From: Methylotenera sp.
GTDB taxonomy: Bacteria > Pseudomonadota > Gammaproteobacteria > Burkholderiales > Methylophilaceae
Assembly: GCA_031538905.1 (NCBI GenBank)
Contig: JAVKLV010000001.1
Location: forward strand, 7,737-71,736
DNA: 64,000 nucleotides
Direction: 5' to 3'
The number at the start of each line of letters is the position of its first letter. Within the stretch, counting starts at the first letter, position 1. The notes beneath the pieces are model-generated. The model was given only the letters and a program-made list of their open reading frames with translations. It searched no databases and was not told the origin of the DNA. This document shows positions 1 to 64,000 of the stretch, piece after piece. A program made the translations under genes and the position numbers.

Positions 1-22
1 GGCTAAATTGGTCAGTCAGTAA

Positions 23-1216
23 ATGCAAAATGTAACCATACTGGGTGCCACTGGCACTATCGGACTACAAACGCTGGAGGTTATTTCTCAACACGCAGAG
101 CGCTTTAAAGTCTTTGCTTTAGCTGCCAATAATAATGTTAACTCAATGCAGGCTTTATGCTGCACTTATCAACCTCAGTACGCTGTGATGTTGCAAGAGT
201 CTGCAGCTAAAGACTTGAGTGCGGAGTTAAAAAGCCTTGGTTTGAATACGATTGTACTCTCTGGCGCTACAGCGCTAAATGAGATTTCATCACATGAACA
301 AGTGGATATTGTGATGGCGGCAATTGTGGGCGCTGCTGGCTTGCATCCAGCCATTGCGGCAGCAAAAGCTGGTAAACGTATATTGTTAGCCAATAAAGAA
401 ACACTGGTGATGGCGGGTGACTTATTTATGCAAGCCGTGATTGATGGGGGTGCAACATTATTACCTATTGATAGTGAGCATAATGCTATTTTTCAAGTGA
501 TGCCACACAACCATGCTCAATACTCAATCCATGCACCATTAAGTCAGTTAGGCGTAAAGCGTGTGTTGCTGACCGCGTCCGGAGGCCCATTTCGTCACTC
601 AGATTTAAGCACACTCAACACGGTGACTAAAGCGCAAGCGCTCAATCATCCTAATTGGGTGATGGGGCCTAAAATTACCATAGATTCAGCCACAATGATG
701 AATAAAGGCTTAGAGGTGATTGAGGCGCATTGGTTGTTTAAGGCTGCACCCAAACAAATAGAGGTGCTTATTCATCCACAAAGTGTTGTTCATTCAATGG
801 TGGAGTATATTGATGGCAGTGTGCTTGCCCAGTTAGGCAATCCAGATATGCGTATTCCAATCGCTTATGGCTTGGCTTATCCAGAAAGAATGATGAGCGG
901 AGTGAGTAGCTTAGACTTGTTGACAACTGCCCGATTAGATTTTTTTCCACCAGATATGACGCGCTTTCCTTGCTTGCGCATTGCTTATGATGCCTTGAAT
1001 ATGGGCGGAACAGCGCCGGCAATCTTGAATGCCGCGAATGAAGTGGCTGTCGAAGCTTTTTTAGCTGAAAAAATCGGATTTATGGATATTCCTAAAATAA
1101 TTGAAAATATATTACTGTGTGCACATATTGTGCAAGTTGAATCAATTGAGCAGCTGGAGGCTGTTGACGCTGAGGCTAGGCTAGAAGCACAGGTGCAGGT
1201 TAAGGCAATATGCTAA
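23..1216 (+). CDS. dxr: 1-deoxy-D-xylulose-5-phosphate reductoisomerase
   Basis: 397-aa ORF. It has the N-terminal NADPH motif ILGATGTIG plus LANKE, IDSEHNA and NHPNWVMG...IDSATMMNKGLEVIEA, all typical of Dxr. Confidence 0.96.
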   Translation: MQNVTILGATGTIGLQTLEVISQHAERFKVFALAANNNVNSMQALCCTYQPQYAVMLQESAAKDLSAELKSLGLNTIVLSGATALNEISSHEQVDIVMAAIVGAAGLHPAIAAAKAGKRILLANKETLVMAGDLFMQAVIDGGATLLPIDSEHNAIFQVMPHNHAQYSIHAPLSQLGVKRVLLTASGGPFRHSDLSTLNTVTKAQALNHPNWVMGPKITIDSATMMNKGLEVIEAHWLFKAAPKQIEVLIHPQSVVHSMVEYIDGSVLAQLGNPDMRIPIAYGLAYPERMMSGVSSLDLLTTARLDFFPPDMTRFPCLRIAYDALNMGGTAPAILNAANEVAVEAFLAEKIGFMDIPKIIENILLCAHIVQVESIEQLEAVDAEARLEAQVQVKAIC

Positions 1217-2598
1217 ACGCACTCGCTTTTATATTTACCATGGGCATTTTGGTGCTTGTCCACGAGTATGGTCATTTTCAGGTGGCCAAGTGGTGTGGCG
1301 TTAAAGTATTGAGGTTTTCTGTTGGCTTTGGTAAGCCTCTGTGGCGCAAATTTTTTGGAAAAGACAAAACAGAGTTCATCCTTGCTGCGATTCCGCTCGG
1401 AGGCTATGTCAAAATGTTAGACGAGAAAGCCCTTGCTTTAGAGGGTCGGGGTGAGTTTTCAAGCTCAGCGCATTCTGAACAAGAGCTCATGCGCGCTTTT
1501 AATCGTCAGTCGGTAGCTAAGCGTATTGCTATTGTGCTTGCAGGGCCGCTTGCTAACTTATTGTTCGCCATTGCTTTATATTGGATATTATTTGTAGCAG
1601 GCATTGTGGGCGTGAAGCCTATTTTGGGTGAGGTGATTGATGAGAGCCCTGCTCAGGTTTCAGGTTTTATCTCTGGCGAAGAAATCAAAAAAATTAATGG
1701 AAAACCGGCTGAATCTTGGCAAGAAGTGAGCTGGATGCTGTTAAATCAATCTTTAAAAAATAAAAACCTAAAAATAGAAACGCTGAATTCAAAAAATGAG
1801 ATTAGAGAGCGCCATTTAGATTTAACAAAAATTGATTTAGATGACACGACGAAAAATGTGTTAACAATGGCTGGCTTTACAATGTATCAGCCAAGTGGCT
1901 TGGCGATTGTGGGTGAGGTGGTTAAAGGGGGCTCGGCAGATGTAGCGGGCATTAAAAAAAACGATTTAATTTTGATGGTGAATCATCAGCAAGTTGCGCT
2001 TTTAGATGACTTTGTAGACGAGGTTAAGCGTCATCCAAATCAACCGTTAGAGGTTTTGATTGAGCGAAATTTAAAGCAGATTACTTTAAATTTAACTCCA
2101 GAAAAGACGAGTCAGTATGGTCAAGAAGTAGGGCGTGTTGGCATCGCTTTTAAAGTGCCCCAAAAAGAGCTGGACAAGATTTTTATAACCAGCCGCTACG
2201 CTGTATCTGATGCTTTTTTAAAAGCTGTCGAAAAAACATGGGAAACTTCAATTTTTACGCTCAAAATGTTAGGAGAAATGATCACGGGAGAAGCCTCTTT
2301 TCGTAACGTGAGTGGCCCTATTACCATCGCAAGCTATGCTGGGCAAAGCGCACAAATAAGCTTTGAAGCTCTGGGTGCGTTTTTGGCGGCGATAAGTATT
2401 AGCATTGGTGTGCTTAATCTATTGCCTATACCAGTGTTAGATGGCGGCTATTTGATGTATTATGTTGTAGAAATTTTTACTGGAAAAGCAGCTTCTGATT
2501 TAGCTGTAAATATAGGGCAAAAAATAGGTATTTTTTTGCTGGCTTGTATGATGGCTTTGGCTTTTTATAACGACATTCACAGGCTCATCGCAGCTTAA
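1210..2598 (+). CDS. rseP: RIP zinc metalloprotease RseP (site-2 protease)
   Basis: 462 aa, with the ATG overlapping the dxr stop by 7 nt. It has an HEYGHF zinc motif in the first TM helix, a central PDZ-like region, and the C-terminal [12 protein letters not shown] motif. Confidence 0.95.
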
Positions 2599-2618
2599 AT
2601 TGCAACACTTTTAAAAAA

Positions 2619-4931
2619 ATGAAACATTTAAAAAATATCATTAAAACTCTAAAACTTAAGTTCTGTGCAATGTGTGTTTTAGGATTGTTTGCAAATTCAG
2701 CTTTTGCGTTAGAGCCTTTTATTGTAAAAGATATTAGTGTTGAAGGCTTACAGCGCACAGAGGCGGGCACGGTATTCACCTATTTGCCAGTAAAAGTGGG
2801 TGAGATGATGAATGATGAGCTTGCTACGCAAGCCATTAAAGCTTTATATGGCACAGGGTTTTTTAAAGATGTGCGCATTGAGGTAGAAGATGAAGTTTTG
2901 ATTGTTACGGTGCAAGAGCGCGCTTCTATTGCAAAAATTGACTTAAGTGGTAATAAATCTTTTCCCACAGAAAAGATGAAAGAGGGATTAAAACAAATTG
3001 GTATTTCTGAAGGTGAAATTTTTGATCGCTCAAAATTAGATAAGGCTGAGCAAGAGATTAAGCGCCAATATCTGTCGCAGGGTAAGTATGGTGCAACTGT
3101 TAAGGCTGTCGAGTCTTTGTTAGATCAAAATCGAGTTGCTGTGCGCTTTGATATTGAAGAGGGGTCGGTTTCAAAAATTCGTAGTATTAACATTATAGGC
3201 AATCAAGCTTTTAGTACCGATGATTTGAAAGCTGAATTTTTGCTTACAACACCTAATTGGATGAGTTGGTGGAATAAAGATGATCAGTATTCCAAGCAAA
3301 AGTTGAATGCAGACCTTGAGACGCTGCGTTCATTTTATTTAAACCAAGGTTATTTAGAGTTTAATATCGACTCAACGCAAGTTTCAATTACGCCTGATAA
3401 AAAAGACATTTACATTACGGTGAATGTCACAGAAGGCCAAAAATACACTATTTCAGAAATCAAGCTGGCTGGCGAAACTATTTTGGGTAAAGATGAAATT
3501 GAGCGACTCATCCCCATTAAAAAAGGCGACACCTTCAGCCGCGAGCAAATTACACAAGCAAGCAAGGCTATTAGTGACCGATTAAGTAATGATGGGTATG
3601 CGTTTTCAAACGTTAATCCTGTGCCAGAGATAAACAAAGAGCAGCATACTGCGGCATTTACTTTTTATATTGATCCTGGAAGACGCATTTATATTAGGCG
3701 CATCAATATCGCTGGCAACACCAGAACACGTGATGAAGTCGTGCGCCGTGAGGTAAGGCAGCTGGAGTCAGCATGGTATGCTTCAGATAAAATCAATCGT
3801 TCTAAAGAGCGCTTGATTAGAACTGATTTTTTCTCTGATGTGAATGTTGAAACGCCCAACGTTCCTGGCACGTCAGATCAAGTGGATTTAAACATCAGTG
3901 TTACCGAAAAATCAACTGGCAGCGTGCAGTTTGGCGCGGGTTTATCGAGTAGTGATGGGGTGACGTTTGGCGTGACTGTTAATCAAAATAACTTTTTAGG
4001 CACCGGCAACCAAGTGCGGGCTCAAGTGAATACAGCCAAAGTAAATACTACTTATTCGATGTCGTTTACTGACCCATATTTCACACCAGACGGGGTAAGT
4101 CGCGGCTTTGATTTTTATCGTCGTGATGTTAATACCGACTCGCTCAATGTGGCCTCTTATCGTTCATCATCCTATGGTGGCGGGCTGAGATTTGGTGTTC
4201 CTTTAAATGAGCGTGATGCCGCAAGTTTTGGTTTGGCGGTCGATTTAACTAAAATTGATTTAAATTCAGCAAGTCCGGTGCAATATCGAGATTTTTGTGG
4301 AAACTCAACAGGCTGTAGCAGCAATTCTTTTGTGGCCTCGGTGGGCTGGGCACATGATACGCGCGACAGTGTGATATATACCAATGATGGTGTATTGCAG
4401 AAAATTAGCGCTGAGCTTTCTTTGCCAGTGATGGATTTGAACTACTACAGGCTTGACTATAAGCAAAGTTGGTTTAAGGGTGTATATAAAGACGTAACTT
4501 TGATGCTGAACGGCGAAATAGGCTATGCCAACTCTTACGGTAACAAAAATTATCCTTTCTTTAAAAATTACTACATGGGCGGCGTAAACAGTGTGCGTGG
4601 TTATCAAGAGAGTTCATTGGGTTCGCGGGCAGTAGATCCTAGTAGTAATGGTACTTATGCGACTGGTGGTAACAAGCGCCTGCTGGGTAATGCTGAGTTT
4701 TTTACGCCCATTCCAGGGTTAAAAGATTCTAAGCAGTTTAGGTTAAGTGCCTTTGTAGACGGCGGCAATGTCTATGACGGTAACTACGACTTGAATGAGT
4801 TGCGCTACTCTACAGGGCTGGGTGTGAGCTGGATATCGCCCTTTGGTCCCATCAAGCTTATTTATGCTAAACCAATCAATAATAAAACTGGCGATCTTGT
4901 GCAGAGTGTTCAGTTTCAGCTTGGCCAATAA
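2619..4931 (+). CDS. bamA: outer membrane protein assembly factor BamA
   Basis: 770 aa with a signal peptide (…ANSAFALE), repeated POTRA-like modules, and a C-terminal beta-barrel with alternating aromatic pattern. It sits at the canonical position between rseP and skp. Confidence 0.95.
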
Positions 4932-5048
4932 GATTTAATCAACATTCAGTGTTAAATTTCAATTGTATTTGAGTGATTGTCGGGCATGAAAAATGAGTAT
5001 GCTGTGTCATAATAATAGCTGTTATAAAGTATTTTTTAGGGGATTAAA

Positions 5049-5552
5049 TTGAGTCATTTATTGAAAAAATTAGTTTTAGCTGGTTTTATGAGTACTTCTT
5101 TGCTTGCTGCAGCTGCTGAAGTTAAAGTCGCTTACGTGCAGGTTGATAAAATTTTACAAGAAGCGCCGCAAACAGCTGAAAGTGGTAAGAAGTTGGAAAA
5201 AGAATTTAGTCCTCGCACTCAAGAGTTAGATCGTATGGCAAGGCAGATTAAAGATTTAGAAAACGTGCTTGATAAAGATGGCTCAACCATGAACGATGCT
5301 GACCGTCGCGGAAAAGAGCGTGATATGCAAAATATCAAAACTGAATTTCAACGTAAACAACGCGAGTTACGCGAAGATATTAACTTACGTAAAAATGAAG
5401 AGCTGGTTGGCTTGCAAGAGCGCATCAATAAGGCTGTGCAGTCAGTTGCCAAAGCCGAAAACTATGATTTAGTGATGTACAGTGGCGTTGCTTATGCTGC
5501 AGATAAAATTGATATTACTGATAAGATATTGAAATCTTTAGGTAAAAAATAG
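5049..5552 (+). CDS. skp: periplasmic chaperone Skp (OmpH family)
   Basis: 167 aa with a signal peptide (…SLLAAAAEV) and a Lys/Glu/Arg-rich coiled-coil body. Only the TTG at 5049 keeps the signal peptide. An AGGGGA RBS lies at 5038-5043. Confidence 0.88.
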   Translation: MSHLLKKLVLAGFMSTSLLAAAAEVKVAYVQVDKILQEAPQTAESGKKLEKEFSPRTQELDRMARQIKDLENVLDKDGSTMNDADRRGKERDMQNIKTEFQRKQRELREDINLRKNEELVGLQERINKAVQSVAKAENYDLVMYSGVAYAADKIDITDKILKSLGKK

Positions 5553-5599
5553 TATTGATTAAAACGCAATATAGCACGATAGGTAATTTTTAAGGCGTT

Positions 5600-6661
5600 G
5601 TGATGAGTAAAAATTACACTCTTAATGATATCGTGCGTATATTAGGTGGTCGTGTTGTAGGTGATGGTGAGATTGAAATTTCTCGAGTTTCATCTCTTGA
5701 TAATGCAACATCAGGTGATATTTGCTTTATTAGTGATGCTAAATATCAGCAAGCACTTAGCATAAGCGCTGCAAGTGCGGTTATATTGCGTGAAAAAGAT
5801 GCCGCATTTGCGGCTATTCCCAAAATTATTGTAGATCAGCCTTATGCCTACTTTGCTAAGTTGGCTGTATTGCTTAACCCTCCTTCATTACCTATTTTAG
5901 GTATCAGTCCTAGTGCAGTGGTAGATGTGAGCGCTCAAATACCCCCCACTTGTAGTGTTGGCGCTTTTGTTGTGATTGGTGCACATGTTGTGCTGGGCGA
6001 GGGTGTGGTAATTGGCAGTGGCTGCTTCATAGAAGATCATGTGACGATTGCTGCTGGTACTAAATTAGAGTCTGGCGTAACGATTAAGCAGCATTGCATT
6101 GTTGGTAAGAATTGCCACCTATTTTCTGGCGTTGTAATTGGTTCAGATGGCTTTGGTTATACTGAAGAAGAGGGACGGTGGTTAAAAATCCCACAACTTG
6201 GTCGTGTCATTATTCATGATAACGTGGATGTTGGTGCAAATACCACCATAGACCGCGGAACGCTTGATGATACTGTGATTGAAGAAGGTGTTAAATTAGA
6301 CAATCTTATTCAAATTGGTCATAACTGTGTGATTGGCGCGCATACAATCATTGCAGCTTGCACGGGGATTGCTGGCAGCGCTAGGCTTGGGCGTCATTGT
6401 AAAATTGGCGGGGCGGCAATGATTCTAGGGCACCTGAGCATTGCTGATCATGTGACGATTTCTCCAGGCAGTATGATTACGCGATCCTTATCTGTTTCTG
6501 ATACTTATACGGCTTTAATGCCCTTTCAAAATCATCGTGCGTGGTTAAATACCGCTGCTAAAATTCGTCACTTAGACAGCTTTGCAGATAAAATTAAAGC
6601 GCTAGAAAGCGCCTTGGCTCTGTTAAAATTAAATCATTCAAGCGCACAAAAAGATGAGTAG
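5600..6661 (+). CDS. lpxD: UDP-3-O-(3-hydroxyacyl)glucosamine N-acyltransferase
   Basis: 353 aa with a long run of hexapeptide (left-handed beta-helix) repeats. It lies between skp and fabZ. The start is either GTG 5600 or ATG 5603. Confidence 0.93.
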
Positions 6662-6718
6662 CACGCATTTAAGTGTGACCACAAAATATCTCTTAATAAA
6701 GAAGTTAATCGAGGCAAT

Positions 6719-7195
6719 ATGACCAATAATATCGAACCCATCAGTATGGATATTTATGAAATACTTGAGCATTTGCCGCATCGTTATCCGTTCGTTCTGA
6801 TTGATCGCGTGATTGACTTAAAACTAGGCACAGAAATCACTGCATTAAAAAATGTAACAATGAATGAGCCATTTTTCCCGGGCCATTTTCCTCATCATCC
6901 GGTGATGCCTGGTGTGTTGATTGTAGAGGCGATGGCTCAAGCTGCGGCGGTGTTGTCTTTTAAAACAATGGGGCAAAAGCCAAGCGACGACTCGGTTTAC
7001 TATTTTGCGGGCATTGATAGCGCGCGTTTTAAAAAACCAGTTTCTCCGGGCGATCAACTGATTTTAAATGTAAAAATTGACCGTATACTCAAAGGTATTT
7101 GGAAGTACATTGGCGTTGCAACGGTGGATGGTGTTGTGGTGGCTGAAGCTCAAATGATGTGTATCCTAAAAGAGATAGAAAAAAAAGAGAAGTAA
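6719..7195 (+). CDS. fabZ: 3-hydroxyacyl-ACP dehydratase FabZ
   Basis: 158 aa with the hot-dog active-site motif [23 protein letters not shown]. Confidence 0.96.
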
Positions 7196-7198
7196 GCG

Positions 7199-7981
7199 AT
7201 GCAAACAACAAAAATTCACGCGACGGCAATCATTGATGCGCGCGCAGAGATTGATTCTAGTGTTGAAATAGGGCCTTATAGCGTTATTGGTCCTCACGTT
7301 AAAGTTGATGCGGGCACTCGTATTGCAGGTCATGTAACGATTAACGGCCCCACAACAATTGGTAAAAATAACCAAATTTTTCAGTATTCTTCTTTAGGCG
7401 AGGCCCCGCAAGATAAAAAATATAAAGGCGAGCCGACCTTGCTTGAAATTGGTGACAATAATACCATTCGTGAGTTTTGTACGTTCAATCGAGGCACTTC
7501 GCAAGATAAGGGCGTGACTAAAATGGGTAACAATAATTGGGTGATGGCTTATGTGCATATTGCACATGACTGTCAAATTGGTCATCACACGATTTTTGCC
7601 AATAACTCTTCGTTAGCCGGTCACGTGGATATTGATGACTATGCAATTCTTGGTGGCTTCACTCTTATTCATCAGTTTTGTAAAGTGGGTGCGCACGTTA
7701 TTACCGCGGTTGGGTCTGTTGTATTTAAAGATATTCCTCCTTATGTGACTGCTGCAGGGTACGATGCCAAGCCTCATGGCATTAACGCCGAAGGCTTAAA
7801 GCGTAGAGGCTTTAGTGCGGAAAGTATTTTGCAAATTAAGCGTGCTTATAAGGCTTTGTATCGTAATGGTTTAAGCTTAGAAGAAGCGAAAATAGAGCTG
7901 ACAGAGATGTGCTTAACAGCGCCAGAAATTGGCTTGCTGACTGATTTTTTCAATAAATCCACGCGCGGTATTGTGCGCTAA
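7199..7981 (+). CDS. lpxA: acyl-ACP--UDP-N-acetylglucosamine O-acyltransferase
   Basis: 260 aa with hexapeptide repeats followed by a helical C-terminal domain. It sits immediately after fabZ. Confidence 0.95.
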   Translation: MQTTKIHATAIIDARAEIDSSVEIGPYSVIGPHVKVDAGTRIAGHVTINGPTTIGKNNQIFQYSSLGEAPQDKKYKGEPTLLEIGDNNTIREFCTFNRGTSQDKGVTKMGNNNWVMAYVHIAHDCQIGHHTIFANNSSLAGHVDIDDYAILGGFTLIHQFCKVGAHVITAVGSVVFKDIPPYVTAAGYDAKPHGINAEGLKRRGFSAESILQIKRAYKALYRNGLSLEEAKIELTEMCLTAPEIGLLTDFFNKSTRGIVR

Positions 7982-7998
7982 CTAATTTATCGATTGTT

Positions 7999-9132
7999 AT
8001 GATTAAAATTGGCATTGTGGCTGGAGAAGCTTCTGGTGATTTGCTTGGCAGCCACCTTATGCAAGCCTTAAAAGCCAAGCGTTCAGATATTGAGTTTATT
8101 GGTATTGCTGGGCCTAAAATGATGCACGAGGGCGCGCGGTCAATGTTTCCGATTGAGCGACTCTCTATACGTGGGTATGTTGAGGTGATTAAACACCTTT
8201 ATGGCTTACTTAAATTACGCCGTCAATTATTTAATTATCTAATTTCTCAAAAAATAGATTTGTTTATTGGCATTGATGCGCCTGATTTTAATTTTGGCTT
8301 AGAGCGAAAATTAAAAAACAAAGGCATTAAAACCATTCATTATGTGAGTCCTTCTATATGGGCTTGGCGAAAAAACCGTATTTATAAAATTAAACGTTCT
8401 GTTTCACATATGTTGGCTTTATTTCCATTTGAGCCTACTTTGTACCAAAATGCAGGCATTACCACGAGCTATGTAGGGCACCCTTTGGCTGATATATTGC
8501 CGATCGAGCCCAATGTAATTGCTGCGCGTGCGCGCTTGAAGTTAAAGTCAGACAGGCTGGTGGTTGCGATGCTGCCTGGCAGTCGTCAAAGTGAAGTTAA
8601 GCAACACGCAGATTTGTTTTTAAAAACTGCTAAATTGATTTTGGCTGATTATCCTGATGCAGTTTTTTTGTTGCCTTTGGTGACGCGTCAAACGCGACAT
8701 ATTGTTGAATCAATGATATTTCATGAGCCAGATACTTTACCCATTCAAATTTTGTTTGGTCACGCACATGATGCGATGGAGGCTGCAAATGTTGTCATTG
8801 TTGCCTCAGGTACTGCAACGCTTGAGGCTGCGCTACTTAAAAAACCAATGGTCATTACTTATCGCATGAATCGTTTGAGTTGGTATATTCTGAAGTGGAT
8901 GCGTTTGCAGCCCTATGTGGGCTTGCCAAACATTTTGGCACAAAGGTTTGTGGTGCCAGAGCTTTTGCAACATGACGCTACCCCGGAAAAAATAGCTGAA
9001 GCTGCCATGCTGCAAATCAATGATGCAACTCGTCTTACTGAAATCAAAGATGAATTTACAAAAATTCATTATCTTTTACGGCAAAATACAGCCGAAAAAG
9101 CTTCAGATGCAGTACTTTCACACTTTGTTTAA
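7999..9132 (+). CDS. lpxB: lipid-A-disaccharide synthase
   Basis: 377 aa with the N-terminal IVAGEASGDLLG motif. It occupies the lpxA-lpxB-rnhB position. Confidence 0.93.
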   Translation: MIKIGIVAGEASGDLLGSHLMQALKAKRSDIEFIGIAGPKMMHEGARSMFPIERLSIRGYVEVIKHLYGLLKLRRQLFNYLISQKIDLFIGIDAPDFNFGLERKLKNKGIKTIHYVSPSIWAWRKNRIYKIKRSVSHMLALFPFEPTLYQNAGITTSYVGHPLADILPIEPNVIAARARLKLKSDRLVVAMLPGSRQSEVKQHADLFLKTAKLILADYPDAVFLLPLVTRQTRHIVESMIFHEPDTLPIQILFGHAHDAMEAANVVIVASGTATLEAALLKKPMVITYRMNRLSWYILKWMRLQPYVGLPNILAQRFVVPELLQHDATPEKIAEAAMLQINDATRLTEIKDEFTKIHYLLRQNTAEKASDAVLSHFV

Positions 9133-9149
9133 TTAACACATAGGCTTAA

Positions 9150-9767
9150 TTGATGTCGCGGCTTATTTGTGGTGTAGACGAGGCGGGACGCGGACCTTTG
9201 GCAGGTTCTGTTTATGCTGCATCGGTTATTTTAAACCCTGCTCATCCCATACTGGGTTTGGCAGACTCTAAAAAACTCTCTGAAAAGAAACGTGACTTAT
9301 TAAGCATTCAAATTAAACAGCACGCACTTGCCTGGGCTATAGCCAGTGTGAGCGCCCAAGAAATTGATCAAATCAATATTTTGCAAGCCAGCATGCTTGC
9401 TATGAAACGTGCGATAGAGCATATGCAGACGCAGTTTGATATCAGCCAAAACATAGGTGAGATCTTGGTTCAGGTTGATGGTAATCGATGTCCTCAAATT
9501 GCTTTTCCGTGTGAGGCAATTGTCAAGGGAGATAGCAAAGTGCAAGCAATTTCAGCCGCTTCTATTCTAGCTAAAGTGGCGCGAGATGCCGAGTTGTATA
9601 TACTCGATAAAGATTATCCTCAATATGGTTTTGCGCAACATAAAGGCTACCCAACAGCCATGCATTTGTCGGCACTTAAGAAGCATGGCGTTTGCCCTTG
9701 GCATCGCATGACTTATGCGCCCGTTAAGCGTCTCTGTGAGGCAAATATAGTGATGCTAGGTCGATGA
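9150..9767 (+). CDS. rnhB: ribonuclease HII
   Basis: 205 aa with the catalytic [12 protein letters not shown] motif. The start is either TTG 9150 or ATG 9153. Confidence 0.95.
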
Positions 9768-9973
9768 TTGTTTCAACGAGCCTATCACGCAAAAAATGTA
9801 ACCAAGCTTATTTTGAGTATGCTTAAAAAATTCACTTAATCATTGTTTTTATTATATGGTTTACTTTTTTTAATTTTTTATTACTCAGGTGGATTTTTAC
9901 AGGAATCTCAATTAAATGATGATGTGTGCTATCGTTTCATCATATTGATCGTTTGTAGAAATAAAAAAGCATC

Positions 9974-11008
9974 ATGACAAAAGAATCCGCTTCATCATCC
10001 GTGTCTCAATGTGAGATAGCCGCTTGGCTTCTCACGGGATTATTCTTGATATTTGTGCTTCAATTTAGCTTGCTGCCTGCTTTGCTTGCTGGGCTTTTGA
10101 TTTTCGAGCTTGTTCGCATGATTACCCCTTTAATTGCACAAAAATTCCCAAGTAAAAAACCTAGCAACCGATCTAAGTTTTGGGCTGTGGGTATTTTGGT
10201 GTTTACTTTGGTAGGTTTATTGACGTTGGCAGGTGGAGCGCTGGCGACTTTTTTAAGGTCAGACTCGGGCAGCCTTCCTGCATTGCTTGCAAAAATGGCG
10301 CAGATTCTTGAAGACTCACGCAGAATACTCCCTGCTTGGATGATTAAACATTTGCCGGCTGATGCAATTGCATTGAAAGAGCAAGCTTCAGCTTGGTTGC
10401 GCGTTCATGCTGATGATTTGCAAGGTGTTGGTCAAGAAGCTGGGCGGGTCACGGTACATATTTTAATTGGCTTGATTATCGGAGGCATTTTAGCTGTGCG
10501 AGAGAGCGTTGCTAGTCAAGATTTAAAGCCATTTGCGCGAGCATTGAGCTGTCGCGGTGAGCTATTTGGCGATGCTTTTAGATGTGTTGTTTTTGCACAA
10601 TTACGTATTTCAGCAATTAACACGACACTGACAGGTATTTATTTGGCAATTATTTTGCCGCTGATGGGAATACATTTGCCGCTGATTAAAACAATGATTG
10701 CCATTACATTTTTGGTTGGGTTGATTCCAGTGGTGGGTAATTTAATCTCTAATACAGTGATTGTAGTGGTTAGCTTGAGTCAGTCGCTTATTGTGGCAAT
10801 GGTTTCTTTAAGTTACTTGGTGGTCATTCATAAGTTTGAGTATTACTTAAATGCACGCATCATTGGCGGAAAAATTCGCGCTAACACCTGGGAGATTTTA
10901 ATTACCATGGTATGTTTGGAAGCCGCGTTTGGTATAGCGGGGGTGATTGCTGCCCCCATTTATTATGCTTATATCAAGTCTGAACTACGCGAGAAAAATT
11001 TAGTCTAG
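9974..11008 (+). CDS. AI-2E (PerM/UPF0118) family transporter
   Basis: 344 aa and polytopic (about 8 hydrophobic segments). It has the family-typical GLIPVVGNLISN segment late in the protein. No substrate can be inferred. Confidence 0.7.
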   Translation: MTKESASSSVSQCEIAAWLLTGLFLIFVLQFSLLPALLAGLLIFELVRMITPLIAQKFPSKKPSNRSKFWAVGILVFTLVGLLTLAGGALATFLRSDSGSLPALLAKMAQILEDSRRILPAWMIKHLPADAIALKEQASAWLRVHADDLQGVGQEAGRVTVHILIGLIIGGILAVRESVASQDLKPFARALSCRGELFGDAFRCVVFAQLRISAINTTLTGIYLAIILPLMGIHLPLIKTMIAITFLVGLIPVVGNLISNTVIVVVSLSQSLIVAMVSLSYLVVIHKFEYYLNARIIGGKIRANTWEILITMVCLEAAFGIAGVIAAPIYYAYIKSELREKNLV

Positions 11009-11020
11009 TCGCACTTATAT

Positions 11021-12010
11021 TTAGTTTGTGATTTTATAAAATCTATTCTCGAGCGTTTTGCCATTTTTTATATCATCAAGTTTGCCATCAATCGATTCAC
11101 TCAGTGAAACCAGTCTCTCATCGGGAAGAGGGTGTGTTTTAAATAACAGGGCAACACTATTGTCATTTGAGTTTACTTGCCCCAAAATTTGCAGCACTTC
11201 AGTTAAGCCAAAGGGTTCATAGCCTGCCCGTGTTGCGTAGCTTAGCCCTAATCTGTCGGCTTCAAATTCAGCTTCTTTGTCTAAGCCTCTAGCACTAATC
11301 TCAGCGCCACTACCAATCGCTTTGCTAATTATTTTATTGTCATTACCTAATTTTTTACTCAATAAACTTGCGCCAAAATTGAGGAGCTGCTGTTTTTGTA
11401 AAACTTTGAGTTGATGCTTGGCCACAATGTGAGCAATTTCATGGCCTAAAACACCAGCCAATTGTGCTTCGTTACTCATTTTTCGGTATAAACCTTTGGT
11501 GATCATGACATAGCCGCCTGCTGCTGAAAACGCGTTTAAGTCTTCACTTTCAATCACCCCAAAATGCCAAGGTAAGTCAGGTCTTTCCGATTGCGAGGCC
11601 ACCCAGCGCCCCACAGAATTTACGTATTTTTGCAAGTTTTCATCTTTTACTAAAGGTGCGGCACCAAGTAAATTGCCTGTAATTTCACGGCCCAACGCAA
11701 TTTCTTCTTCTTTACTTGGGTTTTTCCAGTTAATCGCTGTTTGTGGCTTTTGAGAGGTGCCGGCTGTGGTATCAGTTGAATCAATTTGGGGATTATTTAC
11801 AGTTGTGGCTTTTGAGTTTTCATTTGCGGATGTTGATATTGGCGCATTGTTTTGACCAGTTCGTTGCTTAATTTGTTTTTTTACAGCGTTTTTGAGTGCA
11901 GAGTTTAAATCTAAAGCCATGCTATGGTGGCTAAAAATAAGCAACAAGCTCATTAGCAAGTTTGAAACGATGATATTTTTTTTGAGCTTATGGGTGTGTA
12001 TAACGTTCAT
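11021..12010 (-). CDS. secreted M48-family zinc metalloprotease
   Basis: 329 aa with a signal peptide (…LLIFSHHSMA/LD) and a Q/T/N/S-rich low-complexity linker. It has the HEIAH zinc motif (GVLGHEIAHIVAKH) and a downstream EFEADRLG third-ligand region. A 7-nt gap separates it from the upstream SH3b gene. Confidence 0.8.
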   Translation of the reverse strand: MNVIHTHKLKKNIIVSNLLMSLLLIFSHHSMALDLNSALKNAVKKQIKQRTGQNNAPISTSANENSKATTVNNPQIDSTDTTAGTSQKPQTAINWKNPSKEEEIALGREITGNLLGAAPLVKDENLQKYVNSVGRWVASQSERPDLPWHFGVIESEDLNAFSAAGGYVMITKGLYRKMSNEAQLAGVLGHEIAHIVAKHQLKVLQKQQLLNFGASLLSKKLGNDNKIISKAIGSGAEISARGLDKEAEFEADRLGLSYATRAGYEPFGLTEVLQILGQVNSNDNSVALLFKTHPLPDERLVSLSESIDGKLDDIKNGKTLENRFYKITN

Positions 12011-12017
12011 TTTGCGC

Positions 12018-12521
12018 CTATTTTGCTGTTTTTAAGTTTGAAAACGAAATGGCCTTTAAGTTGACTGCGTCAGCAAATTGGCGGCCTTGCTCTGGGGTTT
12101 GCGTATAACTCTCGAGCAAAGTCACTTCGGAGGCATTAAATTTAGCCGCTTTAAGCTCTTCTGCACTTAGGCCTCGAATCCCCGTGGTTGAAACCACTTG
12201 CCCTGTGCCTGCGCGCCCATTTGCAACGGCGAGTACACCGCCCGCTTGGTTGCCCGAGCTTGAACTGCCGCGTTTAACTGAAAGCAATCTCACCCAGCCA
12301 GTATTCGATTTAGATTTAACTTGTAGCCAAGCACCTTGTTTACTAAGGATTTCAATATTATCACCACGATTTAAAGTACCCGATATTTTTGCATCCGCAA
12401 AAGGCTCAATCCGCAGGCTGTCATTTTTAATGACGCTGCCCATCTCTGCTGCTAAGCTGACATTCATCAGTAGAAATGCAGTCAAACTTGTTGCAAAAAG
12501 TGTGATTTTTAATTTTTTCAT
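12018..12521 (-). CDS. secreted SH3b (bacterial SH3-like) domain protein
   Basis: 167 aa with a signal peptide (…MNVSLAAE). An SH3_3-like segment (LRIEPFADAKISGTLNRGDNIEILSKQGAWLQVKSKSNTGWVRLLSV) is followed by a Gly/Ser-rich linker and an unassigned ~75-aa C-terminal part. Confidence 0.7.
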   Translation of the reverse strand: MKKLKITLFATSLTAFLLMNVSLAAEMGSVIKNDSLRIEPFADAKISGTLNRGDNIEILSKQGAWLQVKSKSNTGWVRLLSVKRGSSSSGNQAGGVLAVANGRAGTGQVVSTTGIRGLSAEELKAAKFNASEVTLLESYTQTPEQGRQFADAVNLKAISFSNLKTAK

Positions 12522-12558
12522 CTGATTTAAGGCTTTAAGTTGATAAGGTAAATGAAGT

Positions 12559-14241
12559 TTATTTTAAAGCATCTAGTTTAATAATGGCTTGTGCAAAAAT
12601 GCTTCGCCATTGTCTGTCCATAGGCACTTCGGTATTTAAAATGCCAATATGTTGAGCATAACGCACGGTGGTGTTACTTGGCATACCAGTATGATGGAGT
12701 AGTTGTGTTAATTGCGCGCCGAGCTGCTCTGCATCAGCTTTTATTGTATCAGCTTGAGTTGCATCATGATGAGAATAAGCCCAGCTAACAATTACCATGT
12801 CGCCAAACAAGCCCCAAACACCACTTTGCGTGCCTTTTAACACCTCAACCGAGGCTGCAGTAGTACATTTTTTTACGATTTTTTGCCGTAGCGTTTTGAG
12901 CATTGCATCGCTTAGCGAAAGCTGGCTTTCTATGAGTATAGGCATCATCAAAATAGCCTCACCTTTTTTACCAGATTCAATGTCATGGGCGAGGAGTCGT
13001 TGCATTGCACGGTCATTTGCCAGGGCATATATTTTAGCAATACTAAAATAGACAATCGCCCAACTAATAGGGCCTGTAATGTCGAGGTAAGTGTTGGTGA
13101 AATTGAGCGCAAGATAAGAAAGGGCGAGTAACGCAATTTGACTACTACTAAATACGCGCGTTACCTTGTCTCTATCAACATTACGGTAAAATGCAAGAGA
13201 GGTAAGCCAAATGAGCAGTAAACTCATCAGAATATAAGGTGTTTTGCCACGCCATACTTGTAAGTAATCTAGATGTTTAACGTTGTCAATCGTAGTGGCT
13301 AAAATCTCAACACCAGGAAACTCTTTTGCCATGGCGGTGGCTTTAATATCAAAAAGTGATGGGGCGGTAGAGCCAATAATAACGATCTTGTTAGTAAATT
13401 CATTGGCTGGGCGCTTTTTAACCTTGTTAGCCATGTCGCTGTAAACATCGCTAAAGCTCACAAATGGATAGGTAAATGGCTTGCCGCGCCAGTTGATGAG
13501 CATGTTTTCTGGCAGTGGCGCTAAATTTTCTTTTGAAAAGTTACCCACAATCAAGGGTAATGAGGGCAGTAACCAGCCATGTTCATCGTGCCAAAGTTTA
13601 TATTCACGGGCAATGCCATCAGCATCGGTGTAAATGTTATGTGTGCCTAAATGTTGAGAGTTGAGTGCGGCTTCAAAATGGGGTAATACAATTGCAATGG
13701 GCTTTTGAGGCTGACTTGTTACTTCTTTCGTGCTTGGTTTAATGCCAGGAATCATCTCTGCTGTGATTTTGCTTAAATGGTCGCTGGCTTGAGATAAGCG
13801 CAACATCGGAAAAAAAGTATTGTTTGTGCCAGCAATCACATCATTAAAATAAGCATCGCTGTCTGGGTTATATAAATCAGCATCGCTAAAAAGAATGTCA
13901 AATACGATTGCTTTAGGTTTCTGCATTTCAATGTTTTCAACAAGCTCACCCAACACTTGGCGCGGCCAAGGCCAACGGCCATACTCTTTTGCCATTGCGC
14001 TTAATGAGGCTTCGTTGATGTCTACAATCACAATATCGGGATCGACTTTAGGCACAACGATACGTTTTTTTACCATGAGATCAAAGGCACGATCGCGCAT
14101 ATTTTGCCCAACGTGAAAAAGGTTTGCATCAAGCAAAACCATGACACTTAGCAAAGCGCAAAGGTAAATGTAGAAATTATTACTAAGCTTGCGAGTAACG
14201 TCAGCGAGCCATTGGTTAATGAGTAGTTTGATTTTAATCAT
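12559..14241 (-). CDS. CHASE2-domain membrane sensor with unassigned C-terminal cytoplasmic domain
   Basis: 560 aa with an N-terminal TM helix and a ~300-aa extracytoplasmic region carrying the CHASE2 hallmark GRWPWPR (aa 88-94) and DILFSD. Three TM helices follow, then a ~150-aa tail with no GGDEF, cyclase, His-kinase or Ser/Thr-kinase motif that I can see. Confidence 0.8.
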   Translation of the reverse strand: MIKIKLLINQWLADVTRKLSNNFYIYLCALLSVMVLLDANLFHVGQNMRDRAFDLMVKKRIVVPKVDPDIVIVDINEASLSAMAKEYGRWPWPRQVLGELVENIEMQKPKAIVFDILFSDADLYNPDSDAYFNDVIAGTNNTFFPMLRLSQASDHLSKITAEMIPGIKPSTKEVTSQPQKPIAIVLPHFEAALNSQHLGTHNIYTDADGIAREYKLWHDEHGWLLPSLPLIVGNFSKENLAPLPENMLINWRGKPFTYPFVSFSDVYSDMANKVKKRPANEFTNKIVIIGSTAPSLFDIKATAMAKEFPGVEILATTIDNVKHLDYLQVWRGKTPYILMSLLLIWLTSLAFYRNVDRDKVTRVFSSSQIALLALSYLALNFTNTYLDITGPISWAIVYFSIAKIYALANDRAMQRLLAHDIESGKKGEAILMMPILIESQLSLSDAMLKTLRQKIVKKCTTAASVEVLKGTQSGVWGLFGDMVIVSWAYSHHDATQADTIKADAEQLGAQLTQLLHHTGMPSNTTVRYAQHIGILNTEVPMDRQWRSIFAQAIIKLDALK

Positions 14242-14252
14242 AAGTACTTTTG

Positions 14253-14366
14253 TTGAGTGTAGATGCCAGCTTGAGATAAGTTATTTTGAGTCTTGTGGCT
14301 TAAAACCAAGCGTTTAATCTCGGCTTTTTATTTGAGTAATCTGATAAAGCTTTGAGATTTTTTGAG
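14253..14366 (+). promoter_or_regulatory. cluster of six same-orientation TTGAG(T/A) motifs in the region upstream of the CHASE2 operon
   Basis: TTGAG occurs at 14253, 14271, 14286, 14332, 14352 and 14362, all on the + strand. They lie in the 175-bp gap between the ygjP-like stop and the CHASE2 start codon. Confidence 0.5.
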
Positions 14367-14416
14367 TATAACATTCACTCCCCCAGTGCCCAGTCATTTT
14401 AATTGCAGTGCTTTTG

Positions 14417-15121
14417 TTAAAATCGATGCAATGCTGGCGATAAAGCTTTTAATGCCCTTTCTGCGAGCTTGTAGTCAGGATAAATGCTGGAAACGGTTGC
14501 CCAAAATTGAGCAGAATGATTTAACTCTTTAATATGTGCAAGCTCGTGACAAACAACATAATTGATAATATGAGGCGGGGCTTGGATTAAGCGCCAGTTT
14601 AGTCGAATCTCTTTTTTAGAGTTACAGCTGCCCCAGCGAGTGCTGGCGTTAGATAAAGTGAGCGATGTAAATGAAACGCCTAACTTTGTTGAAAATAACT
14701 CTAAGCGCCTTGTAAAATCAGATATCGCTTGTTTTTTATACCATTGCACAAGTTTTTTGCTGACTAAATTAGGCTCGTGGTTTGGCATGGCAAGCTGCAA
14801 GATGCCAGGTTGATATTCTACCGATTTTGATCGTACGTTATGCTCTAAAATGAGTGTATGGGGGTGACCTAAAAACAATAATTGTTCGCCATGTTGCCAT
14901 CTCATTTCTGGCATTTTGTTGGCTGAAACTGAAGCTATTTTTTGCAAAATCCAGCTGGATTTTTTAAAAATAATCTCATTGAGCTGGTTTTCTAGAAGGT
15001 GTTTTGGCGCATAAATAATCAGCCCTTTTTGCGTGACTTTTAACCCAGCCGTGCGGCGCGCGCGGCGCTCTAATTGATAATGCAATTGATATCCAGAGGG
15101 TAGGGTGATGATATGTTGCAT
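14417..15121 (-). CDS. YgjP-like (DUF45) metal-dependent hydrolase
   Basis: 234 aa with the C-terminal HELAHIKELNHS zinc motif characteristic of the YgjP/DUF45 family. Confidence 0.8.
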   Translation of the reverse strand: MQHIITLPSGYQLHYQLERRARRTAGLKVTQKGLIIYAPKHLLENQLNEIIFKKSSWILQKIASVSANKMPEMRWQHGEQLLFLGHPHTLILEHNVRSKSVEYQPGILQLAMPNHEPNLVSKKLVQWYKKQAISDFTRRLELFSTKLGVSFTSLTLSNASTRWGSCNSKKEIRLNWRLIQAPPHIINYVVCHELAHIKELNHSAQFWATVSSIYPDYKLAERALKALSPALHRF

Positions 15122-15168
15122 TCGTTTGATTAAGGTAGCTTAAGTTGATTGAGGTGGCTTAAGTTGCA

Positions 15169-15873
15169 TTAGTTTAACAAGGTCATTTCTTTTTCAATCC
15201 AGCTTTGTACTTGCTGGTTGAGCGCGTCGGCCTTTAGATCAGCGGTTTTAATGGGGGCGCCGATATGTATTTTAATAATCCCTGGTTTTTTGATAAAGGA
15301 GTTTTTTGCCCAAAACTCGCCAGCATTATGTGCCACGGGAATCACCGGTGCCTGTGTGTGTGTTGCAAGCCATGCGCCGCCAATATGATATTTGCTCGAT
15401 GCGCCAGGGGTTGTGCGCGTGCCTTCAGGAAATATCACCACCCAAAATCCACGATTTAATCGCGCTTGTCCATGTGCAACGAGTTTTTTTAGTGCTTCGC
15501 GCCCTGCGCTACGGTCAATTGCAATCGGCGATGACATGGCCAAACCCCAGCCAAAAATAGGAATCCAAAGCAACTCACGCTTAAGGACATACACTTGTGT
15601 CGGAAAAATAGCCTGAAAAGCGAGCGTTTCCCATGCTGACTGATGCTTAGATAAAATAATGGTAGGGGTATTGTGGATGTACTCTAAGCCTGTAATTTCA
15701 TGGCGGATATTGCAGGTAACTTTTAGCCACCACAACATACTGCGTGCCCAGCCAGAAATTAAATCGTTGCGTAAAATCGGGTTAAGCGGCAGTGAAAAAA
15801 GGGCAATCAGCGTGAATATAGGGGCAGTGATTGCTTGGCCGATAAAAAAAAGTAGAGAGCGTAAAAATAACAT
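15169..15873 (-). CDS. plsC: 1-acyl-sn-glycerol-3-phosphate acyltransferase (lysophospholipid acyltransferase family)
   Basis: 234 aa with an N-terminal TM helix and the acyltransferase motifs KHQSAWE and FPEGTR. Confidence 0.85.
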   Translation of the reverse strand: MLFLRSLLFFIGQAITAPIFTLIALFSLPLNPILRNDLISGWARSMLWWLKVTCNIRHEITGLEYIHNTPTIILSKHQSAWETLAFQAIFPTQVYVLKRELLWIPIFGWGLAMSSPIAIDRSAGREALKKLVAHGQARLNRGFWVVIFPEGTRTTPGASSKYHIGGAWLATHTQAPVIPVAHNAGEFWAKNSFIKKPGIIKIHIGAPIKTADLKADALNQQVQSWIEKEMTLLN

Positions 15874-15909
15874 ACGAACTTTTGCGTAAGTGTTTCTATT
15901 TAATTAAGC

Positions 15910-16470
15910 TTAATTTAATTTGGCAGTCATACGCTGTGCCGCCTCAAGTAAATTTGCACAAATCCAAGTGTTTGGTGGTAGGGCTTTTTCTGGATTTTTT
16001 TTAGACTCTGCTAATGTCGCCTCACCTTTGCCTGTGAGTACTAGAATTGGCTGACAGCCAACACTCGCAAAGGCTTGTAAGTCGCGTAGCGCATCGCCCA
16101 CGGCGAGCACATTGTTTAACGCTATCGAAAATCGATTACCAATCTCTTTCATCATGCCGGCATTCGGTTTGCGACAATCGCAATCAGCATCTTGTGTATG
16201 AGGGCAGTAAAAAATAGCCTCAATACGCCCACCAAGAGCGGCTAATTCTTTAAGCATTTTGTCATGAATGCTATTGAGTGTTGTCATATCAAATAAGCCG
16301 CGGCCAATACCAGACTGGTTGCTTGCAATGACTACTTTGAAGCCAGATTGATTAAGGAGCGCAATGGCCTCTAGGCTGCCAGAAATTGCCACCCACTCAC
16401 TCGTGCTTTTGATGAAGTGAGCGGAGTCTTGGTTGATGACGCCATCTCTATCTAAAATGACTAGTTTCAT
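15910..16470 (-). CDS. gmhB: D-glycero-beta-D-manno-heptose-1,7-bisphosphate 7-phosphatase
   Basis: 186 aa with HAD motif I (LDRDGVIN) and the zinc loop CPHTQDADCDCRKP typical of GmhB. Confidence 0.9.
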   Translation of the reverse strand: MKLVILDRDGVINQDSAHFIKSTSEWVAISGSLEAIALLNQSGFKVVIASNQSGIGRGLFDMTTLNSIHDKMLKELAALGGRIEAIFYCPHTQDADCDCRKPNAGMMKEIGNRFSIALNNVLAVGDALRDLQAFASVGCQPILVLTGKGEATLAESKKNPEKALPPNTWICANLLEAAQRMTAKLN

Positions 16471-16482
16471 GGCGCGCTTGGG

Positions 16483-18606
16483 TTAGCTTGCCAGTTTCGA
16501 TAAATCTGCAATGCGATTCATCGTTTGATGTAAAACAGTGAGCAAACCTAAGCGATTTTCTTTTAATGCCGCGTCATCTACATTGACCATCACATGGTCA
16601 AAAAAATCATCCACTGGCGCTTTGAGCGCTGCGAGTGACTGCAGTGATGCTGTGTAGTTGCCACTTTCAAATAGCTCATCAGCTTTAGGTTTTATTGTGC
16701 TTAAAATTTGATTGAGTGTGATTTCAGCGACTTCTTGTAATAATTGAGGATTAACTTTTGCGTTGACTTCACCTTCAATTTTTTTCAAAATATTGCTCAC
16801 ACGTTTATTGGCGGCGGCCAAAAATGGCGCTTCATTGAGTGATGAAAATGCCCGAACAGCTAATAGTCGTTGTGGAATCTCACACAATAATGGCGGATTA
16901 AGCGCTAACACTGCATCGACCTCTTGTGCGCTAGCGCCTTGCTCGCGAAGGCTTATCGCAAGACGGTCATTTAAAAATGTTGACACACTTGAAACATACT
17001 CAGGGCTGTCAATCTCGTTAAAAAATGGCTCTAGACTTTTTGAAAAACTTAAATGACTGATGTGGAGTAAATGCGTTAATTGTAGCGGGAGTTTGTTGTC
17101 GATGAGCATACGCAAAATACCCAAGGCATGACGACGTAATCCAAATGGGTCTTTGTCGCCGGTTGGTTTTTCACCAATTTTAAAAAGACCTAGCAACGTT
17201 TCTAATTTGTCTGCCAAGGCTAGACAAATGCCCACTTGATTGCGTGGTAGTACGTCACCCGCAAAACGTGGCTTGTAATGGTCTTCAATCGCAAAAGCAA
17301 TCTCGTCATCTAGGCCTTCATGTTGCGCATAATAACGCCCCATCACGCCTTGCAATTCAGGAAATTCGCCCACCATGTCAGTGACTAAATCTGTTTTAGA
17401 TAAACGTGCAGCTTTTTCAACTTTAGCTACAAAAGCCGCATCGCCTAACTGCTTGGCAATTTCAGTAGCAATACTGACCACACGTAAGTTGCGCTCACCT
17501 TGCGAGCCTAGTTTGTTGTGGTAAACGACTTTATTTAATGATTCCAGACGGCTTTCGAGTGTTTTTTTACGGTCTTGGTCAAAGAAAAATTGAGCATCTG
17601 CGAGCCTGGGGCGCACCACGCGCTCATTGCCTGCGATGACTGCGCTGACATCGTCTGGGCTGACATTAGAAACGATTAAAAATTGATTGGTGAGCTTGCC
17701 ATGCGCATCAAGTAGCGGAAAGTATTTTTGATTAGCCTTCATGGTTAAAATCAAACACTCTTGCGGTACTTCTAGGTAAATTTCTTCAAACTGACCAAGT
17801 AATACATTAGGCCGTTCAACCAAGGCCGTCACTTCGTCAAGCAGCGCATCATCTTCAATTGGTTTGAGATGTTGTTTTGCAGCGGCAGAATTAAGTTGAC
17901 GTACGATTTCTGCACGACGCTCTGCAAAGCTTGCAATCACTGCGCCTTCGGCTTTTAGTTGTGTAGCGTAACTATCAGCAGTGTTGAGCACAACAGGCGA
18001 GCTTGTTGCCTCAAATCGATGTCCTTGCGTTGTGTTGCCAGCCGTTAAGCCCAAGGCGGTGACAGCAACAACCTCATCGCCATACAGGGCGACTAAGCCA
18101 TGCGCGGGGCGAACAAAATTGACACTGGTCCAGCCGTCTGCCAATTGGTAAGCCATAACTTTGGGAATAGGCAGTTTTGATATGGCTTCATTTAATGCAA
18201 TTTGTAAGCCATCTTTTAATGAAACGCCTTTTTGTGTGACCTCTAAAAACAAGACCTCATTTTTACCATCAGCTTGCTTTGTGAGGTTTTTAACCGCGGC
18301 GTCTGTTAAGCCCATGCTGTTCAGGCGTTTGATTAAGGCGGGCGTTGCATTGCCGCTTGCATCTAAACCTACACTCACGGGCATGAGTTTTTGTGTGGAC
18401 GTTTTATCTGGAGCAATCGCACATATATGGCTTGCATGCACAGCTAATCGACGTGGTGAGGCGTAAGCCGTTGCTAAAGCGTTTTCGGTGGTTAATCCTT
18501 GAGATTTAAGCGCTTCAAATAATAGGCTGGCAAAAGCCTCGCCCAGCTTATTGAGTGCTTTGGGAGGTAATTCTTCAACAAAAAGTTCTACAAGTAGATT
18601 GTTCAT
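16483..18606 (-). CDS. glyS: glycine--tRNA ligase beta subunit
   Basis: 707 aa with the N-terminal [13 protein letters not shown] motif. It overlaps the glyQ stop by 4 nt. Confidence 0.95.
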
Positions 18607-19541
18607 GCTGCGGCTTTCTTAGCTAATTCTGCTAACACTTCATCTGCCCAATCTTTGGGCGCCATAGGAAAACCGAGTCTGGCGCGACTTTCTAAATAAG
18701 CGGCGGCAACGCTTCGCGCTAAATTACGAATACGGCCAATATAAGCTGCGCGCTCTGTAACCGAGATTGCACCGTGCGCATCAAGCAAGTTAAATGTATG
18801 GGCGGCTTTTAGCACTTGTTCGTAAGCGGGTAAGGAAAGCTTTTCTTCAATAAGATGCAGTGCTTTTTTTTCATGGGCGGTAAATGCCGTGAACAAAAAG
18901 TCAGTGTCAGAGTGCTCAAAGTTGTAAGTTGATTGCTCGAATTCATTTTGCTTATACACATCACCATAAGTTAAGTGCTTACCTGTTAAATCCGTTGTCC
19001 AGATTAAGTCGTAAACATTATCCACTCCTTGTAAATACATGGCTAAACGCTCTAAGCCGTAAGTAATTTCACCGGTAATCGGCTTGCAGTTAATGCCGCC
19101 TACTTGTTGAAAATAAGTGAATTGCGTGACCTCCATTCCGTTGAGCCACACCTCCCATCCTAAGCCCCACGCGCCTAAAGTGGGGTTTTCCCAGTCATCT
19201 TCAACAAAGCGAATATCATTTTTTTTAAGATCAAAACCCAAAGCTTCGAGCGAGCCTAAGTACAGCTCAAGAATGTTTGCAGGTGCGGGTTTGAGCACTA
19301 CTTGAAATTGGTAATAATGCTGTAAGCGGTTTGGATTTTCACCATAGCGCCCATCTTTTGGGCGGCGGCTTGGTTGCACATAAGCGGCTTTCCAAGGCTC
19401 TGGCCCCAATGAGCGCAAGAAAGTTGCCGTGTGTGAGGTGCCTGCACCGACCTCCATGTCGTAAGGTTGCAGTAATGCACAGCCTTGATCGCTCCAGTAA
19501 TTTTGCAAGCTAAGAATGATTTGTTGAAAAGTAAGCGCCAT
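18603..19541 (-). CDS. glyQ: glycine--tRNA ligase alpha subunit
   Basis: 312 aa. The N-terminal [18 protein letters not shown] and the remainder collinear with GlyQ. Confidence 0.96.
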
Positions 19542-19605
19542 GATTGAATTCTATAGATTTTAAGTTGTGTAACTTAAATTTTTTGCTGTCTAAAAAACGC
19601 TCATT

Positions 19606-21153
19606 TTACTTTGTTTTACGCCGGCTTGCCAAAAAATTGGCTAAAGATATAACGGTAAGCCCCATGATGCTGATAGCTAGAAATAAGTGATTGCCCCAGC
19701 GCACAAAAGGCGTGCTGCCAATATAGCCTTGTGCCACGCCATTTAACGTGGTTCTGATAAAGCGTGGCGCTTCGGCGAGTACTTTTCCGTGGGGGTCAAT
19801 AATGGCTGTCACGCCAGTATTGGTTGCACGAAGCACGGTGCGCCCTGTTTCTAGGGCGCGTGCTTGTGAAAATTGCAAGTGCTGATATGAGGCAAAAGAT
19901 GTGCCATACCATGCGTCATTGCTGACATTGACCAATAGCGTCGCATTGGGTAATTGCCTAATAATCTCCTCGCCAAATACGTCTTCATAGCAAATGTTCA
20001 TGGCTACCTTTTCACCTGCAATACTCATGGCTTGTTGATGAATACTGCCGCGTGATAAGTCACTGAGGGGCATATTAAGTAAATCGCGATAAACCCAAGC
20101 AAAGGCGGTTTTTAATGGAATAAATTCACCAAAAGGCACAAGATGAGATTTGCGGTAGGCTTGCGTTGCAGCTTCGCTGATATTGAGCAGGCTATTAAAG
20201 TACGCGCCATTTTCTTGCTCAATAGCGCCCACTAAAATGTGGCCTTGATTGCGTTTTGATATTTGTTGCAGCTCGCTGGTAAGCGCTTGAGGGAACTCGC
20301 TCGAGAGTACGGGCATGGCTGTTTCTGGCATGATAATGAGCTGTGCTTGAGAAGCTTTTGTCATGGTGAGGTATTGATTTATGGTGTGTTCAGATATTTC
20401 TGGATTCCACTTTAAATCTTGGGTGATATTGCCTTGTAATAAAGCAACCGTTATGGGGTTTGCGCTTGTGGTAGACCACGCCACTTCTTTTAAAAGGGAA
20501 GCCGTCACAAAAATAAGCAATAAGCTCGCAATGCTATTACGCTTAAAAGTCATTGATACTGATTTTTTAGCAAGCCAATAACCGATAATGCTGGCGATTA
20601 AAACTGTGAGTGTAGAAACGCCATAAATGCCAGTCATTGGCACATAAGCGGCTAATGGGCTGTTAGGAACTTGGCTATACCCCATTGTGAGCCATGGAAA
20701 GCCAGTAAAAATCCAGCTACGTGTCCAGTCAGCCAGACCCCAAAATAGGGCAATGCTGATGATGAGCTGCGTTGAGTGTGGCCTTGAAATTTTAACGCTC
20801 AGCACACCTACAAGCCCAGTAAATAAAGCCATAAATGCAGACAAGATAAAAGTTGCGAGAGCGGCTAATGGGCTTGGCATATTGCCAAAATCATGCAGGC
20901 TGATATATATCCAATATATTCCAGTGCAAAAAAGCCCAAGCCCGTAAATAAAGCCGATAAGCGCGGCTTGTTTTGGGGTGCGGTTTTGATGCCAGAAGTA
21001 GCATAAACCGATGAGTGATAAAAAGCTTGCAGGGTAACAATAAAAAGGCGCAAAGCCAAAAACGCACAAGGCCCCCAGTAAAAATATCAATACATATTGA
21101 GCGTGCTCTTGAATAACGTTAATCTTCAACATGCTGCGCTGGCAATACTTCAA
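19606..21153 (-). CDS. lnt: apolipoprotein N-acyltransferase
   Basis: 515 aa with a polytopic N-terminus and a C-terminal CN-hydrolase domain (HLVPFGEFIPL, ICYEDVFG, VSNDAWYG). The start is uncertain (21153 or the ATG at 21132). Both overlap the end of corC. Confidence 0.9.
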   Translation of the reverse strand: MKYCQRSMLKINVIQEHAQYVLIFLLGALCVFGFAPFYCYPASFLSLIGLCYFWHQNRTPKQAALIGFIYGLGLFCTGIYWIYISLHDFGNMPSPLAALATFILSAFMALFTGLVGVLSVKISRPHSTQLIISIALFWGLADWTRSWIFTGFPWLTMGYSQVPNSPLAAYVPMTGIYGVSTLTVLIASIIGYWLAKKSVSMTFKRNSIASLLLIFVTASLLKEVAWSTTSANPITVALLQGNITQDLKWNPEISEHTINQYLTMTKASQAQLIIMPETAMPVLSSEFPQALTSELQQISKRNQGHILVGAIEQENGAYFNSLLNISEAATQAYRKSHLVPFGEFIPLKTAFAWVYRDLLNMPLSDLSRGSIHQQAMSIAGEKVAMNICYEDVFGEEIIRQLPNATLLVNVSNDAWYGTSFASYQHLQFSQARALETGRTVLRATNTGVTAIIDPHGKVLAEAPRFIRTTLNGVAQGYIGSTPFVRWGNHLFLAISIMGLTVISLANFLASRRKTK

Positions 21154-21970
21154 CGATGAGGGAGTGCAGGCGGCGACTATCTGCGCGCAAGACTTTGAAT
21201 TTTAGTCCACTTAAGCTTGTTTCTTCGTCACGCTTGGGCAGGCGACCAAACTGATGAACAACCAGTCCGCCAATGGTTGAAAATTCTTCATTGCTTAGTT
21301 TTGTGCCGAGAGCTTCATTAAAATCGCTGATTTCAGTGAGCGCTTTAACACGATAATGACCCTCAGCATTTTGAATGATATTGTCTTCGTCTTCGTCGTA
21401 ATCATATTCATCTTCAATGTCGCCGACAATTTGCTCTAGCACATCTTCAATGGTTACCATGCCCGCCACGCCGCCGTATTCATCAACCACAATGGCAATG
21501 TGGTTGCGGTTACTGCGAAACTCTTTTAAAAGTACATTTAAGCGTTTGGATTCAGGAATAAACACAGCAGGGCGGAGCATATCGCGCACTTCAAAGTCTT
21601 CACCAGCGTAGTAGCGCAGTAAATCTTTGGCAAGCAAAATGCCAATCACATTATTTTTATCATCTTCAATCACAGGAAAGCGTGAGTGCGCTGTTTCAAT
21701 CAGGTGGGGAATAAAAACTTCAGGAGGGTTAGAGATGTCAATCACATCCATTTGCGAGCGCGGAATCATGATGTCACGCACTTGCATTTCACTCACTTGC
21801 ATGACGCCTTCTATCATGGCAAGTGAGTCTGCATCGATTAAGTTGTTTTCATAAGCGCCATAGAGAAGCGTTACAAGCTGTTCTCTGTCTTCAGGTTCGC
21901 GGAGTAAAAAGTCACTTAATCGCTCTAATAAGCTGGTTTTGTTGCTAGGTTTTTCCGACTCTTCAGCCAT
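21119..21970 (-). CDS. corC: CBS-pair/CorC_HlyC domain magnesium/cobalt efflux-associated protein
   Basis: 283 aa with two CBS repeats and a C-terminal transporter-associated domain. It occupies the position of ybeX/corC between ybeY and lnt. Confidence 0.88.
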   Translation of the reverse strand: MAEESEKPSNKTSLLERLSDFLLREPEDREQLVTLLYGAYENNLIDADSLAMIEGVMQVSEMQVRDIMIPRSQMDVIDISNPPEVFIPHLIETAHSRFPVIEDDKNNVIGILLAKDLLRYYAGEDFEVRDMLRPAVFIPESKRLNVLLKEFRSNRNHIAIVVDEYGGVAGMVTIEDVLEQIVGDIEDEYDYDEDEDNIIQNAEGHYRVKALTEISDFNEALGTKLSNEEFSTIGGLVVHQFGRLPKRDEETSLSGLKFKVLRADSRRLHSLIVEVLPAQHVED

Positions 21971-21981
21971 TATTTGGCGTC

Positions 21982-22419
21982 CTATGTAATGAGATGGGGG
22001 TCAGCATACCCTAATTTGATGATAATTGCAGTCTCTAAACCTTCCATTAGCTCTGCCTCTGGTTCGCTTTCATGGTCATAACCATGCAAATGTAAAATGC
22101 CATGAACGGCTAAATGCGCATAATGCGCTTCGAGTGATTTTTGTTGTGCAATCGCTTCAGCCGCAACGATGGGGGCGCAAATGACAATGTCGCCTAATAA
22201 GTGCGGCTCGTCAGTAATAAAAAATGTGAGCACATTGGTCGCATAATCTTTAGCACGATACGCCTTGTTAAGCGCGCGACTTTCTTCTTCATCAACAAGT
22301 CGAATGGTGGCTTCAGTATTGACCCGAATAGCCGCCTTGCCCCATTTTTTAAATTGACCAAGACAAGGCAGTTGCGCTTGTGTTGAAGCAACTTGAAGGG
22401 TTAAAGAGAGTGTTGGCAT
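21982..22419 (-). CDS. ybeY: rRNA maturation endoribonuclease YbeY
   Basis: 145 aa with the zinc motif HGILHLHGYDH. Confidence 0.95.
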   Translation of the reverse strand: MPTLSLTLQVASTQAQLPCLGQFKKWGKAAIRVNTEATIRLVDEEESRALNKAYRAKDYATNVLTFFITDEPHLLGDIVICAPIVAAEAIAQQKSLEAHYAHLAVHGILHLHGYDHESEPEAELMEGLETAIIIKLGYADPHLIT

Positions 22420-22465
22420 AAATTGAATGAGATGAACTTAATTTGCTTAATTGAGCTGCATGGAT

Positions 22466-22882
22466 TTAATTTTCTTTTGTAGCTTCATTTTCATCATTGT
22501 ATGGAAAACGCACATGACCATAACGCAAAACCAGCACAGCCAATGAAATGAGCAAGATTGAGCCTGAAAGTGAAATCATTGTTTGAGCGTTTAAATCATG
22601 GATATCTAACACTAAAAATCGCGCTAAAGCGATGATGCCAATATAAAGTGGATAGCGCACTGGCAAGCTACCTGAGCTAAAGTAATGATTGAGCATTGAC
22701 ATCACTTCAAGGTAGAGAAATAGCAAGAGAATGTCGCCAACAGTAATATTGCGGGCGAGCCAAATATGGTAAATAGCCTGAAACACTGCAAAAATAGTGG
22801 AAATGGCAATTAAGATAAGCACCATTTGTCCAATAGCGCTAATCGCCCGCTGCATGAGCTGACTGTATGGATTAGAGTTCAT
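22466..22882 (-). CDS. psiE: PsiE-family (phosphate-starvation-inducible protein E) membrane protein
   Basis: 138 aa with four hydrophobic helices. The segment SSGSLPVRYPLYIGIIALARFLVLD parallels the E. coli PsiE core [26 protein letters not shown] (from memory). Confidence 0.72.
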   Translation of the reverse strand: MNSNPYSQLMQRAISAIGQMVLILIAISTIFAVFQAIYHIWLARNITVGDILLLFLYLEVMSMLNHYFSSGSLPVRYPLYIGIIALARFLVLDIHDLNAQTMISLSGSILLISLAVLVLRYGHVRFPYNDENEATKEN

Positions 22883-23023
22883 TTTGCTTAAAGCTCCCCA
22901 TTATTTTATTGATTGCATGGTAAATTTTTGATGATTTTAAAATAGTGTCACGCGCAATTGAGCACAATATATTTTTGCAATAAATTGAGCGCATGACTTT
23001 TTTAATGCTAATGGCAACTTAAA

Positions 23024-23989
23024 TTAAGGCTCATTTTTTGAATGAGACAGCTCGTAAGATTCATACGCATTGACAATTTTTTGCACCAATGGATGACGCA
23101 CCACATCGGCAGATAAAAAATGAGTCATGGAAATGCCTTTAATGTCTTTAAGGATTTTTTGTGCCTCAACCAAGCCGCTTTTTTGATGGCGCTGTAAGTC
23201 AATTTGTGTCACGTCGCCTGTAATGACAGCTTTTGTGCCAAAACCGATGCGGGTTAAAAACATTTTCATTTGTTCTGGTGTTGTGTTTTGCGCTTCATCT
23301 AAAATAATAAAGCTTTGATTAAGCGTGCGCCCCCGCATATAAGCCAGTGGCGCCACTTCAATCGCACCGCGTTCAAACATTTTATTCACGGTATCGTAAC
23401 CAGCTAAGTCGTAAAGTGCGTCGTATAGTGGGCGTAAATAAGGGTCAACTTTTTGGTTTAAATCACCTGGTAGAAAGCCCAAGCGTTCGCCAGCCTCAAC
23501 TGCGGGTCGCACCAGTACAATTCTTTTGACACGGTCACGTGCCATCGCATCTACTGCGCTGGCAACTGCTAGGTAGGTTTTGCCTGTGCCAGCAGGGCCA
23601 ATGCCAAAGCTAATGTCGTGATCTTGAATTTGCTGTAAATACTGCACTTGGCGAGGCGTACGCCCTTGCAACTTGCCGCTACGCGTCATGAGTAGAGGCG
23701 TGGCCGAGCTTGCAATATCTTCAGGTTTGAGTCTATCTATTTCAACTAAGCCAAGCTGAATCTCTTCAAGGCCAATCGGGTTTTTGGCACGCAGGTAAAA
23801 ATTTTCAAGTAATTGAGCGGCCAAGCGACTGTTATGAAGCTTGCCCGTGAATTTAAAATGCGCGCCACGACGTGTAATATCAATATCTAGCGCATCTTCT
23901 ATTTGCTTGATATTTTCATCTAATGCACCACATAAATTAGCAAGATATAAATTATCTTCTGGGGTTAGGGTGATTTCCATATTACACAA
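23024..23989 (-). CDS. ybeZ: PhoH-like ATPase (YbeZ)
   Basis: 321 aa with the Walker A motif [12 protein letters not shown] and Walker [10 protein letters not shown]. It sits directly downstream of miaB, as ybeZ does in E. coli. The start is 23989 or the ATG at 23980. Confidence 0.9.
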
Positions 23990-25304
23990 TGCTGCCTATT
24001 AAACGACGTGGGTTAGATACGTCGGTGATTTTTACATGAACAAATTGATGAATTAAATCTGCTTCTCCAGCAATATCAACAACACGATTATTATCGGTTT
24101 TTCCTGCCAATAAGTGCTTGTTTTTCCAAGATTTACCTTCAATCAAAACGCGTTGAACGCTGCCTAGCATGGCGTCAGAAATGGCCTTGGCTTGAGCTTC
24201 GTTGATTGCTTGTAATTGAGCTAAGCGGGCGAGCTTTACTTCTTCAGGCGTGTTGTCTTGTAAAAAAGATGCCGGTGTGCCAGGGCGTGGGCTGTATAAA
24301 AAGCTAAAGCTGGTATCAAAGCCAACATCTTGCATCAATTTGACTGTGGCTTCAAAATCAGCCTCTGTTTCGCCTGGAAAGCCCACAATAAAGTCTGAAG
24401 TGAAGGTTAAATTTGGGTTGGCAGCACGTAATTTACGAATCGTTGACTTAAATTGCAGCCCTGTGTAGTTACGTTTCATTGCCATCAAAATGCGGTCACT
24501 GCCAGCTTGAACAGGCAAATGCAACTGACTAGCTAATTTTGCTACGCTTGCAAAACAGTGAATGAGTCGCTCGCTCATTTCGTTTGGGTGGCTTGTGGTA
24601 AAACGAATGCGTTCAATTTGTGGAATTTCGGCAATGGTTTCAATGAGCATGGCCAAGTCAGCTTCTACGCCTTCATACTCTTTGTGATAAGCATTGACGT
24701 TTTGCCCAAGCAAGGTAATTTCTTTTACGCCTTGCTCGGCAAGGTGCATGGCTTCAGCCACAATATCTTCAAATGGGCGAGAGACCTCTTCGCCGCGCGT
24801 ATAAGGTACAACGCAAAAGCTACAATACTTGCTACAGCCTTCCATAATGCTTAAGAAAGCGCTCGCCCCTTCAATGCGAGGTAGTGGCAAATGATCAAAT
24901 TTTTCTACCTCAGGAAAGCGAATATCGACTTGCGCGCGACCGCTTGCTTGACTTTCTTTAATAAGATCAGGTAAGCGGTGCAGGGTTTGCGGGCCAAATA
25001 CCACATCAACATAAGGCGCACGTTTGATAATGTTGTCGCCTTCTTGAGAGGCAACACAGCCGCCCACGCCAATCACCAAGTTTGGATTAGCCTTTTTAAG
25101 TGGGATAAACCGCCCTAAATGGCTAAATACTTTATCCTCGGCTTTTTCACGTACAGAGCAGGTGTTGAGTAAAATTACATCAGCATCTTCAGGCGTGTGC
25201 GTTTCAACCATGCCATCGCTAGAGGCTAGCATATCTGCCATGCGTGAAGAGTCATACTCATTCATTTGGCAGCCAAAGGTTTTAATAAATACTTTTTTTT
25301 GCAT
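23982..25304 (-). CDS. miaB: tRNA-2-methylthio-N6-dimethylallyladenosine synthase
   Basis: 440 aa with an N-terminal UPF0004 Cys triad (FGCQMN…NTCSVRE…GGCVA), a radical-SAM CSKYCSFC motif, and a C-terminal TRAM domain. Confidence 0.95.
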
Positions 25305-25478
25305 TGTGGTGGCGGTGCGCGCGGGGTTTATTTTTTCTTTTAAGGATATGAATGAGAGCGTGTCGATTGATCAGGCATGAAATTGATAAAACATGATTTT
25401 AGCGCATTTGACCATTTGCATCACGCAAACTTGCTTGTAGCAAGGTAAAATAAACATAAATCAATCAATCAACATCAA

Positions 25479-26888
25479 ATGCAAGCACTGCCCATTTTCA
25501 TAAATATCACCAAGCGTTGCTGTGTTGTTGTTGGCGGCGGCGATGTAGCTGCGCGCAAAGTGAGCTTGTTGTTAAAGGCGCATGCAGCAGTGACAATTTA
25601 TTCGCCAGTGCTTTGTCATGAGCTCACCTCTTTGGTAGAAGCCAATAAAATAAGCCATGTGAGCGCTCATTTTGAGCCTTCTCAATTAAATGGGGCTTGT
25701 TTGGTGATTGCCGCAACAGATGATGAGTCGGTGAATGTAGCGGTTTCATTGGCAGCAAAAGCGCACAATATACCGGTGAATGTGGTTGATTCCCCTCATT
25801 TATGTACATTTACAATGGCCTCTATTGTAGAGCGCGCCCCTATTGTTATCGCAATTTCTAGCGAAGGTAACGCCCCTGTATTAGCCCGCTATATTCGCGC
25901 TAAAATTGAAACGATGTTGCCCTCTGGTTATGGCAAAATCGCTGAAATTGCGGGTGAATTTAGAGCAAAAGTGAAAGAAAAATTTGCCACAACGCAGCAG
26001 CGCCGTATCTTTTGGGAGGGTGTGTTGCAAGGCCCGATTGTAGAGCGCATTTTGTCAGGGCAAGAAGCCGCCGCGAGAAAAGCATTAGACGATTTACTTT
26101 CTGAAGCCTCTGATTTAAAACAACATGGCGAAGTGTATTTGGTGGGTGGTGGACCAGGAGACCCTGATTTATTGACTTTTAGAGCGCTTCGCCTCATGCA
26201 GCAATGTGATGTGTGTGTTTACGATAAGTTAGTGAGCCCAGAAGTAATGGAGCTCGTGCGCCGTGATGCTGAGCTCATTTATGTCGGAAAGGCGCGCGAT
26301 CAACACACCTTGCCGCAAGAAGAAATCAACGATTTACTTGCCAAACTTGCCTTGCAAGGCAAGCGGGTGTTGCGTTTAAAGGGAGGAGACCCTTTTATTT
26401 TTGGGCGTGGCGGAGAAGAAATTCAAACGCTCATGCAAAAAGGCGTGCCGTTTCAAGTTGTGCCTGGCGTCACGGCGGCCAATGGCGTTTCTACTTATGC
26501 AGGCATTCCGCTGACACATCGAGACTATGCGCAAGCTTGCTTGTTTATTACAGGGCATTTGAAAGAGGGGACGGTAGATTTAGATTGGGTGGCTATGTCG
26601 CGCCCTCGTCAAACCGTGGTGATTTATATGGGCTTAGCCGGCATGGATACAATATGCGAGCAGCTCATAAGGCATGGCGTGTCGCCTGATATGCCTGCGG
26701 CAGTGGTTCAGCAGGGCACCACACAGCACCAGCGTGTTGTGACAGCCGCACTCAAAGACTTGGCCGCAAAAGTGAAAGAGGCGCAGATTAAAGCGCCATG
26801 TTTAACCATTATTGGCGAAGTGGTGAGTTTGCGCGATCAGCTAAATTGGTTTAATCCCAATGCTGACTTAATCCCATCGGAAACTTAA
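25479..26888 (+). CDS. cysG: siroheme synthase (precorrin-2 dehydrogenase/ferrochelatase + uroporphyrinogen-III C-methyltransferase)
   Basis: 469 aa. The N-terminal Rossmann segment is VVGGGDVAARK, and the C-terminal methyltransferase has VYLVGGGPGDPDLLT and GGDPFIFGRGGEE. Confidence 0.92.
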   Translation: MQALPIFINITKRCCVVVGGGDVAARKVSLLLKAHAAVTIYSPVLCHELTSLVEANKISHVSAHFEPSQLNGACLVIAATDDESVNVAVSLAAKAHNIPVNVVDSPHLCTFTMASIVERAPIVIAISSEGNAPVLARYIRAKIETMLPSGYGKIAEIAGEFRAKVKEKFATTQQRRIFWEGVLQGPIVERILSGQEAAARKALDDLLSEASDLKQHGEVYLVGGGPGDPDLLTFRALRLMQQCDVCVYDKLVSPEVMELVRRDAELIYVGKARDQHTLPQEEINDLLAKLALQGKRVLRLKGGDPFIFGRGGEEIQTLMQKGVPFQVVPGVTAANGVSTYAGIPLTHRDYAQACLFITGHLKEGTVDLDWVAMSRPRQTVVIYMGLAGMDTICEQLIRHGVSPDMPAAVVQQGTTQHQRVVTAALKDLAAKVKEAQIKAPCLTIIGEVVSLRDQLNWFNPNADLIPSET

Positions 26889-26921
26889 GCCCAGCGGAGA
26901 TTGCTACTAACTCAAGTATGC

Positions 26922-26953
26922 ATGAGTGGTGCTTGGCATTAAGCATAACTCAT
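26922..26953 (+). terminator. nested hairpin downstream of cysG (possible terminator)
   Basis: ATGAGT-gg-TGCTT-ggcatt-AAGCA-ta-ACTCAT gives 11 paired bases with an internal loop. It is followed only by TTAAATT, a weak U-tract. Confidence 0.3.
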
Positions 26954-27020
26954 TTAAATTACCGCTTAGATTTCATGGAAATACGTATTGGAAAGAGTTT
27001 AATTTAAAGTGCATAATATA

Positions 27021-27072
27021 CCCGAGAGTCTTTGAATGTCCCGAGAGTCTTTGAATGAAAGCTCTTGAATGT
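27021..27072 (+). repeat. 19-bp tandem direct repeat (2 near-perfect copies + degenerate third) upstream of catalase-like gene
   Basis: CCCGAGAGTCTTTGAATGT (27021-27039) and CCCGAGAGTCTTTGAATGA (27040-27058) are followed by a partial copy, AAGCTCTTGAATGT. Confidence 0.9.
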
Positions 27073-27126
27073 AAAGCTATTCAGTCAGTAATTATAATTT
27101 TAGATATATTTAAATTAAAGGAATGT

Positions 27127-28140
27127 ATGATGCAAAAACTCAAACACACGCTTTCGCTAGCAGGCTTCACATTTTTAGCAACCTTAAGTGGATGTGCTAC
27201 TCATGTCAATCCAGAACCTGTTCATCCCGCAAAAGTTGACACCAGCGGCGCTGGCTTGGTTCATGCTTTAAATGGCACTTTCGGCGTACACGAACATATG
27301 CGCGCATCTCATGCTAAAGGCTTTTGTGCCGCAGGAGAATTTGTACCTACACCGCACGCAGCTGAACTATCTGCATCACCGATGTTTAAGCAGGCAACTT
27401 TACCCGCGAATATTCGCTTTTCAATCGGCGGTGGTAATCCAAAAGCCTCAGATAAAAGTCGTAGTATCCGTGGTATGAGCGCGAGCATTAGGAGTGGAGA
27501 TCAAAGATACGACCTTGTGTTGATTTCAGAGCCGGTATTTTTTGCCTCAACCTTAGCGTCATTTGTAGGCTTTTTAGAGGCACGTGTTGCTGATCCAGCA
27601 ACAAAAAAACCTGATCCAGAAAAAGTAAAAGCACATAATCATCATTATCCAGAAGCTAAATTGCAGGGAGCTTTGGTTGGCTCTCATCCAGCACCAGCTT
27701 CTTATGTGACTACCCCTTACTATAGCACCAATGCTTTTAAATTTACCAATGAAGCGCATCACTCACAATTTGCACGTATTGTGGTTGAGCCTGTGAAAGG
27801 AAAATATTATTTAACCGAAGAGCAAGAGCATAGTTTTGCAGATAGCTTCTTAGAAGATGAGTTGAAAGCTCGTTTGGATAAAGCGCCCGCAGAATTTACA
27901 GTGTTTGCACAGTTGCCAGGTCAAGGTGATTCAGTTGTTAATCCTGCAACAATTTGGCCTGAAGACAGACCCCGTATAGAGCTTGGTAAGTTGATTGTAA
28001 AAAACAATGCTGCACAAGCTTGTGACAACGAAGTGTATGTGCCAACTAATTTACCAAAAGGCATTGAGCCAAGTGATGACCCGATTTTAAAAGCCAGAGC
28101 AGAAGCGTATGCGGTTTCTAAGGCTAAAAGAAGTCATTAG
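27127..28140 (+). CDS. catalase-family (catalase-related peroxidase-like) haem lipoprotein
   Basis: I place the start at the ATG at 27127 (AAGGA RBS just upstream), giving MMQKLKHTLSLAGFTFLATLSGC with an L-S-G-C lipobox. It has a distal-His motif (MRASHAKGFCAAGEF) and a proximal-Tyr motif (DPILKARAEAYAVS). The mature protein is about 315 aa, much shorter than canonical catalases. Confidence 0.75.
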   Translation: MMQKLKHTLSLAGFTFLATLSGCATHVNPEPVHPAKVDTSGAGLVHALNGTFGVHEHMRASHAKGFCAAGEFVPTPHAAELSASPMFKQATLPANIRFSIGGGNPKASDKSRSIRGMSASIRSGDQRYDLVLISEPVFFASTLASFVGFLEARVADPATKKPDPEKVKAHNHHYPEAKLQGALVGSHPAPASYVTTPYYSTNAFKFTNEAHHSQFARIVVEPVKGKYYLTEEQEHSFADSFLEDELKARLDKAPAEFTVFAQLPGQGDSVVNPATIWPEDRPRIELGKLIVKNNAAQACDNEVYVPTNLPKGIEPSDDPILKARAEAYAVSKAKRSH

Positions 28141-28146
28141 TCAATT

Positions 28147-28179
28147 TTGCGCTTTGGTATTTTAAATATCAAAGCGCAA
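28147..28179. terminator. bidirectional intrinsic-terminator-like hairpin between convergent catalase-like gene and purB
   Basis: TTGCGCTTTGGTAT-TTTAA-ATATCAAAGCGCAA forms a stem of about 14 bp (one G·T pair) with a 5-nt loop, flanked by T/A-rich sequence on both sides. Confidence 0.7.
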
Positions 28180-28195
28180 TAGTAGTTATAGCGCT

Positions 28196-29596
<1,401 letters not shown>

Positions 29597-29778
29597 TTAG
29601 CAGAAGCATGGTTTATAGCAAATGCGCTTGCTTGCCATGAGTGCTTTTTTACAACTTAAGCGCCCTTGCAAAGGTATTAAAAAATTACTTCAAGTGGCAT
29701 TTTACCTGACTCATTTATCTCTATAGCGACTGATGATAAAAAATTTACTCTAAAACGTTGCTATCAAAGCATGATTCT

Positions 29779-30444
29779 TTACAGTGCTTTTATTTGATCT
29801 CTATTTAGCTCAAGTTGACCTTGCCAGCTCACTGCGCAGAGGCATGGTGCGTCGATGCGCTGTTGCAGGCTGGCTAAGTTTTCATTGAGCATGGCAAAGT
29901 TTGGATGAAGCGCATTGGCAACCCAATAAGCTAATTTTAAGCCACGGGCTTTGATGGCCTCGCTGGTTAAGAGCGCGTGGTTAATACAGCCTAAGCGCAT
30001 TCCAACCACCAATATCACTGGAATATCTAAAAGCGAAGCCAAATCTGCGAGTGTTTGTGTTTTATTAAGCGGCACATAAAAACCGCCCGCACCTTCAACC
30101 ACTACCACTTCAGCCATGCTTGCAAGCTGCTGATAAGCGTGTTTTATTTTGATAAGGTCAATTTCTATGCCCGCTTGTTTTGCAGCAATATGCGGTGCAA
30201 TAGCAGGGGCAAAGCGATAAGGATTGACAATCTCTAGCGGGGCATACACATTACTCGCCTTGATGAGCGCACTTGCATCGGCATTGATTAACTCATTGCT
30301 TTCATTAAAAGCACACCCCGATGCCACCGGCTTCATGCCCACTGCTTTGAGCCCTGAAGCAACAAAGTGATGAAGTAAGCTGCTTGCCACATAGGTTTTG
30401 CCTACATTCGTATCGGTGCCAATAATAAAATAAGAGGTGGTCAT
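29779..30444 (-). CDS. bioD: dethiobiotin synthase
   Basis: 221 aa with the P-loop GTDTNVGKT. It overlaps bioC by 4 nt. Confidence 0.92.
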   Translation of the reverse strand: MTTSYFIIGTDTNVGKTYVASSLLHHFVASGLKAVGMKPVASGCAFNESNELINADASALIKASNVYAPLEIVNPYRFAPAIAPHIAAKQAGIEIDLIKIKHAYQQLASMAEVVVVEGAGGFYVPLNKTQTLADLASLLDIPVILVVGMRLGCINHALLTSEAIKARGLKLAYWVANALHPNFAMLNENLASLQQRIDAPCLCAVSWQGQLELNRDQIKAL

Positions 30445-31355
30445 ATTGATTTTATTCTTGGCTTAAATGCAATGGGTGCAAGCCCATCGTCAAGCTTTGG
30501 CTGACTTGCTCCGCGCCAAGCGTGCCCATAAACCACTTCAAAAGTGGCGGGCAATTTTCCATTATGTCTAAAAGCTTCGTAATTGGCTTCTAAGTTTTTT
30601 AAAAAATCGCGACCAAGTAAGCCGCGCGCACGACCATGCGTGGCGTTGTGTGCGCCTATGCTTTTTAAGTCGCGCATGACACTTCTTGCATTATCGTAAG
30701 TGAGTGTGAAAACTTCTACATCCAGTACTGGTGCACTAAAACCCGTGCGCACCATTGCATCGCCGATGTCGTGCATATCTAAAAATCGACTTACGCTCGT
30801 ATTACCATGAGGTGAGCTTGTGGCAGCACGTAACTCTTTGAGCGTGTCTGGTCCAAATGTGCTAAACATCAATAAGCCTTCAGGCTGTAATACGCGGTAA
30901 AATTCTTGCAAAGCCATGTCTAAGTCATTGCACCATTGAATGGCTAAATTTGACCACAAAAAATCAACGCTCGTATTTGATATTGGCAAGGCTTCAATAT
31001 CTGCGCACAAGAGTTTTGGGCTTCTGCCACTCACTAGGTTTTTGATGTGCTCAATCAAGCCAAGATAAGGCTTGGTTTTGCGCGTTTTTTGCAGCATGGG
31101 CAGCGCAAAATCTAAAGACACGATGTCTGCTTTCAGGAAGCGCTTTTGTAGGGCATGGCTTCCAAGACCGGTGCCGCAACCCGCATCCAGAATGCTGTGT
31201 GGATTTATTTTCACTAAATCTAGGCGTTTTAACATTTCTTCGCGCACTTGTTTTTGCAAGACAGCTGCGGCATCGTAAGTATTGCTGGCGCGCCCAAATG
31301 AAGCGCGCACCAATTTTTTGTCAATATAGTAGCTATCTTTTTCTTTTGGGTTCAT
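30441..31355 (-). CDS. bioC: malonyl-ACP O-methyltransferase
   Basis: 304 aa with the SAM motif ILDAGCGTG. It sits between bioH and bioD. Confidence 0.85.
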   Translation of the reverse strand: MNPKEKDSYYIDKKLVRASFGRASNTYDAAAVLQKQVREEMLKRLDLVKINPHSILDAGCGTGLGSHALQKRFLKADIVSLDFALPMLQKTRKTKPYLGLIEHIKNLVSGRSPKLLCADIEALPISNTSVDFLWSNLAIQWCNDLDMALQEFYRVLQPEGLLMFSTFGPDTLKELRAATSSPHGNTSVSRFLDMHDIGDAMVRTGFSAPVLDVEVFTLTYDNARSVMRDLKSIGAHNATHGRARGLLGRDFLKNLEANYEAFRHNGKLPATFEVVYGHAWRGASQPKLDDGLAPIAFKPRIKSI

Positions 31356-31359
31356 ACGT

Positions 31360-32166
31360 TTAAACGCTTGAGGGGCCTAAAAATTGTATGACAGCCTCTA
31401 AAAAAGACGCCTGGTGAGATAAAAATGGTGCGTGTGAAGCGCCCGCAATCACCCTGAGGTAAGCTGTTGGTAGGTTTTGCATCATCCAGTGAGCGGCTTG
31501 CACGGGTACTAAGGTGTCTTTGTCGCCATGAATAAGTAAAATGGGTTTTCTTAAATGTTCGATTTCTAGGCGTAAATCAGTATCTATCAAGATATTGAGC
31601 GCCTGCCGTAAAATTTGTTGCGTTGGGGCTGGACGCTCTTCTAATTTTTTGCGCAAGAGCCGAATGGTGAGCCTTGCGTTGATATCGCCCATGCACTGCA
31701 GCGTTAAAAATTGTGTAAGCGTTTTGTGATAATTTAAATCCATGCTGTGAGCAAAGTTTCTAAAAACCTCTGCACTGATGCCTTGAGTCCATGGCGCTTG
31801 AGCAGCTAAATTTTCTTTATTAACAAAGCAGGGTGTAGAATCAACTAGCACTAAGCTACGTACAGTTTTCGGGTAATTTAAGGCAATACGCATAGCCACT
31901 TGTCCACCCCAAGACCAGCCCAAGATATCAACATGAGCGGGGAGCATTTCAGCTATTTTTTCGGCAATGCTATGTAAGTGGTAGGGTTCAGTAGGGCGAC
32001 TTAGGCCCATGCCTGGTAGATCAACAATATGCAGTGTAAAAAAATTGCTTAGTTTTTTTATGAGCGGCTGCCACACCACGCCACTCATGCCCCAGCCGTG
32101 CAATAACACTAGGCTAGGGCCGCTGCCTTTTACTTCGATATGAACATTAGCCGGAACGATAGTCAT
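31360..32166 (-). CDS. bioH: pimeloyl-ACP methyl ester carboxylesterase
   Basis: 268 aa alpha/beta hydrolase with LLHGWG, the nucleophile elbow GWSWGG, and C-terminal GASHAPF. It overlaps bioF by 4 nt. Confidence 0.85.
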   Translation of the reverse strand: MTIVPANVHIEVKGSGPSLVLLHGWGMSGVVWQPLIKKLSNFFTLHIVDLPGMGLSRPTEPYHLHSIAEKIAEMLPAHVDILGWSWGGQVAMRIALNYPKTVRSLVLVDSTPCFVNKENLAAQAPWTQGISAEVFRNFAHSMDLNYHKTLTQFLTLQCMGDINARLTIRLLRKKLEERPAPTQQILRQALNILIDTDLRLEIEHLRKPILLIHGDKDTLVPVQAAHWMMQNLPTAYLRVIAGASHAPFLSHQASFLEAVIQFLGPSSV

Positions 32167-33320
32167 AAAATTTTTTCTGCCTGATGAATAGCTAAAATGA
32201 GTTTCTTAACGTCGTCTAACGAATGTACGGCCGATAGCGAGATGCGCAATCTTGCCGTGCCTAACGGTACTGTAGGCGGACGTATGGCTGGCACGAGAAT
32301 GCCTTGTTTTTGTAAATACTCACTCAGTGCCAGCGCCTCTAAATTTTCACCTATTAGCAAAGGCTGAATACTTGTTTGTGAAGGCATGAGCTGCCATTTT
32401 TCACATTTTAAATGATTTTTAAAATAAGTAATCAGGCAAGACAAATGCGTGCGTAAATCATCGCTTTGTTCAATAAGCTCAAGCGATGCGGATAAGGTTG
32501 CAGATAAAGGTGGCGGGGCGGGGGTTGAGTAAACATAGCTTTTTGCAGTTTGAATTAAGTAGTCAATCACCACACTTTCGCCTGCAACAAAAGCGCCCGC
32601 AACGCCGGCGGCTTTACCTAGTGTAGCCATCATGATGATACGTGGTGACTTTAATTTAAGGTGATTGAGTGTGCCTTGCCCATGTTCTCCTAGTACGCCA
32701 AAGCCGTGCGCATCATCAATGTATAAATACGCATCGTATTTTTCGCACAGTGCTAAGTACTCTGCTAATGGCGCCATGTCGCCATCCATGCTAAATACAG
32801 CGTCCACCGCGATTATTTTGTGTTGCGCCTTGCTGGCTTCTAGTAGCTTTTCAAGCGCATACACATCGTTATGGGCAAAGCGGTTAAACGTTGCCAGCGA
32901 GTAATACCCACCGTCATTAAGACAGGCGTGATTTAATTTGTCGGCAAAAATGGCATCTTCTCGCCCAAGTAATGCGCCCAATACGCCAATGTTTGCCATG
33001 TAGCCAGTAGAAAATAACAGTGCTGCCGGCATATCGACAAACTGAGCCAGTTGTTTTTCTAAATGATCGTGGTGGCGGTGATGCCCCGTTACAAGCGCGG
33101 ATGCGCCACTACCTACCCCTGACTCTTGCGCGGCATTTTGCATGGCTTGAATGAGCTTTGGGTGGTTAGCTAACCCCAAATAATCATTGCTACAAAAAGA
33201 TAAATACGGCTGGCTATTTGCCACAATATGTTCAGCTTGCGGCGAATCAAGCAGGCGTCTTTGACGCATAAGCCCAGCTGCTTTACGTTGCTCTAATGCG
33301 CCTTGTAAAAATGCGAGCAT
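32163..33320 (-). CDS. bioF: 8-amino-7-oxononanoate synthase
   Basis: 385 aa PLP enzyme with DDAHGFGVLG and ATLGKAAG (PLP lysine). It lies in the bio cluster. Confidence 0.9.
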   Translation of the reverse strand: MLAFLQGALEQRKAAGLMRQRRLLDSPQAEHIVANSQPYLSFCSNDYLGLANHPKLIQAMQNAAQESGVGSGASALVTGHHRHHDHLEKQLAQFVDMPAALLFSTGYMANIGVLGALLGREDAIFADKLNHACLNDGGYYSLATFNRFAHNDVYALEKLLEASKAQHKIIAVDAVFSMDGDMAPLAEYLALCEKYDAYLYIDDAHGFGVLGEHGQGTLNHLKLKSPRIIMMATLGKAAGVAGAFVAGESVVIDYLIQTAKSYVYSTPAPPPLSATLSASLELIEQSDDLRTHLSCLITYFKNHLKCEKWQLMPSQTSIQPLLIGENLEALALSEYLQKQGILVPAIRPPTVPLGTARLRISLSAVHSLDDVKKLILAIHQAEKIL

Positions 33321-33334
33321 GGTGAGTTTTATAG

Positions 33335-34348
33335 TTAGATTTTATTGATGCCAAGTTTGGCAAACAGCGCTTGGTCGCTAGAGGTTTCTGGATTGGCGGT
33401 AGTTAGTAATTTTTCACCGTAAAAAATACTGTTTGCACCTGCCAGAAAGCACATGGCTTGAATGCCTTCATTCATGCTTTGGCGGCCTGCTGATAAGCGC
33501 ACATAGCTTGTGGGCATGGTAATACGGGCAGCGGCAATGGTGCGTACAAATTCTAAAGCGTCTAACTCTGCTGTGCCGTGCAAAGGAGTGCCTTCAACTT
33601 GTGTGAGTAAATTGATAGGCACGCTTTCTGGTGGGTGCTCCATATTAGCCAGCTCTGCCAATAAGCCGGCACGCTGAGTACGCGTTTCTCCCATACCAAT
33701 AATGCCGCCACTACACACGTGAATATCTTGTTGACGCACTCGATCTAGGGTGTCTAAGCGGTCTTGATAAGTGCGGGTGCTAATCACGTTGCCATAAAAC
33801 TCTGGTGCGGTATCTAAATTATGGTTGTAATAATCTAAACCAGCCGCTTTTAATTGCTCAGCTTGACCTTCTTTTAACATACCTAATGTTGCGCACGTTT
33901 CTAAGCCCATGGCTTTTACTTCGGCAATCATTTTTAATACAGGCTCTAAATCACGCTGTTTTGGGCCGCGCCATGCAGCCCCCATACAAAAGCGACTTGC
34001 GCCATTATTTTTAGCTGTCTGTGCCGCACTTAGCACTTCATCAAGCTTCATCAAGGGCTCGTCCTCAACCTCGGTGTGATAACGCGCCGCTTGTGGGCAG
34101 TAACCGCAATCTTCAGAACAACCCCCGGTTTTAATTGAGAGTAGCGTGCTCACTTGCACAGCATTAGGGTCAAAGTGTGCACGATGCACGGTTTGTGCTT
34201 GATACATTAAATCGCTGAAAGGCAGCTCAAATAATGCGACAATGTCAGCAACGCTCCAACGATTGACGGTATGAGTTTCATGAGATGCCTTAACATTGGC
34301 TTTTAAGCCATCAGTATTAATGACGGTCTGTGCTGCGTTTTCGAACAT
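33335..34348 (-). CDS. bioB: biotin synthase
   Basis: 337 aa with the radical-SAM motif [12 protein letters not shown] and YNHNLDT. Confidence 0.96.
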
Positions 34349-34425
34349 TGATTATTTCCTTATTAGGGTGCTTGATTGACCGCAAGATTATACCTTGTCA
34401 ACCAAAAGTGTCATAAAAGTTAAAT

Positions 34426-35160
34426 ATGCGATTAAATTTTAAGCAAATTATAACGGGTAATTTATCTGCAATTTTGTTGAGCCGCTTCTTTAAAAAAAAT
34501 TTATTTAAAGAAGCATGCTTTTTGTGTGTAGCCAGTGATGGCGACAAGCTTGGAATGTGCCGTGCTTGTTACGCAGACTTACCTTGGCACACCCAGCCGC
34601 AATGCCCGCAGTGCGGCTTGCTATCTAATGGATTGGTATGTGGTGCTTGTTTAAGTGCACCGCCAAGTTTTGATGCAACACGTAGTCTGTTTGTTTATGA
34701 GTTTCCGCTCGATGCGATGATTCAGCGCTATAAGTATGGCAATATGTTGAGCTTGGGGTATGTTTTTGGCACGTTGCTGAGTCAAAAAATTAACTTAGCC
34801 AACGTTGATTTAGTTATTCCTATGCCGATGCACCCTGTCCGCTTAAAAGAGCGAGGCTTTAATCAGGCTTTAGAAATGGCTAAAATAATGACCCAACATT
34901 GCCCGCAAAAGCTCGACTCTAAAACCGCACAGCGGCAAAAATACACACAACCACAAGCAAGCTTGCCATTTAAAGAGCGCGTTAAAAACATCAAAGGTGC
35001 ATTTAAGGTGGTGCATGATGTAACAGGTCAACGCATTATGATTGTGGATGATGTCATGACAACGGGGGCTAGCTTAAATGAGCTTGCGAAAGCGCTTAAG
35101 CAAAAAGGCGCGAGCCATGTGCTGTGCTCGGTGCTTGCGCGTAGCTTGCCGCGCCGATAA
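34426..35160 (+). CDS. comF: ComF-family phosphoribosyltransferase-domain protein
   Basis: 244 aa with an N-terminal Cys-rich zinc-finger-like region (CRACYADL…CPQCG…CGAC) and the C-terminal PRTase motif IMIVDDVMTTGAS. Confidence 0.8.
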   Translation: MRLNFKQIITGNLSAILLSRFFKKNLFKEACFLCVASDGDKLGMCRACYADLPWHTQPQCPQCGLLSNGLVCGACLSAPPSFDATRSLFVYEFPLDAMIQRYKYGNMLSLGYVFGTLLSQKINLANVDLVIPMPMHPVRLKERGFNQALEMAKIMTQHCPQKLDSKTAQRQKYTQPQASLPFKERVKNIKGAFKVVHDVTGQRIMIVDDVMTTGASLNELAKALKQKGASHVLCSVLARSLPRR

Positions 35161-35286
35161 GGCGTTAAGAGAATGTGTCACTTTTAAGATCAATAGTTTT
35201 TATCAAAAGCAATTTATAAACAATAGTCTTTATTCAATGCTTTCAATATAAAGTCACTTTAATAACATCTGAATGGTATTTATATT

Positions 35287-35751
35287 ATGTTTGCAATTGT
35301 ATTGTTTGAGCCTGAAATTCCACCTAACACCGGCAATATCATTAGGCTATGTGCTAATACGGGGGCGGCTTTGCATTTAATTAAACCTTTGGGCTTTAGT
35401 TTAGATGATAAGCAGCTCAAGCGTGCTGGTTTGGATTATCACGAGTATTCAGCTATCAACGTGCATGAAAACTGGGCTGCGTGTAAAACGGCATTGGCTG
35501 GCAAACGCTTGTTTGCAATCACCACCAAAGGTAGCACGCGCCACAGCGATATTCAGTTTAAAGCAGATGATGTATTTGTGTTTGGCCCTGAAACACGGGG
35601 CTTACCTGAAGAGATTCGTAGTGAATTTGCCGCAGAGCATCGCTTGCGCTTGCCGATGCTTGCAACTAGCCGTAGCTTAAATTTATCTAACTCTGCCGCA
35701 GTGCTGTTATATGAGGCTTGGCGGCAGGTGGATTTTGCAGGGGGCGTTTAA
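35287..35751 (+). CDS. trmL: tRNA (cytidine/uridine-34-2'-O)-methyltransferase TrmL
   Basis: 154 aa SpoU/TrmH-fold protein with LFEPEIPPNTGNIIRLCANTG and the C-terminal SLNLSNSAAV knot motif. Confidence 0.9.
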   Translation: MFAIVLFEPEIPPNTGNIIRLCANTGAALHLIKPLGFSLDDKQLKRAGLDYHEYSAINVHENWAACKTALAGKRLFAITTKGSTRHSDIQFKADDVFVFGPETRGLPEEIRSEFAAEHRLRLPMLATSRSLNLSNSAAVLLYEAWRQVDFAGGV

Positions 35752-35851
35752 ATTGAGCCTGAATCTACAGATTTTAATAATAGATTGATTTTTTAGCTTG
35801 ATTTTTGTTGCGTGCTGCGCACCCTAAAATTGCGCGGCAAATATAGAGCCG

Positions 35852-36844
35852 CTAAACAACCTCGGGTTTTTGTGTGCGCCCCAATAAATCTGCTACTGCA
35901 TTTTCGGCGCTTTTGCCATTGGATAATGCTTGATTAACCTCAGAGGTGATGGGCATCTCTACCTTAATTTGACCAGCTCTTCGCATCACTTCTCGGGCAG
36001 TATTGACCCCTTCAGCTACATGACCTAAGCCTTGCAAAATATCAGCGAGTGATTTGCCACTTGCAAGTTGCAAGCCTACTTCACGATTACGCGAGTATTG
36101 TCCTGTGCAAGTTAAAATTAAATCTCCCGCACCAGCTAAACCCATAAAGGTTTCATGAGAGGCACCCAGTGCCACGCCAAAGCGCGTCATTTCGGCCAAG
36201 CCGCGGGTAATCATTGCGGCGCGTGCATTGTTTCCAAAGCCCATGCCGTCGCTAATGCCTGCGGCAATGGCCATCACATTTTTAATCGCACCTCCCACAG
36301 AAACCCCAATAACATCCGTGCTGTGGTAAACACGTAAGTTAGCGCCATGAATCATTAAAGCAGCTTCGCTGGCAAATGCTGCATCATTAGCCGCCAAGGT
36401 GATTGCAGTTGGCAAACCACGCACTAGCTCGGCGGCAAAGCTAGGCCCTGAAAGCGCGCCCCATTTTTGGGCGTGACCAAGCTCTTCTAGCGCAACTTCG
36501 TAAGGGAGTTTGGCCGATGCGGGCTCTAAGCCTTTATGCGCCCAAACAATAGGCAGTTGGCTGCCAAGTGCTTTAATCGCTTGTAACATTTGCCTGAAGC
36601 CCGCGGTGGGGACGACGGAGAGTATTAAGTCTGCGCCATTGAGCGCACTTGCCAAATCATTTTCAACCTGCAGTTGAGCGTTAAATTTAAAGTCGCCTAA
36701 ATACATCGGGTTTGCGCCCGCTTTGCGCATCCCCGATACGTGGCCAGCATTGCGTGCCCAAAGTGAAACTTGGTGGCGCTGACTGATATTGATTGCAAGG
36801 GCCGTACCCCAAGCGCCCGCACCTAATACTGCAACTTTAGCCAC
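35852..36844 (-). CDS. gpsA: NAD(P)H-dependent glycerol-3-phosphate dehydrogenase
   Basis: 330 aa with a GTG start, the Rossmann motif VLGAGAWGTALA, and GAIKNVMAIAAG. Confidence 0.95.
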   Translation of the reverse strand: MAKVAVLGAGAWGTALAINISQRHQVSLWARNAGHVSGMRKAGANPMYLGDFKFNAQLQVENDLASALNGADLILSVVPTAGFRQMLQAIKALGSQLPIVWAHKGLEPASAKLPYEVALEELGHAQKWGALSGPSFAAELVRGLPTAITLAANDAAFASEAALMIHGANLRVYHSTDVIGVSVGGAIKNVMAIAAGISDGMGFGNNARAAMITRGLAEMTRFGVALGASHETFMGLAGAGDLILTCTGQYSRNREVGLQLASGKSLADILQGLGHVAEGVNTAREVMRRAGQIKVEMPITSEVNQALSNGKSAENAVADLLGRTQKPEVV

Positions 36845-36849
36845 TTAAC

Positions 36850-37335
36850 TTAAAACCCCCAAGTCGATGAAATGAGCATATAGCCAGTTAAGCCATCGCG
36901 ATGCTTAACTTTAATCCAGCCTTGGTTAATTTTCGCATCACCAGCTTTCGCATCAGCAACTTCGAGCAACACGTCTTTATCTACACTTGCAAGTAAAGTG
37001 GATGTTGCATCAGCAGATTGCCGTATTTCTGCCTTGCTAGCAGAGATGATCACTGTGCGCTTACTTGACAAGAATTTTGCTTCTATCCAATTCAGCGCGC
37101 CTTCAGCGTCTCGCACTTTTAGCCAATCACCCAAATTTACCACCACTTCTACCGGGTAGTTTTGACTCAACAACAAGACTTTTTTTGACGAAGCTGAGGG
37201 CGCGTCGTAAAGCACTGCTTTAGATGCGGAAACTGAACGAAAATCGAGCGCTAGTGCTATTTGTGGCGCCAATGCAAAAAAGCAAATTGCCAGTATGTTG
37301 CAGGCAAGTAGGCGTGTTTTTTTAGTTGTAAGCAT
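36850..37335 (-). CDS. secreted tandem SH3b-domain protein
   Basis: 161 aa with a signal peptide (…ALAPQIALA/LD) and two SH3_3-like halves (…GDWLKVRDAEGALNWIEAKFL… and …QGWIKVKHRDGLTGYMLISS). Confidence 0.65.
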   Translation of the reverse strand: MLTTKKTRLLACNILAICFFALAPQIALALDFRSVSASKAVLYDAPSASSKKVLLLSQNYPVEVVVNLGDWLKVRDAEGALNWIEAKFLSSKRTVIISASKAEIRQSADATSTLLASVDKDVLLEVADAKAGDAKINQGWIKVKHRDGLTGYMLISSTWGF

Positions 37336-37355
37336 TGTGCAACAATCTTGCTTGT

Positions 37356-37835
37356 TTATTTTTTTTCTGCGGCTTGAGCGGCTTCCGTTTGCCTTTGTTT
37401 TTGATCAGCGAATAAGGCTTCAAAATTGATTGGGCTTAACAGTACGGGCTGAAAGCCAGCGCGAATGATTAAGTCTGAAACAGCTTCACGCGCGTAGGGA
37501 AATAAAATGTTAGGGCAGGTAATGCCTGCAATCATTTCAATGCTTTCTTGTGGAACATTGCGAATTTGGAAAATACCTGCTTGTGTAATTTCTACCAAAA
37601 ATGCTGTTTTATCTTCAATTTTTGAAGTCACGGTTACTTTAAGCGCCACTTCAAATATGCCTTCTTCAAGCGCTTGTATAGCGTTGCCTAATTCAACGCT
37701 CACTTGTGGCTGGGTGCGCTCTGTAAAAATGCGCGGTGCATTTGGAATTTCTAATGAAGCATCTTTCACGTAAATTTTTTCGATGCTAAAGCCAGGCTGC
37801 GCTTCTTCTTTTTGGTTCTCTTCTTTTTTGGTCAT
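37356..37835 (-). CDS. secB: protein-export chaperone SecB
   Basis: 159 aa. FSIEKIYVKDASLEIPNAP matches the SecB N-terminal core, and the C-terminus is acidic. Confidence 0.93.
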   Translation of the reverse strand: MTKKEENQKEEAQPGFSIEKIYVKDASLEIPNAPRIFTERTQPQVSVELGNAIQALEEGIFEVALKVTVTSKIEDKTAFLVEITQAGIFQIRNVPQESIEMIAGITCPNILFPYAREAVSDLIIRAGFQPVLLSPINFEALFADQKQRQTEAAQAAEKK

Positions 37836-37948
37836 GATTTTTATTTTCTATGAGGTGGTTGTGGTTAAAATTAAAAAAATTAAAAGTAGTTAAAATGAAA
37901 TGAGTCAATGGTTAAAGCACTATTTTAGCAGACTTTAGCGCATAGTTT

Positions 37949-38206
37949 TTAAAGCGCGAGCAACGGGTCTAAACCACCTGCCATATCAAGTGCGTGTAAA
38001 TCATCAAAACCACCGATATGGCGCTCGTTAATGTAGATTTGTGGCACGGTGCGCCGGCCTGTTTTTTGTATCATTTCATCGCGTCGGTCAGTGTGTAAGT
38101 CAATACGAATTTTGTCAATTTCAGTGACGCCTTTGCTTTTAAGTAGTCGTTCGGCATTGATACAATAAGGGCATACTGCGGTTGCATACATTGTTATTTT
38201 GGGCAT
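37949..38206 (-). CDS. grxC: glutaredoxin 3
   Basis: 85 aa with the CPYC active site and the TVPQIYI…GGFDDL glutathione-binding motifs. Confidence 0.93.
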   Translation of the reverse strand: MPKITMYATAVCPYCINAERLLKSKGVTEIDKIRIDLHTDRRDEMIQKTGRRTVPQIYINERHIGGFDDLHALDMAGGLDPLLAL

Positions 38207-38248
38207 TTTATTTCATTTCTAATTGTATTTTAGAAGTAGCATTGTTTT

Positions 38249-38728
38249 TTAAGTCTCATCATTGGCGGCTTGTTGGCTACGCGCTTTTTGCATGCTCACA
38301 TCACTCATCATAGGTAGCTTGGCTGCTGCCCAAGCATTTAGACCGCCTTGCAGGTGGGTGACTTGCGTGAATTCGGCTTTTCGTAAAATAGCACACGCTT
38401 TGGCTGAGCGCACTCCACGCTGGCAATGCACTAAAATAGCTTTATTTTGATGCTTTTTTAACTCATCAAGCCTGTTTGCAAGCTCAGTTAGTGGAATGTT
38501 TTTAGCCTGCGCGATATGCCCGCCAGAAAACTCACTTGCATCACGCACATCAAGCACTAGAGCGTTTGAGCGGTTAATTAAAGTCACCGCTTCAGCGGGG
38601 CTTACTGCACTTTTATCTTTTTTAATGTGAGGGATGATGAGCATGAGCCCTGAGCCCAACGCCAAACTAATGAGTAATATGTTATGTTGAATAAAATCCA
38701 CGTATTTCCTTTCGATTAAATGGTCCAT
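38249..38728 (-). CDS. membrane-anchored rhodanese-domain sulfurtransferase
   Basis: 159 aa with one N-terminal TM helix and a rhodanese fold whose active-site loop is HCQRGVRS. Confidence 0.8.
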   Translation of the reverse strand: MDHLIERKYVDFIQHNILLISLALGSGLMLIIPHIKKDKSAVSPAEAVTLINRSNALVLDVRDASEFSGGHIAQAKNIPLTELANRLDELKKHQNKAILVHCQRGVRSAKACAILRKAEFTQVTHLQGGLNAWAAAKLPMMSDVSMQKARSQQAANDET

Positions 38729-38869
38729 TGAGTGCGGGTGTGAGCTTGCCTGATAATAGGGCTTTGCAAGTATTTTATACTGCGTTATTTAAGCAGATTT
38801 TACGTGCAAATAAGTTAAAATGTACACATTGTACGTAGTTTTTTAAAACAAACAGTAAGGTTGATACTG

Positions 38870-40426
38870 ATGCCCCTCCCGCTTAACACAAAGCCCGTAT
38901 GTTTACTGATTCTTGATGGCTTTGGCTATCGAGAAGAGCTTAGTCATAATGCCATTCTACAAGCCAAAAAGCCGCATTGGGATGCCTTGTGGAAAGATTT
39001 TTCGCATACACTCATTCATGCTTCTGAACATTATGTTGGCTTGCCTCAAGGACAAATGGGTAATTCAGAAGTGGGTCATTTAAACATCGGTGCTGGACGT
39101 GTGGTTTTTCAGGATTTTGAGCGCATTAACAACAGTATTGCCAGTGGCGATTTTTTTAAACACCCGGCGCTGTCTGCCGCGCTTGAGGCGCTTAAGCAAA
39201 GTAATCGTGCGCTACACATTGTGGGCTTGCTTTCAGATGGTGGCGTTCATAGCCATCAAGATCATCTGTACGCCATGCTAGAAATGGCGGCAAAGCAGGG
39301 CATTGCTAAAGTGTATATTCACGCATTTTTAGATGGTCGCGACACCCCTCCAATCAGCGCTAGCGCCTATATTGAAGCGCTTGAAGAAAAATGCAGGACG
39401 CTTGGCGTAGGTAAAATAGCCTCCATAAGTGGTCGTTTTTACGGCATGGATAGAGATCAGCGCTGGCCTCGCGTTGAAGCCGCTTATCACTTAATCACTG
39501 AAGGGCTTGGAGAGTTTACAGCGCCGTCTGCAATGGCAGGGTTAAAAAATGCTTATGCTCGCGGCGAAACGGATGAGTTTGTTAAAACTACCGCTATTGT
39601 CAAAGCCGGTGAAAAATCTATTTATTTAGAAGATGGTGACTTGCTTGTTTTTATGAATTTTAGGTCTGATCGTGCAAGGCAGCTCACGCAGGCTTTCTTG
39701 AGTGATGATTTTGACGGTTTTCATAGACGCCATGTGCCTGCTTTGGCAGCTTATTTCACGCTCACCATGTTTGATAAAAATGAAACGCGCGCTTCTGTGA
39801 TTTTTCCGCCGCTTGAGGTTAAAAATACTTTTGGCGAATACCTTTCTAGGCTGGGCATGACGCAATTACGCATTGCCGAAACAGAGAAATACCCGCATGT
39901 GACCTTCTTTTTTAATGGTGGAGAAGAAACAGTATTTGCTGGAGAAGATCGTATTTTAGTGCCTTCTCCGAAGGTTGAAACCTACGATTTGCAACCAGAA
40001 ATGAGCGCTTTTGAAGTCACCGAAAGGCTTGAAGAAGCCATTGCGAGTAAAAAATACAATGCCATTATTTGTAATTATGCCAATGGCGATATGGTGGGGC
40101 ATTCGGGTTCTTTAGAGGCTACAATTAAGGCGGTAGAAACGCTAGATGCCTGTATTGGGCGTATTGTGGTGGCCATGCAGCGTGTTGGTGGAGAGCTGAT
40201 TATCACAGCTGATCACGGCAATGCTGAAACCATGTTTGATATTGAAAATAATCAGCCGCACACGCAGCATACGCTCAATCAAGTGCCTTTGATTTATATT
40301 GGACGCAATGCGCATTTGGCTTCAGAAGCGGCTTTGTCTGATATTGCACCTACTTTGTTACACATGATGGGTCTGCCTCAGCCGCCTGAAATGACGGGTA
40401 GAAGTATGATTACTTTTACGAATTAA
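38870..40426 (+). CDS. gpmI: 2,3-bisphosphoglycerate-independent phosphoglycerate mutase
   Basis: It has LILDGFGYRE and MGNSEVGHLNIGAGR motifs. I prefer the ATG at 38870 (AAGG at 38857-38860) over the track's TTG at 38861, which abuts the RBS. Confidence 0.94.
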   Translation: MPLPLNTKPVCLLILDGFGYREELSHNAILQAKKPHWDALWKDFSHTLIHASEHYVGLPQGQMGNSEVGHLNIGAGRVVFQDFERINNSIASGDFFKHPALSAALEALKQSNRALHIVGLLSDGGVHSHQDHLYAMLEMAAKQGIAKVYIHAFLDGRDTPPISASAYIEALEEKCRTLGVGKIASISGRFYGMDRDQRWPRVEAAYHLITEGLGEFTAPSAMAGLKNAYARGETDEFVKTTAIVKAGEKSIYLEDGDLLVFMNFRSDRARQLTQAFLSDDFDGFHRRHVPALAAYFTLTMFDKNETRASVIFPPLEVKNTFGEYLSRLGMTQLRIAETEKYPHVTFFFNGGEETVFAGEDRILVPSPKVETYDLQPEMSAFEVTERLEEAIASKKYNAIICNYANGDMVGHSGSLEATIKAVETLDACIGRIVVAMQRVGGELIITADHGNAETMFDIENNQPHTQHTLNQVPLIYIGRNAHLASEAALSDIAPTLLHMMGLPQPPEMTGRSMITFTN

Positions 40427-40427
40427 G

Positions 40428-41690
40428 ATGAAAAAATTAAAATTTTTTAGATTAAAAATTGCACTTTGTGTGTTGATGTTAGCTTGCGCGCCTGTGGCGA
40501 GCGCAAATAAAAAAATTGAGCAATCAAAAGAAATTTTAAATGATGTTCAGCAGCGCTTAGAAGTCTTAAAAAAAGAGTTAGATAGCTCTGAAGAAGCCCA
40601 CAAAGATGCGGCAGATGCGCTTAAAGAAAGCGAGCTTGCCATTAGTCTTGCGAATAAAAAATTATTTGAAATTAACCAGCAGCAGCAAGAAAACAAAAAG
40701 ACGCTAACAAAGCTAAAATCTCACTCGATAAGCGTGCATCAAGATTTGGCATCGCAACAAAAGATTTTGAGCGCGCAGCTCTATCAGCAATATATCTATG
40801 GGCAGCAGCCTTATATTCAAATGGTTTTACAAAGCGAAAACCCAAGTGAAGTTGCGCGTAATGTGCATTATTACTCGTATGTTGCAAAAGCGCGCACGGC
40901 GCTCATGAGTAAAATGCAGGCTAATCTTGATAAAATTAGTCAGCTTAACGATGAAACCGCCAATGCTTTAAAAGGAATCGCAGAATTAAAGCAAAAGCAA
41001 GTTGAAGAAAAGCAGACGCTAGAGCAGCAAAAGCAAGAAAAATCAAAAATGGTGCAGGGCTTATCTCAGCAGATTGTGGAGCAACGCGGTGAGCTTAAAA
41101 AGCTCATGCGGGATGAAAAAAGACTCTCTTTGCTGGTGGAGCGTTTAGCTAAAATCATTCCGCCAGTGTCTAAACGGTCAGACACTAAGCGCACGCCTTC
41201 AGGGCTTGCAGAGGCGCAATCTGTTGATAATAAACCCGCGAAAGAATTAGCTTTGCATTATGTTGAGCCAGGTGAAGCGCTTTCTGGAGAACGTTTTTCA
41301 GCGCTTAAAGGCAAGCTGCGCTTGCCAGTGCGTGGCGAGCTTGCTCATCGCTTTGGCTCTAGCCGCGAAGAGAGTCAAATTTTATGGAAAGGTTTGTTTA
41401 TTAAAGCCAATGAAGGCGCAGAGGTGAAATCAATTGCGACTGGGCGCGTGGTGTTTGCAGACTGGCTGCGTGGCTTTGGCAATTTAATTATTTTAGATCA
41501 CGGCGAAGGTTATATGAGTTTGTATGGCAATAATCAGGCGGTGATGAAGCAAGTCGGCGATAGTGTTAATGCGGGCGATGTGATTGCCTCGGTTGGAAAT
41601 AGTGGCGGCAATGTTACCAATGGGCTTTACTACGAGCTTCGCAGGCAGAGTCGCCCGTTTGACCCCTTGAGTTGGAGCAGGCTTAATTAA
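40428..41690 (+). CDS. envC: EnvC-like murein hydrolase activator (coiled coil + degenerate LytM/M23 domain)
   Basis: 420 aa with a signal peptide and a long Q/E/K-rich coiled coil. In the C-terminal M23 fold, GLYYELR replaces the catalytic HLHFE-type motif, the degenerate form expected of an activator. Confidence 0.8.
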   Translation: MKKLKFFRLKIALCVLMLACAPVASANKKIEQSKEILNDVQQRLEVLKKELDSSEEAHKDAADALKESELAISLANKKLFEINQQQQENKKTLTKLKSHSISVHQDLASQQKILSAQLYQQYIYGQQPYIQMVLQSENPSEVARNVHYYSYVAKARTALMSKMQANLDKISQLNDETANALKGIAELKQKQVEEKQTLEQQKQEKSKMVQGLSQQIVEQRGELKKLMRDEKRLSLLVERLAKIIPPVSKRSDTKRTPSGLAEAQSVDNKPAKELALHYVEPGEALSGERFSALKGKLRLPVRGELAHRFGSSREESQILWKGLFIKANEGAEVKSIATGRVVFADWLRGFGNLIILDHGEGYMSLYGNNQAVMKQVGDSVNAGDVIASVGNSGGNVTNGLYYELRRQSRPFDPLSWSRLN

Positions 41691-41757
41691 TGCCACTCAT
41701 AAGAAGGTGTGATGGCGCCTACAAAAAAATGTTTATGGGCGCTGCGTTTGTAATTTT

Positions 41758-42663
41758 TTAATGCACGTTGGGGCTATTGGCTAGATTCACTTCAGAAATC
41801 AGCAAATGTGCCGCATCTACTTCATCAAAACTATAATGTGTATTGCAAAAATCACAGTTCACCTCAATCTTGCCTTGCTCTTTTAAGATGTCGTTTAACT
41901 CGATTTCGCCTAGCATACGGAGCATATTTGAAACGCTTTCACGTGAGCAGCTACAATAAAACTGAACCATATTGGGCTCGAAGATACGGATGTCTTCTTG
42001 GTGAAATAGGCGTTTAAGCAAGGTGTTGCTTGGTAGCTGAAGAAGCTCATCATGGGTGATGGTGTCAGCTAAGTGGCAGACGCGATTCCAAGCATCATCA
42101 TCGGGCGGTGTTGTATCGCTCATGGTTTTAGGTAGTTTTTGAATGAGCATTCCGGCGGCAATGTTGCCATCACACGTGAGCCATATTTTTGTGTCAATTT
42201 GTTCAGATCGGCGCATATAATTTTCAAGCACATCGCTCATGCTTGCGCCTTCAATGGGCACAATACCTTGGTATATTTGCTTGCCATCTTTCGGATCTAG
42301 CGTCATCATAAATTGACCATGCTCAATGAGCTCAAATACGTCTTGCTGGTCGCTTATATCATCGCTACATTTTGCGGTTGCACGCATTTTGATGCCGCCA
42401 TCGGCGTGCGTGGTACATTCTACAACGAGCAATTTTAATAAGCCTTGGCTTTGAATTTGCATGATTAAGCTACCTTGCATTTTAAGCGTGGCCGAAAGCA
42501 AGGCGCTTGCTGCCATAAGCTCGCCAAGTGCTTTTTTTAACAAAAAAGGCAAGCGTTGCTGATGAAGCGCATCTTCTAAGGTGTGTGTGAGCTGTATTAA
42601 ATTACCTCTCACCGAGGTGTTTTCAAATATAAAGCGTTGTAGTGTGTCGTGGTTTTTTTTCAT
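41758..42663 (-). CDS. hslO: redox-regulated chaperone Hsp33
   Basis: 301 aa with the C-terminal zinc centre CSCS…CDFC (FYCSCSRE…VNCDFCNTHY). Confidence 0.93.
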   Translation of the reverse strand: MKKNHDTLQRFIFENTSVRGNLIQLTHTLEDALHQQRLPFLLKKALGELMAASALLSATLKMQGSLIMQIQSQGLLKLLVVECTTHADGGIKMRATAKCSDDISDQQDVFELIEHGQFMMTLDPKDGKQIYQGIVPIEGASMSDVLENYMRRSEQIDTKIWLTCDGNIAAGMLIQKLPKTMSDTTPPDDDAWNRVCHLADTITHDELLQLPSNTLLKRLFHQEDIRIFEPNMVQFYCSCSRESVSNMLRMLGEIELNDILKEQGKIEVNCDFCNTHYSFDEVDAAHLLISEVNLANSPNVH

Positions 42664-42797
42664 TGTGATATTTTAACAGCTGATTTATAGTAGTTAGGCG
42701 TAAAATTGATTTAGTAGTGAGTTATTAAGTGGCTAGTGAGTGATAAGTAGCTTAAGCTCAAGTAGTAAATTTTGTATAAAACCCTAGGGAGTTAAAA

Positions 42798-44000
42798 ATG
42801 GAAGCATTGCTTTTATCTAACAATGTATTGTTTGTTTTGCTAGGCGCAATTATGGTGCTTGCAATGCACGCTGGCTTTGCATTTTTAGAGCTTGGCACTG
42901 TGCGTAAAAAAAATCAAGTCAATGCCTTGGTTAAAATTATGGTTGATTTTTCAGTCTCGACTATTGCTTACTTTTTTGTAGGTTATAGCATCGCTTACGG
43001 CGTTAATTTTTTGAGCGGTGCTGATGTGCTGGCGGCTAAAAATGGTTTTGATTTAGTCAAATTCTTTTTCTTACTTACTTTTGCTGCGGCTATTCCTGCG
43101 ATTATTTCAGGCGGCATAGCAGAGCGCGCTAAATTCAACCCACAGCTTGTCGCTACTTTTATGTTGGTTGGCTTCGTTTATCCATTTTTTGAAGGTATTG
43201 TTTGGAATAATCATTTTGGATTTCAAGCGTGGCTTGCAAGCACGTTTGGCGCTAAATTTCATGATTTTGCTGGCTCGGTTGTGGTACATGCGATGGGTGG
43301 ATGGATTGCTCTTGTCGCGGTTATTTTATTGGGTGCACGTCGGGGGCGCTATACAAAAGATGGTCGCTTGCACGCGTATCCGCCTTCAAACATTCCATTT
43401 CTTGCTTTGGGCGCTTGGATTCTCACGGTGGGATGGTTTGGCTTTAACGTGATGTCATCTCAATCTATTGAAGGTATTTCTGGCTTAGTTGCCGTCAACT
43501 CTTTAATGGCGCTGGTGGGTGGCACGCTGGTGGCTTTGGTGATGGGCAAAAATGACCCGGGTTTTGTGCACAATGGTCCTTTGGCGGGCTTGGTTGCAGT
43601 GTGTGCTGGCTCAGACATTATGCACCCGCTCGGGGCATTGGTTACGGGTGGTGTTGCGGGCGCATTATTTGTCTGGGCGTTTACTATGACGCAAAATCGC
43701 TTAAAAATTGACGATGTGTTAGGCGTGTGGCCTTTGCATGGTTTATGTGGCGCTTGGGGGGGTATTGCAGCTGGTATTTTTGGTGCGAAAGCTTTGGGTG
43801 GCACAGGCGGCGGTGTTGATGGCATTAGTGTAATGTCACAAATTTTAGGTACGGGCTTAGGGCTTGTGGTTGCGCTCTTGGGCGGCGTGCTGATCTATGG
43901 CGTACTTAAAAAGTTGGTTGGCATTCGTTTAGACCAAGAAGAAGAATTTGATGGTGCTGATTTAAGTATTCATAAAATTGTTTCTAGTGCGGACGATTGA
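42798..44000 (+). CDS. amtB: ammonium transporter (Amt family)
   Basis: 400 aa with about 11 TM helices and conserved FAFLELG, DFAGSVVVHAMGG and GVWPLHGLCGAWGG segments. No adjacent glnK is present. Confidence 0.93.
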   Translation: MEALLLSNNVLFVLLGAIMVLAMHAGFAFLELGTVRKKNQVNALVKIMVDFSVSTIAYFFVGYSIAYGVNFLSGADVLAAKNGFDLVKFFFLLTFAAAIPAIISGGIAERAKFNPQLVATFMLVGFVYPFFEGIVWNNHFGFQAWLASTFGAKFHDFAGSVVVHAMGGWIALVAVILLGARRGRYTKDGRLHAYPPSNIPFLALGAWILTVGWFGFNVMSSQSIEGISGLVAVNSLMALVGGTLVALVMGKNDPGFVHNGPLAGLVAVCAGSDIMHPLGALVTGGVAGALFVWAFTMTQNRLKIDDVLGVWPLHGLCGAWGGIAAGIFGAKALGGTGGGVDGISVMSQILGTGLGLVVALLGGVLIYGVLKKLVGIRLDQEEEFDGADLSIHKIVSSADD

Positions 44001-44042
44001 TATTGCTCGCTTTCAACCTGCAAGCGAATAATTTTATTTTTT
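44001..44042 (+). terminator. putative intrinsic terminator after amt
   Basis: An imperfect hairpin (TATT(gct)CGCTT-tcaacctgc-AAGCGAATA) is followed by ATTTTATTTTTT. Confidence 0.5.
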
Positions 44043-44180
44043 AGCGCTTGCGCTCGCAGTTTTAAGGCTTAATGTGTTGGTTGAGTTGCGTTGCGTTGGG
44101 TGAGGTTTTTTTATTAAGTTGAAGCGCGACTATTTATATTAAAGTTTGAGTATCACATGGTGTGTTTTTAAGTATTCAAT

Positions 44181-44861
44181 ATGGCGCGTTTTCATGTTCT
44201 TATTCCCGCGGCAGGCAATGGCAGTCGCATGGCGCACAATACGCCAAAACAATACCTTAAGTTACATGGAAAAGCGCTTATTCATCACGTTATTCAAGTG
44301 TTTGAGTCATGCCCTAGAATCGTTCATATTCATGTGGTGATTAGCCCGCATGACACCCATTGGTATCATCAGCCTGCGCTACTAAGCCCTAAATTAAAAG
44401 TAACTGCATGCGGCGCAGATACTCGCGCAGGTACAGTGTTAAACGGCTTGCAGGCGATGCGCGCGCAAGTGGATGATGATGATTGGCTTTTGGTGCATGA
44501 TGCCGCGCGTCCAGGTTTAAGTTTGCGTTTGCTAGATGAGTTTTTAAATGTGTTGGCGCAAGATGCGGTGGGCGGGTTATTGGCCTTGCCTGTAGCCGAC
44601 ACTTTAAAGCGTGCAGATGCCGAAGGCTGTGTGTTAAAGACTGTTCCGCGCAATGATTTATGGCAGGCACAGACGCCGCAAATGTTTCGTTATGCCACCC
44701 TTAAAAAAGCGCTGACAAACTTTGAGGGCACTCCCACTGACGAAGCTGAAGCGATTGAAGCGTTGGGCTTACGGCCTAAATTAGTCAGAGGTGAGTTGCA
44801 AAACCTTAAAGTCACTTATCCGCAAGATTTAACGGTATTAGCGGCATGGCTTAAGCCTTAA
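44181..44861 (+). CDS. ispD: 2-C-methyl-D-erythritol 4-phosphate cytidylyltransferase
   Basis: 226 aa with the N-terminal [10 protein letters not shown] motif and VHDAARP. Confidence 0.93.
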
Positions 44862-44893
44862 GCTATGCTAAATCAATCATTGAAAGAAATATC

Positions 44894-45403
44894 ATGCGTA
44901 TAGGACATGGGTTTGATGTGCATCGGTCGGTATTTGGGCGAAAATGTATCATCGGCGGAGTGCATATTCCCTTTTACAAGGGTTTAGAAGGGCACTCTGA
45001 TGCCGATGTGTTGTTACACGCTATTTGCGATGCGCTTTTAGGTGCGGCGGCACTTGGTGATATTGGCCAGCACTTTCCACCGAGCGATATACGCTTTAAA
45101 GATATCGACTCGCGCCAGTTGTTGCGTCACGTGATTGCTCTCTTAAAAGTGAATGGCTACAGAGTCATTAACATCGATAGCACGGTCATTTGTGAGTTGC
45201 CAAAAATATCACCTTACACGCAACAAATGCGCGCTTATATTGCTCAAGATTGCCAGCTAAAAATAGGTGCGGTGAATGTTAAAGCGACAACAACTGAGCA
45301 GCTTGGCTTTACTGGGCGTGGTGAGGGCGTTGCTGCTGAAGCGGTTTGCTTAATTGAGCCGCGCTCATTTTTAAAAAAACTGCTTTTAAACACTGCTTTT
45401 TGA
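44894..45403 (+). CDS. ispF: 2-C-methyl-D-erythritol 2,4-cyclodiphosphate synthase
   Basis: 169 aa with [19 protein letters not shown] and GFTGRGEG motifs. It carries a ~10-aa C-terminal tail ([11 protein letters not shown]) encoded by the T/A-tract repeat array. Confidence 0.95.
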
Positions 45404-45507
45404 AATGTTAATTTTCAAAAAAATTACCCTTCAAAAAAGGCGCTCTTCAAAAAAAACTCTCCAAAAAATAGCACTTTTTAAAAATCTAGCACACTGGAAA
45501 AAGCACG
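45368..45507 (+). repeat. array of ~9 degenerate T-run/A-run units, period 13-18 bp (mean ~15.6)
   Basis: The units read: tttttaaaaaaactgc | ttttaaacactgc | tttttgaaatgttaa | ttttcaaaaaaattaccc | ttcaaaaaaggcgctc | ttcaaaaaaaactctc | caaaaaatagcac | tttttaaaaatctagcac | actggaaaaagcacg. The array ends at the ATG of the ABC exporter. Confidence 0.85.
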
Positions 45508-47331
45508 ATGCTACATTGGTTTGAACGCTTATTAACCCCTTTTCCTGCTGGCGAAATAGCGCCGCCGCCTCATCGGTTGTGGTCGTTTCTTTGGTCTTCA
45601 ACCAAGGGCTTGCGTGGCTTGATATTTGCCATGACCTTATTAACCGCATTGATTGGCGGCTTTGAGGCTTTATTATTTGCGGCCATGGGTCAGGTGGTAG
45701 ATTGGCTGGGCAAAAGCTCGCCTGCCATGTTTTGGCATACTGAAAAGCAACATCTGTTATTGCTGGTTAGTTTTTTGATGTTAAGTCCGATTTTGATTTG
45801 GCTGCAAACTTTAATTAAACACCAAACGCTAGCGGGAAACTTTCCTATGCGCTTGCGTTGGAATTTTCATCGGCTCATGCTCAATCAAAGCATGAGTTTT
45901 TATCAAGATGAGTTTGCCGGACGCATCACTGCAAAAGTCATGCAGTCGGCTTTGGCCGTGCGTGATGTATGGTTTATCGTGGCAGATATTTTGGTGTTTG
46001 TGGTGATTTATTTTGTCACCATGGTGGCAGTGGTTGGACATTTTAATGGGCTTGTGATGCTGCCTTTTATCGCTTGGGTAATCTTGTATATGCTCTCTCT
46101 TAGCTACTTTGTGCCTCGTTTGGCCAGTGTTTCACAACAGCAGGCTGATGCACGCTCGCTCATGACGGGGCGAATTACTGATGCCTACAGTAACATCAGC
46201 ACCGTAAAATTGTTTTCGCACGCAGGGCGAGAGTCTGGCTATGCGCAATCTGCTATGAAAGAATTTTTAAGCAAAGTGCACGCACAAATGCGCTATGTTT
46301 CAGGCGTTGAAGTGGTGAATCATATTTTGAATGTATTACTCATTATTGCAAGCGCTGGCGTGGCCTTAATGTTATGGACTCAAGGCAAAGTCACCGTGGG
46401 CGGAGTGGCTGCTGTGACTGCCATGGCTTTGCGTTTAAATGGAATTTCACACTGGGTGATGTGGGAGATGACTTCACTTTATGAGCAAATTGGCGCAGTG
46501 CAAGATGGCGTGAGTACGCTATCGTTGCCTCATCAGATTGTAGATAAAGCAGAAGCTCGCCCGCTCTTTGTTGATGCGGGTGAGATTATGTTTGAGCGGG
46601 TTAGTTTTTCTTATGGCTTGCCTAATCCGGTATTGCAAGATTTAACTTTAACAATAAAAGCGGGTGAGAAAGTTGGCTTGGTAGGCCGCTCTGGCGTGGG
46701 AAAATCAACCCTTTTAAACTTACTATTGCGCTTTTACGATGTTGAGCAAGGGCGCGTGATGATTGATGGGCAAGATATCAAAAATGTCACGCAAAATAGC
46801 TTGCGCAGTCAAATAGGCATGGTCACTCAAGACACCTCGCTATTACATCGTAGTGTGCGTGACAACATTCTTTATGGGCGCCCAGAAGCCACCGAACAAG
46901 AAATGATCGCCGCAGCTCAGCAGGCCAAGGCGCATGAGTTTATTTTGTCTTTAAAAGATACAAAAGGGCGAACCGCTTACGATGCGCACGTGGGCGAGCG
47001 TGGTGTGAAGCTCTCAGGTGGGCAGCGTCAACGCATTGCCATTGCCCGCGTAATGTTAAAAGATGCGCCTATTTTATTGTTAGATGAAGCTACCAGCGCT
47101 TTAGATTCTGAGGTGGAGCAGGCCATACAAGCCAGTTTATATGATCTCATGCAGGGCAAAACCGTGGTCGCGATAGCGCATCGCTTATCTACTATTGCTG
47201 CGATGGATAGGCTGATTGTGTTAGACGATGGAAATATAGTCGAGCAGGGCAATCATCAGGAGCTATTGAAAAAAAATGGCGTGTACGCAAACCTATGGGC
47301 GCATCAAAGTGGTGGTTTTTTTGGCGACTAA
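45508..47331 (+). CDS. ABC exporter, fused permease/ATPase
   Basis: 607 aa with a six-helix type-I exporter TMD, Walker A GRSGVGKST, signature LSGGQRQR and Walker B LLLDEATS. The substrate is unknown. Confidence 0.88.
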   Translation: MLHWFERLLTPFPAGEIAPPPHRLWSFLWSSTKGLRGLIFAMTLLTALIGGFEALLFAAMGQVVDWLGKSSPAMFWHTEKQHLLLLVSFLMLSPILIWLQTLIKHQTLAGNFPMRLRWNFHRLMLNQSMSFYQDEFAGRITAKVMQSALAVRDVWFIVADILVFVVIYFVTMVAVVGHFNGLVMLPFIAWVILYMLSLSYFVPRLASVSQQQADARSLMTGRITDAYSNISTVKLFSHAGRESGYAQSAMKEFLSKVHAQMRYVSGVEVVNHILNVLLIIASAGVALMLWTQGKVTVGGVAAVTAMALRLNGISHWVMWEMTSLYEQIGAVQDGVSTLSLPHQIVDKAEARPLFVDAGEIMFERVSFSYGLPNPVLQDLTLTIKAGEKVGLVGRSGVGKSTLLNLLLRFYDVEQGRVMIDGQDIKNVTQNSLRSQIGMVTQDTSLLHRSVRDNILYGRPEATEQEMIAAAQQAKAHEFILSLKDTKGRTAYDAHVGERGVKLSGGQRQRIAIARVMLKDAPILLLDEATSALDSEVEQAIQASLYDLMQGKTVVAIAHRLSTIAAMDRLIVLDDGNIVEQGNHQELLKKNGVYANLWAHQSGGFFGD

Positions 47332-47356
47332 AATCTTTGCATGGCTGATTGCTAGG

Positions 47357-47402
47357 TTTTATCAAAGCAATTTTTTATCAAAGCGGCTTTTAATTAAAGC
47401 GA
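47357..47402 (+). repeat. three tandem TTTTATCAAAGC-type units (period ~15-17 bp)
   Basis: The units read: ttttatcaaagcaa | ttttttatcaaagcggc | ttttaattaaagcga. They are followed by tttttAGGAGagtgaaATG (RBS and start of the DUF1348-like gene). Confidence 0.85.
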
Positions 47403-47418
47403 TTTTTAGGAGAGTGAA

Positions 47419-47898
47419 ATGACCAGCAACATAGAGCCTCGCCCACCCGTGCCACCTTTTACGCGAGAAACTGCCGAACAAAAGGTTCGCATGGCAGAAG
47501 ATGGCTGGAATAGCCGCGATCCGCAACGTGTTTCAATGGTGTATACCGAGAATTCGCAGTGGCGTAACCGTGCTGAATTTCCGCAAGGGCGTGCTGAGAT
47601 TGTTGCATTTTTAACACGCAAATGGAAAAAAGAGCTTGAGTATAGGCTCATTAAAGAGCTTTGGGCGTTTGAGCATCAGCGTATTGCGGTGCGTTTTGCT
47701 TATGAATGGCATGACAATACAGGGCAGTGGTATCGCTCATACGGCAACGAAAATTGGCAGTTTGACGCCAGTGGTCTTATGGAGCTACGTTACGCCAGTA
47801 TCAATGATTTGCCGATTAAAGAAACAGAGCGTAAATTTTTTTGGCCTCTGGGGCGCAGGCCCGATCATCATCCAGGCTTGACTGCGTTGGGCTTGTGA
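47419..47898 (+). CDS. DUF1348-like (NTF2/SnoaL-fold) protein
   Basis: 159 aa. The Trp-rich pattern ([10 protein letters not shown]…[10 protein letters not shown]…[19 protein letters not shown]) resembles the DUF1348 family as I remember it. The function is unknown. Confidence 0.65.
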
Positions 47899-47924
47899 GA
47901 GGCTAATTAAACTATTTGTTGTGT

Positions 47925-48119
47925 TTATTTTTTTGATTCAAGTTCTTTTAAATACTGTTCAACATCCCACTCGCATCCGCCACAGCCTGAAAGCGCGCCA
48001 GACCAATTAGATATTGCCTCCATATCCATGCCTTCATTAAACAATTGTTTAATTTTTTTGCGCGTTGTGCCGCTGCATGAGCACATAATGTCATCTAAAT
48101 TTTCGTTTTGCTCTTGCAT
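47925..48119 (-). CDS. BFD-like [2Fe-2S]-binding domain protein
   Basis: 64 aa with four Cys arranged C13-x-C15 … C46-x2-C49, as in bacterioferritin-associated ferredoxin-type domains. It lies 3 nt downstream of the Smr gene. Confidence 0.7.
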   Translation of the reverse strand: MQEQNENLDDIMCSCSGTTRKKIKQLFNEGMDMEAISNWSGALSGCGGCEWDVEQYLKELESKK

Positions 48120-48122
48120 TGA

Positions 48123-49704
<1,582 letters not shown>

Positions 49705-50075
49705 TTATTGAAGGTATTTAGATTAAATGGGTATTTGTTCTTTATTTTTCAACTCATGCAGTTAGGTTATTTTTAAGCGAGTATTCGTATCATTCAGGCT
49801 GTTTTTTCGTTTGGTTTTAGGTTTTGAGCGGGTTCATTTTGTTGATTTATCACCGCGGTTTTTCGTTGCTGAAAATATACTGCGCGCCTTGCGGCGGCTA
49901 TTTATGAGCCACTCTTCACTTTTTAATCATGGTGTGCGCTTTAATGCCAATTTAAGCTGATGAAATCTTTCTTAAAAAAGTATTTAAAATTTAGATGTGT
50001 ATTGTATTAGCTACCAAGCGACTTTGATACTGTTATAATTGGATTTGACGTTAAAATTTGTAGGGTTTTACTATC

Positions 50076-52379
50076 TTGTTTTTTAAAAAATCCATGCCCG
50101 CCAATGCCCGCCGTGAAGTTGAAATGACTCGCCCACATATCACCGGCGCAAAACTCATTAAAGAAGCTTGGTGGCTCCTATTGGTGCTGGCAGGGCTCTT
50201 TGTAACCGTCATTCTTTTTACCTATCATCGTGACGACCCTTCTTGGTCTCATTCTGCGACAAATACCCCCTTAGTGCACAATGCTGGCGGCTATGTAGGC
50301 GCTAAAATTTCTGCTTTACTGCTATTTTTATTTGGATTTTCAGCCTGGTGGTGGGCTATTTTAGCGTTTTATGCTATGTGGTTAGTGTATTTAAAGCTAG
50401 ATGAAGCTACCGAACATGAAAAGCCTTTTTTGATATTTAATTTTATTGGTTTTGCGTTACTGCTTGTGGCTTCGTGTGCGTTAGAAGCTGGTCATTTGAT
50501 TGATTTTTCAGCGCACTTGCCCGATGCGCGTGGCGGTATATTAGGTGCGGCGGTAGATAAAGAGTTACAAAGCTTATTTAACTTTACTGGCTCAACCATG
50601 TTGCTATTGGTGATGTTTGCCGTTGGCTTTAGCTTGTTTACCGGCTGGTCTTGGGTGATGATCATTGAGCGGCTGGGCGCGGCTGTTATCGCGAGCTTTG
50701 AGTATATTCAATACAAATGGCAAGATAGGCAAGATAGAAAAGCGGGTAGGGTGGCTGAGCTAGAGCGTGCTGAGTTTGTTCAAACTGAGCGTAAGCGTGT
50801 AGAAGATCGCGAGCCGGTCTCTATTGAGCTACCCTCATTGGTGGTTGAAAAAAGCGAGCGCGTGCTCAAAGAAAAGCAAACCCCACTCTTTGAGTCAATG
50901 CCTGACTCGACATTGCCCTCTTTGTATTTGTTAGATGAGCCCTCTGGGGTGGTTGAGTTGCCCTCGACTGAAACGCTCGACTTTACCTCGCGTTTAATTG
51001 AGCGAAAACTCATTGATTTTGGCATTGAGGTCAAAGTGTTGACAGCACAACCTGGCCCCGTGATTACGCGCTTTGAGCTAGAGCCCGCGCCTGGGGTAAA
51101 AGGCAGTCAGATTACTAATCTAGTTAAAGATTTAGCCCGTGCGCTTTCTGTCACCAGTGTGCGCGTTGTTGAGACTATTCCGGGTAAAACGTGCATGGGT
51201 TTAGAGATTCCAAATCCTAAGCGCCAAATCGTTTATTTGTCTGAAATTATGGGTAGCCAAGCTTATGCTGAAGTCAAATCTCCGCTGGCGATTTCTTTGG
51301 GTAAAGATATTTCGGGTAAGCCAATGGTGGCTGATTTAGCAAAAATGCCTCATGTACTGGTTGCAGGGACAACCGGATCGGGTAAGTCGGTTGCAATCAA
51401 TGCGCTTATTTTAAGTTGGCTTTATAAGGCTGATGCGAGCCAGGTGCGCATGATTTTGATTGACCCTAAAATGTTAGAGCTTTCGGTATATGAGGGCATT
51501 CCTCATTTATTAGCACCAGTGGTGACTGATATGCGTCAAGCGGCGAATGCGCTTAATTGGTGTGTGGCTGAGATGGAGCGTCGTTATAAACTCATGTCTA
51601 GCTTAGGCGTGCGTAACTTGGCAGGCTACAATCAAAAAATCAAAGATGCTGAAAAAGCCGGTGAAAAAATACCACATCCTTTTAGTTTGACGCCCGATGC
51701 GCCAGAACCCTTGGTAGAAATGCCTTTGATTGTCGTGGTGATTGATGAGCTGGCTGACTTGATGATGGTTGTAGGTAAGAAGGTAGAAGAGCTGATTGCA
51801 CGTTTGGCACAAAAAGCGCGCGCGTCAGGTATTCATTTGGTTTTGGCAACGCAGCGCCCATCGGTTGATGTGATTACGGGGCTTATTAAAGCGAATGTGC
51901 CTACGCGTATTTCATTTCAAGTTTCAAGCAAAATTGACTCTCGCACCATATTAGATCAAATGGGCGCAGAGACTTTGCTAGGTCAGGGTGATATGTTGTA
52001 TATGCCGCCTGGCACTGGATATCCCATTCGGATTCACGGTGCTTTTGTGTCAGACCAAGAAGTGCATCATGTGGTGGATTACTTAAAATCGCAAGGCGAG
52101 CCAAATTACATCGAAGGCATTTTAAGCAACGAAGCTGAAGAGGGCGGTGCGGAGTTTTCTGAAGGTGGTGCAGGCGGGGCTGAAGCTGATCCGCTTTATG
52201 ATGAGGCGGTAGGCATTGTGCTTAAAAGCCGTCGCGCCAGCATTTCTGGCGTTCAGCGTCAATTACGCATTGGCTACAACCGTGCGGCAAGGCTGATTGA
52301 AGATATGGAGCGTGCTGGCTTAGTTTCAGCCATGCAAAGTAATGGCAATCGTGAAGTGATTGTGCCGTCGGACGATTAA
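50076..52379 (+). CDS. ftsK: DNA translocase FtsK
   Basis: It has N-terminal TM helices, Walker [10 protein letters not shown], Walker [11 protein letters not shown] and a C-terminal gamma winged helix ([20 protein letters not shown]). The start is uncertain: TTG 50076, ATG 50094 or ATG 50124. Confidence 0.93.
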
Positions 52380-52447
52380 ATAATCTCGCAGCTTCAGTGC
52401 AAAACATCAGTGCAAAAAAAATGTTACAAAATGAGTGAAGGGTTTCA

Positions 52448-53110
52448 ATGCAGCAGTTAAAACATCAGGCAAGCCAGCAGTTAAGCACGCTCATCCATCG
52501 ACTGATTATTTTATTGTTAAGTTATGTGTTGATATGGCCTGTGGCGGCAAGCGCAGAGGGCGTGGCTAGACTTAAAAAGTTTTATGATGAAATACACACC
52601 GTAAAAGCTGACTTTTACCAAGTGGTGACGGATAAACAGGGCAAAAAAATTCAAGAAGTGTATGGGCAAATGCAGTTAAAGCGCCCCAATAAGTTTCGCT
52701 GGAATTACAGCAAGCCTTTTGAGCAGCAGATTATGAGCGACGGCAAAAAAATTTGGCTCTATGACACCGAGCTTGCACAAGTTTCGGTGCAAGATTTAAG
52801 TAAAGCGCTGGGCTCAAGTCCTGCTGGCTTGTTGTCGGGGGATGACGGGCTTGAAAAAAACTTTCAGTTACTAAATGTTGCAAGTAAAGACGGACTTGAC
52901 TGGGTAAGAGCAAGCCCCAAAGATGCAGATGCTGGGTTTAATAAAATTTCACTTGGATTTAACGGCGATGTGATTCAAGAAATGTACATGGTGGATAATT
53001 TTGGGCATCAAACAAAAGTAGTGTTTAGCAAGGTAGTTTATAACCCGGTCATTGAAGCTAATGCTTTCTTACTTGAGCTGCCCAAAGGCGTTGATATTGT
53101 CTCAGAATAG
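52448..53110 (+). CDS. lolA: outer-membrane lipoprotein carrier protein LolA
   Basis: 220 aa with a signal peptide. The F.Q…RPNKFRWNY..PFEQQIMSDGKKIWLYDTELAQV pattern is typical of LolA. Confidence 0.87.
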   Translation: MQQLKHQASQQLSTLIHRLIILLLSYVLIWPVAASAEGVARLKKFYDEIHTVKADFYQVVTDKQGKKIQEVYGQMQLKRPNKFRWNYSKPFEQQIMSDGKKIWLYDTELAQVSVQDLSKALGSSPAGLLSGDDGLEKNFQLLNVASKDGLDWVRASPKDADAGFNKISLGFNGDVIQEMYMVDNFGHQTKVVFSKVVYNPVIEANAFLLELPKGVDIVSE

Positions 53111-53121
53111 GCGTTTATATT

Positions 53122-54441
53122 TTGAGTAATTTATTCTCCCAAACACAGCCCCAAGCGCCGCTTGCCGAGCGTTTGCGACCAAAAACACTCGATGAGGTGG
53201 TGGGTCAAGCGCATCTGCTGGCGGCTAATAAGCCACTTCGGCTAGCATTTCAATCAGGGAAATTACCCTCGATGATTTTATGGGGCCCCCCTGGGGTTGG
53301 CAAAACAACGCTGGCGCGGCTTATTGCCAATACTGCCGATGCTGACTTTATCCCCATTTCAGCGGTATTGTCCGGCATTAAAGACATTCGTGAAGCAATA
53401 GAGCGTGCTGAGCTTAGCTTGCAGCAACATGGACGTAAAACTATTTTATTTGTAGATGAAGTGCATCGCTTTAATAAAGGTCAGCAAGATGCTTTTTTAC
53501 CTTTTGTTGAAAGCGGTTTAATTACTTTTATTGGGGCCACGACAGAAAACCCTTCGTTTGAAGTAAATAGTGCGCTATTAAGCCGCGCCCAAGTTTTTGT
53601 ACTCAATGCCTTATCTGAGGTCGAGTTATCGTTGTTGTTAGACCGAGCCAAACAATTAGTCGCTGAAAATATAAAACTTTCTGATGCAGTTCGAGAGCAG
53701 GTGTTAGCCTATGCCGATGGCGATGCAAGGCGCCTATTGAACTTTGTTGAAGGTTTATTCAACGCGGCTGAGGGTGCAGGCGTCACAGACGTTGATGAAG
53801 CCTTTTTGCAAACTACGATGGCGAGCAAATTACGTAGATTCGATAAAGGCGGCGAAGCTTTTTACGACCAAATTTCTGCGCTACATAAGTCGGTGCGCGG
53901 CTCAAACCCAGATGCTGCTTTATATTGGTTTTTACGCATGATAGATGGTGGTGCAGACCCTTTATATTTAGGACGCCGCATTGTGCGTATGGCGGTTGAA
54001 GATATTGGTTTGGCTGACCCACGCGCGCAAGGCATGGCGATTGAAGCGTGCCAAATTTATGAGCGGCTTGGCTCACCAGAAGGTGAGCTTGCTTTATCTA
54101 ACGCGGTGATTTATTTGGCTGTTGCACCTAAAAGCAATGCGGCTTATAACGCTTACAATCAAGCCAAAGCCTTTGTCGCACAAGATAAGTCGCGCCCAGT
54201 GCCACTACACTTAAGAAACGCCCCCACTAAGCTAATGAAAGCATTAGATTATGGCAAAGAATATCGTTATGCGCACCATGAGCCAGAAGCCTATGCGGCT
54301 GGTGCAGAGTATTTTCCAGATGATTTAGTTGAGAAAAATCAGGTGCCACAATTTTACAAGCCCACACCGCGAGGCTTAGAAGGTAAAATTACAGAAAAAT
54401 TAAAGCATTTAAAAGAATTAGACAAAAAAGCCAAAAATTAA
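53122..54441 (+). CDS. rarA: replication-associated recombination protein A (MgsA/RarA AAA+ ATPase)
   Basis: 439 aa with PLAERLRP…LDEVVGQ, Walker A GPPGVGKTT and Walker B FVDEVHRFNK. A TTG start is required because no in-frame ATG precedes the P-loop. Confidence 0.93.
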   Translation: MSNLFSQTQPQAPLAERLRPKTLDEVVGQAHLLAANKPLRLAFQSGKLPSMILWGPPGVGKTTLARLIANTADADFIPISAVLSGIKDIREAIERAELSLQQHGRKTILFVDEVHRFNKGQQDAFLPFVESGLITFIGATTENPSFEVNSALLSRAQVFVLNALSEVELSLLLDRAKQLVAENIKLSDAVREQVLAYADGDARRLLNFVEGLFNAAEGAGVTDVDEAFLQTTMASKLRRFDKGGEAFYDQISALHKSVRGSNPDAALYWFLRMIDGGADPLYLGRRIVRMAVEDIGLADPRAQGMAIEACQIYERLGSPEGELALSNAVIYLAVAPKSNAAYNAYNQAKAFVAQDKSRPVPLHLRNAPTKLMKALDYGKEYRYAHHEPEAYAAGAEYFPDDLVEKNQVPQFYKPTPRGLEGKITEKLKHLKELDKKAKN

Positions 54442-54454
54442 GAAATTAAAATAG

Positions 54455-55777
<1,323 letters not shown>

Positions 55778-55800
55778 ACTTCAGTCCGCCTAAATGGATT

Positions 55801-57270
55801 TTAGTTTAACGCGGCGTGGGGTGTTTTAAGAAAATCTTTGTTCAGGCTAAGATGATTTTTGTAGCGCTCTAATATGCGCTGATAGCTGCGAATAGACTCC
55901 ACAAAAATAACAGGCGCGCCACCGCTGGCATAACCATATTTGGCGGTGGCATAGTATTGAGGGTCATTGAGCATGACTAATGTCTTTTTGACATCTGCCC
56001 AGCGATTTGGATTTAATTTCATTCGCATTGCCAGCACTCTGGCGTCTTCTAAATGTCGATAGCCGATGTTGTAAGATGCGAGTGCCATGTAAGTTCTGTC
56101 TGGCTCTGGAATTCTTTCAGGCATTTTTTCTATCATTTTTTGAAGATATATAGCGCCAGCGGCAACGCTTTGCTTCGGGTCTAGCCTATCTGTAACGCCC
56201 ATTAAGTCGGCAGTATCTTCTGTAAGCATCATTAATCCGCGCACGCCAGTGGGCGATGTATTGAAGGCATCCCAATGCGATTCTCTGTAACTGACAGCGG
56301 CGAGTAATCGCCAGTCAATGCCAGTGTCTTCTTGCGCTTTTTTAAAAAGAGAGACATATTTTGGCAGCCTTGTTTTAGCTAACTCAAAAAATCTGGTGAT
56401 ATCTTGTGCGTTGAGTCGCTTATTATTGCCATAATAATGGTCTAGCAAGCTATGCGAAGTCCCATTATTTTTTATTTGCTCAAAAAAATGATTCACTTTT
56501 CTAACTAGCTTAGGATCAGCATTTTTAGGTAAAGCCCAAGCGATTTTTTCTGGCTTGCCAAGGGGCATGGCAGTTGCTAAGTTGGGGTAATAATTTTGCA
56601 TGAGTTCAGTGAGATGATTGTCGGCAACGGTGTAATCTAAAGCCCCATTGGCAACTTGATCTAACAAAGATTCAGAGCTCGTGTGTTGAAGCGCTAGCCA
56701 GCGTAAGGTAGGCTGGTTTTTTTTTATATTGGTCAGGCGCTCTTCAAAGCTTGTGCCAGCAGGCACAAAAATGGTTTTGCCAAGCACCTTAGTTAAATCG
56801 AGTGGTTTATTATTGATTTCATTGTTGTAGACGAGTTGTTGTTGTGTGTCTTGATAAGGGCTCGAGAACTGCACCAGCTTTTGCCGCGCGGGTGTGATAG
56901 AAAAATTTGCCACCGCGATATGCGCCCGACTTTTTAAAAGCGTTGGGATAACATCACCAATGTTATTGACTAATAAAAATTTGATTTGATATTCGGGGGC
57001 GTATTTTGTAACAAACAAAGTCGCCAAGTCATATTCAAGACCAGAAAAACTATTATGGCTATTTAAATAATAAGTCGTTGGGCTATTGTAAGTGACAAAA
57101 ATGAGTTCGCGTTTGTTGATTTTTTTGGGATGAAGAGGGCGCGTGCTTTGAGTTTGATTGATAGTGTCTGCGTTGCAAAAAGTGGGCAGGGTGCTCAAAA
57201 TAATCAATACAATAAGCCACAGCAGTAGGTTTGGCTTGGTTAAATTTTTATGATGAGCGCGAGCAATCAC
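55801..57270 (-). CDS. mltF: membrane-bound lytic murein transglycosylase F
   Basis: 489 aa with a signal sequence, an N-terminal solute-binding-protein-like domain, and a C-terminal SLT domain with the catalytic ESHWD (VSYRESHWDAF…GVRGLMMLT). The GTG start overlaps the rpiA stop by 4 nt. Confidence 0.85.
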   Translation of the reverse strand: MIARAHHKNLTKPNLLLWLIVLIILSTLPTFCNADTINQTQSTRPLHPKKINKRELIFVTYNSPTTYYLNSHNSFSGLEYDLATLFVTKYAPEYQIKFLLVNNIGDVIPTLLKSRAHIAVANFSITPARQKLVQFSSPYQDTQQQLVYNNEINNKPLDLTKVLGKTIFVPAGTSFEERLTNIKKNQPTLRWLALQHTSSESLLDQVANGALDYTVADNHLTELMQNYYPNLATAMPLGKPEKIAWALPKNADPKLVRKVNHFFEQIKNNGTSHSLLDHYYGNNKRLNAQDITRFFELAKTRLPKYVSLFKKAQEDTGIDWRLLAAVSYRESHWDAFNTSPTGVRGLMMLTEDTADLMGVTDRLDPKQSVAAGAIYLQKMIEKMPERIPEPDRTYMALASYNIGYRHLEDARVLAMRMKLNPNRWADVKKTLVMLNDPQYYATAKYGYASGGAPVIFVESIRSYQRILERYKNHLSLNKDFLKTPHAALN

Positions 57271-57953
57271 TTGTTTTTTGCCCAGCGTTCGCTTACAAAG
57301 CCATTTTCGGCAATAAAAACAGCATCGGCTAGCCCGTAAAATATGCCATGCTCAACCACCCCTGGCGTGTTGTTGATTAAGGTGTTGAGGGTATGAGCAT
57401 CCATGGCTTTATCAAACGTCATCTCAAGCACATAGCTTCCGTGAGATGTCACCCAAAAGCCATCTTTCGCTGCGCTTTGACGTAAATTTCCCTGCCCGCC
57501 TAAATTTTCAAGACTTTTTTTCGTGAGCTGCCAGGCGAAGGGGATGACTTCAATGGGAATGGCAAAATTTTGCCCGATATAAGAAGTTAATTTTTTATTA
57601 TCTGCCACAACAATAAATTGTGTGGCGGCTTTGGCGAGCATTTTTTCTTTTACTAAATCACTGCCGCGCCCTTTGAGCAGCGTCATTTCAGGGGTAACTT
57701 CATCAGCGCCATCTACATATAAGTCAATGTGACTTATATGTTCTAATGATTTCACGGCTAAGCCTAAATTTTGCGCCAAAATACTGCTGATTGTAGAGCT
57801 GGCGATGGTGGTGATTTTTAAATTTTCGTCACGTTGCCGTTGTGCGAGCGCCTCAATAAAGTAATTGGCGGTAGATCCTGTGCCTAAGCCCACAAGCATT
57901 CCGCTTTTGACGTACTTTGAGGCCTGTAAAGCGACGAGTTGTTTGTCGTTCAT
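57267..57953 (-). CDS. rpiA: ribose-5-phosphate isomerase A
   Basis: It has GLGTGSTA and DGADEV motifs. I prefer the ATG at 57953 (a GGAGA RBS lies 5-6 nt upstream on the minus strand) over the track's TTG at 57968. Confidence 0.9.
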   Translation of the reverse strand: MNDKQLVALQASKYVKSGMLVGLGTGSTANYFIEALAQRQRDENLKITTIASSTISSILAQNLGLAVKSLEHISHIDLYVDGADEVTPEMTLLKGRGSDLVKEKMLAKAATQFIVVADNKKLTSYIGQNFAIPIEVIPFAWQLTKKSLENLGGQGNLRQSAAKDGFWVTSHGSYVLEMTFDKAMDAHTLNTLINNTPGVVEHGIFYGLADAVFIAENGFVSERWAKNK

Positions 57954-58088
57954 TACATTCTCCAGCAATTTTTTATTGATTTAACGCGCTCAGCGCACTT
58001 TTTAATATGGTGTTTAGAAAGTTAATTTTTTCATAAAAAGCGAGCTAGGCACTTGAGTTCAGCGCGTTATATTTTGGTGCTTTAAGTT

Positions 58089-58649
58089 TTATTTAAGCAC
58101 GCGGTTTCTGTACTCGCCAGTACGGGTGTCAATTTCAATTTTATCGCCTTGTGCGCAAAATAAAGGCACAGACAATTCAAATCCCGTGGCGAGTTTTGCA
58201 GGCTTCATGACTTTACCTGAAGTGTCACCTTTAACGGCAGGTTCGGTATAAGTGATTTCACGAATAACCGTGGTTGCTAATTCAACAGAGATGGCTTTTT
58301 CGTTGTAAAAGCGAATGTCAGCAGGCATGCCGTCTTCTAAAAATGGCAACACATCCGCCATAAATTCAGCATCAACATCATATTGGTTGTAATCTGCATC
58401 CATAAATACATAGCTCGGGTCAGCAAAATAAGAATATGTGGCTTCTTTTTTCTCAAGCACAATCACTTCAAACTTATCGCCAGCGCCATAGATGGTTTCG
58501 CTTGGGGTGTCAGTGAGTAGGTTTTTAAATTTCATTTTAACCACGGCTGTGCTACGACCAGATTTAGTGTATTCGGCTTTGACCACCACCAGTGGATCAT
58601 TGCCGACCATAATAACGTTACCTGCACGAAGTTCTTGGGCTGTTTTCAT
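58089..58649 (-). CDS. efp: elongation factor P (Arg32 type)
   Basis: 186 aa. The loop sequence is YTKSGR32STAVVKMK, so the modification-site residue is Arg rather than Lys. Confidence 0.96.
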
Positions 58650-58695
58650 GAGATTGCCTTAACTAGATAAATGAGTTAAATAATAAAGTCAAAAA

Positions 58696-59865
58696 TTATA
58701 CCTTAACTCGTGATTTTTGAACTCGTAATTTTTTTGAAAAAATCACGAGTTTAGAGGCAAGGTCCGCTTGTTTTGTGAGTGCGCTTGATTGTTGCAAAGT
58801 GAGTGCCTTAATTTGAGTGAGGTGATCTAGATAATTTTGCCATGTCTGGCTTGTTAAGTTGCCCGTTGACCAGGCGCGGCTCATCTCTACAATAGACCGC
58901 TTGGTAGGGTCATCATCCAGCTCATAAAATCTATCTAAAAAAGCATTGAGTTTGGTGATATGCGTATTTTCTGACTGTAAATAAGGTAACCAAATAAATG
59001 GGTTTGCTGCCCATATTGCACGTATCCAGCTATCTTCGCCACGAACAAAGTTAATGTCGCATAGGGTCAGTAGCTTGTCATATTCGGCTTGGCTTAAAAA
59101 CGGCACAATATGCATATGCAGTTTTTCAAAGCGCACACTTGAGCCCGCTTGGGGTGAAGTGTTCTCTTTTTCAAAAAGTCTTACAATATGAGGTGAAATA
59201 TCATGTGCGGGCACATAGCAGTCAATCGCTTGGTTTGATGTTGCCATTGCCTCAATGAGTTTGTCCATGGGCGCATAAGCATAGTAGAAAAGTGACACCT
59301 TTAAGGCGTGACGGCGGTGCGCATTGACAGTGCTCATCGATGTTAAAAAAATATCTTTTAGTTGATTATTATTCTTAAACTCTTGATTTTTATTAAAAAT
59401 ATCAGATTCTCTAATTAAGCCGCCTGTTGCATCTGTAAAGCCAGGAAAGAAAAAGTGCCGCACGGGCTGCGTGTTGTTTGAGTGCCGTGCATGAAAGCCC
59501 TCTACCCACGGCTCGGCTGATAAGTATTCTAAATTGATCCATGTGCTTTGTTGCATATTTGCCAAATACTGTGCCGGCAGCTCGCAGCTGAAGGTTTGTA
59601 AAACAACTTCAGCAGGCTGGCTTGCGTTTTGCCAATCAAGAATTTCTACGCCATGAATAGTTTGCTTTTTAAGCGTGCAGTCTAAAAAAGGGATGATGTT
59701 ACTTGCGACATCAAGCTTATCGATAAATAGCCTCACTTTGACATGATGTTCAGTAACCAGCTGCCTGCTCAATCGCCAGCAAACGCCAATATCACCAAAA
59801 TTATCAACAATCCGACAAAAAATATCCCAGTGCTGATGCGCGCCAGTGCTTATTTGAGTATTCAT
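58696..59865 (-). CDS. earP: EF-P arginine-32 rhamnosyltransferase EarP
   Basis: 389 aa. The N-terminal WDIFCRIVDNFGDIGVCWRLSRQL matches the EarP (DUF2331) hallmark. It sits immediately upstream of efp. Confidence 0.85.
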   Translation of the reverse strand: MNTQISTGAHQHWDIFCRIVDNFGDIGVCWRLSRQLVTEHHVKVRLFIDKLDVASNIIPFLDCTLKKQTIHGVEILDWQNASQPAEVVLQTFSCELPAQYLANMQQSTWINLEYLSAEPWVEGFHARHSNNTQPVRHFFFPGFTDATGGLIRESDIFNKNQEFKNNNQLKDIFLTSMSTVNAHRRHALKVSLFYYAYAPMDKLIEAMATSNQAIDCYVPAHDISPHIVRLFEKENTSPQAGSSVRFEKLHMHIVPFLSQAEYDKLLTLCDINFVRGEDSWIRAIWAANPFIWLPYLQSENTHITKLNAFLDRFYELDDDPTKRSIVEMSRAWSTGNLTSQTWQNYLDHLTQIKALTLQQSSALTKQADLASKLVIFSKKLRVQKSRVKV

Positions 59866-60384
59866 TTAGGTGCGTGTTGATGGAGGCGAGCGGTATTCAA
59901 TTTCAAGAATTTCATACTCGTCTTCGCCAGCAGGGGCAATGACTTTTACGGTGTCGCCTATTTTTTTACCTAATAGTGCGCGCGCCAGTGGTGAAACCCA
60001 GCTGATATAACCCAGAGCGGGATTTAATTCGTCTTTACCAACAATGCGATAATGGTGTTCAGTATCGTTTTTAATGGAGTACAGGCTGACCCATGCACCA
60101 AAAAATACTTTGTCTAGATTTTGCTGCTTTTCAGGGTCAACAATCACAGCTAAATCCATGCGCTGCATTAAAAAGCGCAGTCGTGCATCAATTTGGCGTA
60201 AACGCCTTTTGCCGTACATATAATCACCGTTTTCACTTCTGTCGCCATTGCCAGCCGCCCACGAAACGACTTTTACGAGCGCCGGCCTTTCTACTTTGAG
60301 TAGCTCAATATACTCGGCTTCGATAGCGGCGTGACCCTCGGGCGTGATGTAATTTTTTTCTTCAGAAGCTGATTTTTTTAACAA
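59866..60384 (-). CDS. greB: transcription elongation factor GreB
   Basis: 172 aa with WAAGNGDRSENGDYMYGKRRLRQID and FFGAWV…YRIVG motifs collinear with E. coli GreB. A TTG start is required. Its stop abuts the earP start. Confidence 0.9.
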   Translation of the reverse strand: MLKKSASEEKNYITPEGHAAIEAEYIELLKVERPALVKVVSWAAGNGDRSENGDYMYGKRRLRQIDARLRFLMQRMDLAVIVDPEKQQNLDKVFFGAWVSLYSIKNDTEHHYRIVGKDELNPALGYISWVSPLARALLGKKIGDTVKVIAPAGEDEYEILEIEYRSPPSTRT

Positions 60385-60387
60385 AAC

Positions 60388-60765
60388 TTACTTTTCTAAA
60401 ACATCTAAATCTTTTACAAAATAAGCACTGTCGCCAAAGCAGGTGCTTGGAATGCCTTTATGTTCTTCATAAGCTACTTTTACCCGCTGACCTAGAGATT
60501 GATTGATTTTCTCTGCAACAGCATCGTCTTTGACGGTAAATAAAAACTTTTCGGCTTGCGTGCCTGGCATTGAAACCAGCACGATTTCACCTTCCCACGT
60601 TTTACAAAAATAGCCTTTGTGAGAAAACTTTTGTACATAGCCAGCACGCTCGCCCGATGAGTACACCCAGCTTAAGCTTGCCCAAGTATAAAGCCCTGAA
60701 AGGATGATGAAAGTGATCATCATCCAGCTTCCATACTTCAATAAAATGCTTAAACGACTTGGCAT
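60388..60765 (-). CDS. hypothetical N-terminally membrane-anchored protein
   Basis: 125 aa with one TM helix (WMMITFIILSGLYTWASLSWVY) and a ~85-aa soluble part with two Cys. I recognise no family. Its stop lies 3 nt from the greB start. Confidence 0.5.
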   Translation of the reverse strand: MPSRLSILLKYGSWMMITFIILSGLYTWASLSWVYSSGERAGYVQKFSHKGYFCKTWEGEIVLVSMPGTQAEKFLFTVKDDAVAEKINQSLGQRVKVAYEEHKGIPSTCFGDSAYFVKDLDVLEK

Positions 60766-60830
60766 ATCAACCTTGTAAGAGAGGTGAACGTTAAAAATAG
60801 CAAATTTTTTAACAAAAATTGTTATTAACA

Positions 60831-60845
60831 GGGCTTAAAAAGCCC
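60831..60845 (-). terminator. hairpin downstream of argG (possible terminator)
   Basis: GGGCTT-AAA-AAGCCC is a perfect 6-bp stem. The U-tract on the minus strand is not immediately adjacent, so terminator function is uncertain. Confidence 0.35.
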
Positions 60846-60906
60846 GCATTAAAAAGTTATGTTTTAAATAATGAAACATTGTTGTGAATGAAGTGCCCTG
60901 TGCTCA

Positions 60907-62145
60907 TCATGCTCTATTTTTTAAGTTAGCTGCAATTCTTAACCTGAGGGCATTGAGCTTAATAAAACCCGCCGCATCTTTTTGGTCATATGCACCTTGA
61001 TCATCTTCAAAAGTGGCAATCGAAGAATCAAATAAAGAATGGCTTGCGCTGTCGCGCCCAGTGACGATAACGTTGCCTTTGTAAAGCTTTACGCGTACCC
61101 AGCCGTTGACTGATTTTTGTGTATGGTCGATTAAGCTTTGCAAGGCCGTGCGTTCTGGACTCCACCAGTAGCCGTTATAAATCATGCTGGCGTAACGCGG
61201 CATTAAATCATCTTTTAAATGAGCGACTTCACGGTCTAGTGTAATGCTTTCAATTGCGCGGTGTGCTTTGAGCATAATGGTGCCGCCCGGCGTTTCATAA
61301 CATCCGCGTGATTTCATTCCCACATAACGATTTTCAACCAAGTCTAAACGCCCGATGCCGTGTTTGCCGCCTAATGTGTTTAATTGCAACAGAAGCTCGT
61401 GTGGCTTCATCGCTTCGCCATTTAAGCTTACGGGGTCACCGTTGATATATTCAATATCTAAATACTCTGCGGCATCCGGTGCTTTTTCAGGGCTTACGCT
61501 CCAGCGCCACATTGATTCTTCTGCTTCTGCTGCAGGGTTTTCTAAGTGACGTCCTTCATAAGAAATATGAAGTAAATTTGCATCCATTGAATACGGGCTG
61601 CCGCCTTGCTTGTGCTTCATGTCAACTGGAATGCCATGTTTTTCAGCGTAGTGCATCAGTTTTTCACGGCTAAGTAAATCCCATTCACGCCACGGCGCGA
61701 TAATTTGAATGTTTGGGTTAAGTGCATAAGCGCCTAATTCAAAGCGTACTTGATCATTGCCTTTGCCTGTTGCGCCGTGTGAAATTGCATCTGCATTGGT
61801 TTGTTTGGCAATGTCAATTAAACGCTTTGCAATGAGTGGGCGCGCAATGGAAGTGCCTAATAAGTAATCGCCTTCATAAACCGTATTGGCTCTAAACATT
61901 GGAAACACAAAGTCACGGACAAATTCTTCGCGTAAATCATCAATATAAATATCACTTTCTTTGACCCCAGCGGCTTTGGCTTTGGCGCGCGCGGGCTCAA
62001 GCTCTTCACCTTGCCCTAAATCGGCCGTGAAAGTAACCACCTCGCATTGATATTCATCTTGCAACCACTTTAAAATAACCGAGGTATCCAGCCCGCCAGA
62101 ATAAGCTAAAACCACTTTTTTAATTTGTTTTTTTGTCAGCGTCAT
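60907..62145 (-). CDS. argG: argininosuccinate synthase
   Basis: 412 aa with the N-terminal [12 protein letters not shown]-binding motif. The rest is collinear with ArgG. Confidence 0.96.
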
Positions 62146-62148
62146 TGT

Positions 62149-63063
62149 TTACACTTTTCCTAATAACAAGTATTCCATTAAGGCTTTTTGAACATGCAGG
62201 CGGTTTTCAGCTTCATCCCACACCACACTCTGAGGTCCATCAATCACTTCTGCCGAGACTTCTTCGCCACGATGTGCGGGTAAGCAATGCATAAAAATGG
62301 CGTCTTTTTCGGCAACACGCATCATGTCACTGTCTACTTGCCAGTCAGCAAAATCGCGTAAACGCTCTTCATTTTCTGCTTCAAATCCCATGCTTGTCCA
62401 TACATCGGTAGTCACTAAATGCGCTGATTTTGCCGCATCCATTGGGTCTGTAAAAACCTCAAAGTGCTGATTGCCATATACATTGGCTCGCTCTGGTTCT
62501 ATTTCATAGCCGGGCGGCGTTGATACGTGGACATTAAAATCAAGTAATTCAGCGGCTTGTAACCATGTATTGCACATATTATTGCTATCACCAATCCAGG
62601 CAACTGTTTTGCCTTTAATTGAGCCTCGATGCTCAATATAAGTGAAAATATCAGCCAAAATTTGGCATGGATGATATTCGTTGGTGAGGCCGTTGATGAC
62701 TGGTACGCGTGAGTTTGCGGCAAAACGCTCAATAATGCTTTGTTCAAAAGTGCGAATCATCACAAGATCGCTCATGCGAGAAATGACTTGTGCAGCGTCT
62801 TCTACAGGTTCACCCCGACCTAGCTGCGAATCGCGCGTATTGAGATAAATTGCAGATCCACCCAATTGCTGAATGCCCGCTTCAAACGATAAGCGCGTAC
62901 GTGTGCTGGCTTTTTCAAAAATCATCACCAATGTGCGGTCTTGTAGCGGCCAGTATTGCTGATAGTCTTTAAATTGCCGCTTAATTAAGCGCGCGCGCTC
63001 GAATACATATTCAAGCTCATCTTGGCTTAAGTCTTTGAATTGTAAAAAATGTTTTATTGCCAT
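62149..63063 (-). CDS. argF: ornithine carbamoyltransferase
   Basis: 304 aa with STRTR (carbamoyl-phosphate site), HPCQ, DVWTSMG and HCLP motifs. Confidence 0.92.
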   Translation of the reverse strand: MAIKHFLQFKDLSQDELEYVFERARLIKRQFKDYQQYWPLQDRTLVMIFEKASTRTRLSFEAGIQQLGGSAIYLNTRDSQLGRGEPVEDAAQVISRMSDLVMIRTFEQSIIERFAANSRVPVINGLTNEYHPCQILADIFTYIEHRGSIKGKTVAWIGDSNNMCNTWLQAAELLDFNVHVSTPPGYEIEPERANVYGNQHFEVFTDPMDAAKSAHLVTTDVWTSMGFEAENEERLRDFADWQVDSDMMRVAEKDAIFMHCLPAHRGEEVSAEVIDGPQSVVWDEAENRLHVQKALMEYLLLGKV

Positions 63064-63106
63064 GATGTGTGCCGCTGTGGATTATGCTATTTTATTTTGT
63101 ATGATT

Positions 63107-64000
63107 TTAATGACTTAAAAAGCGCTTGATAAGCTTAGAGAGTCTTTCTACCAGCTCATGTGCTTCAGATTCATTCATCACCAAAGGCGGCAGTAAGCGG
63201 ATGACTTTTTCTGCCGTGACATTGATGAGCATTTTTTCTGCAAGCGCTAGTTTAACCAAGTCGCCACAAGGTCTATCTAGTTCAATGCCAATCATCATGC
63301 CTGCATTTCTAATCACAGTGACACCTTGAGTGCCTTGGAGTGCCTGATGAAAGCCTTGTTGAATTAAATGGCCGATTTTTTGAGCGTTTTCACGCAAGCC
63401 CTCTTGCTCAATAATGTTGAGCGTGGCAAGTCCTGCGGCGCTTGCTAATGGGTTTCCGCCAAAAGTTGAGCCATGTTTTCCGTATGTAAAAACTTCTGCA
63501 GCAGCTCCAGCCGCAAGGCAGGCCCCAATAGGCAAACCTGAGCCCAAGCCTTTTGCCAAGCTCATGACATCTGGTTCAATGGTGCTGTGCTGAAAGGCGA
63601 ACCAAGTGCCAGTGCGCGCAATGCCTGTTTGTACTTCATCTAGCATGAGTAACCACGATTTTTCATCACAAATAGCCCGTAATGCTTCTAAATAGCCACC
63701 TGCTTGTTTAGGGATGTTAATGCCGCCTTCGCCTTGCACCGGCTCTACCAAAATGGCCACTACGTTTGAGTTGCCCGAAGCGATTTTTTTGACCGCCTCA
63801 ATATCATCATAGGGCACCCGAACAAAACCACTCACAAGCGGCTCAAAGCCTGCTTGCACTTTACGATTGCCAGTAGCAGAAAGCGTTGCCATTGTGCGCC
63901 CATGAAATGATTTATCCATGACGATAATTTCTGGCGATAAAATGCCCTTGTTATGGCCGTAAAGGCGGGCGAGTTTAATGGCTGCTTCATTGGCCTCGCA
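63107..64000 (-). CDS. argD: acetylornithine (class-III) aminotransferase, 5'-truncated by window edge
   Basis: It has the class-III aminotransferase motifs LMLDEVQTGIARTG and SLAKGLGSGLPIG (PLP lysine). The reading frame stays open beyond the track's internal Met to position 64000 (…EANEAAIKLARLYGHNKG…). Confidence 0.88.
   Translation of the reverse strand, partial: CEANEAAIKLARLYGHNKGILSPEIIVMDKSFHGRTMATLSATGNRKVQAGFEPLVSGFVRVPYDDIEAVKKIASGNSNVVAILVEPVQGEGGINIPKQAGGYLEALRAICDEKSWLLMLDEVQTGIARTGTWFAFQHSTIEPDVMSLAKGLGSGLPIGACLAAGAAAEVFTYGKHGSTFGGNPLASAAGLATLNIIEQEGLRENAQKIGHLIQQGFHQALQGTQGVTVIRNAGMMIGIELDRPCGDLVKLALAEKMLINVTAEKVIRLLPPLVMNESEAHELVERLSKLIKRFLSH

What the first reader, a model, noticed from the sequence alone, without database searches (positions are those of the whole stretch)
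11021..14241. Candidate novel envelope-sensing module: CHASE2 sensor + secreted SH3b protein + secreted M48 protease in one tight operon
**Seen in the sequence.**
- Three co-directional minus-strand genes are separated by only 37 nt and 7 nt.
- The block forms the only clearly non-housekeeping island in the first 20 kb. It lies between a PerM-like transporter and the ygjP/plsC/gmhB/glyQS block.
- All three products are predicted to expose their main domains to the periplasm. The CHASE2 domain lies between TM1 and a three-helix bundle, and the SH3b protein and the M48 protease (HEIAH) each have a cleavable signal peptide.

**Established knowledge.**
- CHASE2 is an extracytoplasmic sensor domain with no known ligand.
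- It is normally fused to cyclase, GGDEF or kinase outputs.
- M48 proteases (HtpX, BepA and LoiP types) act on envelope proteins.
- SH3b domains commonly bind peptidoglycan or peptides.

**Inference.**
- The trio may form a proteolysis-coupled sensing circuit. For example, the protease could process the SH3b protein or a cell-wall-derived ligand, and the product could be read by CHASE2.
- I am not aware of any characterised system with this composition.
Basis: partly seen in the sequence, partly recalled or inferred. Interest (0 to 1): 0.7.

Follow-up and report, generated by a model that had tools for sequence, protein, structure and literature searches.

The report
CHASE2 receptor with SH3 adaptor and protease
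A membrane sensor of unknown ligand (CHASE2) is encoded here with two secreted partners, an SH3 adaptor and a zinc protease. The same three-gene unit recurs in dozens of bacterial species, which gives a concrete, testable lead on what CHASE2 receptors respond to.

Summary
Three minus-strand genes, CHASE2 (12559-14241), SH3_3 (12018-12521) and Peptidase_M48 (11021-12010), lie 37 and 7 nt apart in a Methylotenera-like chromosome.

The adjacency is not strain-specific. Of 72 evaluable species-level loci holding a related CHASE2 gene, 55 carry the full trio. Eleven more carry an SH3-type partner: two are SH3-M48 fusions, five are SH3-caspase fusions and four are cut by a contig end. Flanking genes differ between lineages, gene order is sometimes permuted, and in cultured relatives the genes overlap by 4 nt.

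- The CHASE2 protein has a folded cytoplasmic C-terminal domain of about 135 aa with no family match. A sister clade with the same partners carries a genuine class III nucleotide cyclase at that position, so this domain is probably a decayed, non-catalytic cyclase.
- The most conserved element of the module is an 18-residue peptide after the SH3 domain (GRxGTGxVVxTTGIRGL). It is retained in every partner variant.
- The protease is interchangeable (M48 or caspase) and is catalytically dead in some lineages.

I read the trio as an uncharacterised, accessory-protein-dependent CHASE2 signalling module. The mechanism is inferred, not shown. No paper describing it was found.

The parts
12559..14241 (-). 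Gene for the CHASE2 membrane protein (560 aa).
   Evidence: ORF. Pfam CHASE2 E=1.6e-48. Full-length orthologues at 73-79% identity occur in Methylotenera, and homologues at 30-65% identity occur in many lineages.
14119..14175 (-). TM1 (aa 23-41). The N-terminus is predicted to be cytoplasmic.
   Evidence: Hydropathy scan; AF2 helix 2-42; coordinates.
13210..14145 (-). Periplasmic CHASE2 domain (aa 33-344). It carries the invariant GRWPWPR, VFDILFSDxD and GSTAPSLFD motifs.
   Evidence: Pfam match. Invariant columns in A1 and A2. Mean pairwise identity within the clade is 60%.
12985..13245 (-). Three transmembrane helices (aa 333-419) that return the chain to the cytoplasm.
   Evidence: AF2 helices 333-352, 357-382 and 389-419; sequence shown.
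12562..12969 (-). Cytoplasmic C-terminal alpha/beta domain (aa 425-560). It has no Pfam or PDB sequence match and is probably a decayed, non-catalytic class III cyclase domain.
   Evidence: No Pfam or PDB sequence hit. AF2 model of the domain alone: pLDDT 82, pTM 0.80, ferredoxin-like beta-alpha-beta-beta-alpha-beta order. Foldseek gives only weak hits, which include class III cyclases. hhalign to the cyclase domains of sister-clade proteins gives E=8e-4, and 3.9e-5 through an intermediate group. Invariant residues within the clade are Q472, G474, W476, W487, W545 and R546. Mean identity is only 31%.
12018..12521 (-). Gene for the secreted SH3b adaptor protein (167 aa).
   Evidence: ORF. Pfam SH3_3 E=1.6e-7. 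Found next to the CHASE2 gene in 66 of 72 evaluable loci.
12450..12521 (-). Signal peptide of the SH3 protein (aa 1-24, SLA|AE).
   Evidence: Read from the sequence; hydrophobic segment at aa 6-24.
12288..12419 (-). SH3b domain (aa 35-78).
   Evidence: Pfam SH3_3. Conserved eP..DAk...G.Wlqvk...GWvr pattern in 60 sequences.
12168..12218 (-). Invariant post-SH3 peptide GRAGTGQVVSTTGIRGL (aa 102-118), the most conserved element of the module.
   Evidence: Mean pairwise identity is 82% over aa 101-118, against 53% for the SH3 domain. The peptide is retained in SH3-M48 and SH3-caspase fusion proteins.
12021..12167 (-). C-terminal tail of the SH3 protein (aa 119-167). It is presumed helical, with a conserved fA..g.L pattern.
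   Evidence: Conservation profile. The tail is retained between SH3 and M48 in the fusion proteins of L055 and L063. The structure was not modelled.
11021..12010 (-). Gene for the secreted M48 zinc metalloprotease (329 aa).
   Evidence: ORF. Pfam Peptidase_M48 E=4.1e-31. Best solved relatives are 3c37 and the protease domain of BepA.
11915..12010 (-). Signal peptide of the protease (aa 1-32, SMA|LD). There is no lipobox cysteine.
   Evidence: Read from the sequence.
11717..11914 (-). Low-complexity Q/T/N/S-rich linker (aa 33-98), not conserved.
   Evidence: Sequence; mean identity 25%.
11096..11635 (-). M48 catalytic domain (aa 126-305), with HEIAH (11429-11443), EFEADR (11252-11269) and THPLP (11123-11137).
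   Evidence: Pfam match. The motifs are conserved in 56 orthologues. Coordinates.
14242..14416 (-). The 175-nt region upstream of the CHASE2 gene, the likely promoter region of the operon.
   Evidence: This is the only sizeable intergenic gap in the block. One sigma-70-like match runs from 14392 to 14365 on the minus strand, but such sites are no more frequent here than in shuffled sequence, so this evidence is weak.

Best explanation
The three genes encode one envelope signalling module. An inner-membrane CHASE2 receptor works with two dedicated periplasmic partners.

Proposed mechanism (inferred, not shown):
- The secreted SH3b protein is the receptor's adaptor or tethered ligand. It docks on the periplasmic CHASE2 domain through its invariant GRxGTGxVVxTTGIRGL peptide, and possibly binds cell-wall peptide through its SH3b domain.
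- The soluble BepA-like M48 protease binds this adaptor and either degrades it or processes a peptide or protein cue that it delivers.
- The state of the periplasmic complex is passed through the three C-terminal transmembrane helices to the cytoplasmic domain.

In the sister clade that domain is an intact class III nucleotide cyclase, so the output there is cAMP or cGMP. In the clade of this window it is a fast-evolving, non-catalytic alpha/beta domain, probably a decayed cyclase. The output here must therefore be a protein-protein interaction, or be largely vestigial.

What is shown: the composition, the topology, the conservation of the unit, the fusions, the swap of protease type, the cyclase in the sister clade, and the lack of any cyclase signature here.

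What is inferred: who binds whom, what is cleaved, and the direction of information flow.
For: - Domains and topology.
- The unit is conserved while its flanks vary. 55 of 72 evaluable loci have CHASE2, SH3 and M48 in the same order and on the same strand, and 66 of 72 have an SH3-type partner.
- The test from the SH3 side agrees. Among four SH3 homologues looked up, three sit next to a CHASE2 gene, one of them in the permuted order SH3-M48-CHASE2.
- Neighbouring genes overlap by 4 nt in Methylotenera mobilis 13 and Sulfuricella denitrificans skB26.
- Gene fusions join the complete SH3 protein to M48 (L055, L063), and join SH3 plus the peptide to a periplasmic caspase-DUF4384 protein (L048, L065, L077, L080, L082).
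- The post-SH3 peptide is the most conserved segment of the module, at 82% mean identity.
- The catalytic motifs of M48 are conserved in 56 orthologues.
- The sister clade combines CHASE2 with Guanylate_cyc and keeps the same partners (17 complete trios).
- Precedents exist for CHASE2 receptors that depend on accessory envelope proteins and on protein signals: NsrA with uL2 for the S. meliloti CHASE2 cyclases (PMC13001267), and LysM-FecR proteins next to CHASE2 kinases (PMC5192318).
Against: - No interaction, cleavage or transcript was measured, and no multimer model could be run.
- In L055 and L063 the fused M48 has lost its HExxH histidines (REIAH, REIAQ). In L087 the caspase-like partner has lost its His/Cys dyad. 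Proteolysis is therefore dispensable in some versions.
- In the window's clade the cytoplasmic domain has no catalytic signature and only 31% mean identity, against 60-82% for the periplasmic parts. This fits a mainly periplasmic function at least as well as inward signalling.
- The link between the C-terminal domain and cyclases is weak: hhalign probability 25%, Foldseek E>1e-3 and TM about 0.4.
- Six related CHASE2 genes have no partner next to them.
Confidence: 0.45

Rival explanations
1. Receptor-controlled protease. The CHASE2 protein is mainly a membrane platform. It recruits and gates an SH3-tagged periplasmic protease that acts on envelope substrates such as misassembled outer-membrane proteins, lipoproteins or wall-linked proteins. 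The output is proteolysis in the periplasm, and the cytoplasmic domain is dispensable or carries an inside-out input.
For: - The periplasmic parts are far better conserved than the cytoplasmic domain: CHASE2 60%, M48 68% and the peptide 82%, against 31% for the C-terminal domain.
- The trio is retained after the cyclase signature is lost.
- The protease type is swapped while SH3 plus the peptide is kept, as expected of a targeting tag.
- The protease domain resembles that of BepA.
Against: - The sister clade keeps an apparently intact cyclase with the same partners, which implies signalling into the cell.
- Lineages with a dead M48 or caspase partner still keep the module.
- No candidate substrate gene is conserved nearby.
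Confidence: 0.25
2. Regulated proteolysis of the receptor itself. M48 acts as a site-1 protease that trims the CHASE2 ectodomain, with SH3 as adaptor or inhibitor, as in RseA/DegS or in DegP/DegQ processing of PdeC. This switches or releases the cytoplasmic domain.
For: - Periplasmic proteolysis of a sensor ectodomain that controls a second-messenger enzyme has a precedent in E. coli PdeC (PMC5897775, found).
- The protease and the receptor are always co-encoded.
- An RseP homologue is present in the window at 1210-2598, but it is a housekeeping gene.
Against: - The cytoplasmic domain is not an anti-sigma or DNA-binding domain.
- Versions with a dead protease exist.
- The invariant element lies in the SH3 protein, not in an exposed CHASE2 loop.
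- No site-2 protease is linked to the trio in other genomes.
Confidence: 0.1
3. A conflict or defence (abortive-infection-like) system, by analogy with caspase-CHASE2 proteins described in prokaryotic conflict systems.
For: - Caspase-CHASE2 fusions have been discussed in that context (PMC8195603; PMC3501461).
- A caspase-type partner occurs in one subclade and matches a PADLOC caspase model.
- One SH3+M48 pair lies next to toxin-antitoxin genes (L086).
Against: - None of the three window proteins matches PADLOC.
- The trio sits among core housekeeping genes with normal composition.
- It is inherited with a conserved PerM neighbour across Methylophilaceae.
- The proteases are secreted to the periplasm rather than cytoplasmic.
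Confidence: 0.05
4. Three functionally unrelated neighbours that happen to be packed tightly.
For: Short intergenic gaps are common in compact bacterial genomes, and no transcript data are available.
Against: - The trio is conserved across many orders although the flanks are unrelated.
- Gene order is permuted with the same components.
- Fusion proteins occur.
- Start and stop codons overlap in relatives.
Confidence: 0.02

Closest known systems
Sinorhizobium meliloti CHASE2 adenylate/guanylate cyclases CyaD1, CyaD2 and CyaK with the outer-membrane protein NsrA
   Same: A CHASE2 ectodomain is coupled to a class III cyclase, as in the sister clade of this module. Signalling needs an accessory envelope protein, and the cue is a protein (plant uL2), not a small molecule (PMC13001267).
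   Different: The accessory factor is a beta-barrel outer-membrane protein, not an SH3b adaptor plus protease. No protease is known in that pathway. The window's protein lacks a recognisable cyclase.
Burkholderia 'BiofilmReg' operon and P. aeruginosa PA4035/PA4036 (LysM-FecR periplasmic protein next to a CHASE2 histidine kinase)
   Same: A CHASE2 receptor is co-encoded with a secreted partner that carries a peptidoglycan-binding-type domain, and the arrangement is conserved across Burkholderiales (PMC5192318).
   Different: The partner is LysM+FecR, not SH3b plus the invariant peptide. The output is a kinase with a response regulator. There is no protease. The fourth gene there is DUF4136.
Periplasmic M48 proteases of E. 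coli (BepA, LoiP, YcaL) and the Geobacter M48 structure 3c37
   Same: The catalytic domain and zinc motifs are the same. The best sequence matches to solved structures are 3c37 (E=6.5e-28) and BepA (E about 3e-26).
   Different: There is no TPR domain, and the NCBIfam BepA score is 118 against a cut-off of 570. There is no lipobox, and the LoiP score is 40 against 365. The gene is dedicated to a CHASE2/SH3 operon.
YfiBNR (TpbB) tripartite system of Pseudomonas and E. coli (from my own knowledge, not tested here)
   Same: The logic is similar. An inner-membrane second-messenger enzyme has a periplasmic domain held by a small secreted protein, and the availability of that protein is set by a third, cell-wall-associated envelope protein.
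   Different: The sensor domain is unrelated (PAS-like rather than CHASE2). The output is c-di-GMP. The third component sequesters its partner rather than cleaving it.
E. coli PdeC (CSS-domain phosphodiesterase processed by DegP/DegQ)
   Same: Periplasmic proteolysis is coupled to a transmembrane second-messenger enzyme (PMC5897775, listed).
   Different: The proteases are general housekeeping enzymes and are not co-encoded. The sensor domain and the output are different.
Caspase-CHASE2 fusion proteins of cyanobacteria and EACC2-caspase systems
   Same: CHASE2 is associated with a caspase-fold protease (PMC3501461 and PMC8195603).
   Different: In those proteins the caspase is cytoplasmic and lies in the same polypeptide. 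In the related variants found here the caspase is a separate secreted protein that carries the SH3 domain plus the invariant peptide.

Membership tests
CHASE2 receptors (PF05226) | A match to the CHASE2 profile above Pfam's gathering score. | tested here: met
   166 bits against a cut-off of 26.3, residues 33-344.
CHASE2 receptors (PF05226) | An extracytoplasmic location between one N-terminal TM helix and three C-terminal TM helices. | tested here: met
   Hydropathy scan and AF2 helices 2-42, 333-352, 357-382 and 389-419. The topology is predicted, not measured.
Class III nucleotide cyclases (PF00211, Guanylate_cyc) | A match to the cyclase profile in the cytoplasmic domain. | tested here: not met
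   There is no hit even at E<=10 in the window protein or in 31 diverse relatives. Sister-clade proteins score 100-114 bits.
Class III nucleotide cyclases (PF00211, Guanylate_cyc) | Conserved metal-binding aspartates and transition-state Asn/Arg. | tested here: not met
   Strand 1 reads AILMMPILIES, with no FxDIxGFT-type Asp. The Asp of LFGD varies (D/N/T) among orthologues. The invariant residues are Q472, G474, W476, W487, W545 and R546 instead.
Class III nucleotide cyclases (PF00211, Guanylate_cyc) | The cyclase-homology fold (ferredoxin-like beta-alpha-beta-beta-alpha-beta palm) and detectable remote homology. | tested here: inconclusive
   The AF2 model has the right order of secondary structure. 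Foldseek hits to the cyclase Ma1120 cover 140-145 columns with TM 0.40-0.43 but E>1e-3, and generic ferredoxin-like proteins score equally well. hhalign to sister-clade cyclase domains gives E=8e-4 at 25% probability, and 3.9e-5 at 70% through an intermediate group.
Peptidase family M48 | A profile match plus the HExxH zinc motif and the downstream Glu ligand region. | tested here: met
   108.7 bits against a cut-off of 20.3. HEIAH at aa 190-194, EFEADR at 248-253 and THPLP at 292-296 are conserved in 56 orthologues.
BepA (beta-barrel assembly-enhancing protease) | The NCBIfam equivalog score and a C-terminal TPR domain. | tested here: not met
   118 bits against a cut-off of 570. The match covers only the protease half of the profile (positions 43-250 of 483). 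There is no TPR hit.
LoiP / YcaL-type M48 lipoproteins | The NCBIfam score and a lipobox cysteine. | tested here: not met
   39.9 bits against a cut-off of 365. The signal peptide ends in SMA|LD with no Cys.
Bacterial SH3 (SH3_3, PF08239) | A profile match above the gathering score. | tested here: met
   31.9 bits against a cut-off of 27, residues 35-77. The margin is small, but the pattern is conserved in 60 homologues. Peptidoglycan binding was not tested.
Operon (co-transcribed unit) | Same strand, short or overlapping junctions, no internal terminator, and a single transcript. | tested here: inconclusive
   Gaps of 37 and 7 nt, 4-nt overlaps in relatives and no convincing internal terminator on the minus strand. 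The transcript itself cannot be tested with these tools.
Known anti-phage defence systems (PADLOC) | A match of any component to a defence-system model. | tested here: not met
   None of the three window proteins has a hit.

The most novel reading that the evidence does not exclude
At least in this large clade, CHASE2 ectodomains are not small-molecule sensors. They are receptors for a dedicated partner protein. The invariant GRxGTGxVVxTTGIRGL peptide that follows an SH3b domain would be the long-sought CHASE2 'ligand', and its presentation would be controlled by an interchangeable periplasmic protease (M48 or caspase). This would define a new class of protease-coupled transmembrane signalling. 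It feeds cAMP/cGMP synthesis in one clade and a pseudo-cyclase domain in the clade of this window.
Probability: 0.3. Interest if true: 0.8.

Novelty: new variant of a known kind. Interest (0 to 1): 0.6.

Why it matters
CHASE2 was defined in 2003 and occurs in thousands of bacterial cyclases, kinases and c-di-GMP enzymes, yet Pfam still lists its signal as unknown. The only worked example, in S. meliloti, points to a protein cue acting through an accessory envelope protein.

A strictly conserved genetic link to an SH3b adaptor with an invariant peptide and to a periplasmic protease gives a specific hypothesis. It also gives the reagents to test it: a binding partner, a candidate interface and a candidate processing enzyme. 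The cyclase-bearing sister clade has an easily measured output (cAMP).

The module also offers a natural series of cyclase, decayed cyclase, dead protease and swapped protease. This series can be used to ask which parts of such a system are essential.

Tried and rejected
- Sequence search of the CHASE2 protein against PDB found nothing, even at E<=10.
- Foldseek of the full-length model and of the C-terminal domain alone against PDB gave no hit below E=1e-3. The hits were only generic ferredoxin-like folds and weak cyclase or GGDEF matches. The pseudo-cyclase call therefore rests mainly on position and on weak profile similarity.
- Pfam at E<=10 on 32 diverse family members gave no cyclase, GGDEF or kinase signal in the C-terminal domain.
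- NCBIfam has no model for the CHASE2 or SH3 protein.
- I looked for a conserved fourth gene, such as a CRP-like regulator or a substrate. The flanks are unrelated housekeeping genes: YgfZ-like, cyclophilin, ABC transporter, GST, MTHFR and RmuC.
- The defence-system reading was rejected.
- A profile search with the SH3+peptide module of the fusion proteins, meant to find further fused effector types, returned only 62 short stand-alone SH3 proteins or fragments. No new architectures came from that search. The context look-ups that followed were informative.
- Literature searches for CHASE2 with M48, SH3 or protease found no description of the trio.
- Promoter and terminator scans were no better than shuffled sequence.
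- Some MAG labels among the loci (Smithella, Syntrophaceae, Bordetella parapertussis, Enterobacteriaceae) are probably binning errors. I did not count them as evidence of taxonomic breadth.

Full report
**Observation.** The gaps between them are 37 and 7 nt. Pfam assigns CHASE2 (residues 33-344, E=1.6e-48), SH3_3 (35-77, E=1.6e-7, just above the cut-off) and Peptidase_M48 (126-305, E=4.1e-31). The CHASE2 protein has one N-terminal hydrophobic helix and three more after the CHASE2 domain. Both small proteins begin with a typical Sec signal peptide, and neither has a lipobox. The protease carries HEIAH, EFEADR and THPLP. The window comes from a Methylotenera-like genome: orthologues at 73-79% identity are annotated as Methylotenera. 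Its flanks are housekeeping genes, with dxr-rseP-bamA-skp-lpxD-fabZ-lpxA-lpxB-rnhB-PerM on one side and ygjP-plsC-gmhB-glyS-glyQ-lnt on the other. Base composition is unremarkable.

**Is the adjacency meaningful?** I built a profile from 32 diverse full-length relatives and scanned one genome per species. This gave 80 loci, in which I searched for the two partners with phmmer and then with HMMs.
- Eight loci were uninformative because a contig end cut the CHASE2 gene or the sequence just downstream of it. This left 72 evaluable loci.
- 55 have CHASE2, SH3 and M48 in the same order and on the same strand.
- 4 have SH3 followed by a contig end.
- 2 have a single SH3-M48 fusion gene.
- 5 have an SH3-caspase fusion gene.
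- 6 have no partner.

The loci come from Methylophilaceae, Gallionellaceae, Sulfuricellaceae, other Nitrosomonadales and Burkholderiales, Chitinimonas, Steroidobacteraceae, Thiohalomonadaceae, Casimicrobiaceae, Vibrio profundi and three Nitrospirales MAGs. A few other labels look like binning errors and were not counted. The genes around the trio differ from lineage to lineage and are unrelated housekeeping genes, so the three genes travel as a self-contained unit. I also started from the SH3 side, using four homologues with long contigs:
- a cyclase-type CHASE2-SH3-M48 trio;
- the permuted order SH3-M48-CHASE2;
- a CHAT-CHASE2-SH3-pseudocaspase cluster;
- one SH3-M48 pair without CHASE2.

In cultured M. 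mobilis 13 and Sulfuricella denitrificans skB26 the genes overlap by 4 nt, the usual sign of translational coupling.

After the fourth TM helix the CHASE2 protein continues for about 135 residues. This stretch matches nothing in Pfam, NCBIfam or PDB sequences, and the same holds at E<=10 for 32 diverse relatives. It is nevertheless predicted to fold well. Modelled alone it reaches pLDDT 82 and pTM 0.80, with a beta-alpha-beta-(alpha)-beta-alpha-beta-beta-alpha order. A tree of the CHASE2 domains splits the relatives into three groups:
- a clade whose members carry a genuine Guanylate_cyc domain at this position (100-114 bits) together with the same SH3 and M48 partners (17 complete trios);
- a 'tiny' clade with the fusion-type partners;
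- the 'mid+short' clade that contains the window.

Both the cyclase type and the short type occur in MAGs labelled Gallionella and Sulfuricella, which suggests two paralogous versions. Profile-profile comparison aligns the window's GVWGLFGDMVIVSW with the cyclase core motif LDKFIGDAIMAFWGAP (E=8e-4, probability 25%). A 195-residue intermediate group links the two (E=3.9e-5 to the cyclases, 2.6e-4 to the short form). Foldseek places class III cyclases among the longest alignments, but with E>1e-3 and TM about 0.4, no better than generic ferredoxin-like proteins. The metal-binding and transition-state residues of cyclases are absent or variable. The residues that are invariant within the clade are Q472, G474, W476, W487, W545 and R546. 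I conclude, at about 60% confidence, that this is a decayed, non-catalytic cyclase-homology domain. Whatever its origin, it is not a recognisable enzyme.

**The SH3 protein and its invariant peptide.** An alignment of 60 partner proteins shows the SH3 domain, a Gly/Ser-rich linker, the nearly invariant stretch GRxGTGxVVxTTG(I/V)RGL (window aa 102-118), and then a tail with a conserved fA..g.L pattern. Within the window's clade, mean pairwise identities are as follows:

| Segment | Mean identity |
|---|---|
| Post-SH3 peptide | 82% |
| M48 catalytic domain | 68% |
| CHASE2 domain | 60% |
| SH3 domain | 53% |
| SH3 protein tail | 44% |
| CHASE2 protein, cytoplasmic domain | 31% |

The peptide is thus the best-conserved element of the whole module. 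A recognisable version of it (GR...N...G.R) survives in every partner architecture.

**Interchangeable and sometimes dead proteases.**
- In L055 and L063 the entire SH3 protein is fused to an M48 domain whose HExxH has become REIAH or REIAQ.
- In Limnohabitans, Variovorax and a Comamonadaceae MAG, SH3 plus the peptide is fused to a secreted Peptidase_C14 (caspase) domain with an intact SGHG...DACHSG dyad and a DUF4384 domain. An OmpA-like gene is added to the cluster there.
- In L087 the caspase-like partner has lost the dyad.
- Among stand-alone M48 partners the catalytic motifs are conserved.

The constant features are therefore CHASE2 and SH3 plus the peptide. The protease fold is always present, but its type and even its activity can change.

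**Mechanism.** The most economical reading has three parts. The SH3 protein is the dedicated adaptor or ligand of the CHASE2 ectodomain, and the invariant peptide is the contact. The protease binds this adaptor (the fusions argue for physical association) and either controls its level or processes a peptide or protein cue. The state of the periplasmic complex is then transmitted to the cytoplasmic domain, which is a cyclase in the sister clade and a non-catalytic domain here. This agrees with the only studied CHASE2 cyclases, which respond to a protein signal through an accessory envelope protein (PMC13001267), and with LysM-FecR partners of CHASE2 kinases (PMC5192318).

The main rival is that information flows the other way, with the CHASE2 protein acting as a membrane platform that gates the protease. 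The much stronger conservation of the periplasmic parts, and the retention of the trio after the cyclase is lost, favour that view. The intact cyclase in the sister clade and the dead-protease lineages argue against it. Cleavage of the receptor itself, a defence role, and chance adjacency are less likely (see the rival explanations). None of the binding or cleavage steps has been shown. Multimer modelling and experiments are needed.

**Comparison with known systems and novelty.** The parts belong to known families: CHASE2, SH3b and M48. The protease is not BepA, LoiP or HtpX by NCBIfam cut-offs. The general idea of a transmembrane second-messenger enzyme governed by small periplasmic partners, or by periplasmic proteolysis, is also known (YfiBNR; PdeC; NsrA with the CyaD/K cyclases). 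I found no description of a CHASE2-SH3-protease module, of the invariant peptide, or of the pseudo-cyclase form in the searchable literature. The family libraries do not name it either. I rate it a new variant of a known kind. Interest is moderate to high, because it turns the long-open question of what CHASE2 senses into a set of direct experiments.

Noticed in passing
L048 7508-9979; L065 1548-3362; L077 5244-9572; L080 5307-9563; L082 (Limnohabitans, Variovorax, Comamonadaceae): Variant cluster: an OmpA-like gene, a short CHASE2 gene, and a secreted SH3-peptide-Peptidase_C14(caspase)-DUF4384 fusion with an intact His/Cys dyad. A periplasmic caspase-type protease takes the place of M48.
   Followed up: partly
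L055 1727-2869 and L063 4787-5977: The complete SH3 protein is fused to an M48 domain and encoded upstream of CHASE2. The HExxH motif is degraded to REIAH or REIAQ, so this is a pseudo-protease.
   Followed up: partly
L087 1-5397: A CHAT+TPR protein (1031 aa), then CHASE2 (546 aa), then SH3, then a 313-aa caspase-like protein that lacks the catalytic His and Cys (FSGPG, SDTAY). This is another architecture of the same theme.
   Followed up: partly
L086 3609-5370: An SH3+M48 pair with no CHASE2 gene next to it. It is preceded by small ORFs and ParE/PemK-type toxin-antitoxin genes. The 131-aa ORF that overlaps the SH3 start does not match the CHASE2 C-terminal domain.
   Followed up: partly
window 23-9767: The trio lies about 3 kb from the classic envelope-biogenesis cluster dxr-rseP-bamA-skp-lpxD-fabZ-lpxA-lpxB-rnhB. 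This is suggestive for a BepA-like protease, but the flanks are not conserved in other lineages, so it is probably coincidental.
   Followed up: partly
window 14242-15121 compared with L004-L019 and L083: There is a synteny break upstream of the CHASE2 gene. Most Methylotenera and Methylophilus genomes have RmuC-ThiS-MoaE-Lon there, whereas this genome has ygjP-plsC-gmhB-glyQS. The PerM neighbour downstream is retained. Some relatives have a PPK2 gene inserted between M48 and PerM.
   Followed up: no
window 11717-11914 (M48 aa 33-98): A 66-residue Q/T/N/S/P-rich low-complexity spacer lies between the signal peptide and the protease domain. It is unconserved in sequence and of unknown role.
   Followed up: no
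L011, L013, L040, L064, L073 (record titles): Contigs labelled Smithella, Syntrophaceae, Bordetella parapertussis or Enterobacteriaceae carry trios that group with Methylophilaceae or other betaproteobacterial versions in the CHASE2-domain tree. L011, L013 and L040 are 57-60% identical to the window protein. These are probably MAG binning errors.
   Followed up: no
L036 compared with L042: L036 (Gallionellaceae) has the CHASE2 gene but no SH3 or M48 gene. Its downstream genes are the same ones that follow the complete trio in L042, which suggests a recent deletion of the two partner genes.
   Followed up: no
window 2501-3500: The lowest G+C content in the first 24 kb (0.363) falls inside the bamA gene. 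It was not examined.
   Followed up: no
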